Positions 1-54,129 of a stretch of 54,129 nucleotides of DNA are shown piece after piece. This DNA is from Patescibacteria group bacterium (lineage in GTDB: Bacteria > Patescibacteriota > Minisyncoccia > Phycocordibacterales > UBA918). Below the pieces are notes generated by a model. It saw only the letters and a program-made list of their open reading frames with translations, made no database searches and was not told where the DNA came from. Each line of letters begins with the position of its first letter. Position 1 is the first letter of the stretch. A program made the translations under genes and the position numbers. The stretch spans positions 1 to 54,129 of the forward strand of contig JBBTRC010000012.1 of the NCBI GenBank assembly GCA_038065355.1. The letters are read 5' to 3'.

Positions 1-54
1 GGTGAGTGCGAGTATGGTGAGTGCGAGTATGAAACTGAGGAGGAGGGGTTTCAT
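1..54 (-). CDS. N-terminus of a secreted/membrane protein running off the window edge (MKPLLLSFILALTILALT...)
   Basis: ATG at 54, 2 nt after the stop of the upstream gene; signal-peptide-like sequence; contains a 15-bp tandem duplication (1-30) giving ILALT twice. Confidence 0.6.
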   Translation of the reverse strand, partial: MKPLLLSFILALTILALT

Positions 55-56
55 AG

Positions 57-782
57 TTACGGAGAAGAAGTTACCGGAACCAGCACAAATGGAATTTCTC
101 CCGTTTGCTTATCGGCTCGCCGCACAACGGCGGTGCCGTCAGATTTTTTCTCAATTACCACCTCGTCAGAAAAATAATCCTGCACCTTCACCACGTCACC
201 GGGCAGAGCCTGCGGCAACAGCAAGACGCCAGTCTGCTCTCCGTCTAAAAGTAACTGGCTGTACTCATGAGTAAATTCCGGAAAATGGATGACTTCACCG
301 GTATCTGAAATAATAACTTTTGAAGCTTGTGACACTCCTTGATTCACATTGGCCAGCTGCTCGACCCGGGACTCCGAGAAGCGGTTTGCGGTCTGGTTAA
401 ACCAATTGCTCTCGTTCACAAACAGACCGCTGACCAAACCAACTCCAAGCACCATCGCTGTTACCACGACCGCGTTCGCATGAAATGCTTTTACTTTTTT
501 TGCTCGGGTGGCTTGTAACGCTTCAACCGATTTTTTGATTTTGCGTTCCTGCTTTCGTTCTTCACTCAACTGTTGTTTACGGATGGAGAGCTCGTCCTCG
601 GCCACCGCGGCGTAGTGTTTGAGAGAATCGATGTCTACGTACCATTGCCTTCCGATGTGCGTGGCCACCACCTTTCCGTCTCTGGCCAGTCGTGTAATGT
701 AGTCTCTGGAGTATGAAACAACCGGTGCAGCATTTTTAATGGGTACCAATTTCTTTCCGTTAATTTCAAGAGCAATTGACAT
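57..782 (-). CDS. Helix-turn-helix (excisionase/MerR-like) domain protein with a transmembrane segment
   Basis: YSRDYITRLARDGKVVATHIGRQWYV motif, coiled-coil region, hydrophobic stretch VVVTAMVLGVGLVSGLFV. Confidence 0.7.
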   Translation of the reverse strand: MSIALEINGKKLVPIKNAAPVVSYSRDYITRLARDGKVVATHIGRQWYVDIDSLKHYAAVAEDELSIRKQQLSEERKQERKIKKSVEALQATRAKKVKAFHANAVVVTAMVLGVGLVSGLFVNESNWFNQTANRFSESRVEQLANVNQGVSQASKVIISDTGEVIHFPEFTHEYSQLLLDGEQTGVLLLPQALPGDVVKVQDYFSDEVVIEKKSDGTAVVRRADKQTGEIPFVLVPVTSSP

Positions 783-850
783 GACGATTTAACTTTAATT
801 ATAAAGCTAAAACGTCTAAAAAATGACTGTAAACTGTGTATAAAAACTAG

Positions 851-1840
851 TTAAAAAATTGACGCGATGGCACTCAAAGATTCACCGACAGTGAGTGTGT
901 GGACCGGAGTAAAATCAAACTGTAAAAAAGACTGTGAGCCGGCGAGAGAGACGAGCGTGACAGATTGTAGCGAAAATAAAGTCAGAGCCACCAAAAAAGC
1001 GGATGTGAGAGCGGTTACTGGTAAAAGTTTGATCGTCAAAGGCATGGTTTCCTCCATTATAGGCACAGATTTAACGTGATCTGACAGCGCTTCTTTTTCA
1101 GGACTGGCGTGAATGCGTTGCGCAAAGGTATTGCTGACAGGAGATGTGCGCTTTTTTATCCCGACAATAGTCTTATTCTTAGCATTATCTCGGATAGACG
1201 AAGTTTCTCGTGCAGGTAATTCCCCCAACAAATGCCCGCGTAAATTTATGGCCGGATCGGGAATAATCTCCGCAGCGGCGCTTTCGTCGACTGAATCTTG
1301 GTCTTCTATGTCCGCCACGGTGAGGGTGCCGGCCAGACTCACTTCAGGTAGCTTATCCGCCTGTAGAGTTACCTGTTCGTGGCTATCGGCCTTAATATGG
1401 ACTTCTAAGGCGTCGGCGAGCGAAACAGGTAACATGGCAGGTTTTTCGGATCTCCTCACAGTTGGAATCAAGGAAAAATCGTCTGACTCGTACTGGAGAG
1501 ACGCAATACGAGAACCAGTGGCAACTCCAGAGGGATCGGTAGTGGGGATCAATTTGGCTGACTTATGGGTAGCGAGAAGCGGTGTGACAATTCTAGAAGT
1601 GTAGTTTTTCTTAGCTATAACGGCATTCTGTGTGGGGTAAACGTCAGCGTTTTTTTGGTACTTGCCTGCCTTGTGTTCGGTGAGGGTACGAGGATTTACA
1701 AACCACGTTCGTCCTACTAGACGCGCGTCAACTTTTTTGGCTCGGCACAATTGACCAATATAATCAGCCGTATAGCCAAACTGCCTGGCAATAACAGATG
1801 CCTTTATGTAAGTCTCTCCGTCAAGTGTGACCGTTTCCAT
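851..1840 (-). CDS. Helix-turn-helix (excisionase/MerR-like) domain protein with a C-terminal transmembrane segment
   Basis: GYTADYIGQLCRAKKVDARLVGRTWFV, paralogous to the motif in 57-782; hydrophobic segment near the C-terminus. Confidence 0.7.
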   Translation of the reverse strand: METVTLDGETYIKASVIARQFGYTADYIGQLCRAKKVDARLVGRTWFVNPRTLTEHKAGKYQKNADVYPTQNAVIAKKNYTSRIVTPLLATHKSAKLIPTTDPSGVATGSRIASLQYESDDFSLIPTVRRSEKPAMLPVSLADALEVHIKADSHEQVTLQADKLPEVSLAGTLTVADIEDQDSVDESAAAEIIPDPAINLRGHLLGELPARETSSIRDNAKNKTIVGIKKRTSPVSNTFAQRIHASPEKEALSDHVKSVPIMEETMPLTIKLLPVTALTSAFLVALTLFSLQSVTLVSLAGSQSFLQFDFTPVHTLTVGESLSAIASIF

Positions 1841-1911
1841 AAAATAATTATAGCAGGCACGAGACTGCGCAACTCCAGTAATGCACTTTTGCTCGAAATG
1901 ACGAGATAACT

Positions 1912-3327
1912 TTATTTTAAACGTTCAATCAATAGCTCGCGTAGAATGTTTGGGTTGGCTGCGCCCTTGGTCACCTTCATACCCTGCCCAATGAGAAACT
2001 GAAGCGCGGAGTCCTTGCCAGACCGGTATTCATCAACGACAGCAGGGTTAGCTGTAATTATTTCCTCAACGGTTGTTTGTAACTCCCCTTTGCTAGATTT
2101 TTGCAGTATGCCCTTCTCCGTAGCCAACGTGCGAGGGTCTTTGGCATTTGGCGCAAACAAGTCTATCAGCAGATCCTTAGCCGCTCGCGAACTGAGATCA
2201 CCCTTCTCAAGCATAGTCATAAGCTCCAGCAAGTGATCTGGCTTGAGATCCGACAAAAGAGCGCCCTTGCCTAAACGTAAAGCGGCAATGTCGGTGAGTA
2301 GATAGTTTACAGCGAGTTTAATAATAGTGTCTGAAGACGATTTTGTATCCACCACAGTTTGGAGAAACGAGTCCACCTCAGGGTCAGAAATTAACTGTTC
2401 AATTACCTCGTGAGGCAAGCCGAGATTTTTATAGAATGTTCTTTTAAAACTTGGTAATTTAGGTAAATTCTCGGCCAAAAGAGATTCGCTAAATTGAGGG
2501 TGTTGCGTGACTGCGATCTTGGGGATGTCAGGGTCTGGAAAGTAGCGATAATCCTTGGCGGTTTCCTTTGAACGTTGGCTAAATGTTTTTAGTTTTACCT
2601 CGTCCCATCCACGCGTTTCCTGCTTAACTTCATCTCCTCTCTCGAGGACGGCTGTTTGTCTTTCAACCTCGTACCTGATGGCCGCTTCAACCGATTTAAA
2701 TGAGTTGAGATTCTTGACCTCTACTTTGGTGCCGAGTGTCTTCTCATCTTTACTTACAGAAATATTAGCTTCGACGCGCATTTCCCCACGTTCCATTTGC
2801 GCATTTGAGATACCGAGTGTTCGCAAAAGCAGCTGAAGTTCCTTCGCAAAATGTCCGGCACTTTTTTCGTCGTGAATGACCGGTTCGGTTACAAGTTCCA
2901 TGAGCGGGACGCCGGCACGGTTGAAATCAACCAAACTTCCCTCTCCTTGGTCGTGTTGGTTGCGGGCGGTGTCTTCTTCAAGATGAACGCGAGTGAGCGC
3001 GACATCTGCCAGAGTACCGCCGATAAGAAATGGGTACGCGTACTGGCTGATCTGGTATGCCTTAGGAATATCTGGGTAGAAATAATTTTTGCGGTCAAAC
3101 TCTGAATACTCGGCAACTGTTGCTTCGACTGCTTTCCCAAATTGCAACACTTTTGCGATTGCTTCCTCATTCGGCACCGGCAAAGTTCCTGGGTGAGCTA
3201 GGCAAACCGGACAGATGTGAGTGTTTGGCGCGCCGTCGTGTGGTTGATTTTTACACCCACAGAACATCTTGCTCTCTGTTTTAAGTTCTGCGTGAACTTC
3301 TAAACCAATCGTTGGGCGGTAGGTCAT
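1912..3327 (-). CDS. gatB: Asp-tRNA(Asn)/Glu-tRNA(Gln) amidotransferase subunit B
   Basis: IGLEVHAEL, FDRKNYFYPD, VHLEED, DFNRAGVPLMELV, YRYFPDPD motifs. Confidence 0.97.
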   Translation of the reverse strand: MTYRPTIGLEVHAELKTESKMFCGCKNQPHDGAPNTHICPVCLAHPGTLPVPNEEAIAKVLQFGKAVEATVAEYSEFDRKNYFYPDIPKAYQISQYAYPFLIGGTLADVALTRVHLEEDTARNQHDQGEGSLVDFNRAGVPLMELVTEPVIHDEKSAGHFAKELQLLLRTLGISNAQMERGEMRVEANISVSKDEKTLGTKVEVKNLNSFKSVEAAIRYEVERQTAVLERGDEVKQETRGWDEVKLKTFSQRSKETAKDYRYFPDPDIPKIAVTQHPQFSESLLAENLPKLPSFKRTFYKNLGLPHEVIEQLISDPEVDSFLQTVVDTKSSSDTIIKLAVNYLLTDIAALRLGKGALLSDLKPDHLLELMTMLEKGDLSSRAAKDLLIDLFAPNAKDPRTLATEKGILQKSSKGELQTTVEEIITANPAVVDEYRSGKDSALQFLIGQGMKVTKGAANPNILRELLIERLK

Positions 3328-3356
3328 GTCCAAGGTACTATGTTTCTAAAAATATG

Positions 3357-4334
3357 CTACGTATTGTACGTTTTGCGGAGGTGCGATACAAGTTCATCCC
3401 TAAGTTTTTTGTAAGAATCAGGGTCGTTTTGACCAACAACAAGCACACGTTTCTCGCTTTTTTCAAGAGAACGCGTGGTGGCATCAATAAAGCCTTGTTC
3501 TACAAGGTCTTTTTTGCTTAAAATAATCCACTCTTCCCTATCAAGTAAGGTTGCGTCGTACTGATTTAGTTCGTCGCGAATTGTGTAATAACTAGCAATC
3601 GGGTCAGTGTCCGCCAAGGACACGACGTGAAGGAGCATTTTGGTGCGGGCTACATGCCGTAGAAACTTATGACCGAGACCTTTTCCAGTCGCGGCACCCT
3701 CGATGAGCCCAGGCACGTCGGCTACCGTGTAACCGTAAAGGTCGCCAAGGTGCGGCTCGGTAGTAGTAAACGGGTAGGCGCCGACTCTGGACTGGGCGTT
3801 CGTTATCGAGTTAAGTAGGGTAGACTTTCCGGCGTTCGGCAAGCCAATAAGACCGACGTCAACGACGAGCGCGACTTCAATAAGGAAATCCCCAAACTCT
3901 CCCACGCGTCCTCTCGTGGCCTGTTGTGGTGAACGATTGGTAGAGGATTTGAAATATTCGTTACCGAATCCACCGTTACCGCCTTTGAGAATTTTTACCG
4001 CCTCCCCCTCTGTGACCATTTCAAAAACTCGGTTGCGATCTACATCAGTCACCTTGGACCCAACAGGAATATCAATATACAAATCCGCTCCATTGTGGCC
4101 AGCTTGGCTTTTGTTGCTTCCGTGAACACCGTCATCTGCAAAAAACGACTTCTGGCCAGTGTACTTTGCGAGGCGATTCAAGTCTTTCACAGCGCGCACG
4201 TACACGTCGCCGCCACGACCACCGTCGCCGCCGGCTGGGCCGGCGTTGGGTTTAAATTTCTCTTGCCGCCAGCGTATCACTCCGTCACCACCGTTGCCGG
4301 CTTTGGCGTAAATTGTGATTTCATCAACAAACAT
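3357..4334 (-). CDS. obgE: GTPase ObgE/CgtA, without the C-terminal extension
   Basis: MFVDE start, Gly-rich Obg fold, GLPNAGKS, YPFTT, DVPGLIEGA, GLGHKFLRH. Confidence 0.97.
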   Translation of the reverse strand: MFVDEITIYAKAGNGGDGVIRWRQEKFKPNAGPAGGDGGRGGDVYVRAVKDLNRLAKYTGQKSFFADDGVHGSNKSQAGHNGADLYIDIPVGSKVTDVDRNRVFEMVTEGEAVKILKGGNGGFGNEYFKSSTNRSPQQATRGRVGEFGDFLIEVALVVDVGLIGLPNAGKSTLLNSITNAQSRVGAYPFTTTEPHLGDLYGYTVADVPGLIEGAATGKGLGHKFLRHVARTKMLLHVVSLADTDPIASYYTIRDELNQYDATLLDREEWIILSKKDLVEQGFIDATTRSLEKSEKRVLVVGQNDPDSYKKLRDELVSHLRKTYNT

Positions 4335-4369
4335 CCGGTAAAAGTACAGAATTGACGGCTAAAAGTCAA
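4335..4369 (-). promoter_or_regulatory. Sigma70-type promoter directly abutting the obgE start codon (leaderless-type)
   Basis: TTGACT-17 nt-TACTTT-6 nt-ATG on the minus strand. Confidence 0.6.
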
Positions 4370-4492
4370 AGTTTTTGAGGCGTGGTAAAGGCTCGTTAGC
4401 AAAGTCAGACACCGTCTTCCCGTACCACCAAGCGCGCTTTAGGAGGTGTCCTTACCCAATACCCGCTTTTTGTGAAATGCGGATAAAATGTT

Positions 4493-4828
4493 TTAAGAGG
4501 TGATTTTGTTGCCAATAGTACTAAAAATCGACACGAGCACAGAGCCGAGTAGCGCAGGCACAAAGCCATCAACTGTAAAACCCTCGACAAAGTACGCGGC
4601 GAATAAAAAGAGTGCGGCGTTAATGACAAAGGTGAAAAGGCCAAGCGTAATAATAGTAATCGGTAGAGTAAGTAGTAGTAAAATCGGCTTTACAATCAAA
4701 TTTAGAAGCCCGAGGATAATAGCGGCGATGATGGCTACGACTGCGGTCGTGATTGCAATACCAGGAATAATGTACGCCGCCAGAAGCAAACCGAGCGCAG
4801 TGATGAAAACTCTTAAAACTATTTTCAT
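4493..4828 (-). CDS. YvlD-like 4-TM membrane protein ('phage holin family' superfamily IV)
   Basis: LLNLIVKPILLLLTLPITIITLGLFTFVINA and GFTVDGF..ALLGS signature. Confidence 0.85.
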   Translation of the reverse strand: MKIVLRVFITALGLLLAAYIIPGIAITTAVVAIIAAIILGLLNLIVKPILLLLTLPITIITLGLFTFVINAALFLFAAYFVEGFTVDGFVPALLGSVLVSIFSTIGNKITS

Positions 4829-4863
4829 AATTCAAGCCTACGCAAAACAGCGTTGCAAGTCAA
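4829..4863 (-). promoter_or_regulatory. Sigma70-type promoter directly abutting the start codon
   Basis: TTGACT-17 nt-TAGGCT-6 nt-ATG on the minus strand. Confidence 0.55.
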
Positions 4864-4869
4864 TTCCAT

Positions 4870-7704
4870 CTACTGCACACGTACTCCCTCAAGACGTACT
4901 CCCTGCAAGATTGTCGTGTTCAAGGGACTTGGATCAGCGGTACTCAAGGTACTGCTGGCGCTGTACGTGGTCTGTTCGCTGTCACCATTTCTCGCCTTGA
5001 CCAAAAACGTGTAGTCGGTCGAAGCAGTGAGTCCTTGTACCACAAGATTTTCAATCTGTGCATCGGTAAGCCACACGGCTGAAGCCGAAGGGTTTCCGCT
5101 CGCGTCGACAAATTTTCCCTGCCACGAAGCATCCGCGGGGCTGGTCGCATTCACCAGAATTGCAAAGCTGGTCGTCGGATTACTACTAGGGTTGCTGTTC
5201 TCAGCGTTTGATATGGTCATCGTAGTCGTTGTGTTGGCCACTTGAGACAGCAATCCTGGTACATTCGCTGATGTATACACGCTCGTTGCGGTTGAAGCTG
5301 CTGTACTGTTGGGGACCGCGTCACGAGCAGTCACTGTGTAGGCATAGCAACGATTAATCTGGAGACCGCTGTCGGTGTAGGAGGTGCTACTCTGCCAGCC
5401 GCTGTCGGTGCCGCCAGTCCCCTGATTCGCGCCACACGATCCTGCCCCGGCGGTGAAATAGTACTCGATCGGTGTTGACGGGTCGGAGGCGGTGGTGGCT
5501 ATCATATCGATGGACGTGGTGGTTAAGTCGTCCGGCGCCGTCGCAAACGTCATCGGGTCGGGAGTTGGCGCGGTAGTGTCGGCGCTTGCGGTCGTAGTAG
5601 TAGCGGCAGTACTTGAAAAGCTGGTCTCGTCGCTGTCTTCGTTCCGAGCTTTTACCTGTAGCGTGTACTGCGTCGATTCGTTCAAACCGCGAACAGTGAG
5701 CCCGTCAATCTGCGCGTCGGTGAGCCAGACAGCGCTGGCCGAAGGGTCACCGCTCGCGTCGACGTATTTTAAGTCCCAGGTAGTGTCTATAGGGCTGGAA
5801 GAACTGACTTGCACCGCGAAGGTAGTGGTGGGACTGCCGCTGGGATTACCGTTGGCGTTATTGGTAACCACAAATGTCGAAGTACTGACCGATGAAAAAG
5901 TGATGGTCCCGGGTATCGCCGCGGATGTGTAGGTACTTGAAGCACTCGAAGTCGCAGTGACGTTGTTTGAATTGTCTTTGGCGGTCACCTGGTAGGCATA
6001 GCATTTGTTGGTGTCGAGACCGCTGTCGGTGTAGGAGGTGCTACTCTGCCAGCCACTGTCGGTGCCTCCCGTTCCGACATTGGCTCCACAACTACCGGCG
6101 ACACTATCAAAAAAGTAATTAACTGGTGAAGAATAGTCATCGGTGACGGTGACTGAAGTCATGCTGACGGCGCTCGCGCTGTCGTTCCCAGGCACGGTGC
6201 TAAAGTGTGGGTTTGGCGTGGGGTCAGTAGTGTCGGCCAAGGTAGTGGTGCCGTAGGCACTACTGGTTGCCGTGAGAATGAGATTTTCGTTACGCGCCAC
6301 AAAACGTAAACCATAGAGAGTGGATGGTTGTAAGTTACTTACGGTAGTGTCCATAATTTGCGCTCTCGAGAGCCATACTGGAGTGCTTGAAAAACTGCCA
6401 TCGTCGGCCATGTATTTGCCATGTACGTTTGTGTCAGTAGTCGACGCGTAGACGAGGAAATAGGTGACGGGATTAATGGCCGGATTAAAATCAGTCCACA
6501 CGTTAAATTGAAAGGACGAGACGGTCACAGATTTATAGTTCATAGTTCCCGGAACGTCCGCGAACGTATAGGTACTTGAAGCGGTCGAGGTAGAAGTGTA
6601 GTTTCCAAGATTGTCGCGGGCGGTGATAGTGTAGTGGTAACATTTGTTGGTGTCTAAGCCGGTATCAGTGTACGAAGCAGACGATTGCCAACCCGAACTA
6701 GTAAACCCCGTTCCTAAATCGTCACCATTGTTACAGAGACTACTGATGGCAAATTCATCCAGGTGAAAATAATATTGCACACTATTGGTGTCAGTCACTG
6801 TGACCGAAGTCATAGAAACAGAAGCAGACGATGCACCGGCGGGAACAGACGAAAAGTGCGGAGGATTTGGAGTGGGTGGAGAAGAGTCGACTGTGTAGGT
6901 GATTTCAATCCGGCCGGCGGCACCGCTACCGCCGCTTTCGGCACCACCATCTTTTTCACCACCACCACCACCCCCACCGCCAGCGGCAGAGCCCGCGGAA
7001 CCATTCGCCCCACTTAACCCGCCAGCGCCTCCAGCGCCACCTGGACCACTTGCCGCCGTACCACCAGCAAACGGAGTACTATCACAGGGATAACCGCCAT
7101 CTTGACCCGTACCATTGTTACCAGCCGTGGTGGAGGTGGCACCCCCCCCACCACCCCCACCACGCGAACCCTCACCGCAGGCTGCAAAATCTTCTCCGAC
7201 ACCACCGGTGCCGCCGTTGTATTTAACGTCACCCGTACTAAGAGAAGCCAGCCCACCTGCCCCATTGTTAGCCGGACCGTTGGCGCTTACTTTACCACCA
7301 CGGCCGCCCTGAGCAACACAAGTAGTACCATTAAAAGTAGAAGTTGCGCCAATCGGTCCCACGCCAGTTCCCCCGGTACCGCCGGCACCAACGGCATAAC
7401 TGTAACCATTACCAGGCGTGACCGAAAAGGTGGTAACTCTGGAGTACGCACCACCACCACCACCACCACCAGCATAGCCGCTGCCGCTAGTGTCACCAGC
7501 TCCACCTGCCCCGCCGCCGCCCCAACATTCAACCTCAACCGAACCGACTCCGGCCGGTGCTGTCCAGGTGCCCGATCCGGTTGTGTATACCTGAGTTGTC
7601 GCGGTCACGACGTTCGGCTTCCAGAGTGTAAATACCAGTGTCACCACCATCAAAACCGACGTGGATACATACCAAAGGCGGTGACGTTTAAAGAAACCTC
7701 GCAT
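4870..7704 (-). CDS. Large surface protein: signal/TM anchor, glycine-rich domain, three ~210-aa fibronectin-III-like repeats
   Basis: N-terminal hydrophobic segment; WGGGGAGG... Gly-rich block; repeated PTPNP...SGWQSSxSYTDxGLxxNxCYxYxxTAxD motif; Ser/Thr rich. Confidence 0.8.
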   Translation of the reverse strand: MRGFFKRHRLWYVSTSVLMVVTLVFTLWKPNVVTATTQVYTTGSGTWTAPAGVGSVEVECWGGGGAGGAGDTSGSGYAGGGGGGGAYSRVTTFSVTPGNGYSYAVGAGGTGGTGVGPIGATSTFNGTTCVAQGGRGGKVSANGPANNGAGGLASLSTGDVKYNGGTGGVGEDFAACGEGSRGGGGGGGATSTTAGNNGTGQDGGYPCDSTPFAGGTAASGPGGAGGAGGLSGANGSAGSAAGGGGGGGGEKDGGAESGGSGAAGRIEITYTVDSSPPTPNPPHFSSVPAGASSASVSMTSVTVTDTNSVQYYFHLDEFAISSLCNNGDDLGTGFTSSGWQSSASYTDTGLDTNKCYHYTITARDNLGNYTSTSTASSTYTFADVPGTMNYKSVTVSSFQFNVWTDFNPAINPVTYFLVYASTTDTNVHGKYMADDGSFSSTPVWLSRAQIMDTTVSNLQPSTLYGLRFVARNENLILTATSSAYGTTTLADTTDPTPNPHFSTVPGNDSASAVSMTSVTVTDDYSSPVNYFFDSVAGSCGANVGTGGTDSGWQSSTSYTDSGLDTNKCYAYQVTAKDNSNNVTATSSASSTYTSAAIPGTITFSSVSTSTFVVTNNANGNPSGSPTTTFAVQVSSSSPIDTTWDLKYVDASGDPSASAVWLTDAQIDGLTVRGLNESTQYTLQVKARNEDSDETSFSSTAATTTTASADTTAPTPDPMTFATAPDDLTTTSIDMIATTASDPSTPIEYYFTAGAGSCGANQGTGGTDSGWQSSTSYTDSGLQINRCYAYTVTARDAVPNSTAASTATSVYTSANVPGLLSQVANTTTTMTISNAENSNPSSNPTTSFAILVNATSPADASWQGKFVDASGNPSASAVWLTDAQIENLVVQGLTASTDYTFLVKARNGDSEQTTYSASSTLSTADPSPLNTTILQGVRLEGVRVQ
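5362..6066. repeat. 51-bp near-identical direct repeat pair (5362-5412 and 6016-6066) inside the surface protein gene
   Basis: gagaccgctgtcggtgtaggaggtgctactctgccagcc(g/a)ctgtcggtgcc, one mismatch. Confidence 0.9.
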
Positions 7705-7722
7705 GGGTACAGTATAACAAAC

Positions 7723-7766
7723 GAAAACAGCCGAGCACTTTCTTTAGAAAGTGCTCGGCTGTTTTC
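7723..7766 (-). terminator. Intrinsic terminator-like hairpin after secA
   Basis: Perfect inverted repeat gaaaacagccgagcactttct / agaaagtgctcggctgttttc. Confidence 0.8.
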
Positions 7767-7771
7767 CCAGC

Positions 7772-10294
7772 CTATCTCTTCATAATAGTCCAACCAGCGG
7801 CGAGGAGTGGTTCGGCCTTCTTGTATTTGAGTTCCTGCGTCTCAGTGCCATTTGTTATCGTCACCACATCGTTACGCCCATACGTCTCGTTTTTAGTGAC
7901 CGGCGCCCGTTTGGCGGTTTTTGACTCCATGGTCTCACCGGCGGCTTTTTGAGCGGCCTCTGCTTCTTGTTTCATGACTGCTTCTTCTCGCTCAACAATT
8001 TTTGGTTGAATGCGAGGCAAGAGATCGGCCAGACGGTGATAGAGCGCTGTTTCCATTTCTTTAAAAAGCCTAGTTCCCTCTTTTCGATACTCAATGAGAG
8101 GATCGCGCTGTCCGTAGGCTCGCAAGTTGACACTAGAACGCGTGTAGCTCATCACCTCGAGATGCTCGACCCACAACATGTCGATCATCTGAAGTATCAG
8201 TCGGCGAAACACATCCTGAAACGTAGCAGATCCAAATTCAGCCGCCTTGGCCGCGAGGACATCGGTGATAGCCGGATACTGCGCGGTCAGTTCTTGCTTC
8301 ACCGCTTCCACTTCATCGGTTTCTTCCATCAAGAGCTTGCGGCGGCGTGCGTACACCACCTTGCGTTGCTGATTCAACACATCGTCGTAGGCCAGTATTT
8401 GTTTGCGGGCATCAAAATGGAAGCCCTCGATTCTGGTTTGGGCGCTTTCCAGTGTTTTGCTTATCATGCCCATTTCAATCGGCTGGTCTTCAGGGATTTT
8501 GAACGTGCCCATCAAGTTTTTTACCCGGTCGCCACCAAACACCCGCATCAGCGAGTCGTCCATAGAGACGAAAAACTGTGTCTCCCCCGGGTCTCCTTGT
8601 CGCCCGGACCGGCCGCGAAGCTGGTTGTCGATACGGCGCGCTTCGTGGCGTTCGGTTCCGAGCACAAACAGTCCGCCCAAGTCTTTGACCACGTCACTTT
8701 CCTCTTTGGACGCATCCGGGCCGCCGAGTTTTATGTCGACGCCGCGGCCGGCTAAGTTGGTGGCGAGTGTCACCGCGCCGATGTGGCCGGCCGCGGCGAT
8801 AATCTCACCCTCTCGTTCGTGGTTCTTGGCGTTCAGCATTTCGTGTGCCACATTCGCTTTCGTTAGCTCAAGTGACAAACGTTCGTTTGATTCAATCGAA
8901 GCGGTACCGATAAGAAGTGGTTGTCCTCTGCTATGAATGTCTTTGACTTTGTTAATAATGGCCGCGAACTTGCCGGGTTCGTTCTGAAAAATCAGGTCAT
9001 TGTGGTCGATACGCTGTGACGGACGGTTGGTTGGCACCGGTACCACCTCAAGCCTGTAGACAGTAAAAAATTCCTCCTCCGAAGTGAGCGCGGTACCGGT
9101 CATGCCCGAGAGCTTCTCGTACATGCGGAAAAAGTTCTGGTAGGTAATCGAGGCAAAGGTTTTTGACTCCTTTTGAACAGCTACTCCTTCTTTGGCCTCT
9201 ACCGCTTGGTGTAAGCCATCTGACCAGCGGCGGCCGGGCTGGAGGCGGCCGGTAAATTCATCGACAATGATCACCTCGCCATCTCTGACCACGTACTCTT
9301 TATCTTTAGTGTAGAGGGCTTTGGCTCTCACTGCTGTCTCCAAGTGGTGTACGTACTTGATGCCCTTATCGGTATAAATGTTTTCGATACCGAGCATTTT
9401 TTCGGCCGCTTCAATACCAGCATCGGTTAGCGTCGCACTTTTGAGTTTCTCATCCACCGAAAAATGCTCATTCGCATGAAGCGCCGACGCGATCTTGGCG
9501 AACGTTGGGTATAAATTTTCCGTATCAGCGGCCGGCGCAGAGATGATGAGTGGAGTGCGTGCTTCGTCGATCAAAATAGAGTCGATCTCGTCCACAATGG
9601 CGTAGGTGTGGTGCAATTGGCGTAACCGATCTTTTTCGTACTCGATGTTGTCGCGCAAATAATCAAAACCGAATTCGCTGTTGGTGCCGTAGGTGATGTC
9701 TGCGCGGTAGGCTTCCTGTCTAGTACAGGGACGCAAAAATTCATACACGACTTTAAACGAACCGTGCTCATCACGATCAGCGTCTTGTTCTTGGTGCCCT
9801 TGGTCGTAGAGATACGACGCTTCGTGATTGATAACACCAACCGAGAGTCCGAGTGCGGCGTATACCTGCCCCATCCACACCGCGTCTCTTCGAGCGAGGT
9901 AGTCGTTGACTGTGACCACGTGCACACCACGACCTGCAAGAGCGTTCAGAGATGCTGGGAGCGTTGCGACCAAGGTCTTGCCTTCGCCGGTGCGCATTTC
10001 GGTAATTTTACCTTGGTGCAAAATAATGCCACCGACGAGCTGGACGTCGTAGTGGCGCAGTTTGAGTGTTCGCGTGGCCGCCTCGCGCACCAAAGCAAAC
10101 ATATCCGGCAGGAGCGCATCAAGTGCTTCGCCTAAGGCGACAGCCGCCTTATGCGTAGCTACCCGCTCCTTAAGCGCTTCGTCCGAAAGTGCCTGTATTT
10201 CAGCTTCGAGCGCATTGATTTTGGCTACGAGTGGCTTGGTTTCTTTGAGAATCTGCTCGTATCCAGGAGTGAAAAATCGGTCTAAAAATGACAT
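7772..10294 (-). CDS. secA: Preprotein translocase ATPase SecA
   Basis: MRTGEGKT, VTVNDYLA, DEIDSILIDEARTPLIIS, TNLAGRGVDI, QLRGRSGRQGDPG. Confidence 0.99.
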   Translation of the reverse strand: MSFLDRFFTPGYEQILKETKPLVAKINALEAEIQALSDEALKERVATHKAAVALGEALDALLPDMFALVREAATRTLKLRHYDVQLVGGIILHQGKITEMRTGEGKTLVATLPASLNALAGRGVHVVTVNDYLARRDAVWMGQVYAALGLSVGVINHEASYLYDQGHQEQDADRDEHGSFKVVYEFLRPCTRQEAYRADITYGTNSEFGFDYLRDNIEYEKDRLRQLHHTYAIVDEIDSILIDEARTPLIISAPAADTENLYPTFAKIASALHANEHFSVDEKLKSATLTDAGIEAAEKMLGIENIYTDKGIKYVHHLETAVRAKALYTKDKEYVVRDGEVIIVDEFTGRLQPGRRWSDGLHQAVEAKEGVAVQKESKTFASITYQNFFRMYEKLSGMTGTALTSEEEFFTVYRLEVVPVPTNRPSQRIDHNDLIFQNEPGKFAAIINKVKDIHSRGQPLLIGTASIESNERLSLELTKANVAHEMLNAKNHEREGEIIAAAGHIGAVTLATNLAGRGVDIKLGGPDASKEESDVVKDLGGLFVLGTERHEARRIDNQLRGRSGRQGDPGETQFFVSMDDSLMRVFGGDRVKNLMGTFKIPEDQPIEMGMISKTLESAQTRIEGFHFDARKQILAYDDVLNQQRKVVYARRRKLLMEETDEVEAVKQELTAQYPAITDVLAAKAAEFGSATFQDVFRRLILQMIDMLWVEHLEVMSYTRSSVNLRAYGQRDPLIEYRKEGTRLFKEMETALYHRLADLLPRIQPKIVEREEAVMKQEAEAAQKAAGETMESKTAKRAPVTKNETYGRNDVVTITNGTETQELKYKKAEPLLAAGWTIMKR

Positions 10295-10332
10295 AGTCGC
10301 TAGTATATAGGGAATTTATATAAACACAAAGC

Positions 10333-10353
10333 AAAATCGCCCGAGCGGGCGAT
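10333..10353 (-). terminator. Short terminator-like hairpin downstream of the Lys/Ala-rich ORF
   Basis: atcgccc-gagc-gggcgat followed by a T-run on the minus strand. Confidence 0.5.
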
Positions 10354-10399
10354 CATGCTACAAGTCTGACGCGAAGAAGGCGAACCGCCTCCGCTTCAT

Positions 10400-10519
10400 T
10401 TACTTTTTTCGTTTTTTTGCCTTCTTCTTTGCAGTCTTTCGTTTCGCTGCTTTTTTGGCAACCTTGCGCTTTGCGGTCTTCTTCTTAGCTGCCTTCTTAG
10501 CTTTCTTTTTTGCTGGCAT
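10400..10519 (-). CDS. 39-aa Lys/Ala-rich histone H1-like small basic protein (absent from the ORF track)
   Basis: Manual translation: MPAKKKAKKAAKKKTAKRKVAKKAAKRKTAKKKAKKRKK*. Confidence 0.85.
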   Translation of the reverse strand: MPAKKKAKKAAKKKTAKRKVAKKAAKRKTAKKKAKKRKK

Positions 10520-10659
10520 ATGTGGTGAGAAAATAGTGATGGATAACGTTCGACCGCAATCACTTCTCATGACAAAGAACAGAAATGTGAGAAGATGTTT
10601 GCTTCTCCTTAATTATCACGCGAAAAAAAATAAATACAATTCATTTTTGAAAACATAAA

Positions 10660-10668
10660 TGTGGATAA
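10660..10668 (-). promoter_or_regulatory. Perfect DnaA-box sequence TTATCCACA in the intergenic region
   Basis: tgtggataa on the plus strand, upstream of a candidate promoter (TTGTAT-16-GATAAT, 10612-10639) for the small basic protein. Confidence 0.4.
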
Positions 10669-10669
10669 G

Positions 10670-11683
10670 CTACAGGTAACAAACTTCGGTTTCAATTTTT
10701 ATTTTTGTCTTTTCAAAAACAATTTCAGAAATTTTTTTCGCAAATTTTTTTATTTCATCGGCAGTTGCATCTCCATTACGTACAAGTACAAGTGCTTGTT
10801 TTTCGTAGAGACACACGTTCCCTTCGCAATATCCTCGTAGCTTGCATACATGATCAAGAATCCAACCAAGTGGAACTTTCACCTGACCACTGTGTGTGTC
10901 GTGCCCAGGGAGATCGGCATATTTTAGTTGGAGTGACCAGAACTGTGCCTTAGAAAGAACGGGGTTTTTAAAGAAGGAGCCGGCTGTGCCAACGTCGGTC
11001 CAGTCGGGAAATTTTTGTGACCGGATGCGTATGACATGATCGCGAATCGCTGGCTGTGAAGTCGGCTGCGCCGCTAGCTCCGCTAGATCTTTGTATGCTA
11101 GCTTTGGTCTCGCTATCTTTGAAAAGGAAAAATCAACGGCGGTAATCACAAGGTCGCGGCCGGCACGGGTTTTTAAAAACGAGTCGCGGTAGGAAAATGC
11201 ACAGTCTTGATTGGTAAATACTTTTTCTTCTTGAGTTATAAGGTGCATGGCATGAATTCGTACAATTACGTCGGAGACCTCAACACCATACGCACCGACA
11301 TTTTGGATTGGCGTGGCACCGACCGTGCCGGGTATCCCACTCAAATTCTCAAGACCCCAGAGACCTTGTGTCACACTCTCTCTGATAAGATCGTCAAGCA
11401 ATGTACCGGCAGCCACTCGCCACACCACTTCGTCGTCTGTTTCCGAAACGGGAGTAATGCCGGTCATCTGATTTAAGATAACCAGCCCGCGGTAGCCCGC
11501 ATCGTCTATGAGCACGTTGGAACCGCTCCCTAGCACAACGGGCGGCGTTGCAGTTTGCTCCGCAAACTGCAACGCCGCCCGTAACTCCTCCACCGTCTTC
11601 ACCTCAACCACATAATCGGCTACCCCACCCACCCGCAAGGTGGTGTAGGCAGCGAGAGATACGTTTTTTCTAAGCGGTGGCAT
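10670..11683 (-). CDS. murB: UDP-N-acetylmuramate dehydrogenase
   Basis: LGSGSNVL, GLENLSGIPGTVGATPIQNVGAYG, FSYRDS, AGSFFKNP; start set at the ATG overlapping the upstream TAA. Confidence 0.96.
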   Translation of the reverse strand: MPPLRKNVSLAAYTTLRVGGVADYVVEVKTVEELRAALQFAEQTATPPVVLGSGSNVLIDDAGYRGLVILNQMTGITPVSETDDEVVWRVAAGTLLDDLIRESVTQGLWGLENLSGIPGTVGATPIQNVGAYGVEVSDVIVRIHAMHLITQEEKVFTNQDCAFSYRDSFLKTRAGRDLVITAVDFSFSKIARPKLAYKDLAELAAQPTSQPAIRDHVIRIRSQKFPDWTDVGTAGSFFKNPVLSKAQFWSLQLKYADLPGHDTHSGQVKVPLGWILDHVCKLRGYCEGNVCLYEKQALVLVRNGDATADEIKKFAKKISEIVFEKTKIKIETEVCYL

Positions 11684-13872
11684 TATTGTGCCGAGCAACC
11701 TTCAGCCGGTTCTTTTCCAGCTTCGATGTTAGCAATGATACAGTCAGCGGTAGTGCCAAACGTCGGCACCGTCGCCTTTCCAGTTTGTAGAGTGGCGATA
11801 GCTTCGTCGTTATTATCTTGTTCAAAATAGAGGAACGCCAGCGTTGCCCAGTTTTGGGCTTCAGTTGGATTGCTTTCGGTACGCACCTTGAAAAGGTCAA
11901 TCATGAAGTCATACTGCTTAGCTTGATTGGCGGCGCTGATGAGAAAGTCGCTCTTGGCAAACCGTTGCTTTGCTTCTTCGCTATCCATGAGCAGGATGGC
12001 CGCCTCGGCTTCGTTGTTGTACATGAGCGAAGCGGCGTAGTATTCGCGTGCCTCTAAGTTTCGCTCATCGAGCAGAAAAGCGTGTTCGAAGTACTCATGC
12101 GCTTCTTGGTTGGCACCACGAGAGAGCTCGATAAAACCTTGCTGGATGATAATCGATTGTTTGTCGGGCGACAGCGTGCGCGCTATCGCCATCTGTTCGG
12201 CCGCTTTATCAATGGCACCAATGGCACGATAGAAGCTACCGTAGAATACGTGTACGCGCGCGTCGCCCGGCTTTTCCAAAATCAGACGGTCGTACTGCTC
12301 TTCGGCGTAGCGGACATACTCGTCTTTAAGCTCTTTTGGCACCGCCTGGTCGCGTGACACATTAGTAGCCATTTGTGACAATTGCTCGGTGATTTCTTGA
12401 TGTCCGAATGAATTTCTATCCACCGCTCGCTTGAACGCTTCGAGCCGTGCTTCAGGACTTGGCTCACGAAACGCGTCGATGATGTCGCCAGCGGCCAGCA
12501 TACCCGGCATGTAGAGGAAGTAAATAGTCGCAAAGAGCGCCACCCCGACAACCGGCGCCGCAAATTGGGTCACGAGTGCGTCGTCTACTTTTCTGTGTGC
12601 AATCTTTTTGATTGGTTCTGCCACTCGTGCATGAATGAGACCGAGAATGATGGCAAAGAACATGTAGCTTACGATGTTATCAAACACCACGATGTTGTGA
12701 GTGAAGTAACCGGCCAAAATACCCAACAGTACGCCGCGCTCCAGCACGGTGAAAGAAGTGTCTTTCTTGTCAATGAGTGGGTGGATGAGCAGATAGTATC
12801 CGCAGGCCACAAAAATACTAAGGTACGCCAAGAGGCCGAGCACGCCACCGGTGATCAGCCAGTCAACGAAAATATCATGAGCTCGGTCAAACCACTGTTC
12901 TTGCCGATACAACGAAGGATCGTAGTATTGATTAAAAATATAGTTGAAGTTACTCTGCCCATACCCAAGAATCGGGCGTTCCTTGACTCCCTCAAATGCG
13001 AGACCCCAAATGGTGGCGCGAATGGTCAGGTCGTCAAAGGAAATATTGGCGATACGAGCGAGGTTTTGGTTGTTTTGCACAAACGGAGTCTCTCGGCCCG
13101 CAACAAACGCACCAACGCCAATGAGAAGTACGATGAACGCACCAATCGCGTACTTCCTAAACTCTCGAAACTGCGCACCGAAGAGCCCAATGTACCCAGA
13201 CATCACGAGCACGCCGACGGCGAGGCCAATCGCGGTACCGCGAGTACCGGTCTCAATGAGCACAAAAATAAACAGTGCCGCCAACAGCGCGTAGGCAATC
13301 TTCAGTGCTTTCTTTTTGGTTTCCGCAAACAGCCAAAAAGAAATGAAGATATGAAAGAGCATGTACACCGCCATGTACGCCGCATTGCCAAGCCGACTAT
13401 CAATACGGTTGCTACCATCGACCAAACCGCCGTACTGCGCCAGACCGTAGAGTGCCACTAGAAATGCGACGATAAGCGAAGTGTTAAGGAGCCGCTGCCA
13501 GAGCGAGACCGATGTCAGCATGCTTCCCAGCACCAGCATGTATAGGAAGGTGTGTAGCAGTGAGACATAGCCGTCCATACGCTCAAAATTGCTCCAAAAA
13601 CTGGACTCTCTATGTACGCCAAACCAGTTCGCAAAAAACATAATAATGAGCAGTGCTCCGAAACTAACCGCTACCCACGACCACTTAGGCCGATATTTCG
13701 CATCAAGAAGCGCGAGAAGGATCCAAGCCGCAAACGCCACGTCAATGAGTATGCGGAACCAAAAATTCTTTCCGGTAATAAACGGAAAGAAGTAGTCATT
13801 TTCTACATAGAGAGTTAAAAACGGTACGGCAAACAGCGCCCCAAACACCAGTGTCTTCAAGATGTCTTTCAT
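11683..13872 (-). CDS. O-antigen ligase-family multi-TM protein with C-terminal TPR-like repeats
   Basis: About 12 TM segments; RIDSRLGNAAY, TGTRG, RPILGYG, WFDRAHD motifs; helical TPR-like tail. Confidence 0.85.
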   Translation of the reverse strand: MKDILKTLVFGALFAVPFLTLYVENDYFFPFITGKNFWFRILIDVAFAAWILLALLDAKYRPKWSWVAVSFGALLIIMFFANWFGVHRESSFWSNFERMDGYVSLLHTFLYMLVLGSMLTSVSLWQRLLNTSLIVAFLVALYGLAQYGGLVDGSNRIDSRLGNAAYMAVYMLFHIFISFWLFAETKKKALKIAYALLAALFIFVLIETGTRGTAIGLAVGVLVMSGYIGLFGAQFREFRKYAIGAFIVLLIGVGAFVAGRETPFVQNNQNLARIANISFDDLTIRATIWGLAFEGVKERPILGYGQSNFNYIFNQYYDPSLYRQEQWFDRAHDIFVDWLITGGVLGLLAYLSIFVACGYYLLIHPLIDKKDTSFTVLERGVLLGILAGYFTHNIVVFDNIVSYMFFAIILGLIHARVAEPIKKIAHRKVDDALVTQFAAPVVGVALFATIYFLYMPGMLAAGDIIDAFREPSPEARLEAFKRAVDRNSFGHQEITEQLSQMATNVSRDQAVPKELKDEYVRYAEEQYDRLILEKPGDARVHVFYGSFYRAIGAIDKAAEQMAIARTLSPDKQSIIIQQGFIELSRGANQEAHEYFEHAFLLDERNLEAREYYAASLMYNNEAEAAILLMDSEEAKQRFAKSDFLISAANQAKQYDFMIDLFKVRTESNPTEAQNWATLAFLYFEQDNNDEAIATLQTGKATVPTFGTTADCIIANIEAGKEPAEGCSAQ

Positions 13873-13974
13873 ATGGCCCACACTATACCACGATAAAAAA
13901 GCAGTAAATCACTAGACGCGACTGTAAATCAGTTACGATATAAGTGACTTAGAGTCATTTTTTGTTATGCTAGG

Positions 13975-14793
13975 ATGACGTTTATGTCACCTATTAAATT
14001 ACTTAAAAAAGCCAAAACACTGATCTGGATACTTGTAAATATTCACTTTAGAAAAAAGACTCCAGTTATTATTTTTGCACCTGGCAGGGTTGGTTCAATG
14101 GCGTTATACAGTAACTTAATGAAGGCTGGCCTGTTTGTCTTTAAACTCGAATTTACAAAAATCGGTAGCAGTAGTAGTGCAAAATTTATCAAAAAATACA
14201 TTTTTGATCAAAAGAAGCCAGCCAAAATTATCAGTATTGTTCGAGATCCAATTGACATATTGGTCTCATACTTCTTCAGCAAAGCTGCGTCTGGACACAT
14301 AAAAGCGGCCCACAGAGCGTGGGAGGCCGCAAATATACAGGATCTTCAGAGATCATTTGTCGTTGATGTACTTAACACCGACCGTCTCGGTCTGCATTTG
14401 TACTGGTACGAAAAAGACTTCAAGGAAGCCACCAACATCGATATCTTCGCATACCCCTTCGATCAAAATGAAGGATTTAGTGTTGTTCCGCACGAAACAT
14501 ATCCTACCCTTATTTTTAGAACGGAAATGGAAGACACTAATAAAGCTGAAATTATTAAGACTTTTCTCAACCTTAGTGACTTCAACCTGACCCGAGAAAA
14601 CACACGGTCACAAAAAGTTGATGCGGCTCTGTATAGGTTGTTTAAAGACAGTTTGGTTTTACCATCTGACATTTTAAACAAAATTTACTCATCTCCCTAT
14701 GCAAAACACTTTTTGACAGAAAAAGAACGTCTTGCGTCAGTGGAAAAATACACAAAAGCGAGAAACGAATCAACAGTTAAATCTGTTGTATAG
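13975..14793 (+). CDS. Putative capsular polysaccharide synthesis family protein (sulfotransferase-like fold)
   Basis: PGRVGS, IISIVRDP, IDIFAYPFD, IYSSPYAKHF motifs; lies next to the flippase. Confidence 0.65.
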   Translation: MTFMSPIKLLKKAKTLIWILVNIHFRKKTPVIIFAPGRVGSMALYSNLMKAGLFVFKLEFTKIGSSSSAKFIKKYIFDQKKPAKIISIVRDPIDILVSYFFSKAASGHIKAAHRAWEAANIQDLQRSFVVDVLNTDRLGLHLYWYEKDFKEATNIDIFAYPFDQNEGFSVVPHETYPTLIFRTEMEDTNKAEIIKTFLNLSDFNLTRENTRSQKVDAALYRLFKDSLVLPSDILNKIYSSPYAKHFLTEKERLASVEKYTKARNESTVKSVV

Positions 14794-14796
14794 TCT

Positions 14797-16056
14797 ATGA
14801 TCTGGTTTGAAAAAATTGTGACACAATGGTTGCGAATTGATGCAAAGTATTTTTTGCGTGGCGGCTTTTGGTTATCGGTGAGCCAGTTTTTTACCATACT
14901 CTTCGGAATTTTAAGCTCTGCACTTCTCGCTCACTTTTTAAGTTCTATCGACTATGGCGTGTTCCGATACCTTACAAGTATAAGCATTTTAGTTGCCGTG
15001 TTCACTATTAGCGGCCTGGACGCAGCGATCATCCAAGCAACTGCGAAAAAATACCTCAATTTTTATTCTGAAACATTCAAAATAAACATTCTCTACAGTC
15101 TTATCAGTGCAAGCATTGGCGGTATTGGCTTTTTATATTACTTACTGAAAGGAAATTCACTGCTTGCTGTTGGTTGTTTAATTATCGCATTCCTAACACC
15201 AACCATACGATCGTTCCACTTCATACCCTCACTCCTGCAAGGCACACATAACTATCGCGCTTTAGCACTATTTCAGTCTTTAAAGTCATTTTTTGTTTCG
15301 GTATCTAGTATATCGGTGGTTTTTTTAACCAAGAATATTCTCCTACTATTAATCGTTTATCTAATTTCGCAAGCACTTGCAAATTTTTTCGGACACTTGG
15401 TCTTTCAACCTAAGAAAGCGGAGCCAACTCCTCGAGACGTTTTTAATAAATATTTGAGTTACGCAAAGCACACAAGCGTTCGCAATCTGCTCACTGGTGT
15501 TGCTTTCAAGATTGACTCTGTTATCGTCTTCACTCAACTTGGAGCAGCTGAACTAGCGCTATATTCGATAGCTCAACTCGTTCCAGAACAGGTAAAAGGG
15601 GCCCTCAAAAATATCTCTTCTCTACTACTCGTAAAGTATTCGGCAAATGAAAATTTTTCAGTGGTGAAAAAAGCTATCTGGCGACGCAGCTTACAACTAC
15701 TGCTAGTGTTAGTTGCCTGTACACTGCTTTATCTACTGATCGCACCAAAAATTTACGAACTTCTTTTTCCCAAATATCCTGATGCAATCTGGCTTGGTGG
15801 CCTACTCGCACTTTCCTTCCCCGCTACACTAGCGATGATACCCACAAGTGTTTTGCAGGCACAGTTACGGGAACGCGAGCTACATCTATTAAATATAATT
15901 AACTCTATTTTTTTGGTCTCTGCAACTCTGATTGGTGTGTACTTTTTTCACTTGGTGGGAGCTGTCACAGCACGAGTGATTTCTCGATATTTTATCTTGG
16001 GATTATCCTATTTCTACTATTTGAGAGTTTCTGACGCAAAACACGAATCGAGCTAA
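14797..16056 (+). CDS. wzx: Oligosaccharide flippase (Wzx/MOP family)
   Basis: About 12 TM segments; YFLRGGFWL...LS..DYG.F pattern; glycan locus context. Confidence 0.8.
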   Translation: MIWFEKIVTQWLRIDAKYFLRGGFWLSVSQFFTILFGILSSALLAHFLSSIDYGVFRYLTSISILVAVFTISGLDAAIIQATAKKYLNFYSETFKINILYSLISASIGGIGFLYYLLKGNSLLAVGCLIIAFLTPTIRSFHFIPSLLQGTHNYRALALFQSLKSFFVSVSSISVVFLTKNILLLLIVYLISQALANFFGHLVFQPKKAEPTPRDVFNKYLSYAKHTSVRNLLTGVAFKIDSVIVFTQLGAAELALYSIAQLVPEQVKGALKNISSLLLVKYSANENFSVVKKAIWRRSLQLLLVLVACTLLYLLIAPKIYELLFPKYPDAIWLGGLLALSFPATLAMIPTSVLQAQLRERELHLLNIINSIFLVSATLIGVYFFHLVGAVTARVISRYFILGLSYFYYLRVSDAKHESS

Positions 16057-16058
16057 GG

Positions 16059-16727
16059 TTAGATTTTTTTGGACACAATCGCAAATTTAATTTCTAGCAA
16101 CCCAAAACTTTCATTTACGAATCTGTCTGTTTGCTTTGAAAGATTGACTATATACACGTTACGATCAAGAGAATCAATTAATGATTTACATCCACCGTCA
16201 GCGCGATTTAGCCAGTAGTCATCAAAAACGACGATGGTTCTCTCATGCATTAGTTGTTCGGAATATTTCCAGTCATTAGCGATTGTATCGAGACTGTGAC
16301 CACCGTCGATGAAAATTAGATCCATCTTGGGCAACGAAGGAGTATTGTCAGGCAAAGTCTTAAGAGTGTCGCCTTTAAATAGAGTGATCTCCGCACCAGT
16401 TTGTTCTAAAGCATGTTGTACTTCTGCTTGAGTTGGCGGTCTCTTAGATATTTCATGCACAAAAGATTCATCCGTCATACCTTCGAAAAGATCAAAACCA
16501 TAATACTCAATTTGATCTGCGGGATGGAAGCTTTTTGCTAAGGAGATCAATTTAATTGCACGTGCTCCTGACCAAGTCCCTACCTCCATAATCTTACTAG
16601 CTTTTGTCTTTTTAAGTGCTGAAAATAAATTACTATACCGTTTCGGACCAAAAAGCATGTGGGTGACTTGATTCACCGTCGGTGCGTAGAAAGGTTTGAG
16701 TGCCTGTTTGATTTTTCGTAATATCAT
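16059..16727 (-). CDS. Class I SAM-dependent methyltransferase (Methyltransf_24-like)
   Basis: IMEVGTWSG, YYGFDLF, DLIFIDGGH, VVFDDY. Confidence 0.85.
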   Translation of the reverse strand: MILRKIKQALKPFYAPTVNQVTHMLFGPKRYSNLFSALKKTKASKIMEVGTWSGARAIKLISLAKSFHPADQIEYYGFDLFEGMTDESFVHEISKRPPTQAEVQHALEQTGAEITLFKGDTLKTLPDNTPSLPKMDLIFIDGGHSLDTIANDWKYSEQLMHERTIVVFDDYWLNRADGGCKSLIDSLDRNVYIVNLSKQTDRFVNESFGLLEIKFAIVSKKI

Positions 16728-16732
16728 AAAAG

Positions 16733-17845
16733 CTATTGTGTAATGTGTAAAAATTCTTGCTCGTACATATCGGCAATGTAGCTCCAGTCGTAACTAAGAG
16801 CATTAACTTTTGCATGATGCCTATACAGATCCCTCGTTTTCTTGTCGGTCAGTAATAGTTCCATGGCACTTGTGATTTCAGGGATGGTATCGTTTACCAA
16901 CAGCCCAGTCACACCGTGTTTTATTGCAGCTTCCGCGCCTGTATCATATGTTCCTATTGAAGTCGCGCCACACAGAGCCGCTTCAAGATACACCATTCCA
17001 AAGCCCTCTATAAATTCTTTTGTGCTGACAGGCAACAAGATGAAAAATTCTGCTCCACTATAGAGGTCCATCAGATCGTCGTCGGAAATCTTCTGTACGA
17101 AATGTACTCTATGGGTTATGTTTTCGGCCTCAATAAGATGCTTAATTTCAACAAAATAAGGGTCGAGCTCGTTGTGGTCGCCGACAACCACATAATGGAG
17201 GTCAGGAAATTTCTCACTAACTTTCGAAAATGCCTGTATGGATCTTAGTTGACCTTTTCTTTCTTTAATTGCCCCGACGCTCAAAATGTATGGTCTTCCA
17301 TACGTATATGTCGGGCTGTTTACTGTATGAAACAGTTTCGTATCTACACCAACAGGTATGGTAGCTAAGTTTTTGCCAAATTTAAATCCGGGCTTAGAGT
17401 TTTCGATAGATTTTTTAACGAAAGTATTGATAATAAAAATTCGAAAAGATGCTCGATAAACCCACGACATTAGTAAATTTTTTAACTTAAAGCCAGGTTC
17501 AAAAAGTGAATAGGTGCCGAGCGTTTGAATAAAAATTGGTTTTCTAATGCCTATACATGCCAGATGAACAAAAATACCGACTGGCCTCACATCAAAAGCG
17601 AGCACGACATCATATTGCCTAAGAAACTGTCTCAGCCGATACAACGCTTCTACAGATCTAATGATTCTGGCGACGTTTAGATCCAAAGATAGGTTTAAAA
17701 AATCGGTGTTAGTAACACTCCTATTTTCAGAACTGACTATACCAACGTGATGTTGTTTTTCAAAAAACTTTTTTGCAAGGCTAACTACTACCCGACCAAG
17801 TCCAGCTCCTGGGTTGGTACTGTTGGTTACAATACAGATTTTCAT
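16733..17845 (-). CDS. Glycosyltransferase family 4
   Basis: ILSVGAIKERKG, EGFGMVYLEA (EX7E). Confidence 0.9.
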   Translation of the reverse strand: MKICIVTNSTNPGAGLGRVVVSLAKKFFEKQHHVGIVSSENRSVTNTDFLNLSLDLNVARIIRSVEALYRLRQFLRQYDVVLAFDVRPVGIFVHLACIGIRKPIFIQTLGTYSLFEPGFKLKNLLMSWVYRASFRIFIINTFVKKSIENSKPGFKFGKNLATIPVGVDTKLFHTVNSPTYTYGRPYILSVGAIKERKGQLRSIQAFSKVSEKFPDLHYVVVGDHNELDPYFVEIKHLIEAENITHRVHFVQKISDDDLMDLYSGAEFFILLPVSTKEFIEGFGMVYLEAALCGATSIGTYDTGAEAAIKHGVTGLLVNDTIPEITSAMELLLTDKKTRDLYRHHAKVNALSYDWSYIADMYEQEFLHITQ

Positions 17846-17846
17846 C

Positions 17847-18242
17847 TTATATAATGGTGAATGGCAGATCTACTCGCACGGTGTCAGCTTCGTACCCGTC
17901 ACCTTTTCTCCCTAGTGTCGTCATATCAATCATTGTGCTTTCTTCTAACGCAAGGTATGTATGTACAATCCCTGGCGCCACTTCGCTTCCCATCCCTGGT
18001 TCAAGGGTATAATCCTGACGTTCACTACCGTCGGGTAAACATACGATTAATTTTAACTTTCCAGATAATACGTAATCATACTGTGTGGATTGGTGGTGAT
18101 AATGTTTACCGCGTATGGCACCTTTCGCAAAAGTAATAAGCCCGACGTGACCAATATTTTCATTTAAAACATCGGTGATGACCCCTCTGTCGTCACTGTG
18201 AACCGGATTCACTTTTTCAATTTTCGCAAGTTTTTCTTTCAT
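17847..18242 (-). CDS. Cupin-fold NDP-sugar epimerase/isomerase-like protein
   Basis: HSDDRG, IRGKHYH, PGIVHT cupin motifs. Confidence 0.75.
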   Translation of the reverse strand: MKEKLAKIEKVNPVHSDDRGVITDVLNENIGHVGLITFAKGAIRGKHYHHQSTQYDYVLSGKLKLIVCLPDGSERQDYTLEPGMGSEVAPGIVHTYLALEESTMIDMTTLGRKGDGYEADTVRVDLPFTII

Positions 18243-18253
18243 AAACAGTTTGT

Positions 18254-19510
18254 TTATACAATTTTTGGATAAGGAATGGGTATTATAAATTTACCACCAC
18301 GTTCTTTAAATTCAGACATATTATTCATAATCTCGTCTGCAAAGTTCCAAGCCAGAATTAAAGCAAAGTCTACTTCTTGATTCAACACTGCTTGATCTTC
18401 AAGTATTGGAATGTGGGTCCCGGGAGTATAACGTCCGACCTTAAGCGGATTTTTTTCAGTCGCGAATTCCAAGTAACCACTATGTAAATTACAATAATTA
18501 AGCAGTGTGTTTCCTTTAGCCGGCGTGGAAATGGCCACAATTTTTTTACCCTCTTTTCTCAAGGAGGTAATAAGCTCGATTAGTGCATTGCGTTGCTCAC
18601 TTACTTTACTGGCAAATGAATTGATATATGCATCCTCGTAGATACCAGTCTCAATTTCATGGTTAATAAACTCCTCAACCGACGACATGATTGTATGAAC
18701 ACCTTTGTGTCCGACGTAGTAACGAATAGTGCCACCGTGGATATTTGACTTTGTCACGTCAAACAATTCGAGCCCAAAGCGCTCAAAGTATTGTCGCATC
18801 GGCAATACAGATAAGTACCCTATATGTTGGTGGTAGATAGTGTCATATTCAAGATTTTGGAGCAAATCCAAAGCTGAAGGAGCTTCTACCACAAACACAC
18901 CTTCTTTTGCGAGTAGGTATGCAACACCTTCGACTGCGTTATCAAGATCATGAATGTGGGCAAACACGTTGGTTCCGGTAATGACGTTCGCTTTTTGATA
19001 TTTTTCGACAATGTCTTTAGCTACTTCTAAGTTGAAGTAGTCAATGATTGTGTCGATACCATTTTCAATTGCCTTCTTTGACACCTCGGCCGGGTCAACG
19101 CCAAGCACGTTGAGGTTCATTAACTTGAAGCCCTGTAGAAGGACACCCACGTTACTTCCAACATCTACCGCTAAATCCTCTGAACCAAACCCAAATCGCT
19201 CTACAATCTCACGCGCCATCTCATGGTAGTGTTGCGCGCCAGTTTTTGTGGTTGAGGATTGATATAAGTAGTCTCCTCGATACAAATAATCGGGATTGAC
19301 AAAATAGTCGATTTGAAACAGCTTACAGTCCTCGCACAACACCAGCCGAAGTGGAAACCGCGGCTCCATGTCATCTAACTCTTCCGATTTGGGGAAGAAA
19401 TCTGAGTGTGGGTGATGTCCAAGGTCTAATACAGGTTTTAACTTAACACTTTTGCACATGTGACACACAACAGCCTTGCGACCATAATTTTGATTATCCT
19501 GCATACTCAC
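18254..19510 (-). CDS. NDP-hexose 3-C-methyltransferase (TylCIII/EryBIII/NovU-like)
   Basis: N-terminal CxxC...CxxC zinc site, [44 protein letters not shown]. Confidence 0.9.
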
Positions 19511-20495
19511 TTTTTATTTCGGCAATATCTGCGTCGACTAATATACCGACCAATTCTTTGAATTTTACCTTAGGTTCCCATTTGAGCAATTTTTTGGCCT
19601 TACTTGCATCACCGCGGAGTAAGTCAACTTCAGAGGGACGGAATAACTGTTCTTTAACCTCGATATATTTAGTCCAGTCTAGACCCACGTACTCGAATGC
19701 TTCCTCAACGAATTCCTTAACTGTGTGACTTTCACCGGTGGCGAGTACAAAATCTTCCGGCTCGTCTAGTTGTAACATCTGCCACATTGCATCTACATAC
19801 TCTGGCGCATAACCCCAGTCACGCTTTGATTCCAAGTTGCCTAGGTATATTTTATCTTGTCTACCTGCGAGAATATTTGCGACACCACGGGAAATTTTAC
19901 GAGTCACAAAATTCGGCCCTCGCCGCGGCGACTCATGATTAAATAAAATTCCACTCGCAATAAACATACCGTACGCCTCTTTGTAGTTCTTACAAATCCA
20001 GTGCGCATACAACTTGCTCACTGCATATGGGCTTCGTGGATAAAATGGAGTGGTTTCATTTTGGGGTATTTCCACCACTTTTCCGTAGAGTTCAGAAGTA
20101 GATGCCTGATAGATTTTAGTTTTTGAGAGACCATTATTCCTCACTGCCTCGAGTATTCTCACTATTCCAAGGGCAGTAATGTCACCAGTGTACTCGGGGA
20201 CATCAAAGCTAACTCTCACGTCGCTCATCGCTCCAAGATTATATATTTCATCCGGTTTTACTTCTTTTATGACCCGTTCAAGACCACTGGAGTCGCTCAA
20301 ATCGCCGTAATAATAGTGTAAGTTTTTATGAGCCTCCAAGTAGCCGTTTTGATGGGATGATCCGTCATCGGAAGAGATGAAATTTTGGCTAGATCTGCGT
20401 ATGATCCCATACACCTCGTACTCTTTCGACAAAAGTAACTCCGCTAAATACGAACCATCTTGACCTGTGATTCCGGTGATAACAGCTTTTTTCAT
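19494..20495 (-). CDS. gmd: GDP-mannose 4,6-dehydratase
   Basis: [46 protein letters not shown]. Confidence 0.97.
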
Positions 20496-20587
20496 GTTTT
20501 GTAAAACGACACTCGAAAGCTAATGGTTACATGAAAATCGATATTTTAAAAGCTCTAATTAGCCCAAAATATAGTATAATCATTGAC

Positions 20588-21295
20588 ATGGGAGCTGTAC
20601 GAACTATAGTAATTACCGGAGCTACCGGTGGTATCGGACAAACAATCGTCAAAAAACTCGCCTCCGGTACTAATCAGCTTGTCCTAGTGGGAAGGAATTT
20701 AGAGGCTTTAGACAAAATAGTAGAAAAAAAAAGTATAACGCCCCCCGTTGTTAGTTTCGCGGTTGACCTGGAAAATAAAAGTGCCAGAAAACAACTATGC
20801 GATGACCTAGTCGCTCAATTTGGAACCATTGACTGGGTAATACATTCGGCAGGCTTTGTCTCTAAGGAAGATTCGATTTCTAAACTAGATCTCGAAGTGA
20901 CACAAAAAACATTTGAGATAAACTTTTTTGCTGCTTTAGATTTAACCACTAGACTAAACGACCACATCAGTGAAGCTGGTGGTTCAATATTTATTTCGTC
21001 CACGGCTGGTCTCTCTGGCAACGGCTTTGTGCCTGCGTACGCATCTGCAAAAGGTGCTCTAAACACGTTCGCAAAATCACTGGCACTCTCTTGGCAAGGG
21101 AGTGCCAAGAGATCAGTTACGATTTGCCCGGGACCAACCAACACACCGATGCGTGAATACCTTGCCGGAGACAGTGCCGAGCAGCAGTCACCTTCAGTTA
21201 TTGCACGAGAAATTTGCCAGATCATTGAAGATGCAAAAACATACCCCAATGGGTCCACCTTGCTCATTCGTGACGAAAAAACTTCATTTGTATAA
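20588..21295 (+). CDS. SDR family oxidoreductase
   Basis: TGATGGIG, YASAK catalytic motif, CPGPTNT; start chosen 7 nt after TATAAT. Confidence 0.9.
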   Translation: MGAVRTIVITGATGGIGQTIVKKLASGTNQLVLVGRNLEALDKIVEKKSITPPVVSFAVDLENKSARKQLCDDLVAQFGTIDWVIHSAGFVSKEDSISKLDLEVTQKTFEINFFAALDLTTRLNDHISEAGGSIFISSTAGLSGNGFVPAYASAKGALNTFAKSLALSWQGSAKRSVTICPGPTNTPMREYLAGDSAEQQSPSVIAREICQIIEDAKTYPNGSTLLIRDEKTSFV

Positions 21296-21304
21296 ATTTT
21301 GTAT

Positions 21305-21337
21305 AAAAAAACGCCCGACATTACTGCCGGGCGGTTG
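21305..21337. terminator. Hairpin between the convergent SDR and NUDIX genes
   Basis: cgcccg...cgggcg stem with an A-run on the left (T-run on the minus strand). Confidence 0.6.
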
Positions 21338-21344
21338 TGAGCGG

Positions 21345-21905
21345 TTATGATCGTTCGGGAACCCTCGTGGCGATTCGAGCGCAGCGTTTCACGAAATCGT
21401 GAAATTCTCCGTTTTGAATTTCCGCCGGCGAATACCAACCGATCGATTGACTTTCGAACTCGTTGTTAGGCAAGAGCTCAGCAACGTCCGCTTCCGTCAA
21501 GTCGACAAGGAAGACGTGTGTGGTCGTGTGAGAACCATCTTCTTGAGGCAACTGTTCCCGTTTTTCACACGCAATCGAAGCCCACACCAAGAAAACAGGC
21601 TCCTTGTCAGCAATGTCGATCCCGAGTTCTCGTTTGGTGTTTTTCCGTAGCGTGTCAGGCACCGATGTCCCGGTCATTTGTCGACCTCCAGAAAACCAAC
21701 ACAGTCCTTTGAGCGGCTGTATCTGGCGGACAAGCAAAAGAAATTTGCCGTCCGGACGCCGACACAGGACATCATACGTAGAGAATACTGCGCAATTCAT
21801 GGCGCGACCGTATTCTCCGTCGCCAAGCCAAAGTGGCTTAAACGCCGCTCTTTCTTCGCGATAGTCACAAATGAAGTCTTCACCAAAAATGTCAACGATT
21901 CGCAT
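21345..21905 (-). CDS. NUDIX hydrolase with a degenerate Nudix box (GDP-mannose mannosyl hydrolase-like)
   Basis: FSGGRQMTGTSVPDTLRKNTKRELGI; AAGGAGGT SD motif upstream. Confidence 0.65.
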   Translation of the reverse strand: MRIVDIFGEDFICDYREERAAFKPLWLGDGEYGRAMNCAVFSTYDVLCRRPDGKFLLLVRQIQPLKGLCWFSGGRQMTGTSVPDTLRKNTKRELGIDIADKEPVFLVWASIACEKREQLPQEDGSHTTTHVFLVDLTEADVAELLPNNEFESQSIGWYSPAEIQNGEFHDFVKRCARIATRVPERS

Positions 21906-21909
21906 TCTA

Positions 21910-21973
21910 ACCTCCTTATTCGCGAACTAAACTTAACTACTCGCATTATAGCATTTTTTAGTATAAAAGTCAA
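21910..21973 (-). promoter_or_regulatory. Consensus promoter plus SD motif for the NUDIX gene
   Basis: TTGACT-17-TATAAT with TG extension (21945-21973); AAGGAGGT at 21910-21917. Confidence 0.75.
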
Positions 21974-22014
21974 CGTTTTCTTTGGGCTTTACGACTGTGA
22001 TATTAGGAGCAAAC

Positions 22015-22043
22015 TTGACAAGAGGTACAATTTAATATATAAT
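22015..22043 (+). promoter_or_regulatory. Perfect sigma70 consensus promoter
   Basis: TTGACA-17 nt-TATAAT. Confidence 0.85.
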
Positions 22044-22149
22044 GAACTTAGCAATGTTCATTGGCACTGCTGTCCCACGTCGGACCAACCCCAGCTTCAG
22101 TGGAGGGACTCTACTGAAGAAACGCGGCGGGATGCCGCAGGAGGTAAAG

Positions 22150-22629
22150 ATGTCTCATCTACTGACTCAGCCACAGATTGAAGAGTTCTACGAGGAGTTC
22201 CCCTGGCTAAAAACACTTGTAACAGAGCAAGGGTTCCAAGTGTTCAGTTGCGAACGCATAACTGCGATTCGAATACAGCGCGTCGACGAGGAACTCTTGA
22301 GCCGAAAGCCAAAGTGGTTCTACCACGCCTTCGACTTTGGCGGGGACGAACTCTACGAACGGCTCTTTGTGCTTGACCCGCAGGGGCAACCGATGAGCCA
22401 GGTGGGAATGGTTCCCCATCTTCCTCCGCGCCGCTGGTGGCAACGTCACTCCAAATGGCAGATTCGTTTCGATAAAGACGAAACTGTGTCGAGCGCGCTA
22501 AAACGAATCGGAGAAGGAGCGGCTGCCCGAGCGAAATACGTTGTCTCCTTCAACCCGACGTACTGCTGCGAAGGTGTGACCAACGATTGGGACGCACTTG
22601 CTATGGAAGTGGTCATTAGTAAGTTCTGA
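22150..22629 (+). CDS. Hypothetical protein
   Basis: AGGAGGT 4 nt before ATG 22150; own promoter and terminator; no recognisable motif. Confidence 0.65.
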   Translation: MSHLLTQPQIEEFYEEFPWLKTLVTEQGFQVFSCERITAIRIQRVDEELLSRKPKWFYHAFDFGGDELYERLFVLDPQGQPMSQVGMVPHLPPRRWWQRHSKWQIRFDKDETVSSALKRIGEGAAARAKYVVSFNPTYCCEGVTNDWDALAMEVVISKF

Positions 22630-22650
22630 TCGAAAGAGGAAATGCCCGAT

Positions 22651-22689
22651 GAGCGCGAGACAATTTTGTCTCGCGCTCTTTATTATTTT
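22651..22689 (+). terminator. Intrinsic terminator
   Basis: gagcgcgagacaa / ttgtctcgcgctc stem followed by a T-rich tract. Confidence 0.85.
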
Positions 22690-22742
22690 ATCTATGCTGC
22701 ACCTGTCAAATAGGTTCGAAGATTGTAAGCCTAGAAAGAAAC

Positions 22743-22792
22743 TTGACTTTATAGTTTTATATATTATAATGGGAAAAGATAAGAAAAGGAGG
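22743..22792 (+). promoter_or_regulatory. Promoter plus SD motif for the HD-domain gene
   Basis: TTGACT-16-TATAAT (22743-22770); AAGGAGG at 22786-22792. Confidence 0.7.
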
Positions 22793-22797
22793 CTCAT

Positions 22798-23514
22798 TTG
22801 AGTTACGTTGACAAGCTGACGAAGAAACTGCTTCCCCACTACACGCCACCAGAGGGGACAGGGGGCCATGACGACACTCATGTGTTACGCATGATTGGCA
22901 TGCATCCCACGTTACAACCCTATATCGACGAACCGGTCAAACAAGAGCTCTACGAGACTACAGTACTGCTACACAACATTGATCGCGCGCCCTGCTTTAC
23001 TGAAAGCATTAAAGTGCGCGGACTGGCGAGTGTTTTGGAAGAACTGTTAGGTAGCAGTCCTTTTGAATTTTCAGATCAGCGATTGGTTGTTGACGCAATC
23101 GTCAATCATTCGAAATTCAAAGATGACCCCAACGACTCGGCTCTGATGCAAATGCTCAGACTGGCTGACAAATGGGATCGTTTGAGCGTTATCGGTATGA
23201 CCTCAGGCATTGCGTGGCTGGGCTGCCAAAGACAGTTGTACGACCCAGAATCACCCTTCGGATTTGGCTCGACCGCTGAAGGAAAGGGCGGCTGGCAAAC
23301 TCTTTACCAGAATTTTTTCAGAATCCTGGAGTGGTATGCAGTCTTTCCGAAAATACGACTACTGGTTGACGAATACCCAGAACGGTTCATGGCAGCAATC
23401 GCGTTTGTGCGCGCGTTTGGTGCCGAAATAGCTGCTACCCACAATATTCCCAACAAAGTTGAAGACGATCTCAATAAAGTCTTCGGGGAGTACTACGTTC
23501 GATTCAAACCGTAG
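22798..23514 (+). CDS. HD-domain-like phosphohydrolase
   Basis: GHDDTHVLRM, LLHNI (HD replaced by HN), IVNHS, LRLADKWD; TTG start after SD. Confidence 0.7.
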   Translation: MSYVDKLTKKLLPHYTPPEGTGGHDDTHVLRMIGMHPTLQPYIDEPVKQELYETTVLLHNIDRAPCFTESIKVRGLASVLEELLGSSPFEFSDQRLVVDAIVNHSKFKDDPNDSALMQMLRLADKWDRLSVIGMTSGIAWLGCQRQLYDPESPFGFGSTAEGKGGWQTLYQNFFRILEWYAVFPKIRLLVDEYPERFMAAIAFVRAFGAEIAATHNIPNKVEDDLNKVFGEYYVRFKP

Positions 23515-23534
23515 CTAATCATGCACAAACTTAA

Positions 23535-23575
23535 GCGTCAGGTAACTCTGACGCATTTATTTTTATTTATTTTTT
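23535..23575 (+). terminator. Intrinsic terminator
   Basis: gcgtcag / ctgacgc stem followed by a long T-rich tract. Confidence 0.7.
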
Positions 23576-23683
23576 AAGAAGAAATCATTACTGACGTACC
23601 ACACGAGATTGTTCCTTCAACCGGCATACTGAATCCTTTCTATATTTGCTGTGAAAAATTAGCGGTCTTGCATTTTTTACAGC

Positions 23684-24424
23684 CTAACCGTTGAGCACTC
23701 CTTTTTCCCACTCTTGGTTGTCTCTTTTAACAAACACTATGTTCGTCATGAGAAGTAGGCTGGTTTTTTTGTGATAGAACTGTTCAAAGATATCAAAAAC
23801 ATCAAACCCCCGCCTGTCCATGAATGAAACTAAGCTAGTGAATGTCGACGAATTTTTAAATCTTCGGTACACAAAAGCCTCCACAATGACCGCTTCACAG
23901 GTTTCAAGTGTCTTTTCGGCGCCGGCCAACACGTCAAGTTCAGCACCTTCCGCATCAATCTTGAGGAGATAAGGCCCACTGAGTCCGTGCTCCTCCACAA
24001 CTGTATCAAGACGTTTCATTGGTACGATTGACTGTATAGAACCAGAAATCGGTCCCGAGTATCGGGAAGATTTGTAGTGATCTTGGTGGATAGTGAACAC
24101 AACCTCACCTTCCTTTTCGCCACAAAATACCATTTCGGAGTGAGCGTTATATTTTTTGCAAAAACTCTCAATTTTTTCCTTGAAGTGTGGATTTGCGTCA
24201 ATTGCCAGATACGTACTTTTTGTCGGAGAAAATGTTTCAATTAGTTCCGTGGTGCCGGAAGCAAAACCAACATCAATCACGGTTGCGGGTGTTCGAATCA
24301 ACTTAGACAAAGATTTTAAACTGTCTACGAACCTACGTTGGGCAGTCAGTTCCGTCGATATACGAAAACCAAACCAGCCAAGGGGAGTGTTGATTGAGTT
24401 TTTGATTCGTTGAATAATTTTCAT
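23684..24424 (-). CDS. FkbM-family methyltransferase
   Basis: VIDVGFASG, LLKIDAEGAELDVLAGA. Confidence 0.88.
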   Translation of the reverse strand: MKIIQRIKNSINTPLGWFGFRISTELTAQRRFVDSLKSLSKLIRTPATVIDVGFASGTTELIETFSPTKSTYLAIDANPHFKEKIESFCKKYNAHSEMVFCGEKEGEVVFTIHQDHYKSSRYSGPISGSIQSIVPMKRLDTVVEEHGLSGPYLLKIDAEGAELDVLAGAEKTLETCEAVIVEAFVYRRFKNSSTFTSLVSFMDRRGFDVFDIFEQFYHKKTSLLLMTNIVFVKRDNQEWEKGVLNG

Positions 24425-24443
24425 TTTGTCGAAACTTAAAGGG

Positions 24444-25109
24444 TTATTGTGCCACTTCGCTTGATGCTCGTTTGGTCGCAACTACATAGTAGCCAGTCGT
24501 TAAGATGTCAGTCTCATTGGTTTTTCGACGAATGTCGCCAAATTCTTTTTTAATTAACGTCGGCAAGTGGCCGATACACCAAGTAATCAGATACAAAACA
24601 CCCTTTGTGAACTTTCCTCCCCTCATTGTTGTCTGAAAACTGATTCGCTGTAGAAGCGCAGCGATTGTTACTATCGTGTTAGTTTCAGGCACCAACTCTT
24701 CAATATCCCAGGCACGCAGCAGGTGTCTCAGGCCATATTTTGTGTAACGGTAGAAATCATTTGGAGCATCGTGGATTGGAAACACAAACCGTGTGGTCAA
24801 AATGAGGCGACCATTTTCACGTAGCACCCGATGCATTTCATCAATTGCTCGCTGGGGAGTATGTAGGTGTTCAAGCACTTCAGTGCATAGGATATGATCG
24901 AATGACCCGTCACCAAATGGCAACTGATGAACATCCCCGACCGTGTCTGGTTTTCTTAGTGGATCTATATCAAGAGTATGGCGGTTAGGAAAAATGTCTC
25001 CATATGAGTGATTATTTTCTGCGTGGCCGCCGCCTATGTCAAGAATAATATCCTTGGTGGCGTGTTTTTCAAGAAATGGACGTAAGTTTTTTCTGGTAAT
25101 TTTTTGCAT
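24444..25109 (-). CDS. Class I SAM-dependent methyltransferase (Methyltransf_11-like)
   Basis: ILDIGGG, LPFGDGSFD, CTEVLEH, HDAPNDFYR. Confidence 0.88.
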   Translation of the reverse strand: MQKITRKNLRPFLEKHATKDIILDIGGGHAENNHSYGDIFPNRHTLDIDPLRKPDTVGDVHQLPFGDGSFDHILCTEVLEHLHTPQRAIDEMHRVLRENGRLILTTRFVFPIHDAPNDFYRYTKYGLRHLLRAWDIEELVPETNTIVTIAALLQRISFQTTMRGGKFTKGVLYLITWCIGHLPTLIKKEFGDIRRKTNETDILTTGYYVVATKRASSEVAQ

Positions 25110-25112
25110 GTT

Positions 25113-25733
25113 CTATTTGACTAGATACATATAGTACCCGGAAACTTGGCGACTACCCTTTGTATAAAAAAGTCCATCGAGTACACGCGCGAATAGAATA
25201 AAGAGATCCCACCGCCCTAGTGGAGTGAGCCTCGTGAGCGTTTCAATTGGCATACGCACTTCGGTGATTTCATACTTCGAAAACGGTTTAGCTAGCATTA
25301 CGAGGGTGTCATACGTAAATCTCCAATAGTCACCATAGTACCCTTTTTCGGCATGATAATAATACAGAAATGGCACATAGATCAAAAGCCGACCACCGGG
25401 ACAGAGGACTCTGTGTAGTTGTTGCATGGCCAAAATTGGATTCTCAACATGTTCCAAAACAGCTAGGCACAAAATAGCCTCTTTGCTATTGTCGCTAAAC
25501 GGCAGCGCATGAATGTCTCCAACAATATCGGGGTTGTAGTCTGGAACCGGGTCTAAAATCCGATAGTTCACTCTCTCAACGTACTCCCGAAGCCAGTCGT
25601 TTTTTTTGTCTACACGATTGCTCCTTCCAGTGTCCAAACGGAGACTTCCGCCGATGTCAACAACTTCTTTTGAGTTTAGAAATATATCCAAACACTTTTC
25701 TTTAAAAAACCTCTCCCACTTTGGCGTGTTCAT
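25113..25733 (-). CDS. Class I SAM-dependent methyltransferase (Methyltransf_11-like)
   Basis: VVDIGG, GDIHALPF, CLAVLEH, GDYWRF. Confidence 0.88.
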   Translation of the reverse strand: MNTPKWERFFKEKCLDIFLNSKEVVDIGGSLRLDTGRSNRVDKKNDWLREYVERVNYRILDPVPDYNPDIVGDIHALPFSDNSKEAILCLAVLEHVENPILAMQQLHRVLCPGGRLLIYVPFLYYYHAEKGYYGDYWRFTYDTLVMLAKPFSKYEITEVRMPIETLTRLTPLGRWDLFILFARVLDGLFYTKGSRQVSGYYMYLVK

Positions 25734-25797
25734 ACGATGATTATGTATCTGCTCATTGATTGAGTGCCACTTTACACCATTACGGCTGTTTTTAACA

Positions 25798-26931
25798 CTA
25801 GCTGAACCGACTAAATGTATTTCCCTTGGTTAAAAAATCAATAATCTTTTTTGCTCGATTTTTCCAGCTATAGTGCTGGGACTTTTGGTAGGCACGTTTT
25901 GCTTTTGTCTGCGCGACCGCATAGTCGCCAAACATGTGTTCAATAGTAGCCGCCATTGCGTGTGCGTTATCAGGTTGAAAAAAAGTCGCTTCTTTATCAG
26001 ATAACACCGTAGATACGCTCGGCACATTACTCACCAAGATCGGTACATTGGAGGCCATGTGAGCAAACAACTTTAGAGGTGAGGCATATCGCGCCCCGAG
26101 GTCAGTTTCGTTTGAGTTGGGTATAACCAGTATGTCGGCAGCTTGTTGGTTATTTTTTAAATTTCTATATGGGTGCGATCCAAGAAATATGACTTTCGGA
26201 TACTTCATTTTATACAGTGATATTTCATCAGGTTTACCGCCGATAACCGAAAACATCACCTGGCTTACGTACTCTGAAGCTTTAAAAAAACACTCAACGC
26301 CCTTCCATTTGTCGAATCCACCAATATACATGACTACGCGAGCGTTCTGTGGCAAACCAAGTCTTTCTCTGGTAGCAGTTCGATCTTCGACAGATGTAAA
26401 GAAACCGTCATCTATACCGTCATACGCAACAGTCATTTGTGCACTTGGAATATTGCGATGTAAATACTCGTTCAAAACTCCTTGTGAGATGCAAATTATT
26501 TTAATTTTCATCTCAACAAGTTTACGCAACGCAAAATTATACTTTGCTTCATGCGATTCAAAAACAAGTTTATGTTTTGGCACTACAAACGACAGAAAGT
26601 AACAGAGCCACTCATCCCGTGTATAAATGACATCGGCTTCACTGAGTTTCAGCTGTCGAGTTAACAGAAAAGTAAATACTAGGTGATTGAGAAGGAACGT
26701 TAGTATGATTGTTGGTGCAAATACTATACCAAAGCGGATTTGTATGAACGAGAAGTTTGGCACAAAACCAATCCAACGTTCTATGTCTCGTAACGTGGCT
26801 TTTGTTCGATCGTTAGTCACCAACGTCACTTCATTGCCTAGTTGTGAAAATGCTTGGCACATGTGCGCAATTTGAGTTGCGTGTGCTCGTTCACTAGGGA
26901 AACGAGTATTTGCTACGTACAGTAATTTCAT
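25798..26931 (-). CDS. Glycosyltransferase family 4
   Basis: YIGGFDKWKG, SPLKLFAHMAS. Confidence 0.88.
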   Translation of the reverse strand: MKLLYVANTRFPSERAHATQIAHMCQAFSQLGNEVTLVTNDRTKATLRDIERWIGFVPNFSFIQIRFGIVFAPTIILTFLLNHLVFTFLLTRQLKLSEADVIYTRDEWLCYFLSFVVPKHKLVFESHEAKYNFALRKLVEMKIKIICISQGVLNEYLHRNIPSAQMTVAYDGIDDGFFTSVEDRTATRERLGLPQNARVVMYIGGFDKWKGVECFFKASEYVSQVMFSVIGGKPDEISLYKMKYPKVIFLGSHPYRNLKNNQQAADILVIPNSNETDLGARYASPLKLFAHMASNVPILVSNVPSVSTVLSDKEATFFQPDNAHAMAATIEHMFGDYAVAQTKAKRAYQKSQHYSWKNRAKKIIDFLTKGNTFSRFS

Positions 26932-26997
26932 ACACTAGTACTAACTTGGTGAACAAAACAAGAGTAACACCGAAATCTCACGGTCATTTGGTTGAAG

Positions 26998-28821
26998 TTA
27001 CAGATATAAATCATGAGTATGTGTCCACACTTGTAATTGTGCGAGATTCCATATTGGGTTGACTGCATATCGCTTACCCTCAACATGTTCTTGGTACAGC
27101 TGATTAACTTGCTGCCAATTAACCATTGAAGAGAGTTTATCTGAGTATTCGGGTGAGATAATACTCTTAATACGAGTTGCTACTTCCCCGTTTCTAAACC
27201 ACTTTGACGCAGGCGAAAACCAACCACGCTTTTTTTTGCCAAATACATACGCGGGTAGAATATTTTTATATGCTTCTCGAACCATTTTTTTCCCCGTGAA
27301 AAAATCTATATGTTTCCCAGGAGCATATCTGTTTGCAAACGCAACGAGATCTTGGTCAAGAAAAGGCACCCTGTACTCAAGGCCATGCGCCATTGACGCC
27401 TTGTCAGTGCTGATGAGAGACTCGTCTGGTAACCAGAGTTTTCTATCAACCTCCATGTACGCAACGGGACCGGAAAGACCGTAGGCAAAGTTTCTATATT
27501 TAGGCTCTAAAACAGTGAGTAGTGCTAACAGCATATCTTTTGAAGGAGTGTGTAGCAAACGAACGATAGTGTCTAGCGAATTTAACATCTGTCGAGCATG
27601 AAAGTTAACATCAATGCCAGCGTCAAGAATCGAAAGTCGAGGAGATACTTTTTTTATCACTTGTTTTGAAAAGGTAGGCAAGTTGTGGAACGCTTCTGTT
27701 ATCAGCGCTTGCCGGTATCTTCGATATCCTCTGAACACTTCATCTCCCCCGTCGCCACCAAACGCAACAATAATTCCTTGCTCGCGCACCCACTTACTAA
27801 GCATATATTTAGTAAACGAGGTTGGATTAGCTACAGGTTCATCAAGCCTTGAAAATGCATCTTCGAGATGGTTCGACACATCACTATGAGTCAAGGTAAA
27901 TGCAGTGTGTGTGGTATTAAATTCCTTTGCGGTTTTTTGCGCTAGTTGTGAATCAAAGTTGAATTTATTTAAATTCTCAAAAGACATATCTTCGAGCTCA
28001 AATCCAACGGTAAAAGTATGCAGGTCGGTCGCGCGGCGCGCCATATGATACAAGATCACGTTCGAATCAATACCGCCAGAGAGAAATAGGCCGATTCTAC
28101 GATCAGAAACCAGCTGTCTTTGGACAACCACGTCCATAAGATTTACCAAGTCATCGCCCAGTTCGTTGTGGTCAGATGGTAAGTGAAAATATTCGGTCGA
28201 TACATTTGAACCAGCGAAAGTTAGCATCTGTCCTGGTTCAAGTTTTGAAACTCCCTTAAGCAGGGTATAAGGACTTGGAACATATTGACAATAGATGTAG
28301 AGCTCAACGTATCTAGAATCGAGCTCTCGAAACCCGGCACTTATCAAACCGTTTAATTCTGATGAAAAGTAAAGAACATTATCTTTTAGAGCGTAATAAA
28401 GCGGTTTTACACCCATGTGGTCTCGCACAAGTAAAACAGAACCTTGATCCTTATCAACAATAGCAAACGCAAAAATCCCCTTGAGTTTTTCAAATGTTTT
28501 CTTACCCCATGTTGCGTACGCAGCCAGCAAAACTTCGGTGTCACCCTTGGTTTGAAAAGTGAATCGATCTTCAAGTTCTTTTCTTAGTTCCCTAAAGTTA
28601 TATATCTCCCCATTAAATACGATTGTGTAACGACCGTCATGGCTGGTCATTGGTTGATTTGATCCTGGAGATAAATCAATAATGGCAAGTCGATTATGAC
28701 CAAGTGTTATGTTTGACACAGTTTTTACTGCCGTGCCATCGGGACCACGGTGACTTGTGGCGCTGTTCATAGCGAGGACCATGTCCGTATCAGCTTTGGT
28801 AATGCCGTTTATGCCGCACAT
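26998..28821 (-). CDS. asnB: Asparagine synthase (glutamine-hydrolysing)-like amidotransferase
   Basis: Start reset to MCGING (Ntn Cys); HRGPD, FNGEIYN, GVKPLYY, LSGGIDS, GDGGDE, RVPFLD. Confidence 0.93.
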   Translation of the reverse strand: MCGINGITKADTDMVLAMNSATSHRGPDGTAVKTVSNITLGHNRLAIIDLSPGSNQPMTSHDGRYTIVFNGEIYNFRELRKELEDRFTFQTKGDTEVLLAAYATWGKKTFEKLKGIFAFAIVDKDQGSVLLVRDHMGVKPLYYALKDNVLYFSSELNGLISAGFRELDSRYVELYIYCQYVPSPYTLLKGVSKLEPGQMLTFAGSNVSTEYFHLPSDHNELGDDLVNLMDVVVQRQLVSDRRIGLFLSGGIDSNVILYHMARRATDLHTFTVGFELEDMSFENLNKFNFDSQLAQKTAKEFNTTHTAFTLTHSDVSNHLEDAFSRLDEPVANPTSFTKYMLSKWVREQGIIVAFGGDGGDEVFRGYRRYRQALITEAFHNLPTFSKQVIKKVSPRLSILDAGIDVNFHARQMLNSLDTIVRLLHTPSKDMLLALLTVLEPKYRNFAYGLSGPVAYMEVDRKLWLPDESLISTDKASMAHGLEYRVPFLDQDLVAFANRYAPGKHIDFFTGKKMVREAYKNILPAYVFGKKKRGWFSPASKWFRNGEVATRIKSIISPEYSDKLSSMVNWQQVNQLYQEHVEGKRYAVNPIWNLAQLQVWTHTHDLYL

Positions 28822-28850
28822 ATAAAAGTTAATAAAGAGATGTAGATCGA

Positions 28851-29726
28851 CTATTTCTTCTCGGCTGTAATTGAACAACTAAACGCAAAGCCTACTTTTT
28901 CACTCAAAAACCGCTGAATCTTCTCGGGAACTAGAGAACCTAGGGACAGTGACGCTACCGGCCAATTTTCCCACTCTCCTGGGGAATAATTTGCGTGCAC
29001 TTTTACGTCCACAAACCCTTGTGATGCAAATAGGTGTCGGAGCTTCCGACGTGAAAAAAACTCTGTGTGCGGATTACCACCTTGGTGTGCGCCATCAGAG
29101 TACCTGCTAGTGAGCCGAAGTGGTTTTAGGCCATAGCGTAAAAAACCACCGAACAGTAACCCTCTTAGAAATAGTACGCCAAACCAAAAATACCAACCCC
29201 GGTGGTACATCCAAGCATAAATCTTTCCACCCGGCTTCAGTACTCGATAAATCTCACCGACCGCCTGACTTGTATCAGGCATGTGCATTAAACAACCGTG
29301 TGCACAGATATAGTCAAAGTAATTATCTGGAAACTCTAGCTTTTGCGCATCCATTTGTATGATTGTTCCAGATAAGTTTCTTAAGAAAAAATTTCTTTTT
29401 GTAGACTGCACAGCAAAGTCAGTCAGGTCGATGCCAGTCACTTCAGCACCAGCTTGAGCAAACGAGGCGGCGGAAAAACCCATACCAACCGCTATATCTA
29501 GAACTCTTTTTCCTTTCAAATCAGCATAGTTTATGAATTTTGAGAACACAGGTTTGTCCAGATCCTGAGTAACTCCATCTGTATTTTTTCTGTATTTTCT
29601 TTCAACAGTCTCAAAAAAAGACACGTCCATCTTTTCAAGAGGAACAATTTTCCCAACATTAATTTCTCCATTGTAGGTAAAAGGATTTGCATTCCACCAA
29701 CTTTCAACAGCTTTTGTTTTATTCAT
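28851..29726 (-). CDS. Class I SAM-dependent methyltransferase
   Basis: VLDIAVGMG, GIDLT, FPDNYFD, RVLKPGG. Confidence 0.9.
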   Translation of the reverse strand: MNKTKAVESWWNANPFTYNGEINVGKIVPLEKMDVSFFETVERKYRKNTDGVTQDLDKPVFSKFINYADLKGKRVLDIAVGMGFSAASFAQAGAEVTGIDLTDFAVQSTKRNFFLRNLSGTIIQMDAQKLEFPDNYFDYICAHGCLMHMPDTSQAVGEIYRVLKPGGKIYAWMYHRGWYFWFGVLFLRGLLFGGFLRYGLKPLRLTSRYSDGAHQGGNPHTEFFSRRKLRHLFASQGFVDVKVHANYSPGEWENWPVASLSLGSLVPEKIQRFLSEKVGFAFSCSITAEKK

Positions 29727-29774
29727 ACAAAACTCTTATGTCTTAGCTTGCATGATAGCACGCATACGCCATTG

Positions 29775-30791
29775 TTATCGAAGGTTTAAATGACGCACAA
29801 TCTTCGGTATCAGGGCGCGTAAACTATGATTATTTAATACATATTCATGAGACTTGACTGAATCATAAGTGACTTTTGAGGTGAGTAGATGTGTAACACG
29901 ATCCGCTATGTTAGTAGTGTCTGCAGCAACTTCACCAACCGGAGTATCAAATAAACTGTCTGACGTTGAGACCACGGCGACACCACAGGACATTGCTTCA
30001 AGAACAGCTTTATCCAGACTGCCATTTTTTGCTGTGTGGATAAACACTCTCGCTCTGTTTAATAGTTGCGGCAGATTTTTTTGCGAAACTTTTCCTATAA
30101 AATGCACGTGAGGAGTCAGCTTTTTTTGTTTAATGTATGTACCGAGACGTTCGAAATAGTGTTTTTCGACAGCAGTGAGCGCTACACCCACCACCGTTAG
30201 TGTCGCAGGGTAGGTTTTTCTCACTTCTTCGAGTACGTCAATTTGTTTCTCCAAATTCTTTATAGGAGCAATACGTCCGACAGTGATGAGGTCAATTTCT
30301 TTGTCCACCGCGTAAGGAACGAACAATTCGGTATCAATACCGTGCCCAGTCACAAGTACTTTGTGACTGCTGATTCTGAAACTCTCAATTGAACCTGTGA
30401 AAACTTTGTCAACCAATATCTCAGCTACCTTAAGTGAAAAACTTGTTTTCCCATGCATGTACCACAGACCGATTTGTTTTTTTTGCCAATGCCACAGTAA
30501 CCCGCCAAGTATGACGTACACTTGATTCATGTGTACAAAGACGTGGTCGTAGCTATTACGAAGTTTCCAGCAGTACCTGTAAAAACGCCAGATATATGTC
30601 AATTTGCGTGCACTCGCTTCCTTACCTAGAGAATGTACGGTCACGTTTGACGGTAACGAATGCTGTCCTTCCTGTAAACATATAACATGTACCTGCTCAT
30701 AATATTTGGAAAATTCTTCTATCCATCTATGGAAAAAGCCGAGCACAGGATGCTCGGAGTCAACTACCTGTGTAATAATGAGGAGCTTCAT
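29775..30791 (-). CDS. Glycosyltransferase family 4
   Basis: MKLLIITQVVD..HPVLGFFHRW, VGRIAPIKN, GSLDKAVLEAM. Confidence 0.9.
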   Translation of the reverse strand: MKLLIITQVVDSEHPVLGFFHRWIEEFSKYYEQVHVICLQEGQHSLPSNVTVHSLGKEASARKLTYIWRFYRYCWKLRNSYDHVFVHMNQVYVILGGLLWHWQKKQIGLWYMHGKTSFSLKVAEILVDKVFTGSIESFRISSHKVLVTGHGIDTELFVPYAVDKEIDLITVGRIAPIKNLEKQIDVLEEVRKTYPATLTVVGVALTAVEKHYFERLGTYIKQKKLTPHVHFIGKVSQKNLPQLLNRARVFIHTAKNGSLDKAVLEAMSCGVAVVSTSDSLFDTPVGEVAADTTNIADRVTHLLTSKVTYDSVKSHEYVLNNHSLRALIPKIVRHLNLR

Positions 30792-30793
30792 AA

Positions 30794-31663
30794 CTATAAA
30801 ACTGCAACGATGTCGTAGTGCACGGCGAACGAGGGTGCTAACGAGTCTGGAATAATTCGAGACAACAATCCATTAAGCGGGTTCGCAAAACCAATACGGT
30901 ACATTTTTTCAAATGGACCTGACAAAAAAATGAGTGTTTTGGGTACAACAGTCAGTCCGACCGACTTGACCTCTACCTCGCTAAATCCCCCAAGTAGCTT
31001 CATGACTTCCGACTTACGATAATACCTCACTGGGCCATTTTTGTACGGCTTTCCCAGTACATTTAAAATCATCTGATACAACTGCCCTTGGATTCCCATG
31101 GCCGTCCATACACGGGGAAACGACGAGTACACCAGCAGCGTTCCTCCCGGTTTTAGTACTCTTTTGATTTCGTCCATGGCCCTTTTCACAATGTCTTTGT
31201 GGTTGTGGAGAAACACCGCGCACACCACCACCATGTCGACAGAGTGATCTTTTAGCGGCGCGGTGTGAATGTCGGCACTGAGTAACAGTACCGGCGTCTC
31301 TTGTTCGGCTGAGCTTTTGTCGTATCGCTCTTTAAAGATAGACAGCATCTCGAATGAGCTGTCCATTCCTATGTAACCGGCAATCGGAGTCGCTGGTAAC
31401 AAGTATTTGGCAATTCGACCGTATCCCGATCCGTAGTCAAGCAGTACATCGGTTGGTTTAATGTGCTGCTTGATCTCGAGAATTTGCGCTTCTGATTTTT
31501 TTTGCGCCGCGGTTTCGTCTTCGGCGGAAATAACGGCATTGGTTGGATTTTCAACCGCTAAAGTGTCCCATACGGTTTTTTCGGCAATGTCGTGGGCGAC
31601 AAAAATACCGTTTCGATCGATGGTCTTGTTCGGGATAAGCAGTGATTTCAAATCGGCGCTCAT
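30794..31663 (-). CDS. Class I SAM-dependent methyltransferase
   Basis: LLDYGSGYGR, RVLKPGG; start reset to MSADL downstream of a TATGAT box. Confidence 0.85.
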   Translation of the reverse strand: MSADLKSLLIPNKTIDRNGIFVAHDIAEKTVWDTLAVENPTNAVISAEDETAAQKKSEAQILEIKQHIKPTDVLLDYGSGYGRIAKYLLPATPIAGYIGMDSSFEMLSIFKERYDKSSAEQETPVLLLSADIHTAPLKDHSVDMVVVCAVFLHNHKDIVKRAMDEIKRVLKPGGTLLVYSSFPRVWTAMGIQGQLYQMILNVLGKPYKNGPVRYYRKSEVMKLLGGFSEVEVKSVGLTVVPKTLIFLSGPFEKMYRIGFANPLNGLLSRIIPDSLAPSFAVHYDIVAVL

Positions 31664-31703
31664 AATCGCACGCATCATACCACACCAGTCTGGCGTGCAA
31701 AAT

Positions 31704-33062
31704 CTACTTGTTTGCTTTCGATTTCTTGGGCACTTTGGACGCTTTGGCTGGTTCAACAAAGAGTGCTTGTTCTATGCTCATGCGATAGGCTTCTCGATAT
31801 TCTTCGGGGTCTTGGTGGAATTTTAGTGAGATCATTGCTTGAGCAGTTTCGGTAAATAAGCGTCTGGTACCGATGTTGTTTAAAAGCTCGTTGATGCGAT
31901 CCGCAAACACTTGCGTGTCAGTTGGTTCACAGAGGTAGGTGGACTGCCCGTCAATAAATACGTCAGCGCGACGCTCTGTTTCAGCCATGACCATCGGGAT
32001 GCCAGCGGCGGCTCCCTGGAGAACAATCTCCTCGCTGTCAGCGTCAGTGTCGGTGACCACGAGCAAGTTGGCGGATTTTATATAGGGCACGATGTCGCTT
32101 TCTCGTGTTTCAAACACTACTTGTTCTTTAATTCCAAGTATTTCGGTTCGTTTCTGAAATTCCAACCGGGCCGGGCCGTCACCGAGCACGACCAAGCCGA
32201 CCCGCGGGTTTCGCAACACAAATCGGGTGGCATCAATCGCTCGAAAGAGCGTGCTTTGGTGAGATAATTTTCCTATGAACAGTATGATAAATGTGAACGG
32301 TCGGTACTTTTCTTTCAGGTCGAGAGTTACCGGCGCAGAAATGAGCGACTCGTAGCTATGAAGTCGCGGCAGCGTATTTATGTCTGGCGCTTTGAAGTAC
32401 TTGTGCAGCATGTCTTCTATGAGATCCGTGGCAGTGCGAATACTCAAGAACTTGGTCACAGTGAAGCGGGGTATAAATCGACGCCAAAAATTTGAATGGT
32501 GCTTCTTGAGAAACGACTTAGTGGTAAAGTCTTCCAACACGTGAAGCTGAGTTGGCCGTTTGTATTTTTTGCCAATGCTGAGCGCAACGAGTGCAGATTC
32601 AAATGGGTCACGAGCGACAATGAGATCCGGGCGAAACCCGGATGCGAACACCAGCTGATCTTCAATCACTTTTTTCCCAGCCGCTGGCAAAAGCCACCAA
32701 TAACGAGCCGAGGCGGTATACATCCAGACGTTAGTCCCCACCCGCAACACGGGGTTTGTGGACGTAATGCCTCGCCTCAAAATCAAAATATGTACCTCAT
32801 CAAATAAGTCTGAAAGATTGACGTAGCCGTCGAGAGATTGCGTCGTCGGGTTGAGGAGAGCGGTATCGGTTGATATGAAAAGTACTCGAGTCACATCGCG
32901 GCTAGAGTCAGCTTGGTAGACGCGCTTGTGCGTCATGGCCTCTTCGGCGGTAACCCTCGGTACTACCGGTTCACGGGACTTTTTTTCCTCATCGAGCACA
33001 TACTCGAGCTCCGAAGTGGCATGCTCCGAAATATCTCTTGTTGAAAGATCACGACGCGGCAT
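31704..33062 (-). CDS. Glycosyltransferase family 4-like protein with a degenerate EX7E motif
   Basis: LIVARDPFE, LFIGKL, VLGDGP; the usual EGxG...EA region reads DSEEIVLQGAAAG. Confidence 0.75.
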   Translation of the reverse strand: MPRRDLSTRDISEHATSELEYVLDEEKKSREPVVPRVTAEEAMTHKRVYQADSSRDVTRVLFISTDTALLNPTTQSLDGYVNLSDLFDEVHILILRRGITSTNPVLRVGTNVWMYTASARYWWLLPAAGKKVIEDQLVFASGFRPDLIVARDPFESALVALSIGKKYKRPTQLHVLEDFTTKSFLKKHHSNFWRRFIPRFTVTKFLSIRTATDLIEDMLHKYFKAPDINTLPRLHSYESLISAPVTLDLKEKYRPFTFIILFIGKLSHQSTLFRAIDATRFVLRNPRVGLVVLGDGPARLEFQKRTEILGIKEQVVFETRESDIVPYIKSANLLVVTDTDADSEEIVLQGAAAGIPMVMAETERRADVFIDGQSTYLCEPTDTQVFADRINELLNNIGTRRLFTETAQAMISLKFHQDPEEYREAYRMSIEQALFVEPAKASKVPKKSKANK

Positions 33063-33085
33063 TGTGAATAGTATAGCAGGAGTAG

Positions 33086-34216
33086 TTACACTCGCGGCAA
33101 TGTCTCAGCGTATTTTTTTACGTACTCTTCAGGTTCAAGAGTGAGTTCCTTTGAAGCTGTATAAGCCTGCGTTCCCAGTTTTTGCAGTAACGAAGGGTTA
33201 GAATAAAATTTACCTACAGCTTCCGCGAACGCTCTGTCGTCACGAACTGGCACGATAAAACCATGTGTCTCTGGTATCACAACCTCGCCAGCACATCCGA
33301 CATCCGTAGAGATAACTGGTAGGCCGGCGGCCATTGCTTCGAGCAATACCATTGCGTACCCTTCATGATCTGAGGTTAGACATAAAATATCGTGTTGACC
33401 CATGACCGTTGCCACATCGTTAGTCCACGACATAAACGTGATCATACCTCGCAATTCCAACTTCGCCACTTCGTTGACTAGTTGTTCTTTTTGTCCTCCT
33501 TCACCCAAAAGTGTGAGGGATAATCTAACACCACTTTTCCGAGCCAACGCACAGGCATGGAGTAGCATTGAAATATTTTTTTCTCTAGAAAAACGTCCTA
33601 CATAAAGCAATTTGAGAGTGTCATTAAAAGAAAATTTGCGCTCGGAACCAACTGCCAGAAACTGGTTTAGATTCGCTTGTATTGGTAATACCGAAATGTT
33701 GTGTTCTGTTAAACCTTTCTTTAGCAAAGACGACTTGATGCGATTTGATACTACTCGTATGGAGCGCGCACGCTTCAATACAAACTGAGCAAAAAGTAAC
33801 CGTACGTGGTCGAGCGACCAGAGGCGAGGAAAAAAAGAACTAAATATATCACCATGAACTTGAATGTGAAGAATGGTATTTTTTTTAAAAGACAACAACC
33901 ATCCCACTAATGAGGTCTCGAAAGGATCTTGGCACGTAATGACCCATCGCGTTTCGGGAGTGCTTTTAATAATTTCTTGCGCAATATGGTACGCACGCAG
34001 AAGCATGCCAATTTTAGTTGTAGAGTTAGTTGCGTAGAGCGTCAAACTTCCCTCTTCTTGGCGTAGTGGATACCTTTCGGCTTCTCGTGTAAGCACAATC
34101 AAGTGATGTTGTGCGAGTACTTGATTGTATGAAATCATCCGCTCTCGTTCCCGACTGCCGGTCACCAGCGCGCGCTTTGCAAAACTAATCGCAATTGCAT
34201 TCGGTTTAGGTTCCAT
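33086..34216 (-). CDS. Glycosyltransferase family 4
   Basis: YVGRFSREKN, EGYAMVLLEAMAAGLP. Confidence 0.92.
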   Translation of the reverse strand: MEPKPNAIAISFAKRALVTGSRERERMISYNQVLAQHHLIVLTREAERYPLRQEEGSLTLYATNSTTKIGMLLRAYHIAQEIIKSTPETRWVITCQDPFETSLVGWLLSFKKNTILHIQVHGDIFSSFFPRLWSLDHVRLLFAQFVLKRARSIRVVSNRIKSSLLKKGLTEHNISVLPIQANLNQFLAVGSERKFSFNDTLKLLYVGRFSREKNISMLLHACALARKSGVRLSLTLLGEGGQKEQLVNEVAKLELRGMITFMSWTNDVATVMGQHDILCLTSDHEGYAMVLLEAMAAGLPVISTDVGCAGEVVIPETHGFIVPVRDDRAFAEAVGKFYSNPSLLQKLGTQAYTASKELTLEPEEYVKKYAETLPRV

Positions 34217-35330
34217 CTTTAGTGTCTGCGAACAAATTTAAGAGCTGTTCAACAACTACCTCCTGAGTAAATTCCTTGGAGCGGGCGCGGGCGGACTGGG
34301 TGAGGTGTTGTTTGATTTCTTGATTACCCACAATGCGCAAAATGGCTTGTTGCAGTGCCGCTTCATTATTGAACGGCACCAAGAGACCATGTACTCCGTC
34401 GGTGATGAGTTCTCCGTTACCGCCAGCGGTCGTCGTCACAATTGGCGTACCAAGGTCCATGACCTCGAGCAATTGATGCGACAAACCCTCATACGCCGTG
34501 TTTAACACAAACACATCGGCCGCCTTGATAGCCGCACCAAGCGCCGCTTTGGAAATCGTACCGGTGAAACGCACGTGCGCGCCTAGGTTTAACTTAGCCA
34601 CTTGCGCTTCGAGTGCCGGCCTTTCTTCGCCGTCGCCAACGATAACGAGGGTGATGTTCCTATGGGTGGATCGCAACGTGGCCACAACGTCTATCAACGT
34701 TCGAAAACCTTTCCATGGCACCAGGCGGCCAGCCGATACGATGGTGGGCTCTGTGTACGACAGTTGCGTGCGGAGCTCCTCGCGCGTGCCCTCGACCACG
34801 AGCGGAAATAAGGCACTGTAAATCACAGTAATCTGCTCGGCGGGCACACCCCATTTTTGTACGACACCTTTTAGGTAGTGACTCGGCACCACCACTCTAA
34901 ACGCTCGTCGTGCCACATACGACTGCAGGCGTGCCAATAGTCGTACCGGCAGCGGCGCAGGTATTTCACTGTCCAGGTACGCATCGAGTGTATCGCGGAG
35001 ACCAAAGCGTAGTCGTCCTTGCTCCCACGCGTAGTCGCCGCCGACTCGCAAAAGAAACGGTTTACGGAGCACACGCGATATGAGGAGCGTAGGCAGTCCG
35101 ACACTGACCGCATCGAGCGCGTAGAGCGCGTCAGCGGACGTGGCGCGTCGCCACAACCGCGCGGCGTAGATTAGGTGGCGAATTATTTTTGGCCATCGTC
35201 GCACCAGGCCAAATGGCACCACCACGACCTCAATTCCGTGCCGAGGTAATTCTTGTTCCAGCATGGCCGCGTAGGTGGCCGGGCCGCCAATCTCCGGAGG
35301 ATACAGACCCGTCGCTAACAGTAGCTTCAT
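34206..35330 (-). CDS. Glycosyltransferase family 4
   Basis: YPPEIGGPATY, AGRLVPWKG, EGLSHQLLEVM. Confidence 0.92.
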   Translation of the reverse strand: MKLLLATGLYPPEIGGPATYAAMLEQELPRHGIEVVVVPFGLVRRWPKIIRHLIYAARLWRRATSADALYALDAVSVGLPTLLISRVLRKPFLLRVGGDYAWEQGRLRFGLRDTLDAYLDSEIPAPLPVRLLARLQSYVARRAFRVVVPSHYLKGVVQKWGVPAEQITVIYSALFPLVVEGTREELRTQLSYTEPTIVSAGRLVPWKGFRTLIDVVATLRSTHRNITLVIVGDGEERPALEAQVAKLNLGAHVRFTGTISKAALGAAIKAADVFVLNTAYEGLSHQLLEVMDLGTPIVTTTAGGNGELITDGVHGLLVPFNNEAALQQAILRIVGNQEIKQHLTQSARARSKEFTQEVVVEQLLNLFADTKDGT

Positions 35331-35444
35331 AACGTTGTAATCATAACATTGCGGTCACCCGAAGCCGGCCACCACCCGAACGTATAACGTCGCAAAAACA
35401 CGGAAAGATACTACAAGTCCATAAAACATGTTACATTAATGTCA

Positions 35445-36470
35445 ATGTCAACGCCCGCGACGCAACAAGGAACGCTAGTTATTTCTCTCGATTTTGAACT
35501 CATGTGGGGAATGTTTGACAAGGTTACCCACGAAGAGTACGGCACACATCTCGACGGTGTGTGGGAAGCGATACCGCTTTTGTTAAGGACGTTTCGAGAT
35601 CGAGACATTCACGCAACCTGGGCAACGGTCGGGCTTCTTATGCATGAAGGCGTTGAAAACTTATTTCAAAGTGTGACGCTCGTAAAGGACAAACCGCATT
35701 TTGAACAGCCCTCCTACTCAGCCTATTTTCACTTACATAAAGAAACAGTGGAAAAATTTCCACAGCGGTATCTGGCGTCAGAACTGGTGCGCGCCATTGT
35801 TGATACCCCCTACCAAGAGCTTGCGAGTCACACATTTGCGCACTTTTATTGCAAAGAAGCCATGGCGGATACTGAGAACGCCAAGCGCTCGTGGGAAGCT
35901 GACATTCAGGCACAGACTAAAGTTTCGTCGATCTTTCAGCGTGAGATGCGCTCGATTGTGTTTCCGCGCAATCAGTGGACGAGTGATGCGCTCGTGGCAC
36001 TACAAGAGCATGGATACAAAGTGTATCGTGGGACAGAATCACATCTGCTCTATAGACCGCGCAAAGACTCGGAGCAACACCTTGGCCTACGTGGACTACG
36101 CCTCCTTGATGCCTACCTCAACCTCTCCGGACACCACACTTACGATTTTGCGCAGTTTCCGCAAACAGAAAAACTCATCAACGTGCCGGCCAGTCGTTTT
36201 TTGCGGCCGTACAGTCGGCGATTAGCCTGGCTTGAACCACTAAAATTGGCCCGGATTACGAGCGCCATGACCCACGCCGCGAAGCATGGCGAAGTTTTCC
36301 ACCTTTGGTGGCATCCTCATAATTTTGGCGTGCATCAAAAGGAGAATATTGCACAACTTACCCACCTTCTCGACCACTTCGCACAACTGGAAAAGCAGTA
36401 CGGGATGACCAGTCGCACGATGTATGAGCTGTCTACACACGCCCGCGCACAAATCGACGCCACGACTTAG
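35445..36470 (+). CDS. Polysaccharide deacetylase family protein
   Basis: ISLDFELMWG, ATWATVG, SHTFAH, FPRNQ, HLWWHPHNFG. Confidence 0.85.
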   Translation: MSTPATQQGTLVISLDFELMWGMFDKVTHEEYGTHLDGVWEAIPLLLRTFRDRDIHATWATVGLLMHEGVENLFQSVTLVKDKPHFEQPSYSAYFHLHKETVEKFPQRYLASELVRAIVDTPYQELASHTFAHFYCKEAMADTENAKRSWEADIQAQTKVSSIFQREMRSIVFPRNQWTSDALVALQEHGYKVYRGTESHLLYRPRKDSEQHLGLRGLRLLDAYLNLSGHHTYDFAQFPQTEKLINVPASRFLRPYSRRLAWLEPLKLARITSAMTHAAKHGEVFHLWWHPHNFGVHQKENIAQLTHLLDHFAQLEKQYGMTSRTMYELSTHARAQIDATT

Positions 36471-37221
36471 GAAGCGATACTCCCCACCGTGCCAACGCGG
36501 CATTGAGCATTTTCCCAGAAGTAATCACACCGACCGACAAACTACTTTGCAACCTTTGTCTTAGAGTTGGTCGCCACACTCCGGAAGCTGTCACCATACA
36601 GCCTTCATGGCCAAAGGTGTAGTACCCGCTCTTTAGTGCGTTTTTGACGGTCGCCTCACTAAGAGATTCGGCTTCGATGTGCGTGTGCGGCTGACCAAAG
36701 TGTTCGATGCGATGCAAATCTAAGCCGCCGGTTGCGAAAAAGGGCTTCTGTTTACGTTCGGTCGCGATAAGACGAAGAGAGCGAGTACGCGGCGCTGATT
36801 TCCCCTCGTACTGCTGATTCCAGATTTCAATCCCGTCAAGACACTCGCGTAGAGTCGCGTCGATTTTAAACTTGTTCCGTACAGGGTGTGCGAGCACTAC
36901 GAGTGCAGTATGGGCTCGCCAAGCGCGCAATTCTTCTTCGGTTGCGATTTGTGAAATGAAAACGTCCGTGCCGATGTGGAGCACATGCGTGTCTTCGTAA
37001 GGCACTTCAAAGCCGGGTACAAATACAAATGTCTCATCAGACAGACGACGACACTCCGCCACAAACAGGGCGGCGGCTTCCGGTGTGAGGGTGTCGGTGT
37101 GTTCGGTCATGCACGCGAACGAGAGTCCGTGTGAAGCGAATAAACTTTTGAGCTCTGATAATGACAATTTGCCGTCGTACGAGTGGGTAGAGTGGACATG
37201 TAGTGCGCCGGAATATTTCAT
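36433..37221 (-). CDS. PHP domain protein
   Basis: LHVHSTHSYDG, MTEH, LAHP, IEIWN, GLDLH. Confidence 0.85.
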   Translation of the reverse strand: MKYSGALHVHSTHSYDGKLSLSELKSLFASHGLSFACMTEHTDTLTPEAAALFVAECRRLSDETFVFVPGFEVPYEDTHVLHIGTDVFISQIATEEELRAWRAHTALVVLAHPVRNKFKIDATLRECLDGIEIWNQQYEGKSAPRTRSLRLIATERKQKPFFATGGLDLHRIEHFGQPHTHIEAESLSEATVKNALKSGYYTFGHEGCMVTASGVWRPTLRQRLQSSLSVGVITSGKMLNAALARWGVSLPKSWRRFVRGRV

Positions 37222-38396
37222 ACGAGAATTTTTTTAACGATAGTATGCACTATTTCCATAAGGCCAGGTAGCGGATCTCGCCACGACCAGACGTCTTTGA
37301 GGGTGAAGAACGTGTCGAATAAAAACATTCTGAGAGCTGACCATCGACTTGGATAGAGCGTCGGCCGGAGCGGATCATGTGTGAAGAGGACAGAGAGGAG
37401 CCAGCGAGCATCACCGAGCCAGTGCTGTGTTCTTTGCACCGTCCTTCTAGTTGGCGTGGCTTTCTTTTTGAGCAATTGTCCAGTCGCACACTCGGCATAA
37501 CGCTCTACAAAGGGCACTCCCGCCCGCAGTGCGAGCGGAAGCGAACCCCAGAAGCGCCCGTTGACCTCCATGAGGTACATTTTTTTAGTCTGCGTGTCCT
37601 GTTTAAACTCCACCATCATTGGACCGTTCCAGACCGTAGCTACCGCAAGCGCGGCCGCGTATCGTGTAACCTCTTTGAGTATTACGATATCAGCGAGCAC
37701 CTGCTTCACTGTCGCCGCGCCGCCGCGGGGAGATAAAGATCGAACACGCTCATGAGCAAACTGTAGTAAAACCACTCCGTCTTTACACAGGAACTCCACG
37801 CCGTATTCCTTTCCTACCACGAGCTTTTGTACGATAGCTGGCAGTCCGGTCGTTGCGTCTATTTCCGTCTCGACGGCGCTCTTTTCTGCTTCATTAAACA
37901 CGATGGTCGCGGTTCTATTCACTCCTTTCAAAGAGTGCCACGATACGCTCACCCGCGGCTTTACGACGCAGGGAAAGCCTGTGTCGGCTGTCCAATCTGG
38001 AATAGCGGGAATGTGAAGTGTGCGCGCCAAATCGTAGGTTTTCTTTTTATCAAAGAGAGTCTCGACTGCTTCCGGCGATGATAAAAAGAGTTGGCAGGTC
38101 TTTGCCAGTTCTTCTCTATATTCGTACACAGTGAGGTGGGTCGCGTCCGAAAAGGTCAGAATGATCGGCTTTTCTTTGAGCGAAGCTGCCTGCTTCGCGA
38201 GGTCAGCCACGAACGCGGCGCGGTCACTCTGCGGTCGGGTGTAGGTGAAGCTTCCGGAGGCGGCGCGGGAGTAGCGCGCCGGAGCGCTTCCGTACGCCGA
38301 ACCGACCAGCACCGTCACACCGGCGCTCGCCAGCTCCCGCGCCGCACTGAGTGCGCTTTTCTGTTCACCATCTAAGACGAGCGCGTACATACTCAC
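37218..38396 (-). CDS. ATP-grasp domain protein
   Basis: FPCVVKP, IVQKLVVG, MVEFK, LMEVNGRFWGS. Confidence 0.88.
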   Translation of the reverse strand: MSMYALVLDGEQKSALSAARELASAGVTVLVGSAYGSAPARYSRAASGSFTYTRPQSDRAAFVADLAKQAASLKEKPIILTFSDATHLTVYEYREELAKTCQLFLSSPEAVETLFDKKKTYDLARTLHIPAIPDWTADTGFPCVVKPRVSVSWHSLKGVNRTATIVFNEAEKSAVETEIDATTGLPAIVQKLVVGKEYGVEFLCKDGVVLLQFAHERVRSLSPRGGAATVKQVLADIVILKEVTRYAAALAVATVWNGPMMVEFKQDTQTKKMYLMEVNGRFWGSLPLALRAGVPFVERYAECATGQLLKKKATPTRRTVQRTQHWLGDARWLLSVLFTHDPLRPTLYPSRWSALRMFLFDTFFTLKDVWSWRDPLPGLMEIVHTIVKKILV

Positions 38397-39550
38397 ACTG
38401 AGGTAAGCTCTTCAAAAAAGAGTTCCATCTCTCGACTCACCTTTTCCCAATTGTATATATCAATCACCATCCGTTTAGCTTTTGATTTAATGCGGGCAAT
38501 TTCTCCTCCATCAAGTGTTCGAATCGCGTTGATGGTGCCTGCGATACTCTCCCGACTGCCGATTTCAACCATAAAGCCAGTTTCGCGGTCGGTCAAAAAA
38601 TCAGGAATGCCGCCGGCTCTGGTGCCGACCGTTAGCAACCCGGCGGCCATAGCCTCTAAGAATGCGTTGCCGAGACCTTCAGTATGCGACGGTCTGATGA
38701 ATATGTCTGACGCCTGAAGCAGAAGGGGTAATTTGCGCGGCTCTACAAAGCCAAGAAAACGCACCCTGTCCGCGACCCCAAGCTCACTCACCTGCTGTTT
38801 GATTTCGGCTTCAAGCGAACCACTGCCGCACACAACAAAGCACACGTCCTTCGGCAAGAGCGGCAGAGCTGTGACGACATCGCCGATGCCGTTTTTCTTT
38901 TCCAGCCGAGAACTAGTGATCAGGATTGTGTTGGCGGCCGGAAACCCGAATGACGCCCGTGCTTCTTTAATTTCGTCAGGGGAATAAGTCTTTGTAAACG
39001 CTTCGATAGCCACACCATTTGGTATCACTTTGCCAGCAGAACCCTTGTATCCCATATCTCTTCCCCACTTCATAAGGTAGTGAGAAATTGCTTGCACTCC
39101 ATCGGCGGTTTTGAAAATGTTGTTGAAGGCGCGTCGGACTAGCCTCACCCGGCTGTAAATGTGTTCAAACGAGTCACCCTCCTGCAGGGTGAGTAGAAAA
39201 GGTAATTTTGTCTGGCGCTTCACCCTGACGGCGGCAAAGGCGCCGTAGCTGGCCATGATCGACCAGATAAGGTCGTACGTGTGTTTTTTCATGAGCTGGT
39301 GCGCAACGAGATGCCCGAAGAGTGCCAAAAGGATTCCATCCACCCGCGGTATGCCAAAACCAATCCGATAGATGTGCACGTTTTTAACTGTCTCAAATCG
39401 CTTGGCGGAGGGTCGGAGGCGGGCGGAGATGAGATCAAACTCAATGTGCGGCAAGCGTTCGCTGATATTGCCAAATGCCTGTTCGGCGCCGCCCGCCGGA
39501 TAGAGGTGGTCGTCGGTTGAAAATACCAGCACGCGGGTTACCTTTTTCAT
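38393..39550 (-). CDS. Glycosyltransferase family 4
   Basis: GGAEQA, SSRLEKKNG, EGLGNAFLEAM; ATGA overlap with the upstream gene. Confidence 0.92.
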   Translation of the reverse strand: MKKVTRVLVFSTDDHLYPAGGAEQAFGNISERLPHIEFDLISARLRPSAKRFETVKNVHIYRIGFGIPRVDGILLALFGHLVAHQLMKKHTYDLIWSIMASYGAFAAVRVKRQTKLPFLLTLQEGDSFEHIYSRVRLVRRAFNNIFKTADGVQAISHYLMKWGRDMGYKGSAGKVIPNGVAIEAFTKTYSPDEIKEARASFGFPAANTILITSSRLEKKNGIGDVVTALPLLPKDVCFVVCGSGSLEAEIKQQVSELGVADRVRFLGFVEPRKLPLLLQASDIFIRPSHTEGLGNAFLEAMAAGLLTVGTRAGGIPDFLTDRETGFMVEIGSRESIAGTINAIRTLDGGEIARIKSKAKRMVIDIYNWEKVSREMELFFEELTSV

Positions 39551-40413
39551 AGCGGCTCTGTGAGCGAAGCGATGTAATCTGGCAAATTGTATTTTGGCTT
39601 CCATCCAAGCTCAAGGAGTGCTCGGTGCACGTCAACGCTCGACGTCATACGGTTACCCGGACGTTCTTCGAGCATTTCTACTTCGCCGCCAAATAATTCC
39701 GCCACCTCAAGCACCGAATACGAATCACTATGTCCCAAGCCATACTCATCGCCCTCTCCGCGCTCACCGACCAAGAGAAGACCCTCCACAATATCAAAGA
39801 CATGCGTGAAGTTGCGGCGTTGCGTACCTGGCCGCCGCACTGTGAGTTTTTCTTTTTTTGCACACTTGTCGGCAAAAATAGCGATGAGCGTACCGGAGTG
39901 GCTGTCGCTCCGTTCACGCGGGCCGTACACGTTGTAGAAGTAGGTAATCGCATAGTTGATGCCATACCAGTCGCCGTACCGTTGCACCAAGCTGGTGTTC
40001 GAAGCTTTCGTCCAGGCATACGGACTCTGATCTTTCCCGATGCCGGCATCAGCAAATTTGGTGGAGGAACCGGCGTAGATGAGTTTCGCACCTCCGGCGC
40101 GTACAAATTCAAGCACAGCCGCCGTGCCGGAGATATTGGAATCGATCACCGTCGCGATGTCCTCAAAACTCTGCTCCACCCGCGCGTACTCACCCAAGTG
40201 AAAGACGAGCTCAACCTTGTCTGTTACTAAATCGGCAACGTCTTTAGTGTGTCCTTTGATGTAGGTCACGCCATCGATATGATTGCTTTGGCTACCGGTT
40301 GAATAATTATCAAGAGAAATTACCTCGTGGCCCTCACGTACCAGTCGTTCACACAAATGCGAGCCAATAAAGCCAGCGCCGCCGGTCACTAGAATTCGTT
40401 TCGCGTTATTCAT
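39547..40413 (-). CDS. NAD-dependent epimerase/dehydratase
   Basis: TGGAGFIGS, SPYAWTK, YNVYGP, RNFTHV. Confidence 0.92.
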   Translation of the reverse strand: MNNAKRILVTGGAGFIGSHLCERLVREGHEVISLDNYSTGSQSNHIDGVTYIKGHTKDVADLVTDKVELVFHLGEYARVEQSFEDIATVIDSNISGTAAVLEFVRAGGAKLIYAGSSTKFADAGIGKDQSPYAWTKASNTSLVQRYGDWYGINYAITYFYNVYGPRERSDSHSGTLIAIFADKCAKKEKLTVRRPGTQRRNFTHVFDIVEGLLLVGERGEGDEYGLGHSDSYSVLEVAELFGGEVEMLEERPGNRMTSSVDVHRALLELGWKPKYNLPDYIASLTEPL

Positions 40414-40437
40414 ACAAGTATTAAATAGTACCAAATA

Positions 40438-41862
40438 TCACACCAGTTCGTTACGCGGTGCGCGCACAATCAAGGCTAAAATGGCGACGGTCAAGAGCCC
40501 AATGAGGCCGAGATAGGGCCATTTTTGTGCCACCGGCGACTCTACTGTGGCGGCGAGAAGCGGCACTTCTTTTGTCACCAGCGGAGCTTCGAACAGAATG
40601 AGCGGAGTAACCGTGCTTGAAGTTCCCACTCTTTCAGCGAAGCGAAAGGCTTCGCTTTTTTCATTTACAGCGGTCGGAGTAGAGACAGCGCTGATGTGTG
40701 GTGCTGGTGTCACGACACTCTCGCTGGCCGTAGCGAGCGCCACACTGGCGCGAAGTCGGTGTGGTAGCCAGGTGTAGAGGAGGGCGCTTTCAGTGTCATA
40801 GAGAGCAATGAGCCGTTCGGCCGTGTTGCCAAGCCGCAATCGCGCAATCGTAATCGTTTGGTTGGGTAAAATGATTGATCGAGGTGGAAACGTAAACGTG
40901 CGCTCGCCCCGAATGGTGTAGCCGGAAATATCAATTTCGTATGGTGAGTCATTATTTATCTGCACGTCACCGGTCAGATTTTGCGTCAACGATAGCTCTA
41001 CCGGGAGCACCGTGATTTCGTGCCGAGCCACTTGCGTCTGCCTCGCGTACTCACCTTTTATCGTTGTCACATAGGTACCAGGAAACGCGAACGCGTGCGT
41101 TACTTGTTTCCCATTTGCACTGTCACCGTCTCCAAAGTTCCACTCGTAGACTAACGAATCGCTTAAGTGTCGGCCGATACCTCCCGGCTCCACGTCAAAT
41201 GCGACAGGCTGATGCACGTAGGCAACCATTTGTGCAGTCACGTCCAGTGTGAGTGTCACACCAGGCACTATCAACACGACCGGTTCGCCGCTGTTGCCGG
41301 AATTCTTTTTCTTTGTGGCCGACTCGGTAGTTGACTGGCTTTCGCTAGTGTCTTCTGGCGTTTCCGATGTGTCATTTGACGAAACTTGATGGTTCGAAGC
41401 GCCTGGAGTCGCTGGCGCGGTTATCCAGCCGGCACTGGTGTACTGGGCAGTTTCTTTGGTGGTGTTATCGCCGCCGATGTTCTGCCAATCGGTGCCTCCG
41501 GCCACTTGGTCCTCAAGTCCTCCATCCGCGCGGGTCAGAGCCAAAGTGGCGCCAGTATTGACGAGCGCGCCGGTATAAATCAAAAATGCCGCGCCCGGCG
41601 CCGACTCATCGCTCGTACGCTCAAGCACAACATAGGCGCCGCCACTGATAGTTCCGGTCAATGTAATAGAAAGATTCATACCGTCAGAAAGCGTCCAACC
41701 AGTGATATCGACCGCTTCACTTGAAGAGTTATACAGCTCCAACCACTCGTCATTGGCCGATACAGCTGAACCCATCCACGCAACCTCATGTATCGTCACC
41801 GCCGCCAAAGAGACGTGAGGAATAAAAATAAAAAACAGAAGAATCAGCCAAGTGATGCGCAT
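40438..41862 (-). CDS. Surface protein with lamin-tail and PKD domains and a C-terminal TM anchor
   Basis: Signal peptide; IHEVAWMG...DEWLELYN...DITGWTL; YEWNFGDG; C-terminal hydrophobic helix. Confidence 0.8.
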   Translation of the reverse strand: MRITWLILLFFIFIPHVSLAAVTIHEVAWMGSAVSANDEWLELYNSSSEAVDITGWTLSDGMNLSITLTGTISGGAYVVLERTSDESAPGAAFLIYTGALVNTGATLALTRADGGLEDQVAGGTDWQNIGGDNTTKETAQYTSAGWITAPATPGASNHQVSSNDTSETPEDTSESQSTTESATKKKNSGNSGEPVVLIVPGVTLTLDVTAQMVAYVHQPVAFDVEPGGIGRHLSDSLVYEWNFGDGDSANGKQVTHAFAFPGTYVTTIKGEYARQTQVARHEITVLPVELSLTQNLTGDVQINNDSPYEIDISGYTIRGERTFTFPPRSIILPNQTITIARLRLGNTAERLIALYDTESALLYTWLPHRLRASVALATASESVVTPAPHISAVSTPTAVNEKSEAFRFAERVGTSSTVTPLILFEAPLVTKEVPLLAATVESPVAQKWPYLGLIGLLTVAILALIVRAPRNELV

Positions 41863-41863
41863 A

Positions 41864-43645
41864 CTACTCGAAGGGTGAACGTTCTTGAAGACTGCCATCG
41901 CGCAACATGCGCTTCACAGTCGCCGCATCGATGGTTGGTCTATCTGTCGCTTCAGTCGTTTTTGTGTGAGGCAACGGCGGCGAGGGAGGGCGTTTTTCGA
42001 TGCGAATAGTCGGGACTGGCTTGGCATTTTCATTCGGAGCCGGTTGGGCCAACGGCACCGCTTCTGACTTTTCCATCACGCCAGCGAGCGCGTCCTTAAG
42101 TGAAGTTTTTTCTCCGTTTGGAACCGGTTTGGTTTGTTCTCGGAGGACGTTGCTTTGTTGACGACTGGTGTCGTGAGCGAGTTTGGCCAAGACAGCTTTT
42201 AGTTCTTCGGGTTTTTTTGTAGGCTCAGAGGTTTTTTTGTTGCGGTCGGGGAATGGTTTTTTGTCGTTGCGTGGTGCGTCTGGCGGCCGCTGGCCGCTTG
42301 GTGGCGCAGGTGACACTTTCCTCTCCGGCTTCGGCCGTTCGGCAGGCAAGGTAGGGTTGTGCAACTCGGCCACAATTTTTTCTACCCCTTCGCGATCGCT
42401 GGCATACTGTGTGCGACTGGCTTCGATGACCATGCCCCGATACGACACCGGCGGTCGCTCAAGCGGCGGCAATGTTTGCGCTGAAAATGGTTGTGAACCA
42501 ATACCGTCAATCATGAGTGTGAGGTATATTTGCGCGAACCCGAGATTTACCAAGTCAGTGGCGATAAACTGCGGAGAAAAAACGGTCTCGAGTACTTCAG
42601 CGTCAAACGGGCCGACCCGAAACGCGATCGTGGTACCGACGTTTCCAAACACTGCGTTGCGCACATCTTCTTCCATTTGCTCAATGTACTGGTGAGCGAT
42701 GATGAGATTGAGGTGATACTTTCGCGCTTCAGAGAGAATGTTGGCAAAGGTAGAGTTGGCAAATGATTGAAATTCGTCCACATAAAAGTAGAAATTCGGC
42801 ATCTGCTTCATGTGCTCGACCGAAAGCTCGGCTCGGCTCATGGCCGCCAAATAAATGCGCGTGGTCAGCATTGAGCCGAGCAAGTTGGCATTTGTTTCAC
42901 CGATCAAGCCTTTCGAAAGATTCATAATGAGAATTTTCTTCTCGTCCATCATCTGGCGGATGTCAAAGCTTGAGTGCGGCTGGCCGATGATGTTGCGAAT
43001 CAGGGGGTTGCCGGTGAATTGGCCGATTTTATTTTGGATCGCCGGCAAGGCTTCAGCCGCAAAGCGTTCGGTGTAGTTGGCGAATTCATCCACCCAAAAA
43101 GCCTTGACGGTGGGATCTTTGGTATACTCGACAACTTTCTTCCGAAATTCTTTGTCAATAAACAAACGGTTGACCGAAAGGAGCGTGGTATCAGGATACT
43201 CAAGCAGAGCCAAAAGCGCGTTGGTGAGAATGTATTCCATACGCGCACTCCAGGCATCAACCCAAATCTTTTTAAAGGTTGACATGAGTCCCGATACGAC
43301 CAAGTGTCGCTTGTCTGCGCCAACGTCTTCCATGACGTTGAATGAGATGGGATGATTCACATCAAACGGTGCAAAGTACACTACGTCTTTCACTCGATGT
43401 TCCGGTACGTACTCAAGCAGTGTCTCCGCCGCCGATCCGTGCGGGTCGATAAAAGCCACGCCCTCGCCATTTAAGATGTCTTGGGCCGCCATATTCTCGA
43501 GGAGCGTTGACTTACCCATGCCGGTCTTGCCGATGACGTACATGTGGCGCTGGCGATCTTTCGCCTTGATTCCAAAAGGGATATTCTGACCGCGCGCGTC
43601 GGTTTTGGCAAAAAATGTGATCTTTTCGGGATCAAATAATGTCAT
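41864..43645 (-). CDS. VirD4/TrwB/HerA-like P-loop ATPase (type IV secretion coupling-protein-like)
   Basis: RHMYVIGKTGMGKS (Walker A), FIDPHG, YVDEFQ (Walker B), LSEARKY, AHQY; Pro/Lys-rich disordered tail. Confidence 0.85.
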   Translation of the reverse strand: MTLFDPEKITFFAKTDARGQNIPFGIKAKDRQRHMYVIGKTGMGKSTLLENMAAQDILNGEGVAFIDPHGSAAETLLEYVPEHRVKDVVYFAPFDVNHPISFNVMEDVGADKRHLVVSGLMSTFKKIWVDAWSARMEYILTNALLALLEYPDTTLLSVNRLFIDKEFRKKVVEYTKDPTVKAFWVDEFANYTERFAAEALPAIQNKIGQFTGNPLIRNIIGQPHSSFDIRQMMDEKKILIMNLSKGLIGETNANLLGSMLTTRIYLAAMSRAELSVEHMKQMPNFYFYVDEFQSFANSTFANILSEARKYHLNLIIAHQYIEQMEEDVRNAVFGNVGTTIAFRVGPFDAEVLETVFSPQFIATDLVNLGFAQIYLTLMIDGIGSQPFSAQTLPPLERPPVSYRGMVIEASRTQYASDREGVEKIVAELHNPTLPAERPKPERKVSPAPPSGQRPPDAPRNDKKPFPDRNKKTSEPTKKPEELKAVLAKLAHDTSRQQSNVLREQTKPVPNGEKTSLKDALAGVMEKSEAVPLAQPAPNENAKPVPTIRIEKRPPSPPLPHTKTTEATDRPTIDAATVKRMLRDGSLQERSPFE

Positions 43646-43669
43646 GACAGCTACAGTATACCACTGTAA

Positions 43670-45181
43670 TTAATGGCTGAAATTATTCTCGACATGCGCC
43701 AGTAATGCCTTCACATCTTCCTTGCGCTCATGAGAACCGAGAAGCACTATCATCACCGTTCTCGTTTCGCCCTGAATCTGAAGTTCGTGAAGGGACACGG
43801 ACGTTTGTCCGGCGGCTGTGGTCTCCCCCACTTTGCCGCCGCGGAAGTTTTCTAAGTTTTCGATTTTATTAAAGTTAATCAAATCAGCAAATTCATTCCC
43901 GACGTATGCACTCGGCATCTGCTCATGGGCGGTGATTTCAAAAATAAACCGTCTCGTATCATACACGTACCGCGTGAGACGATACAGGTCTCCGGGCGTC
44001 GAGACGTTGTCGTCGTTCCGTCCGGCTGGGTCGGAAAAGTGGGTGTGGAGCATGCCAAGCTGTAAAGCCTTCTCATTCATTCGTTCAATAAATACATCAC
44101 GGCCGAGTTGACTGGCGATGACTTCAGCGGCTTCGTTGGAAGACTCGACGAGAAGAAGCTGGAGGAGGCTGTACATGGAAACGCTGCTGCGATCGGAAAG
44201 GCGCGGAATGAGCGACGTGATAAATGTCGGTTCCGTCACTTTGACGCGAGTGTCGAGATTAATCTCCTCGGCTGCTATCACAGCGGTCATGAGTTTTGTT
44301 ACCGACGCGATTGGCGCTTCCTCTTCAAGAGTGCTGGCGGCCAAAATGGTGCCGTTTTGTACGTCGGCGATGAGATAGTGCGGCGCGTCGATGCCAGGAA
44401 CGGCTGGTTCGTAGGTGAACGAGTCGATAAGATTTCGCTCAGCGTGCACCAAAACCGGCGTCGCCACAGAGATGGCCTTATAAATGTCATCAATCGCATC
44501 ATTCGAGAGTCTGATGCCGCCGCCAGTGAATGATTCCTTGACCGTCGACGAGTCTGGATACTCGGGCCAGCCGTGCAGCATATAGTTGCCACCAAAGGTA
44601 ATCGCAGACGGCAAATAGACTTGTGCAAAACTTGAGAATAGCCGAGGCTGTTTGCGCTCAACCTGGTACAGACCAGCTGGCGTGTCCCACCATGAACCTT
44701 TTTCTCCGGTAGCTAAAATGTCTTTGCTAGAGAGCAGTACACCCTTCTCAAAATACCTCACTTGTTTCTGCGATAAATCAATCTCCAGAAATGTGAACGC
44801 CTCATCAATAAAACTATCTCTGGTTTCAATAAAAAAATTTGGTTCGGAGAGGGCAATCTGCGGACCGTATGACAACTCCGTGCGTTCGCTTGTATATGGA
44901 TCAACAATAGTCACTACCGGTGCTGCCGCGAGTTGCTGTTCTACTACAAGGCCGTAGCCGGCAGTGGCAAACACCGCGAGCATAAAAACTGCCGAGAGTG
45001 GGAGGAGTAAGAAAAAAAGAGTGCGCGCTCCCGAGACGAGCATTGGAAGCATTGTCTGCCGCACCTGCGGAAGCGGATGATGCCCTTTACCTTTGCGGGG
45101 AATGAGCGAACCACGTAGCTCTTTTGGGTGATCGTCGTCATATGAGAGCAGTTGAACAGACTTCCTTGAAGTATCAAACAT
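43670..45181 (-). CDS. Fusion of an L,D-transpeptidase-like (YkuD) domain and a D-Ala-D-Ala carboxypeptidase (peptidase S11) domain
   Basis: TPAGLY, LHGWP..., GGGIRL; ASVTK (SxxK), SSN (SxN), KVG. Confidence 0.85.
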   Translation of the reverse strand: MFDTSRKSVQLLSYDDDHPKELRGSLIPRKGKGHHPLPQVRQTMLPMLVSGARTLFFLLLPLSAVFMLAVFATAGYGLVVEQQLAAAPVVTIVDPYTSERTELSYGPQIALSEPNFFIETRDSFIDEAFTFLEIDLSQKQVRYFEKGVLLSSKDILATGEKGSWWDTPAGLYQVERKQPRLFSSFAQVYLPSAITFGGNYMLHGWPEYPDSSTVKESFTGGGIRLSNDAIDDIYKAISVATPVLVHAERNLIDSFTYEPAVPGIDAPHYLIADVQNGTILAASTLEEEAPIASVTKLMTAVIAAEEINLDTRVKVTEPTFITSLIPRLSDRSSVSMYSLLQLLLVESSNEAAEVIASQLGRDVFIERMNEKALQLGMLHTHFSDPAGRNDDNVSTPGDLYRLTRYVYDTRRFIFEITAHEQMPSAYVGNEFADLINFNKIENLENFRGGKVGETTAAGQTSVSLHELQIQGETRTVMIVLLGSHERKEDVKALLAHVENNFSH

Positions 45182-45232
45182 ACCTCAATGATACCTTAAC
45201 AGACGTTTTAAAATGGCACTTTTCTCACAGAT

Positions 45233-45255
45233 AAGCGGCGCCGTAGGCGCCGCTT
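45233..45255 (-). terminator. GC-rich hairpin after the small ORF
   Basis: aagcggcgcc-gta-ggcgccgctt. Confidence 0.65.
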
Positions 45256-45267
45256 TAATAGTCACGA

Positions 45268-45513
45268 TTAGGCCGAACAGTTCATGAGTTCGGCAATCCC
45301 ACGAGCTTTCTTGCGATTTGCGAGCTCTTGCTTAATCGCGTCACACAGTAGAGCGCCGAGACTCGTCTCACCGTTCCGACCAAACTGTTCGAGTGTTCTC
45401 TCTAGCTCGTCGTCGGACATTTGCTCGTAGCGCCGTTTACATGCGACGACGTCTTGCATAGAGCGCTCATGGTCTTGTGTCAGTTGGTTTTGAGGACAAC
45501 AACCAATACCCAT
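45268..45513 (-). CDS. Small hypothetical protein
   Basis: GGAGGTGA 6 nt before ATG, TATAGT further upstream, hairpin downstream. Confidence 0.65.
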   Translation of the reverse strand: MGIGCCPQNQLTQDHERSMQDVVACKRRYEQMSDDELERTLEQFGRNGETSLGALLCDAIKQELANRKKARGIAELMNCSA

Positions 45514-45554
45514 AATGCGTCACCTCCCTTTCCTCTCTTACTATACGACACACA

Positions 45555-46877
45555 TTATTCTTGTACAGCCTCGGCTGTTTCTAAGGCGGCGCGGGTGTAG
45601 ATGTTGCTCGGCGCCCAGATCATCCAGCTCATAACCCCAGCATCATAGCTCGCCTGAATCTCAGCTCGTACGTCGGCCGCGTCGTAGTCGCCGCCATAGT
45701 CAAAATCTTGTATCCAGGTGCGGAATTTTTCGGGGCCGTACGCCGGCTTGCGGTAGCTTGCCGGCGTTGAAGTGCCGAGACGCTCGTGCGCGAAGCCGCG
45801 CATAGGGGTCACCGGCGCTTCCATTCGTTCAACACCAACTTTCATCGCGTGGTACACCACTTGATAGGGGTGATCATTCGGATTTCCTAAACCAAGAAAA
45901 CTATTAGGGTAGTGAGAGGGGTACACCATCGGCGCGATGAAGTCAAAATACGGAGCCGCCCGATCTTGCACTTGGCCAATCGATAGATCATCAAAATTTG
46001 TAGTGGTCATGCCAAAGAGGTCAACCGACGTCCACGGGGTGCTCGATGCCCGACCGGTGTTCTCGTGTCGGTAGCTTAAAAAACGTGACTCGTCATCCAA
46101 CTGTGCATTTAAATATTTGAAAAACGCCTCAAGGTTTGCCTGCCGGTCCATTCCATACTCACTTGCGATACTTTGCGGATAAAAAGTGTCAGCCATATTA
46201 CCGTCAGAGGGATAGCGCACGTAGTCGTAATTTAGTTCGTCAAAACCTAGATTATACGTATCCACTGATAGTGCAAGAATATAGTCCCAGTAGGGTTTCG
46301 CGGCTACATCAATGAAGGTCAACCCCTTAAAATCTCTCCATACCTGTATCCCATCGCCGCGTAGCACCGCCAACTCCGGGTGTTGCGGCGCATAAAATGG
46401 ATCTTGAAAGACGGTAATGCGGCCAATGACAAAAATTCCGTTGTCGTGAAGCATCTCGACCAACTGCCGCATGTCCTTTGTGCCACAACGGGCATTCTGC
46501 CAAGCTGGCTTCAGTGGCTCGGCCGTCGGGGGAAATGAAATGGTGCCGGAATAATCTTTGATGTCTATGATGATGCTATTGATTTCAGTCTCTTGTGCCA
46601 GCCGTACCAACTGCTCTCGAAAACTCGGCGTACCGGCCACACAGGAGGTCATGTAGATTCCTTTCACTTGCTCAGGGAGCGGTATATGTCGAACAATCGG
46701 ACGTGTATCCTCGGGAGTATTTTCTGATATTTCTCGCGACACCGAAGACACAATCGTTGTGTCTGACGCATCCGGCGGTAGTCGTTTGTAGTGCACATCA
46801 AACACTGCCGGCGGAAAAAAAGTGATTGTGGCAAAGACACCAGCCAGAACTAAGAGGGATGTTGCCAAGATGGGCAT
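45555..46877 (-). CDS. Putative glycoside hydrolase (DUF4015-like), membrane anchored
   Basis: VKGIYMT, IIDIKD, RITVFQD, GFDELNYDYVRYP, PMVYPSHY, WIQDF. Confidence 0.85.
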   Translation of the reverse strand: MPILATSLLVLAGVFATITFFPPAVFDVHYKRLPPDASDTTIVSSVSREISENTPEDTRPIVRHIPLPEQVKGIYMTSCVAGTPSFREQLVRLAQETEINSIIIDIKDYSGTISFPPTAEPLKPAWQNARCGTKDMRQLVEMLHDNGIFVIGRITVFQDPFYAPQHPELAVLRGDGIQVWRDFKGLTFIDVAAKPYWDYILALSVDTYNLGFDELNYDYVRYPSDGNMADTFYPQSIASEYGMDRQANLEAFFKYLNAQLDDESRFLSYRHENTGRASSTPWTSVDLFGMTTTNFDDLSIGQVQDRAAPYFDFIAPMVYPSHYPNSFLGLGNPNDHPYQVVYHAMKVGVERMEAPVTPMRGFAHERLGTSTPASYRKPAYGPEKFRTWIQDFDYGGDYDAADVRAEIQASYDAGVMSWMIWAPSNIYTRAALETAEAVQE

Positions 46878-46881
46878 AGGT

Positions 46882-47124
46882 TTATTCTATCGTACGATCA
46901 TCCACGTGCGCGTTGGTCGTTTCGGTGAATGAGTCGGTTCCTCGCTCACCGTTTCCTTTGTCGATGCGGGAGAGGAACACTTTCCGCCGTAACGCGTAAC
47001 CGACCAGGACCAGTACGATACCGATACCGACTATCAAATACTGCCGCCACAAAAGCGGAATGCCCAAAAACGGCACAATAGTAAGCAACATTCCCAGTAA
47101 AAATACAGTTGTTTCGCGTGACAT
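46882..47124 (-). CDS. Small two-TM membrane protein
   Basis: MSRETTVFLLG...PFLGIP..W; TATACT 6 nt upstream of the ATG. Confidence 0.75.
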   Translation of the reverse strand: MSRETTVFLLGMLLTIVPFLGIPLLWRQYLIVGIGIVLVLVGYALRRKVFLSRIDKGNGERGTDSFTETTNAHVDDRTIE

Positions 47125-47208
47125 GGCAGCAGTATACCCTACCCTATCGCGCCTCCACAATCACTACGAATTTAAATGAAGAAAGGAGTGTAACAACTAT
47201 TCTGAATT

Positions 47209-47306
47209 GACCTAATTTTTAATGACTAGAAGGAATATAAAAATGGAAATACTCTTGTGGTGAATGTCTCAATTTTGGACTTTTCCCCGTCCGAAATTGC
47301 TGGACG
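47209..47306. repeat. Dispersed hairpin repeat, copy 1 (module A 47209-47262 plus module B 47266-47306)
   Basis: gacctaatttt...aaaatggaa..ctcttgtggtg followed by gtctcaatttt...gaaattgctggacg; matches 51947-52042 and, for module A, 53377-53435. Confidence 0.85.
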
Positions 47307-47315
47307 CTACCTCTT

Positions 47316-47999
47316 TTATTTTTGACTTTCAACTAGAACGACAAACTCACCCTTTTGCTTCACCGGCTCTGCCTGCAGAATCTGCGCGAGCTCGACTGCC
47401 GTGCCGGTCAGTAATTCTTCGTGAAGCTTCGTGAGCTCCCGAGCGAAGTAGATAGTCGCCTCTGGTACAGCCGCCCTGAGCGCGTCTAGGGTTTTCATGA
47501 TCCGATGCGTTGATTCAAAAAACACCACTGGTTGTGCGTGGGTGTGAAGATTTTTAAAAAAAGTCTCCCGTCCCTTTTTCTGCGGTACAAAGCCCAGAAA
47601 AGTAAATTGGTTGCCAGCGATACCCGCGAGTGCGACAGCGGAGGTCACAGCCGATGGGCCGGGTATTATTTCAATCCGCACGCCTGCTTCACGCACGCGC
47701 GTTACCAACAGCACCCCAGGATCGCTAATCCCGGGCGTTCCGGCGTCACTCACAAGCGCGACATGCTTCCCCGCGAGCACGTCCTCAATAATTTGTGTAT
47801 GTACGTGCTCGCTCGTGTGCGCGTCGTACCGTCGGAGTGGCTTCTTAATCTCATAGTGCACTAGGAGCTTCCCCGTCACTCGCGTGTCTTCACAGAGCAC
47901 ATAGTCACACTCCTTAAGCGTCCGCAAAGCCCGCAGTGTAATATCCTCCAAATTCCCGATGGGAGTCGCAACGAGTGAAAGTAGTCCGTAATTGGTCAT
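47316..47999 (-). CDS. rsmI: 16S rRNA (cytidine1402-2'-O)-methyltransferase
   Basis: VATPIGNLEDITLRA, CEDTR, VSDAGTPGISDPG, RELTKLHEE. Confidence 0.97.
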   Translation of the reverse strand: MTNYGLLSLVATPIGNLEDITLRALRTLKECDYVLCEDTRVTGKLLVHYEIKKPLRRYDAHTSEHVHTQIIEDVLAGKHVALVSDAGTPGISDPGVLLVTRVREAGVRIEIIPGPSAVTSAVALAGIAGNQFTFLGFVPQKKGRETFFKNLHTHAQPVVFFESTHRIMKTLDALRAAVPEATIYFARELTKLHEELLTGTAVELAQILQAEPVKQKGEFVVLVESQK

Positions 48000-48078
48000 A
48001 GTGCCCTTTACACTACCATTACATCCTAAAATGAAAAGCGTTGACCCTACTAGTCAGTGTTCGCCATGGCGAAAATCG

Positions 48079-49359
48079 TCACGCCGTCAACGCATCAGCT
48101 AATTTCGTGACGTCCCCCGCACCCATAATAATGAGCACGTCATTTTTGGTAATAGTCCGTCTTAGCTCATCGAGGGCGAGTGGGAGAGAGTCCAGATAGC
48201 GGGTATTCGGTGCGTATTCGAGCGCCGCGACCGCGAGCTCGCGGCTGTTTACGCCAGTCGTGTTCTGTTCACGAGCGGCATAAATCGGCAACAAAATCAC
48301 TTCGTCCGCCCTCGCAAACGATTTGGCAAAGTCCTTAAACAAAGCGACAGTACGAGTGTAGGTGTGCGGTTGAAAAACCGCTACAATGCGGCGATCGGGG
48401 TAGGCTTCACGCGTTGCTTCGAGGGTGGCTTTTATCGCGGTTGGGTGGTGTGCGTAATCGTCGTAGACTGGCGCTCCGTTGAGGTCGCCTTTGAACTCGA
48501 AGCGGCGCCAGGTACCGGCGTAGCTCTTGAGCGCCTCATCAATGGTGTCATTCGCAACCTTTTCGTGTTTTGCCACCGCTTTCGCGGCGGCGGCATTCTG
48601 GCGGTTGTGGAGACCTGGGTGCTTCAGCGGTAGCTCGAGATCAAGAAATTTTTTGTAGTCGATAATCGTACCGGTAAAATCTTTGAGTACTGGAAGTATA
48701 TTTCCGTGCGAAGCGTCGGTTACGACCACTCCGCCCTCATTTACCCGTCCTATCATTTCACGAAAGGCAGATTGCACCTGAGCGAGAGTTGGGTAGAAAT
48801 CAGTATGATCAAGTTCAATGTTGGTAATCACCAAAACATCTGGCGTAAGGTGCAAAAAATCTTTTTTGTACTCACAGGCTTCGACAACGGCGTATTTACT
48901 TTTACCCGCTCGGTAGTTGCTTTTTGTCTTCGATCGCAATGAGCCAATGACCGCCGTCGGATCTTTCTCGGCCGCTTCAAAAATATCGGTAATCATGGCG
49001 GTGGTGGTGGTCTTGCCGTGCGTACCCGAGACTGCAATCAGGTAGTACGGATTCATGGCGACGCTAAGCGCTTCAAAATAATTCATCATCGGTATATGCA
49101 GTGCTCTGGCCGCTTCCATTTCTGGATGATCTTTTGACATCGCTTCGGTGTATATCACAAGGTCGATATCTTTGGTGATATTTTCTGCTACCTGTTCACC
49201 AAAAATTTGAATTCTTTCTCGGCTCAGCTGTTTGGTGATTGGAGACAAGCTACGGTCGGAACCACTCACGATTTTTTTCTCCTGTTTCAAATGTCGAGCC
49301 AACGCCGACATCCCGATGCCGCCAACACCTATAAAATGAATTTTATGTATGCCTTCCAT
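48079..49359 (-). CDS. murC: UDP-N-acetylmuramate--L-alanine ligase
   Basis: HFIGVGGIGMS, GTHGKTTT, DDYAHHP, FQPH, IMGAG. Confidence 0.95.
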   Translation of the reverse strand: MEGIHKIHFIGVGGIGMSALARHLKQEKKIVSGSDRSLSPITKQLSRERIQIFGEQVAENITKDIDLVIYTEAMSKDHPEMEAARALHIPMMNYFEALSVAMNPYYLIAVSGTHGKTTTTAMITDIFEAAEKDPTAVIGSLRSKTKSNYRAGKSKYAVVEACEYKKDFLHLTPDVLVITNIELDHTDFYPTLAQVQSAFREMIGRVNEGGVVVTDASHGNILPVLKDFTGTIIDYKKFLDLELPLKHPGLHNRQNAAAAKAVAKHEKVANDTIDEALKSYAGTWRRFEFKGDLNGAPVYDDYAHHPTAIKATLEATREAYPDRRIVAVFQPHTYTRTVALFKDFAKSFARADEVILLPIYAAREQNTTGVNSRELAVAALEYAPNTRYLDSLPLALDELRRTITKNDVLIIMGAGDVTKLADALTA

Positions 49360-49840
49360 GTTTCCATTCATTATACAGTTTGATTTCTTTGTCTAATTTT
49401 TCTCGGCGCGGATTTGGAAGCGCGTGTAACGCAAACCAGCCGGCATCAATAATCTCTTGGTCGTCAATTATAAGAGCGTTATCTTCTGAAGAACCGACGA
49501 AAAAATGATTGGTTACTTCGGCTCCGTTGTTGTCAAATACTGTTTTAGTGACATACGTGAGCGAGTCTAGCTCGATGCCGGTTTCTTCTTTCGTTTCTCT
49601 GATAGCCGCCTGTTCGAGCGTTTCTTTTCCATCAACTGCTCCGCCTGGCAACACCCAACTTTTATGGCCATAACCGATCCTCACGAGTAAGAGCTTGTCA
49701 CCGTTGAAAATAAAACTTTTTACTCCCTCACCGCGTGGTTTCAGAACCGCATGATATAGTCGGATGAGTGGGTTATAGACGGTGTAGTATGCCTCTCTAA
49801 GATTTCGATAGAGGAACGATCGTGGTTTATGTTGCAGCAT
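49343..49840 (-). CDS. NUDIX hydrolase
   Basis: Canonical Nudix box LPGGAVDGKETLEQAAIRETKEETGI. Confidence 0.92.
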   Translation of the reverse strand: MLQHKPRSFLYRNLREAYYTVYNPLIRLYHAVLKPRGEGVKSFIFNGDKLLLVRIGYGHKSWVLPGGAVDGKETLEQAAIRETKEETGIELDSLTYVTKTVFDNNGAEVTNHFFVGSSEDNALIIDDQEIIDAGWFALHALPNPRREKLDKEIKLYNEWKHGRHT

Positions 49841-51182
49841 GCTGGTTGATTATTTTCACGAACGCATCATTGCGTTCGTACTCGTTTTTGAAAAGGCCAA
49901 ATGAAGCGAAGGCGGGGCTGAAGAGAAGCACGTCGCCGGGCTGGCCAAAGGCCAGCCCGGCTTTCACCGCTTCTTCCAAACTTCCGACTACTTCCGCCTC
50001 AATTTTTCCATTCAGGATATCGGTACCCGTTCCAGGCAACAACAGCACTTTCTTGCAGTAGTGTGGTATCTCCGCAATGAGCGGTGTCGGGTCAACATTC
50101 TTATAGGTGCCGCCAGCGATAAGTATGACATTTTTAGCGTCTTGGTCGCCAACTGCGCGCAAGCCCGCTATCGTCGCTTGTGGCGTGGTGGCATTGTTGT
50201 CATTGTAGATTTTAAGGCCGTCTCGCTCGCCAAGATATTCCAAGCGCCCAGGCACACCGGGAAAACTCGCAAGACCGGAGAAAATCTCATCATCCAAAAG
50301 CGAGACGGCCTTCAGCGCCTCGTAGGCCAGAGCAGCATTCAATCGATTGTGCTCTCCAGGCATGCTAAGAAGTGTGTCTTCGGGGATTTCCGAAGCGTCA
50401 ACCAAGACCACTTCCTGACCCAGTGTCACACCAGCTAATTTTTTAGCTCGTTCAAACACTTCTGGGGTGGTAATGAATACTCCGCTTTCATCTTGATACT
50501 TGAATATGTTTGCTTTGTCCGCAAAGTAACTATCCATCGCTTCAGTAACAGTGCGGTCGGTGGCGGTGTAGTAGTTGAGGTGATCTTCCATGAAATTGGT
50601 GAACACCGCCACCGCTGGCGAAATTGTTGACCAGCCAAAACCCTGGAGCTGCCACGAGTCGAGTTCCATGACGCAGAGCGAGTCGTCTTGTACTTGGTTG
50701 AGAAGCTGCAAGTTTGAGACCCCTCGTACATTCCCGCCGAGCAGAATGTCTGCTCCAGTCACTTCTTTAAGCACATGGTGAATCATGTGGGTCACGGTAC
50801 TTTTGCCGCGCGTGCCAGTCACGCCAATTATTGGCACTCGTGACAGTTCGGCAAACAACGCCGCGCTCTGCGTGAGTGGCACGCCCGCTTCGCGGGCGTG
50901 CGCTAGGTACGGAGACTCTATCGGAACGCCGGCCGCCACCAAAATAAAATCCCGGTCAACAAAATCTTCTTTTCGATGCTCTCCCAGTACAAAGCGGATA
51001 TTCGGATATTTTCTAAGTTGAGCAACCGACTCCTCAAGCTCTTCCTCAGTTTTGAGATCGGTTACAACGATGTCAGTGGCGCCAGCTTCGGCAATATACG
51101 CGGCGTCTCCAACACCGCGTCCCAGAAGCCCCAGTCCCATAACGGTTACCCGTTTCCCAGCAAAATAGTCTTTAAACGACAT
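49827..51182 (-). CDS. murD: UDP-N-acetylmuramoyl-L-alanine--D-glutamate ligase
   Basis: VMGLG, GVTGTRGKST, GGNV, ELDSWQL, DHLN, FSPAFASF..F....R. Confidence 0.95.
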   Translation of the reverse strand: MSFKDYFAGKRVTVMGLGLLGRGVGDAAYIAEAGATDIVVTDLKTEEELEESVAQLRKYPNIRFVLGEHRKEDFVDRDFILVAAGVPIESPYLAHAREAGVPLTQSAALFAELSRVPIIGVTGTRGKSTVTHMIHHVLKEVTGADILLGGNVRGVSNLQLLNQVQDDSLCVMELDSWQLQGFGWSTISPAVAVFTNFMEDHLNYYTATDRTVTEAMDSYFADKANIFKYQDESGVFITTPEVFERAKKLAGVTLGQEVVLVDASEIPEDTLLSMPGEHNRLNAALAYEALKAVSLLDDEIFSGLASFPGVPGRLEYLGERDGLKIYNDNNATTPQATIAGLRAVGDQDAKNVILIAGGTYKNVDPTPLIAEIPHYCKKVLLLPGTGTDILNGKIEAEVVGSLEEAVKAGLAFGQPGDVLLFSPAFASFGLFKNEYERNDAFVKIINQHAAT

Positions 51183-51242
51183 GCACACCATCATAGACAA
51201 AAAACCTCACCAAGGCCAGTCTACGGTGCTATACTTGCATAT

Positions 51243-51449
51243 ATGGTAGTCAGAAAAACCGACCGTAGCTTTGAGTCTTTAAAAATCTTCCCCTACGTCG
51301 CCTGGGCCATTACCATGCTCTTTGCGTTCTTTGTGTATCATATCGCGCTTGAACTTGAGGCGGTGACACGAGACCTACAAACGCAAACGCGAGCCCTAGA
51401 GGAAAAGGTGAACATGCCGGTAGGAGACATTGAAGATTTCTCACTTTAA
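51243..51449 (+). CDS. Small bitopic membrane protein with a coiled-coil tail
   Basis: Start reset to ATG 51243, 7 nt after TATACT; one TM segment followed by a heptad-like segment. Confidence 0.7.
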   Translation: MVVRKTDRSFESLKIFPYVAWAITMLFAFFVYHIALELEAVTRDLQTQTRALEEKVNMPVGDIEDFSL

Positions 51450-51455
51450 ACACAC

Positions 51456-51860
51456 ATGACGTTTGACCGACTGGGTAGGCTGTCGAAGCGATTTATAAAA
51501 TATACAACAGTCGGTACTGGTACCTACCTGTTTGATGTCTTTCTCATTTATCTTTTTAGAACCTTTGGTCACCTCCCAGACGGTACAGCGGTGGCGCTTG
51601 GCTTTATCATTGCTGTCAGTGTAAATTTTCTCTTTAGCTACTTCTGGGTGTTCCAGGGCACCAGACGAACAAAACTTTTGGGCTACGCGTATTTTGTTGG
51701 GCTCGCGACCATTGGCCTTTTTATTATTGTGAACGGCACGCTCTACCTTCATCAAAACCTCAATCTCAATCTGTACTTGGCTCGAACGATTATCGCTGGT
51801 CTAGTGGGCACTATGAACTTTCTTATCAATACCTTTTTCAATTTTAAAATGACGCATTAA
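51456..51860 (+). CDS. GtrA family membrane protein
   Basis: RFIKYTTVG...; four TM segments; VNF..SYFWVF, NF.IN..FNF. Confidence 0.88.
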   Translation: MTFDRLGRLSKRFIKYTTVGTGTYLFDVFLIYLFRTFGHLPDGTAVALGFIIAVSVNFLFSYFWVFQGTRRTKLLGYAYFVGLATIGLFIIVNGTLYLHQNLNLNLYLARTIIAGLVGTMNFLINTFFNFKMTH

Positions 51861-51946
51861 AAATCCCACTTCGCTGTTATGTAATTTGTCCGTGCGCCAG
51901 TATTGAAAGAAGCAAGTAACTATTCAATAGGGGTGCTCTAGGGTTC

Positions 51947-52042
51947 GACCTAATTTTCAAGGAGCCAGCGACTGTGAAAATGGAAGTGCCCTTGTGGTGT
52001 TACGTCCCAATTTCGCCCTCCCGTAGGCGAAATTGCTGGACG
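51947..52042. repeat. Dispersed hairpin repeat, copy 2 (modules A and B)
   Basis: gacctaattttc...gaaaatggaagtgcccttgtggtg then cgtcccaatttcgcc...ggcgaaattgctggacg. Confidence 0.85.
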
Positions 52043-52058
52043 AAAGAATGCTCTACCA

Positions 52059-52140
52059 ACCCTATCGCCTCATAAATATCGGCGATTCGCTTCGCGATCG
52101 GGAAAAATTTGAAGCAGTTCAAATTTTTCAGCTCGCACGG
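52059..52140. repeat. Hairpin module C, copy 1 (second copy at 52398-52485)
   Basis: accct...cgggaaaaatttgaagc(a/g)gttcaaatttttcagc(t/c)cgcacgg shared by both copies. Confidence 0.85.
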
Positions 52141-52156
52141 CACAGTTAAACCCTCT

Positions 52157-52194
52157 GTCCGTGCTCTAGGGTTCGAACCTAGGACCTTTCGAGT
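52157..52194 (-). repeat. Exact 38-bp duplicate of the 3' half of tRNA-Ile (att-like)
   Basis: Identical to 52256-52293. Confidence 0.92.
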
Positions 52195-52256
52195 GAGAAG
52201 TGACTCAATGTCACTTCGCAAGACTTTACTAGATATTTTGCAATTTGCGCGATTCG

Positions 52257-52329
52257 TCCGTGCTCTAGGGTTCGAACCTAGGACCTTTCGAGTATCAGTC
52301 GAATGCTCTACCAGCTGAGCTAAGCACGG
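52257..52329 (-). tRNA. tRNA-Ile(GAT), 73 nt, CCA not encoded
   Basis: Cloverleaf: acceptor ccgtgct/agcacgg, D arm gctc/gagc, anticodon stem ttcga/tcgaa with loop CT-GAT-AC, T arm ctagg-TTCGAAC-cctag. Confidence 0.95.
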
Positions 52330-52348
52330 ACGAATTAAACAAACAAAA

Positions 52349-52490
52349 TATCAGTAAAGTGGACAGCTCCTGTTAAGGAGTCAGTCGAATGCTACCAACC
52401 CTCAGCCTTGTTCGTAAACTCACAACAGCTGCCGCTACGCGGACGGGAAAAATTTGAAGCGGTTCAAATTTTTCAGCCCGCACGGACGAA
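52349..52490 (-). pseudogene. Fragmented copy of the 5' half of tRNA-Ile with two inserts
   Basis: tatcagt [25-nt insert] tcagtcgaatgctacca [module C] gcccgcacggacgaa. Confidence 0.75.
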
Positions 52491-52544
52491 GAATGTCGCA
52501 AGTGACGAGCACTATAGCAAATTTTTTTTGGAAATGTAAGAGGC

Positions 52545-52577
52545 AAAAAATAAGCCGGCAAGGTAATACTTGCCGGC
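52545..52577 (-). terminator. Intrinsic terminator of the 52588-52842 gene
   Basis: gccggcaag / cttgccggc stem with a T-run on the minus strand. Confidence 0.7.
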
Positions 52578-52587
52578 CGGAATAAAG

Positions 52588-52842
52588 TCATTTTGGTTCG
52601 AATCGAGCCTTGAGCTCTTCGTACGTCATGCCGGGCGAAACCTTGATCGGTCGGTACCTCCCTTCCGGAAGGAATTCGCAAGGCTTAAGTTCGCCACCGA
52701 CCCTGATCTCTGCAATGCATAGATTGAGGTCGGCATCAACGTACACGATTGGCGTCGTCAGCCAACCGATAATCGCTACGGCGGCCATCAAAAACAGCAG
52801 CCCTAACGTCGCGCAGTTAATTTTTGTATTGGTAGTCATCAA
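52588..52842 (-). CDS. Small single-TM hypothetical protein
   Basis: TM segment plus a Cys pair; promoter TTGACA-17-TATTGT (52887-52915) and a downstream terminator. Confidence 0.7.
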   Translation of the reverse strand: MMTTNTKINCATLGLLFLMAAVAIIGWLTTPIVYVDADLNLCIAEIRVGGELKPCEFLPEGRYRPIKVSPGMTYEELKARFEPK

Positions 52843-52963
52843 ACACCCTTTCTGTGCTCAGGACTACCCCACCGCCACCGCTGTAGACAATAGCATTATT
52901 TTAATAATATGTCAAGAATGGATACGGGGCTTTTCGTGCGGGCGGGTGCGATATAATTTTTGT

Positions 52964-53332
52964 ATGCGCCTTAGACATACAGTGGCACTCTTTGCCCTCT
53001 TATTGCCGAACGTGATATTTGCCCAAGCTTCACTGCAAGCGTTTGCGGTGAACATTGTGCTCTTTATCAACAACGTCGTAATCTACTTCCTGCTTGGACT
53101 GGCGTTTCTGATGTTTGTCATCAACGCTATCCGTTATTTTGTGCTGGGAAGTACAAGCGAAGAAGGGCGGGAGAAGGCGAAAAATCTTGCCCTCTATAGC
53201 ATCATCGCATTCGTGATTATTATTATTTTCTGGGGGATTGTGAATTTGTTTGTGGTCACGCTTGGTCTCGACACATCGGCTCCCCCGTTTGATTTTTGCA
53301 CGCAATTTGGTGCTCCGGGCACGTGTATTTAG
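52964..53332 (+). CDS. Pilin-like membrane protein (TrbC/VirB2-like CPR family)
   Basis: Signal peptide ending P.VIFAQ, two TM segments flanking EEGREKAKNLALYSII, IFWGIVNL; TATAAT 6 nt before the ATG. Confidence 0.7.
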   Translation: MRLRHTVALFALLLPNVIFAQASLQAFAVNIVLFINNVVIYFLLGLAFLMFVINAIRYFVLGSTSEEGREKAKNLALYSIIAFVIIIIFWGIVNLFVVTLGLDTSAPPFDFCTQFGAPGTCI

Positions 53333-53354
53333 AATTAGAAATTTAGCGCACAAA

Positions 53355-53452
53355 AACAGCCGCCAGATTTTCTTGCGACCTAATTTTTAGGAAGCGTCAG
53401 AGCGCGACCATAAAAATGGAAGTGCCCTTGTGGTGAAAATCTGGCGGCTGTT
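53355..53452. repeat. 18-bp perfect inverted repeat with module A (copy 3, 53377-53435) in its loop
   Basis: aacagccgccagattttc ... gaaaatctggcggctgtt enclosing gacctaatttt...aaaatggaagtgcccttgtggtg. Confidence 0.85.
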
Positions 53453-53462
53453 CGTAGGAGTT

Positions 53463-53587
53463 CTTTATGAGCAAAAATTGTTTCAAGACTAGGCGCTGGA
53501 GGAAAATAATTCGAGCGGGACAGAAGTCCAGTGAGAATTATTTTACCGAACAGCAACGCAGTATTGGGGCAATTTTTGCTCATAAAG
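53463..53587. repeat. 125-bp rod-like palindromic (MITE/REP-like) element
   Basis: Perfect 18-bp terminal inverted repeat ctttatgagcaaaaattg / caatttttgctcataaag and inner inverted repeat aaaataattc / gaattatttt. Confidence 0.8.
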
Positions 53588-53754
53588 TCATATGCTCTTT
53601 TGTCTTATCCTTTGGTCCTGGTCTTTCCCAAGCGTCTGATACCAGTTTCGAGAATTGAGTATCATGTCTCGTTATGTGCTCAATTGAGGCACATAACACC
53701 GACCAATTAGCCGTTATTCGCTCTTCAGTTACCTGAATTGCAACGACGTGTCCA

Positions 53755-54129
53755 ATTGGAATTAATCCACGACCAGCTTCCGCTAGCCGTGCCTTGTTAC
53801 GACTTAGTCCTTGTTATCGAATTTACCGTAGGACCACACGGGGTGGTACTTCGGGCACTTCCGACTCCCCTGACTTGACGGGCGGTGAGTACAAGGCTCG
53901 GGAACGTATTCACCGTGACGTGCTGATTCACGATTACTAGCGATTCCGGCTTCATGTGGGCGAGTTGCAGCCCACAATCCGAACTGAGAGTAGTTTTCTA
54001 AGGATTTGCTCCACCTTACGGTATTGCGTCCTGTTGTGCTACCCATTGTATCACGAGTGCAGCCCGAGGCATCTAGGGACATGCTGACCTGGCGTCATCC
54101 TCACCTTCCTCTCCCGTGAGGGAGCAGTC
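53755..54129 (-). rRNA. rrs: 16S rRNA, 3' portion (gene continues beyond the window)
   Basis: Reverse complements of universal motifs: gacgggcggtgagtacaagg, ccttgttacgactt, cgattactagcgattcc, gtcatcctcaccttcctc; helix 45 with GGAA loop; 3' end approximate. Confidence 0.97.

Follow-up and report, generated by a model that had tools for sequence, protein, structure and literature searches.

The window (the whole stretch of DNA that we analyzed, 54,129 nt) comes from a tiny groundwater bacterium whose genome is rated 100% complete. On its minus strand, ARAGORN and Rfam both called one sole intact tRNA-Ile(GAU) (52256/7–52329), which confirms the gene originally placed at 52257–52329. It scored 71.1 bits (RF00005 gathering threshold, 29 bits), with a readable GAT anticodon. 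The three partial tRNA-Ile copies nearby had no RF00005 score even at E ≤ 10, and ARAGORN run on the locus with introns allowed returned the intact gene alone. The leader of this gene (52330–52352) pairs with its trailer (52231–52255), lengthening the acceptor stem to 13 bp; the leader–trailer stem contains a 4-bp helix beside a 3-nt bulge. A single promoter-like site lies upstream of the whole array, inside which we detected no terminator-like site. The promoter motif, TGCTATAGT, was seen again upstream of tRNA-Ile in relatives, and TG(C/T)TATAGT was present upstream in nine of the 11 tRNA-Ile(GAU) loci of the genus that we inspected.

The intact tRNA-Ile lies inside an element, X, and X lies inside an older tRNA-Ile copy, a nesting that was absent from the original prediction. 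Read 5′ to 3′ along the minus strand, the promoter is followed by the old copy, with an element C in its D-loop and X in its anticodon loop, then by the intact tRNA-Ile in the apical loop of X, the 3′ half of the old copy and a second dead copy (Table 1). Four of the inserts belong to dispersed, structured, non-coding repeat families, here named X, C, E1 and E2. As had been proposed, the outer copy has an exact 3′ half (E = 1e-14 by BLAST against the whole genome). The matching 5′ half is also real and broken, but its tRNA pieces are limited to 52475–52487 and 52381–52400, the latter identical to tRNA positions 23–35 at 13 of 13 nt and short of 2 nt of the D-stem. An outermost piece, 'atcagt' (52349–52354), had been taken for tRNA and instead forms part of the P2 stem of X; the TCAGT repeat once read as a direct duplication of tRNA sequence is therefore literally present but is no target-site duplication. 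The C element of the outer copy (74 nt; hairpin I5) has three hairpins, the third being a variant. Decay of the outer copy is also seen in relatives, its anticodon stem being broken in G006 and its 3′ half absent in G002.

The second dead copy (51885–52141) does keep its pieces in order (12, 14, 16 and 12 nt) and is split by three inserts, as first described. In its D-loop, C folds into hairpins C1, Cm and C2, with CGATATTTATGAG as the C2 loop (alignments A3 and A4). The presence of C at the same D-loop position in both dead copies was borne out by repeat D1 (53 nt, 91% identical). E1 and E2 together (51947–52045) occupy the place of the anticodon arm and of some of the T-arm. The third insert (51897–51932) is bounded by the GTGC/GTGC direct repeat reported earlier and interrupts a stem rather than a loop. 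Taken singly, the 13–16-nt tRNA pieces had local E-values of 5e-4 to 0.03 in a chance test; they are collinear, and other species show the same pieces in equivalent relative positions.

Table 1. Features of the tRNA-Ile locus and further E1 copies in the window
Feature	Position	Strand	Basis
Promoter-like site: CTTACA, 18-nt spacer, TG-extended TATAGT	52511–52540	−	9/12 matches, TG present
Outer copy, 5′ acceptor strand and D-stem 5′ strand (GTCCGTGCGGGCT)	52475–52487	−	repeats D1, D12
C element in D-loop of outer copy	52401–52474	−	model R2 match 52400–52474, 51.6 bits, E = 1e-8
Outer copy, D-loop 3′ part, D-stem, anticodon-stem 5′ strand, CTGA of anticodon loop	52381–52400	−	repeats D9, D13
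Complete X element	52193–52382	−	model R1 full length 1–93, 79.3 bits, E = 1.7e-17
Intact tRNA-Ile(GAU)	52256–52329	−	ARAGORN, Rfam; inverted repeat I3
Outer copy, 3′ half, tRNA positions 37–74	52157–52194	−	38/38 identical
Second dead copy, 5′ acceptor strand and D-stem strand	52130–52141	−	repeat D1
C element in D-loop of second dead copy	52060–52129	−	model R2 match 52061–52129, 95.4 bits, E = 8e-19
Second dead copy, D-loop 3′ part, D-stem, anticodon-stem start (TTGGTAGAGCATTC)	52046–52059	−	D8, 13/13
E2 hairpin element	52000–52045	+	six genome copies aligned by eye; BLAST; matches in relatives
E1 element (GACCTAATTTT ... CCCTTGTGGTG)	51947–51999	+	BLAST; at least 23 matches listed in relatives
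Second dead copy, 3′ acceptor strand part, T-stem 3′ strand, T-loop part (GTGCTCTAGGGTTCGA, plus strand)	51933–51948	−	D3, 16/16
Orphan 36-nt hairpin insert in acceptor strand of second dead copy	51897–51932		inverted repeat I8
Second dead copy, 3′ acceptor strand end and trailer (TTTGTCCGTGC, plus strand)	51885–51896	−	D4, I6
Second E1 copy of the window	53376–53435	+	in loop of 16-bp hairpin (about 53356–53451)
Third E1 copy, joined to E2 (same pair as in second dead copy)	47209–47306	+	74% identity, query 88–183

A mosaic of this kind could be an artefact of assembly or binning, in which tRNA-Ile loci of co-occurring strains were joined into a chimera. The 38-nt repeats exceed common k-mers, the locus lies 1.4 kb from the end of a contig in a metagenome assembly, and loose ends of contigs show many related tRNA-Ile sequences in the same samples. 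However, Logan contigs from four DNA runs (three samples of one study, possibly the assembly source) tile the region identically as 51400–52186, 52157–52285 and 52284–53000; they show zero differences, offer no alternative joint and cover the unique spacer piece at near-equal depth, and the same architecture is present in independently assembled genomes of other species. The tRNA-Ile mosaic is real, and we give the artefact next to no credence. No excised or empty form, and no joint linking the direct repeats, was present in the contigs, which drop rare variants and are thus uninformative on excision.

X is ∼90 nt long and comprises, in order, hp1, CTGT, a long P2 stem, TCTTGCG, hp3 and CTCAC, with three covarying hairpins. 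At the tRNA-Ile locus, its 5′ part (52353–52380) and 3′ part (52193–52230) are set apart by the P2 apical loop, which encloses the intact gene plus leader and trailer. Model R1 matched at full length across the intact tRNA-Ile in two relatives as well (L002, 65.7 bits; L004, 56.5 bits; this genome is L001), and it also spans a tRNA-Leu in a third (L005:890–1072, 30.6 bits). Within the same genus, X is present in 58 of 61 genomes, at 0–68 copies each, with nine matches in the genome studied here; at the level of the order, 62 of 121 genomes have it. All 40 copies inspected are intergenic, in either orientation relative to the neighbouring genes; 34 of them are away from tRNAs. X was also found nested in the hp3 loop of another X. 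In an alignment of 46 copies that was fitted to the model, which favours structure, 98.6% of cells at 27 pairs were paired and 25 of these pairs showed compensatory changes, compared with 32–52% paired cells for the slid structure; none of 500 shuffles reached the observed values. An independent RNAalifold run on alignment A1 found compensatory changes in 15 of 20 pairs. X therefore shows the covariation across distant relatives that marks a structured RNA family, and its loops TTACA, CTGT and TCTTGCG are alike across species. Its ends, a variable hp1 stem and CTCAC, are not inverted repeats. In this genome, we detected no split X ends enclosing an ORF and no long, ORF-bearing X or C.

C was detected in 27 of 41 genomes of the genus (0–10 copies each), and all eight copies inspected interrupt a 5′ tRNA fragment at its D-loop. 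Its stems covary, and the C2 loop is retained across species. Both E1 and E2 have several copies here and in relatives; the six E2 copies of this genome have conserved ends and a covarying inner stem, and in relatives E1 was found inside a C1 loop and inside a T-loop. No Rfam family matched X, C, E1 or E2 at permissive thresholds, either at this locus or at six loci with X copies; weak matches to CRISPR-DR19, mir and Pistol were far below the gathering score and were dismissed. The idea of E2 as a CRISPR repeat was rejected, its copies being single and dispersed, and that of C as a promoter was dropped, since some species also have C on the downstream side of the tRNA and 23S rRNA contains it too. 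tmRNA-like and T-box readings were set aside; the tmRNA of the genome is located elsewhere (C10). The original idea of tiny palindromic elements tied to tRNA thus holds in that these are dispersed, non-coding hairpin families tightly associated with tRNA, except that they have multiple hairpins with conserved loops. Likewise, the inserts first delimited as modules A, B and C do recur elsewhere, as X, C, E1 and E2, but with different boundaries, and the orphan hairpin at 51897–51932 is unique, as neither the genome nor ∼1 Mb of loci from relatives contains it a second time.

The tRNA-Ile locus is one case of a wider pattern. A perfect direct self-fragment of at least 14 nt was present within 500 nt of 15 of the 37 tRNA genes of the genome, compared with 1 of 111 mismatched tRNA/flank pairs, and a looser test on other public loci of the group identified self-fragments for 21 of 44 tRNAs. 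The breaks fall at D-, anticodon- or T-loops, the fragments reach from the loop to 1–2 nt past the gene end, and an element lies between. Fragments of the 5′ part, which are broken at the D-loop and include two leader nucleotides, are as regular as 3′ fragments, of which only 4 of 12 are directly followed by CA. The duplications are 4 to 43 nt long, as set by the tRNA ends, the inserts measure 60–250 nt and have no ORF, and an inverted copy of the target was found alongside the direct one. The 3′ half copies match the tRNA of their own species (38/38, 37/38, 19/19 + 19/19, 38/38, 23/23 + 12/12 and 42/43). The outer acceptor strands are complementary in every species inspected; at one tRNA-Ile(UAU) locus they differ in sequence from the inner gene and still form pairs between themselves. 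The architecture of the tRNA-Ile locus was found again in relatives, and an intact copy accompanied the interrupted ones at every locus inspected. Insertion polymorphism among relatives, the lack of which would have spoken against the original prediction, was seen at both tRNA-Ile and tRNA-Val: two of 11 tRNA-Ile(GAU) loci are simple and nine have C, and in three the dead copy follows on the downstream side instead of surrounding the intact gene; among 12 tRNA-Val loci inspected three have X, some have another element type and others have nothing. At loci of the T-loop type, a terminator-like hairpin with a T-run intervenes between tRNA and element, so that tRNA and element probably do not share a transcript there.

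Could the interrupted copies be real genes, from which C and X are spliced as RNA in the manner of archaeal multi-intron tRNAs? The mobile tRNA introns and split or tri-split tRNAs of Thermoproteales and Nanoarchaeota offer a parallel, as according to PMC10714607 they include short, related inserts at the D-, anticodon- and T-regions that behave as transposable units, as well as a leader and trailer that pair. Unlike those, however, the interrupted copies here are dead and always accompanied by an uninterrupted gene, and the same elements also occur far from tRNAs. Removal of X would leave CTGA + (C)AC instead of a CTGATAC anticodon loop, the outer copy is short of two D-stem nucleotides, and the second dead copy has no anticodon arm. 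Moreover, the splicing endonuclease domain PF01974 had 0 matches in this bacterial genome, with a control that was positive in four archaea; we found neither the endonuclease nor the tRNA-restoring excision of a bulge–helix–bulge intron, and bulge–helix–bulge splicing of the leader–trailer stem was rejected for want of the domain. X and C also match no Rfam intron or ribozyme. Group I introns share the anticodon-loop location in bacterial tRNAs, and a true one is present in the tRNA-Thr of a relative (L025, 78.4 bits), where RF00028 detects it, but X is only ∼90 nt long and has no score with that model. RF00028 gave no match in 51400–53800 (E ≤ 10), and none on X copies at six loci (E ≤ 5). 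We therefore regard splicing as very improbable.

The direct repeats themselves recall the attL/attR fragments left by prophages, ICEs and genomic islands, for which PMC9897764 describes an intact tRNA with a direct repeat of its 3′ part and the insert in between. Here too the repeat begins in the anticodon loop or T-loop and stops just past the gene, and a tRNA direct repeat (38/38) flanks the insert, although no integrase lies inside it. The anticodon loop and T-loop are classic crossover sublocations of tRNA-targeting integrases, and a large serine recombinase gene adjoins tRNA-Ser and its C element. The locus might accordingly be read as a set of ordinary att scars, in which kb-sized integrative elements were deleted to leave attL, a stump and attR, with X, C and Y as conserved arms. 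Integration-derived tRNA gene fragments are indeed described as common in prokaryotes in PMC9897764, whose Supplementary Table S3 lists tRNA fragments in many taxa and could include related cases. But such a history would be needed for all of the 15 affected tRNA genes, each ending in a non-coding 60–250-nt stump with no integrase, and it would have to account for D-loop-broken 5′ fragments as regular as 3′ fragments. Nor does simple integrase chemistry give an inverted target copy beside the direct one, and the nested type encloses a whole tRNA. X is mostly not at tRNAs, elements have also been seen within one another, within loops of terminators and within the 23S rRNA, and the X 3′ end had 0 exact matches in 2.9 million viral contigs, a narrow test with one 30-nt IUPAC pattern. 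Taken together, this makes att scars an improbable explanation.

Other short repeats of bacteria also share features with these elements. Like REP/BIME sequences and bacterial MITEs, of which Correia, RUP and ERIC are examples, the elements are short (50–100 nt), intergenic, multi-copy, hairpin-forming and non-coding, their copy number varies strongly among relatives, and they nest in each other. In contrast to these, X has neither fixed-sequence terminal inverted repeats nor a short target-site duplication of fixed length; the elements here have three hairpins each, conserved loop sequences, order-wide covariation and a systematic coupling to duplicated tRNA segments. The RAYT/Y1 HUH transposase that accompanies REP repeats is likewise missing from this genome: the HUH/RAYT search originally suggested returned 0 matches to PF01797 in the 100% complete genome, with a control that was positive in six of 14 genomes, and no IS110, TnpB or rve domain was matched either.

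The recombination genes of the genome are one Xer-like gene, its only tyrosine recombinase, on another contig, two large serine recombinases and one reverse transcriptase. The last of these had also been proposed as a candidate, but neither it (present in 18 of 61 genomes of the genus) nor the serine recombinase (47 of 61) tracks X counts. Indeed, G050 has 66 X matches and neither enzyme, and G042 has no X and seven serine-recombinase matches; the serine recombinase was therefore rejected as catalyst. tRNA fragment breaks coincide with sites of tRNA modification, which prompted the idea that the fragments originated by tRNA priming or reverse transcriptase stops. This fails for the 5′ fragments with two leader nucleotides; the CA after 4 of 12 3′ fragments is better read as original gene trailers, and the enzyme is confined to the genomes counted above.

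A different reading, close to the structured RNA on a tRNA scaffold that was originally offered as an alternative, is that the architecture is a functional RNA. In that case, a transcript from 52511–52540 would fold into a tRNA-like outer shell, made up of the acceptor stem and T-arm of the outer copy, that, with X and C, guides processing of, protects or regulates the inner tRNA-Ile, X and C serving putatively as RNase P/Z punctuation or for protein binding. The single promoter-like site upstream of an array free of terminator-like sites would fit this, as would the predicted fold of 52150–52495, which is fully nested (z = −6.6) and speaks for insertion into loops as well. Loops of X and C kept across species and covarying stems are also expected of functional RNAs, besides selfish DNA. 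Similarly, selection on an RNA stem would equally explain the species-matched 3′ halves and the acceptor pairing at the differing tRNA-Ile(UAU) locus. Against this, the outer shell is wholly absent in two of the 11 tRNA-Ile(GAU) loci and the dead copy is downstream in three, several species have broken D-stems and anticodon stems in the outer copy, X reaches 68 copies per genome that face either way relative to neighbouring genes and mostly lie away from tRNAs, a terminator-like hairpin parts tRNA from element at T-loop-type loci, and no RNA run is listed as containing the stretch. We thus consider a functional RNA rather unlikely, if less so than att scars.

What we observed directly are the layout of the locus, the fact that X and C form families with covarying structure, how widely these are distributed, the recurrence of the architecture in relatives and the genome-wide fragment rule. 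The explanation that we favour, and hold to be somewhat better than evenly probable, is that these are selfish mini-elements that insert into loops and, in doing so, duplicate the tRNA segment that they interrupt, in the manner of att sites or target-site duplications. X, C and E1/E2 would then be present or former mobile DNA inserted into loops of tRNA-Ile copies. They would be tolerated only in hairpin loops, because a self-folding insert presumably leaves the helix that receives it undisturbed; the loop positions of E1 elsewhere, of the X inside another X and of the C-like element in 23S rRNA are in line with this. Where a single-copy tRNA gene is hit, the insertion would survive only if the segment from the interruption to the gene end were duplicated, or alternatively if a whole replacement tRNA copy were delivered with it; the duplicating step may be akin to the way in which integrative elements duplicate their att sites, or to a target-site duplication that is long. 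The duplicated pieces could be kept identical to the resident gene by gene conversion or by repeated rounds of excision and re-insertion. Two observations sit poorly with insertion into loops: it gives no account of why the apical loop of X holds exactly the tRNA that X interrupts, and the orphan insert in a stem is a point against it.

More tentatively, and as a possibility that we would not call probable, Kaiserbacteria-like bacteria of the Candidate Phyla Radiation (CPR) may carry undescribed, protein-less mini-elements (X, C, Y and E1/E2) that home into single-stranded loops, regenerating or carrying the gene that they interrupt. Their targets, which may be the D-, anticodon- and T-loops of tRNAs, hairpins of rRNA, terminators and one another, would be recognised by folded structure and not by sequence, perhaps via an RNA or ssDNA intermediate, and functional tRNA genes may in this way end up nested in their own wreckage. 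By analogy, such elements may be to bacteria what mobile tRNA introns and split tRNAs are to archaea, with the host or another source supplying the catalyst. Split tRNA genes have reportedly been proposed as protection against integration. In the literature searched by full text, we found no account of these elements or of nested tRNA genes in CPR. If this reading holds, a large branch of the CPR bears an unrecognised repeat load that reshapes ∼40% of tRNA loci, which would be surprising for ∼1 Mb genomes thought to be streamlined. It would offer a concrete bacterial system for how and why tRNA genes become interrupted, split or duplicated, and would bear on structure-targeted insertion without a dedicated transposase. 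X and C, which covary across the order and have no match in Rfam, would be strong candidates to be described as RNA families. In practice, nested copies and tRNA fragments would mislead tRNA annotation and att-site (island) finders, and the repeats would break assemblies.

Insertions into structural RNAs have precedent in this kind of host lineage, rRNA introns of CPR bacteria being mentioned in PMC10714607. X, C and E1/E2 differ from such introns in that they match no Rfam intron family and encode nothing. The rRNA inserts first reported from CPR bacteria are said to be introns of group I or group II, a part of which have homing endonucleases. The likeness extends to the location in loops of structural RNAs, as the 23S rRNA of this genome has a 150-nt insertion in a hairpin loop, which holds a C-like element with an 11-nt direct repeat.

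A repeat comparison recovered all three partial tRNA-Ile copies claimed in the original prediction, here called copies (i), (ii) and (iii), around the intact gene. The two pieces of copy (ii) are separated by a 74-nt insert, and a single element, X, fills the interval from copy (ii) to copy (i). The segment 52349–52354, read earlier as tRNA, and the supposed TCAGT duplication both turned out to be parts of X. In a small-database search, R1, our covariance model of X, aligned over its full length (1–93, 79.3 bits) across 52193–52382, with the intact tRNA-Ile and its mutually pairing leader and trailer as an insertion in the apical loop of the X stem P2. This X is bounded by CTGA of the copy (ii) anticodon loop and by position 37 of copy (i), so that copies (ii) and (i) are the halves of one older tRNA-Ile gene, split by X at the anticodon loop and by a second element, C, at the D-loop. 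The minimum-energy fold of 52150–52495 (z-score −6.6) showed every nesting level: outer acceptor stem, hairpin C1 of element C, P2 with the leader–trailer stem, a perfect cloverleaf, the X stem hp3 and the outer T-arm. The predicted fold of copy (iii) was also closed and nested (z = −3.5). A promoter-like site with an extended −10 box (TGcTATAGT) lies upstream of the entire array, and no terminator-like site was found within it.

Coordinates of the tRNA-Ile array and of related features (plain numbers, window; C-numbers, contigs of the own genome; L-numbers, loci)
Feature	Position	Strand	Description
Intact tRNA-Ile(GAU)	52256/7–52329	minus	sole tRNA in the window (ARAGORN and Rfam)
16S rRNA 3′ end	53755–54129		gene runs off the contig edge
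Copy (i)	52157–52194		tRNA positions 37–74, 38/38 exact
Copy (ii), outer piece	52475–52487		5′ acceptor and D-stem strand
Copy (ii), inner piece	52381–52400		D-loop through first four anticodon-loop bases
Copy (iii)	51885–52141		four collinear tRNA pieces, three inserts between
E1 in copy (iii)	51947–51999		part of 99-nt insert
E2 in copy (iii)	52000–52045		remainder of 99-nt insert
Orphan insert	51897–51932		36 nt, GTGC on either side
Motif before E2/E1	C8:110175–110190, C8:112797–112812, C10:101120–101134, C5:43046–43060; 47189–47208
Y core	e.g. C8:140870–141122		downstream of tRNA-Phe, Gly-GCC, Gln-UUG, Ala-UGC and Tyr
23S rRNA insertion	C2:81446–81596 (L219:1147–1297)		LSU model positions ~228–230
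tRNA-Thr locus of G022	L025:43–281 and L025:389–476	minus and plus, respectively
Small repeat beside X	C8:123462–123560; loci L024, L042
Reverse transcriptase	C8:61598–62671 (L047)	plus	357 aa, sole such gene

The locus was tiled exactly as assembled by Logan contigs of four DNA runs, which represent three samples from a single groundwater study and may include the source of the assembly. No alternative joints were present there, and the depth of a unique 61-nt spacer piece equalled that of its flanks. An assembly artefact as the origin of the mosaic is very unlikely, and we give it virtually no credence, because the same architecture occurs in independently assembled genomes of other species. 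The own genome comprises 0.99 Mb in 15 contigs, and the window is one entire 54-kb contig. In the assembly, its 16S rRNA gene does not adjoin the 23S rRNA gene, whose 5′ end is at the end of contig C2; the tRNA-Ala genes are on contig C5. Since both rRNA genes reach contig ends, some chance of linkage is left. Beyond the 16S 3′ end (53755) come an ORF of opposite orientation and then a small ORF (window 52500–54129), and tRNA-Ile has its own promoter-like site 1.2 kb away. The ORF at 52610–53332 (+) weakly matches a type IV secretion pilin domain (PF18895, 34.1 bits), and a GtrA-like ORF (51456–51860) ends 25 nt from the tRNA mosaic.

From 5′ to 3′, X consists of hp1 (loop TTACA), CTGT, P2 (a long stem with an A/T-rich tip), TCTTGCG, hp3 and CTCAC. 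Fourteen copies from relatives showed compensatory changes in 15 of 20 pairs (RNAalifold). Across 46 aligned copies, 98.6% of cells were paired and 25 of 27 pairs had compensatory changes, compared with 32–52% of cells pairing in a slid-partner control, the alignment being fitted to R1 and thus biased in favour of structure. No Rfam family matched X. It was present in 58 of 61 genus genomes (0–68 matches per genome), in 62 of 121 genomes sampled over the order (61 of 119 genera) and at nine places in the own genome. Its exact 3′ motif occurred in 115 stretches of a species-level genome collection, nearly all labelled Kaiserbacteria, Paceibacteria/Paceibacterota, Nomurabacteria or 'Patescibacteria group', and was absent from the viral contigs searched. 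All 40 inspected copies were intergenic, in either orientation relative to their neighbours, and six of them lay <250 nt from a tRNA. The motif was also present on many contigs of public records labelled as non-CPR (a flavobacterial genus, Acidimicrobiales and Azotimanducaceae; loci L116, L118, L123, L131, L132, L135 and L152 of one record set, L099 and L160, and L105 and L110), which are probably mislabelled or mixed bins. Several X copies in the own genome and in relatives adjoin a small repeat, GTCACTAAGTA...AAATCT.CTAAGTGCTCGCGA, which suggests further element families beyond those named here.

Element C, the module C of the original prediction, is ~70 nt long and forms three hairpins (C1, Cm and C2) with covarying stems and a conserved C2 loop, CGATATTTATGAG. 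R2, the covariance model of C, detected it in 27 of 41 genus genomes (0–10 copies). Own-genome matches comprised both C copies of the window, one upstream of tRNA-Ser(UGA), one in the 23S rRNA gene and a weak one upstream of tRNA-Tyr. All eight copies inspected in relatives directly followed a 5′ tRNA fragment ending in the D-loop and adjoined an intact tRNA of the same kind (Ile-UAU and Ile-GAU three times each, Ser-UGA twice). Two further families, E1 and E2, are paired in copy (iii) and again at 47209–47306. E1 has additional copies on contig C2 and at 53376–53435, the latter within the loop of a 16-bp hairpin, and at least 23 matches to its stretch were listed in relatives. E2 occurs at four other places in the own genome, its inner stem showing compensatory changes. 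No other copies of the orphan insert were found. A conserved motif, (A)CTATT(C/A)(T/C)GAA(T/C)T, precedes E2 copies and one E1, and the string AACTATTCAAT in the orphan insert (51916–51926) resembles it. A second core type, Y, separates a tRNA from its 3′ fragment just as antisense X does; its final parts are ...GGGGTCGAGA, a hairpin and T(C/T)GTGAC, and inverted (10–17 nt) and direct copies of the tRNA 3′ end flank it.

Among eleven tRNA-Ile(GAU) loci compared across the genus, two had the simple arrangement of promoter, leader, tRNA and trailer, and nine carried a C-bearing dead copy. The dead copy surrounded the intact gene in the own genome and in the related genomes G006, G021, G005 and G007, lay downstream of it in G013, G017 and G004, and was upstream only in G002, where the outer 3′ half is lost. 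R1 spanned the intact gene in three loci (own genome, G006 and G021); G007 differs in that the dead copy holds the intact gene in its D-arm and a cargo-free X in its anticodon loop. Fragments of the 3′ part of at least 19 nt were present in six loci and matched their own tRNA at 38/38, 37/38, 19/19 plus 19/19, 38/38, 23/23 plus 12/12 and 42/43 positions; between species, the same segment differed at up to 5/39 positions. The same nesting was seen for tRNA-Leu(CAG) of G007, whose complete gene occupies the P2 loop of an antisense X; this X in turn splits an outer tRNA-Leu copy at the T-loop. In the own genome, perfect halves of tRNA-Pro(UGG), 32 nt and 33 nt long, lie on either side of the gene.

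In a comparison of tRNA genes with their flanks, with other annotated tRNAs masked, 15 of the 37 own-genome tRNA genes had a direct self-fragment of at least 14 nt within 500 nt, compared with one of 111 controls in which tRNAs were aligned to the flanks of other tRNAs. A looser test found self-fragments for 21 of 44 tRNAs in public loci of related genomes (~0.8 Mb, picked for presence of the X motif). Three fragment types recurred. In the D-loop type, a 5′ fragment spanning two leader bases to position 18–24 comes first; an element (in many cases C), the D-loop region in inverted copy, a spacer and the intact gene then follow in that order. The anticodon-loop type (Ile, Pro) has halves at either end of the gene or at its 3′ end. 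In the T-loop type, the intact gene is followed by AAAG with a terminator-like hairpin, an inverted T-loop/stem copy, an antisense X-type or Y-type core, a direct fragment reaching from the T-loop to 1–2 nt past the gene, and the original trailer; hp1 of X is built across the junction, with conserved T-loop sequence as its outer strand. In relatives, E1 was also found in a C1 loop and in a T-loop, and one X lay within hp3 of another. The own-genome 23S rRNA carries a C-like element in a hairpin loop, flanked by an 11-nt direct repeat, the insertion measuring 150 nt where the Rfam LSU model expects 2 nt. In its first hairpin, the rRNA's own 11 nt form one strand, and a near-copy lies at the other end. 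Recurrence of the modules and insertion polymorphism in relatives were both observed: X, C and E1/E2 recur, and the tRNA-Val locus is polymorphic for insertion, with X in three of 12 inspected loci, Y in some and nothing in others.

A reading of the array as a functional RNA scaffold draws support from the single promoter-like site, the perfect nesting of the predicted fold, the conserved loops with order-wide covariation and the maintained outer acceptor pairing, including one tRNA-Ile(UAU) locus whose outer strands are unlike the inner gene yet still pair. We consider this unlikely, however, as the shell is variable or absent among species, inner stems are broken, up to 68 copies occur in either orientation and mostly away from tRNAs, and terminator-like hairpins separate tRNA from element at T-loop loci. 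That the inserts are stumps of conventional integrative elements is more doubtful still: such stumps would account for the 3′ repeats, but would leave unexplained the D-loop 5′ fragments, the inverted copies, the uniform size (60–250 nt) across 15 loci, and the presence of copies in terminators, other elements and rRNA. True spliced introns are highly improbable, since the junctions would not rebuild a tRNA; neither an Rfam intron model match nor a splicing endonuclease was found.

To account for the anatomy, families, structure, distribution, tRNA-loop association, duplications and polymorphism described here, we lean slightly towards selfish, self-folding mini-elements that would insert into hairpin loops and duplicate the interrupted tRNA segment. 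They may be kept only in such loops because a self-folding insert would do no harm there. A single-copy tRNA gene would survive insertion if the event duplicated the interrupted segment out to the gene end, resembling Campbell/att-type integration or a long staggered-cut duplication. The complete gene of the nested type would end up inside the element. Dead outer pieces would then decay where short (C breaks up the 5′ halves, and several species have lost D- and anticodon stems), and uninterrupted 3′ halves might owe their continued identity with the live gene to gene conversion or to repeated excision and re-insertion. As weak points, this model does not account for X containing exactly the tRNA that it interrupts, or for the origin of the inverted target copies. 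The original observation is confirmed, and the idea of palindromic elements targeting or copying tRNA stands in part.

REP/MITE-like intergenic repeats are among the closest known systems. So are att-type tRNA fragments flanking kb-sized mobile elements (PMC9897764), and mobile archaeal tRNA introns, split tRNAs and CPR rRNA insertions (PMC10714607). Group I introns in tRNA anticodon loops also belong here, with a real example in a relative. The array has isolated features in common with every one of these systems but fails a defining feature of each one tested. Full-text literature searching turned up no account of the elements, nor of tRNA genes lying within fragments of themselves, in CPR bacteria. 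We rate the elements as likely kin of known kinds, namely miniature repeat elements and att-like tRNA duplications; a new class of structure-targeting mini-element is less probable, yet a serious possibility. The finding points to a lineage-wide phenomenon. In the relative mentioned (G022), the group I intron (Rfam 78.4 bits) interrupts the anticodon loop of a tRNA-Thr(UGU)-like gene; just upstream are an antisense X and a 5′ fragment duplicated from this tRNA. A similar pair of tRNA-Thr-like 5′ fragments surrounds an X in the own genome (C7:28857–28952), where ARAGORN called no tRNA.

The own genome encodes one Xer-like tyrosine recombinase, two large serine recombinases and one reverse transcriptase. 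A domain search of it yielded no Y1/HUH, IS110, TnpB or rve domains. The reverse transcriptase is group-II-like, its best match being a group II intron RT/maturase with 153 bits, below the 300-bit family cut-off. Further weak points of the mini-element model are that X copy number followed neither the serine recombinase (47 of 61 genus genomes) nor the reverse transcriptase (18 of 61), and that no long ORF-bearing version was found in the own genome. On contig C2 (176–1987, +; L220), large-serine-recombinase domains are confined to residues 21–341 of a 603-aa open frame whose 3′ part runs antisense over tRNA-Ser(UGA) (1743–1830) and a C element (1873–1952). The corresponding tRNA-Ser/C locus of one relative (G054) has a serine recombinase ~2 kb away, and this recombinase gene starts ~200–300 nt from a contig end in several assemblies.
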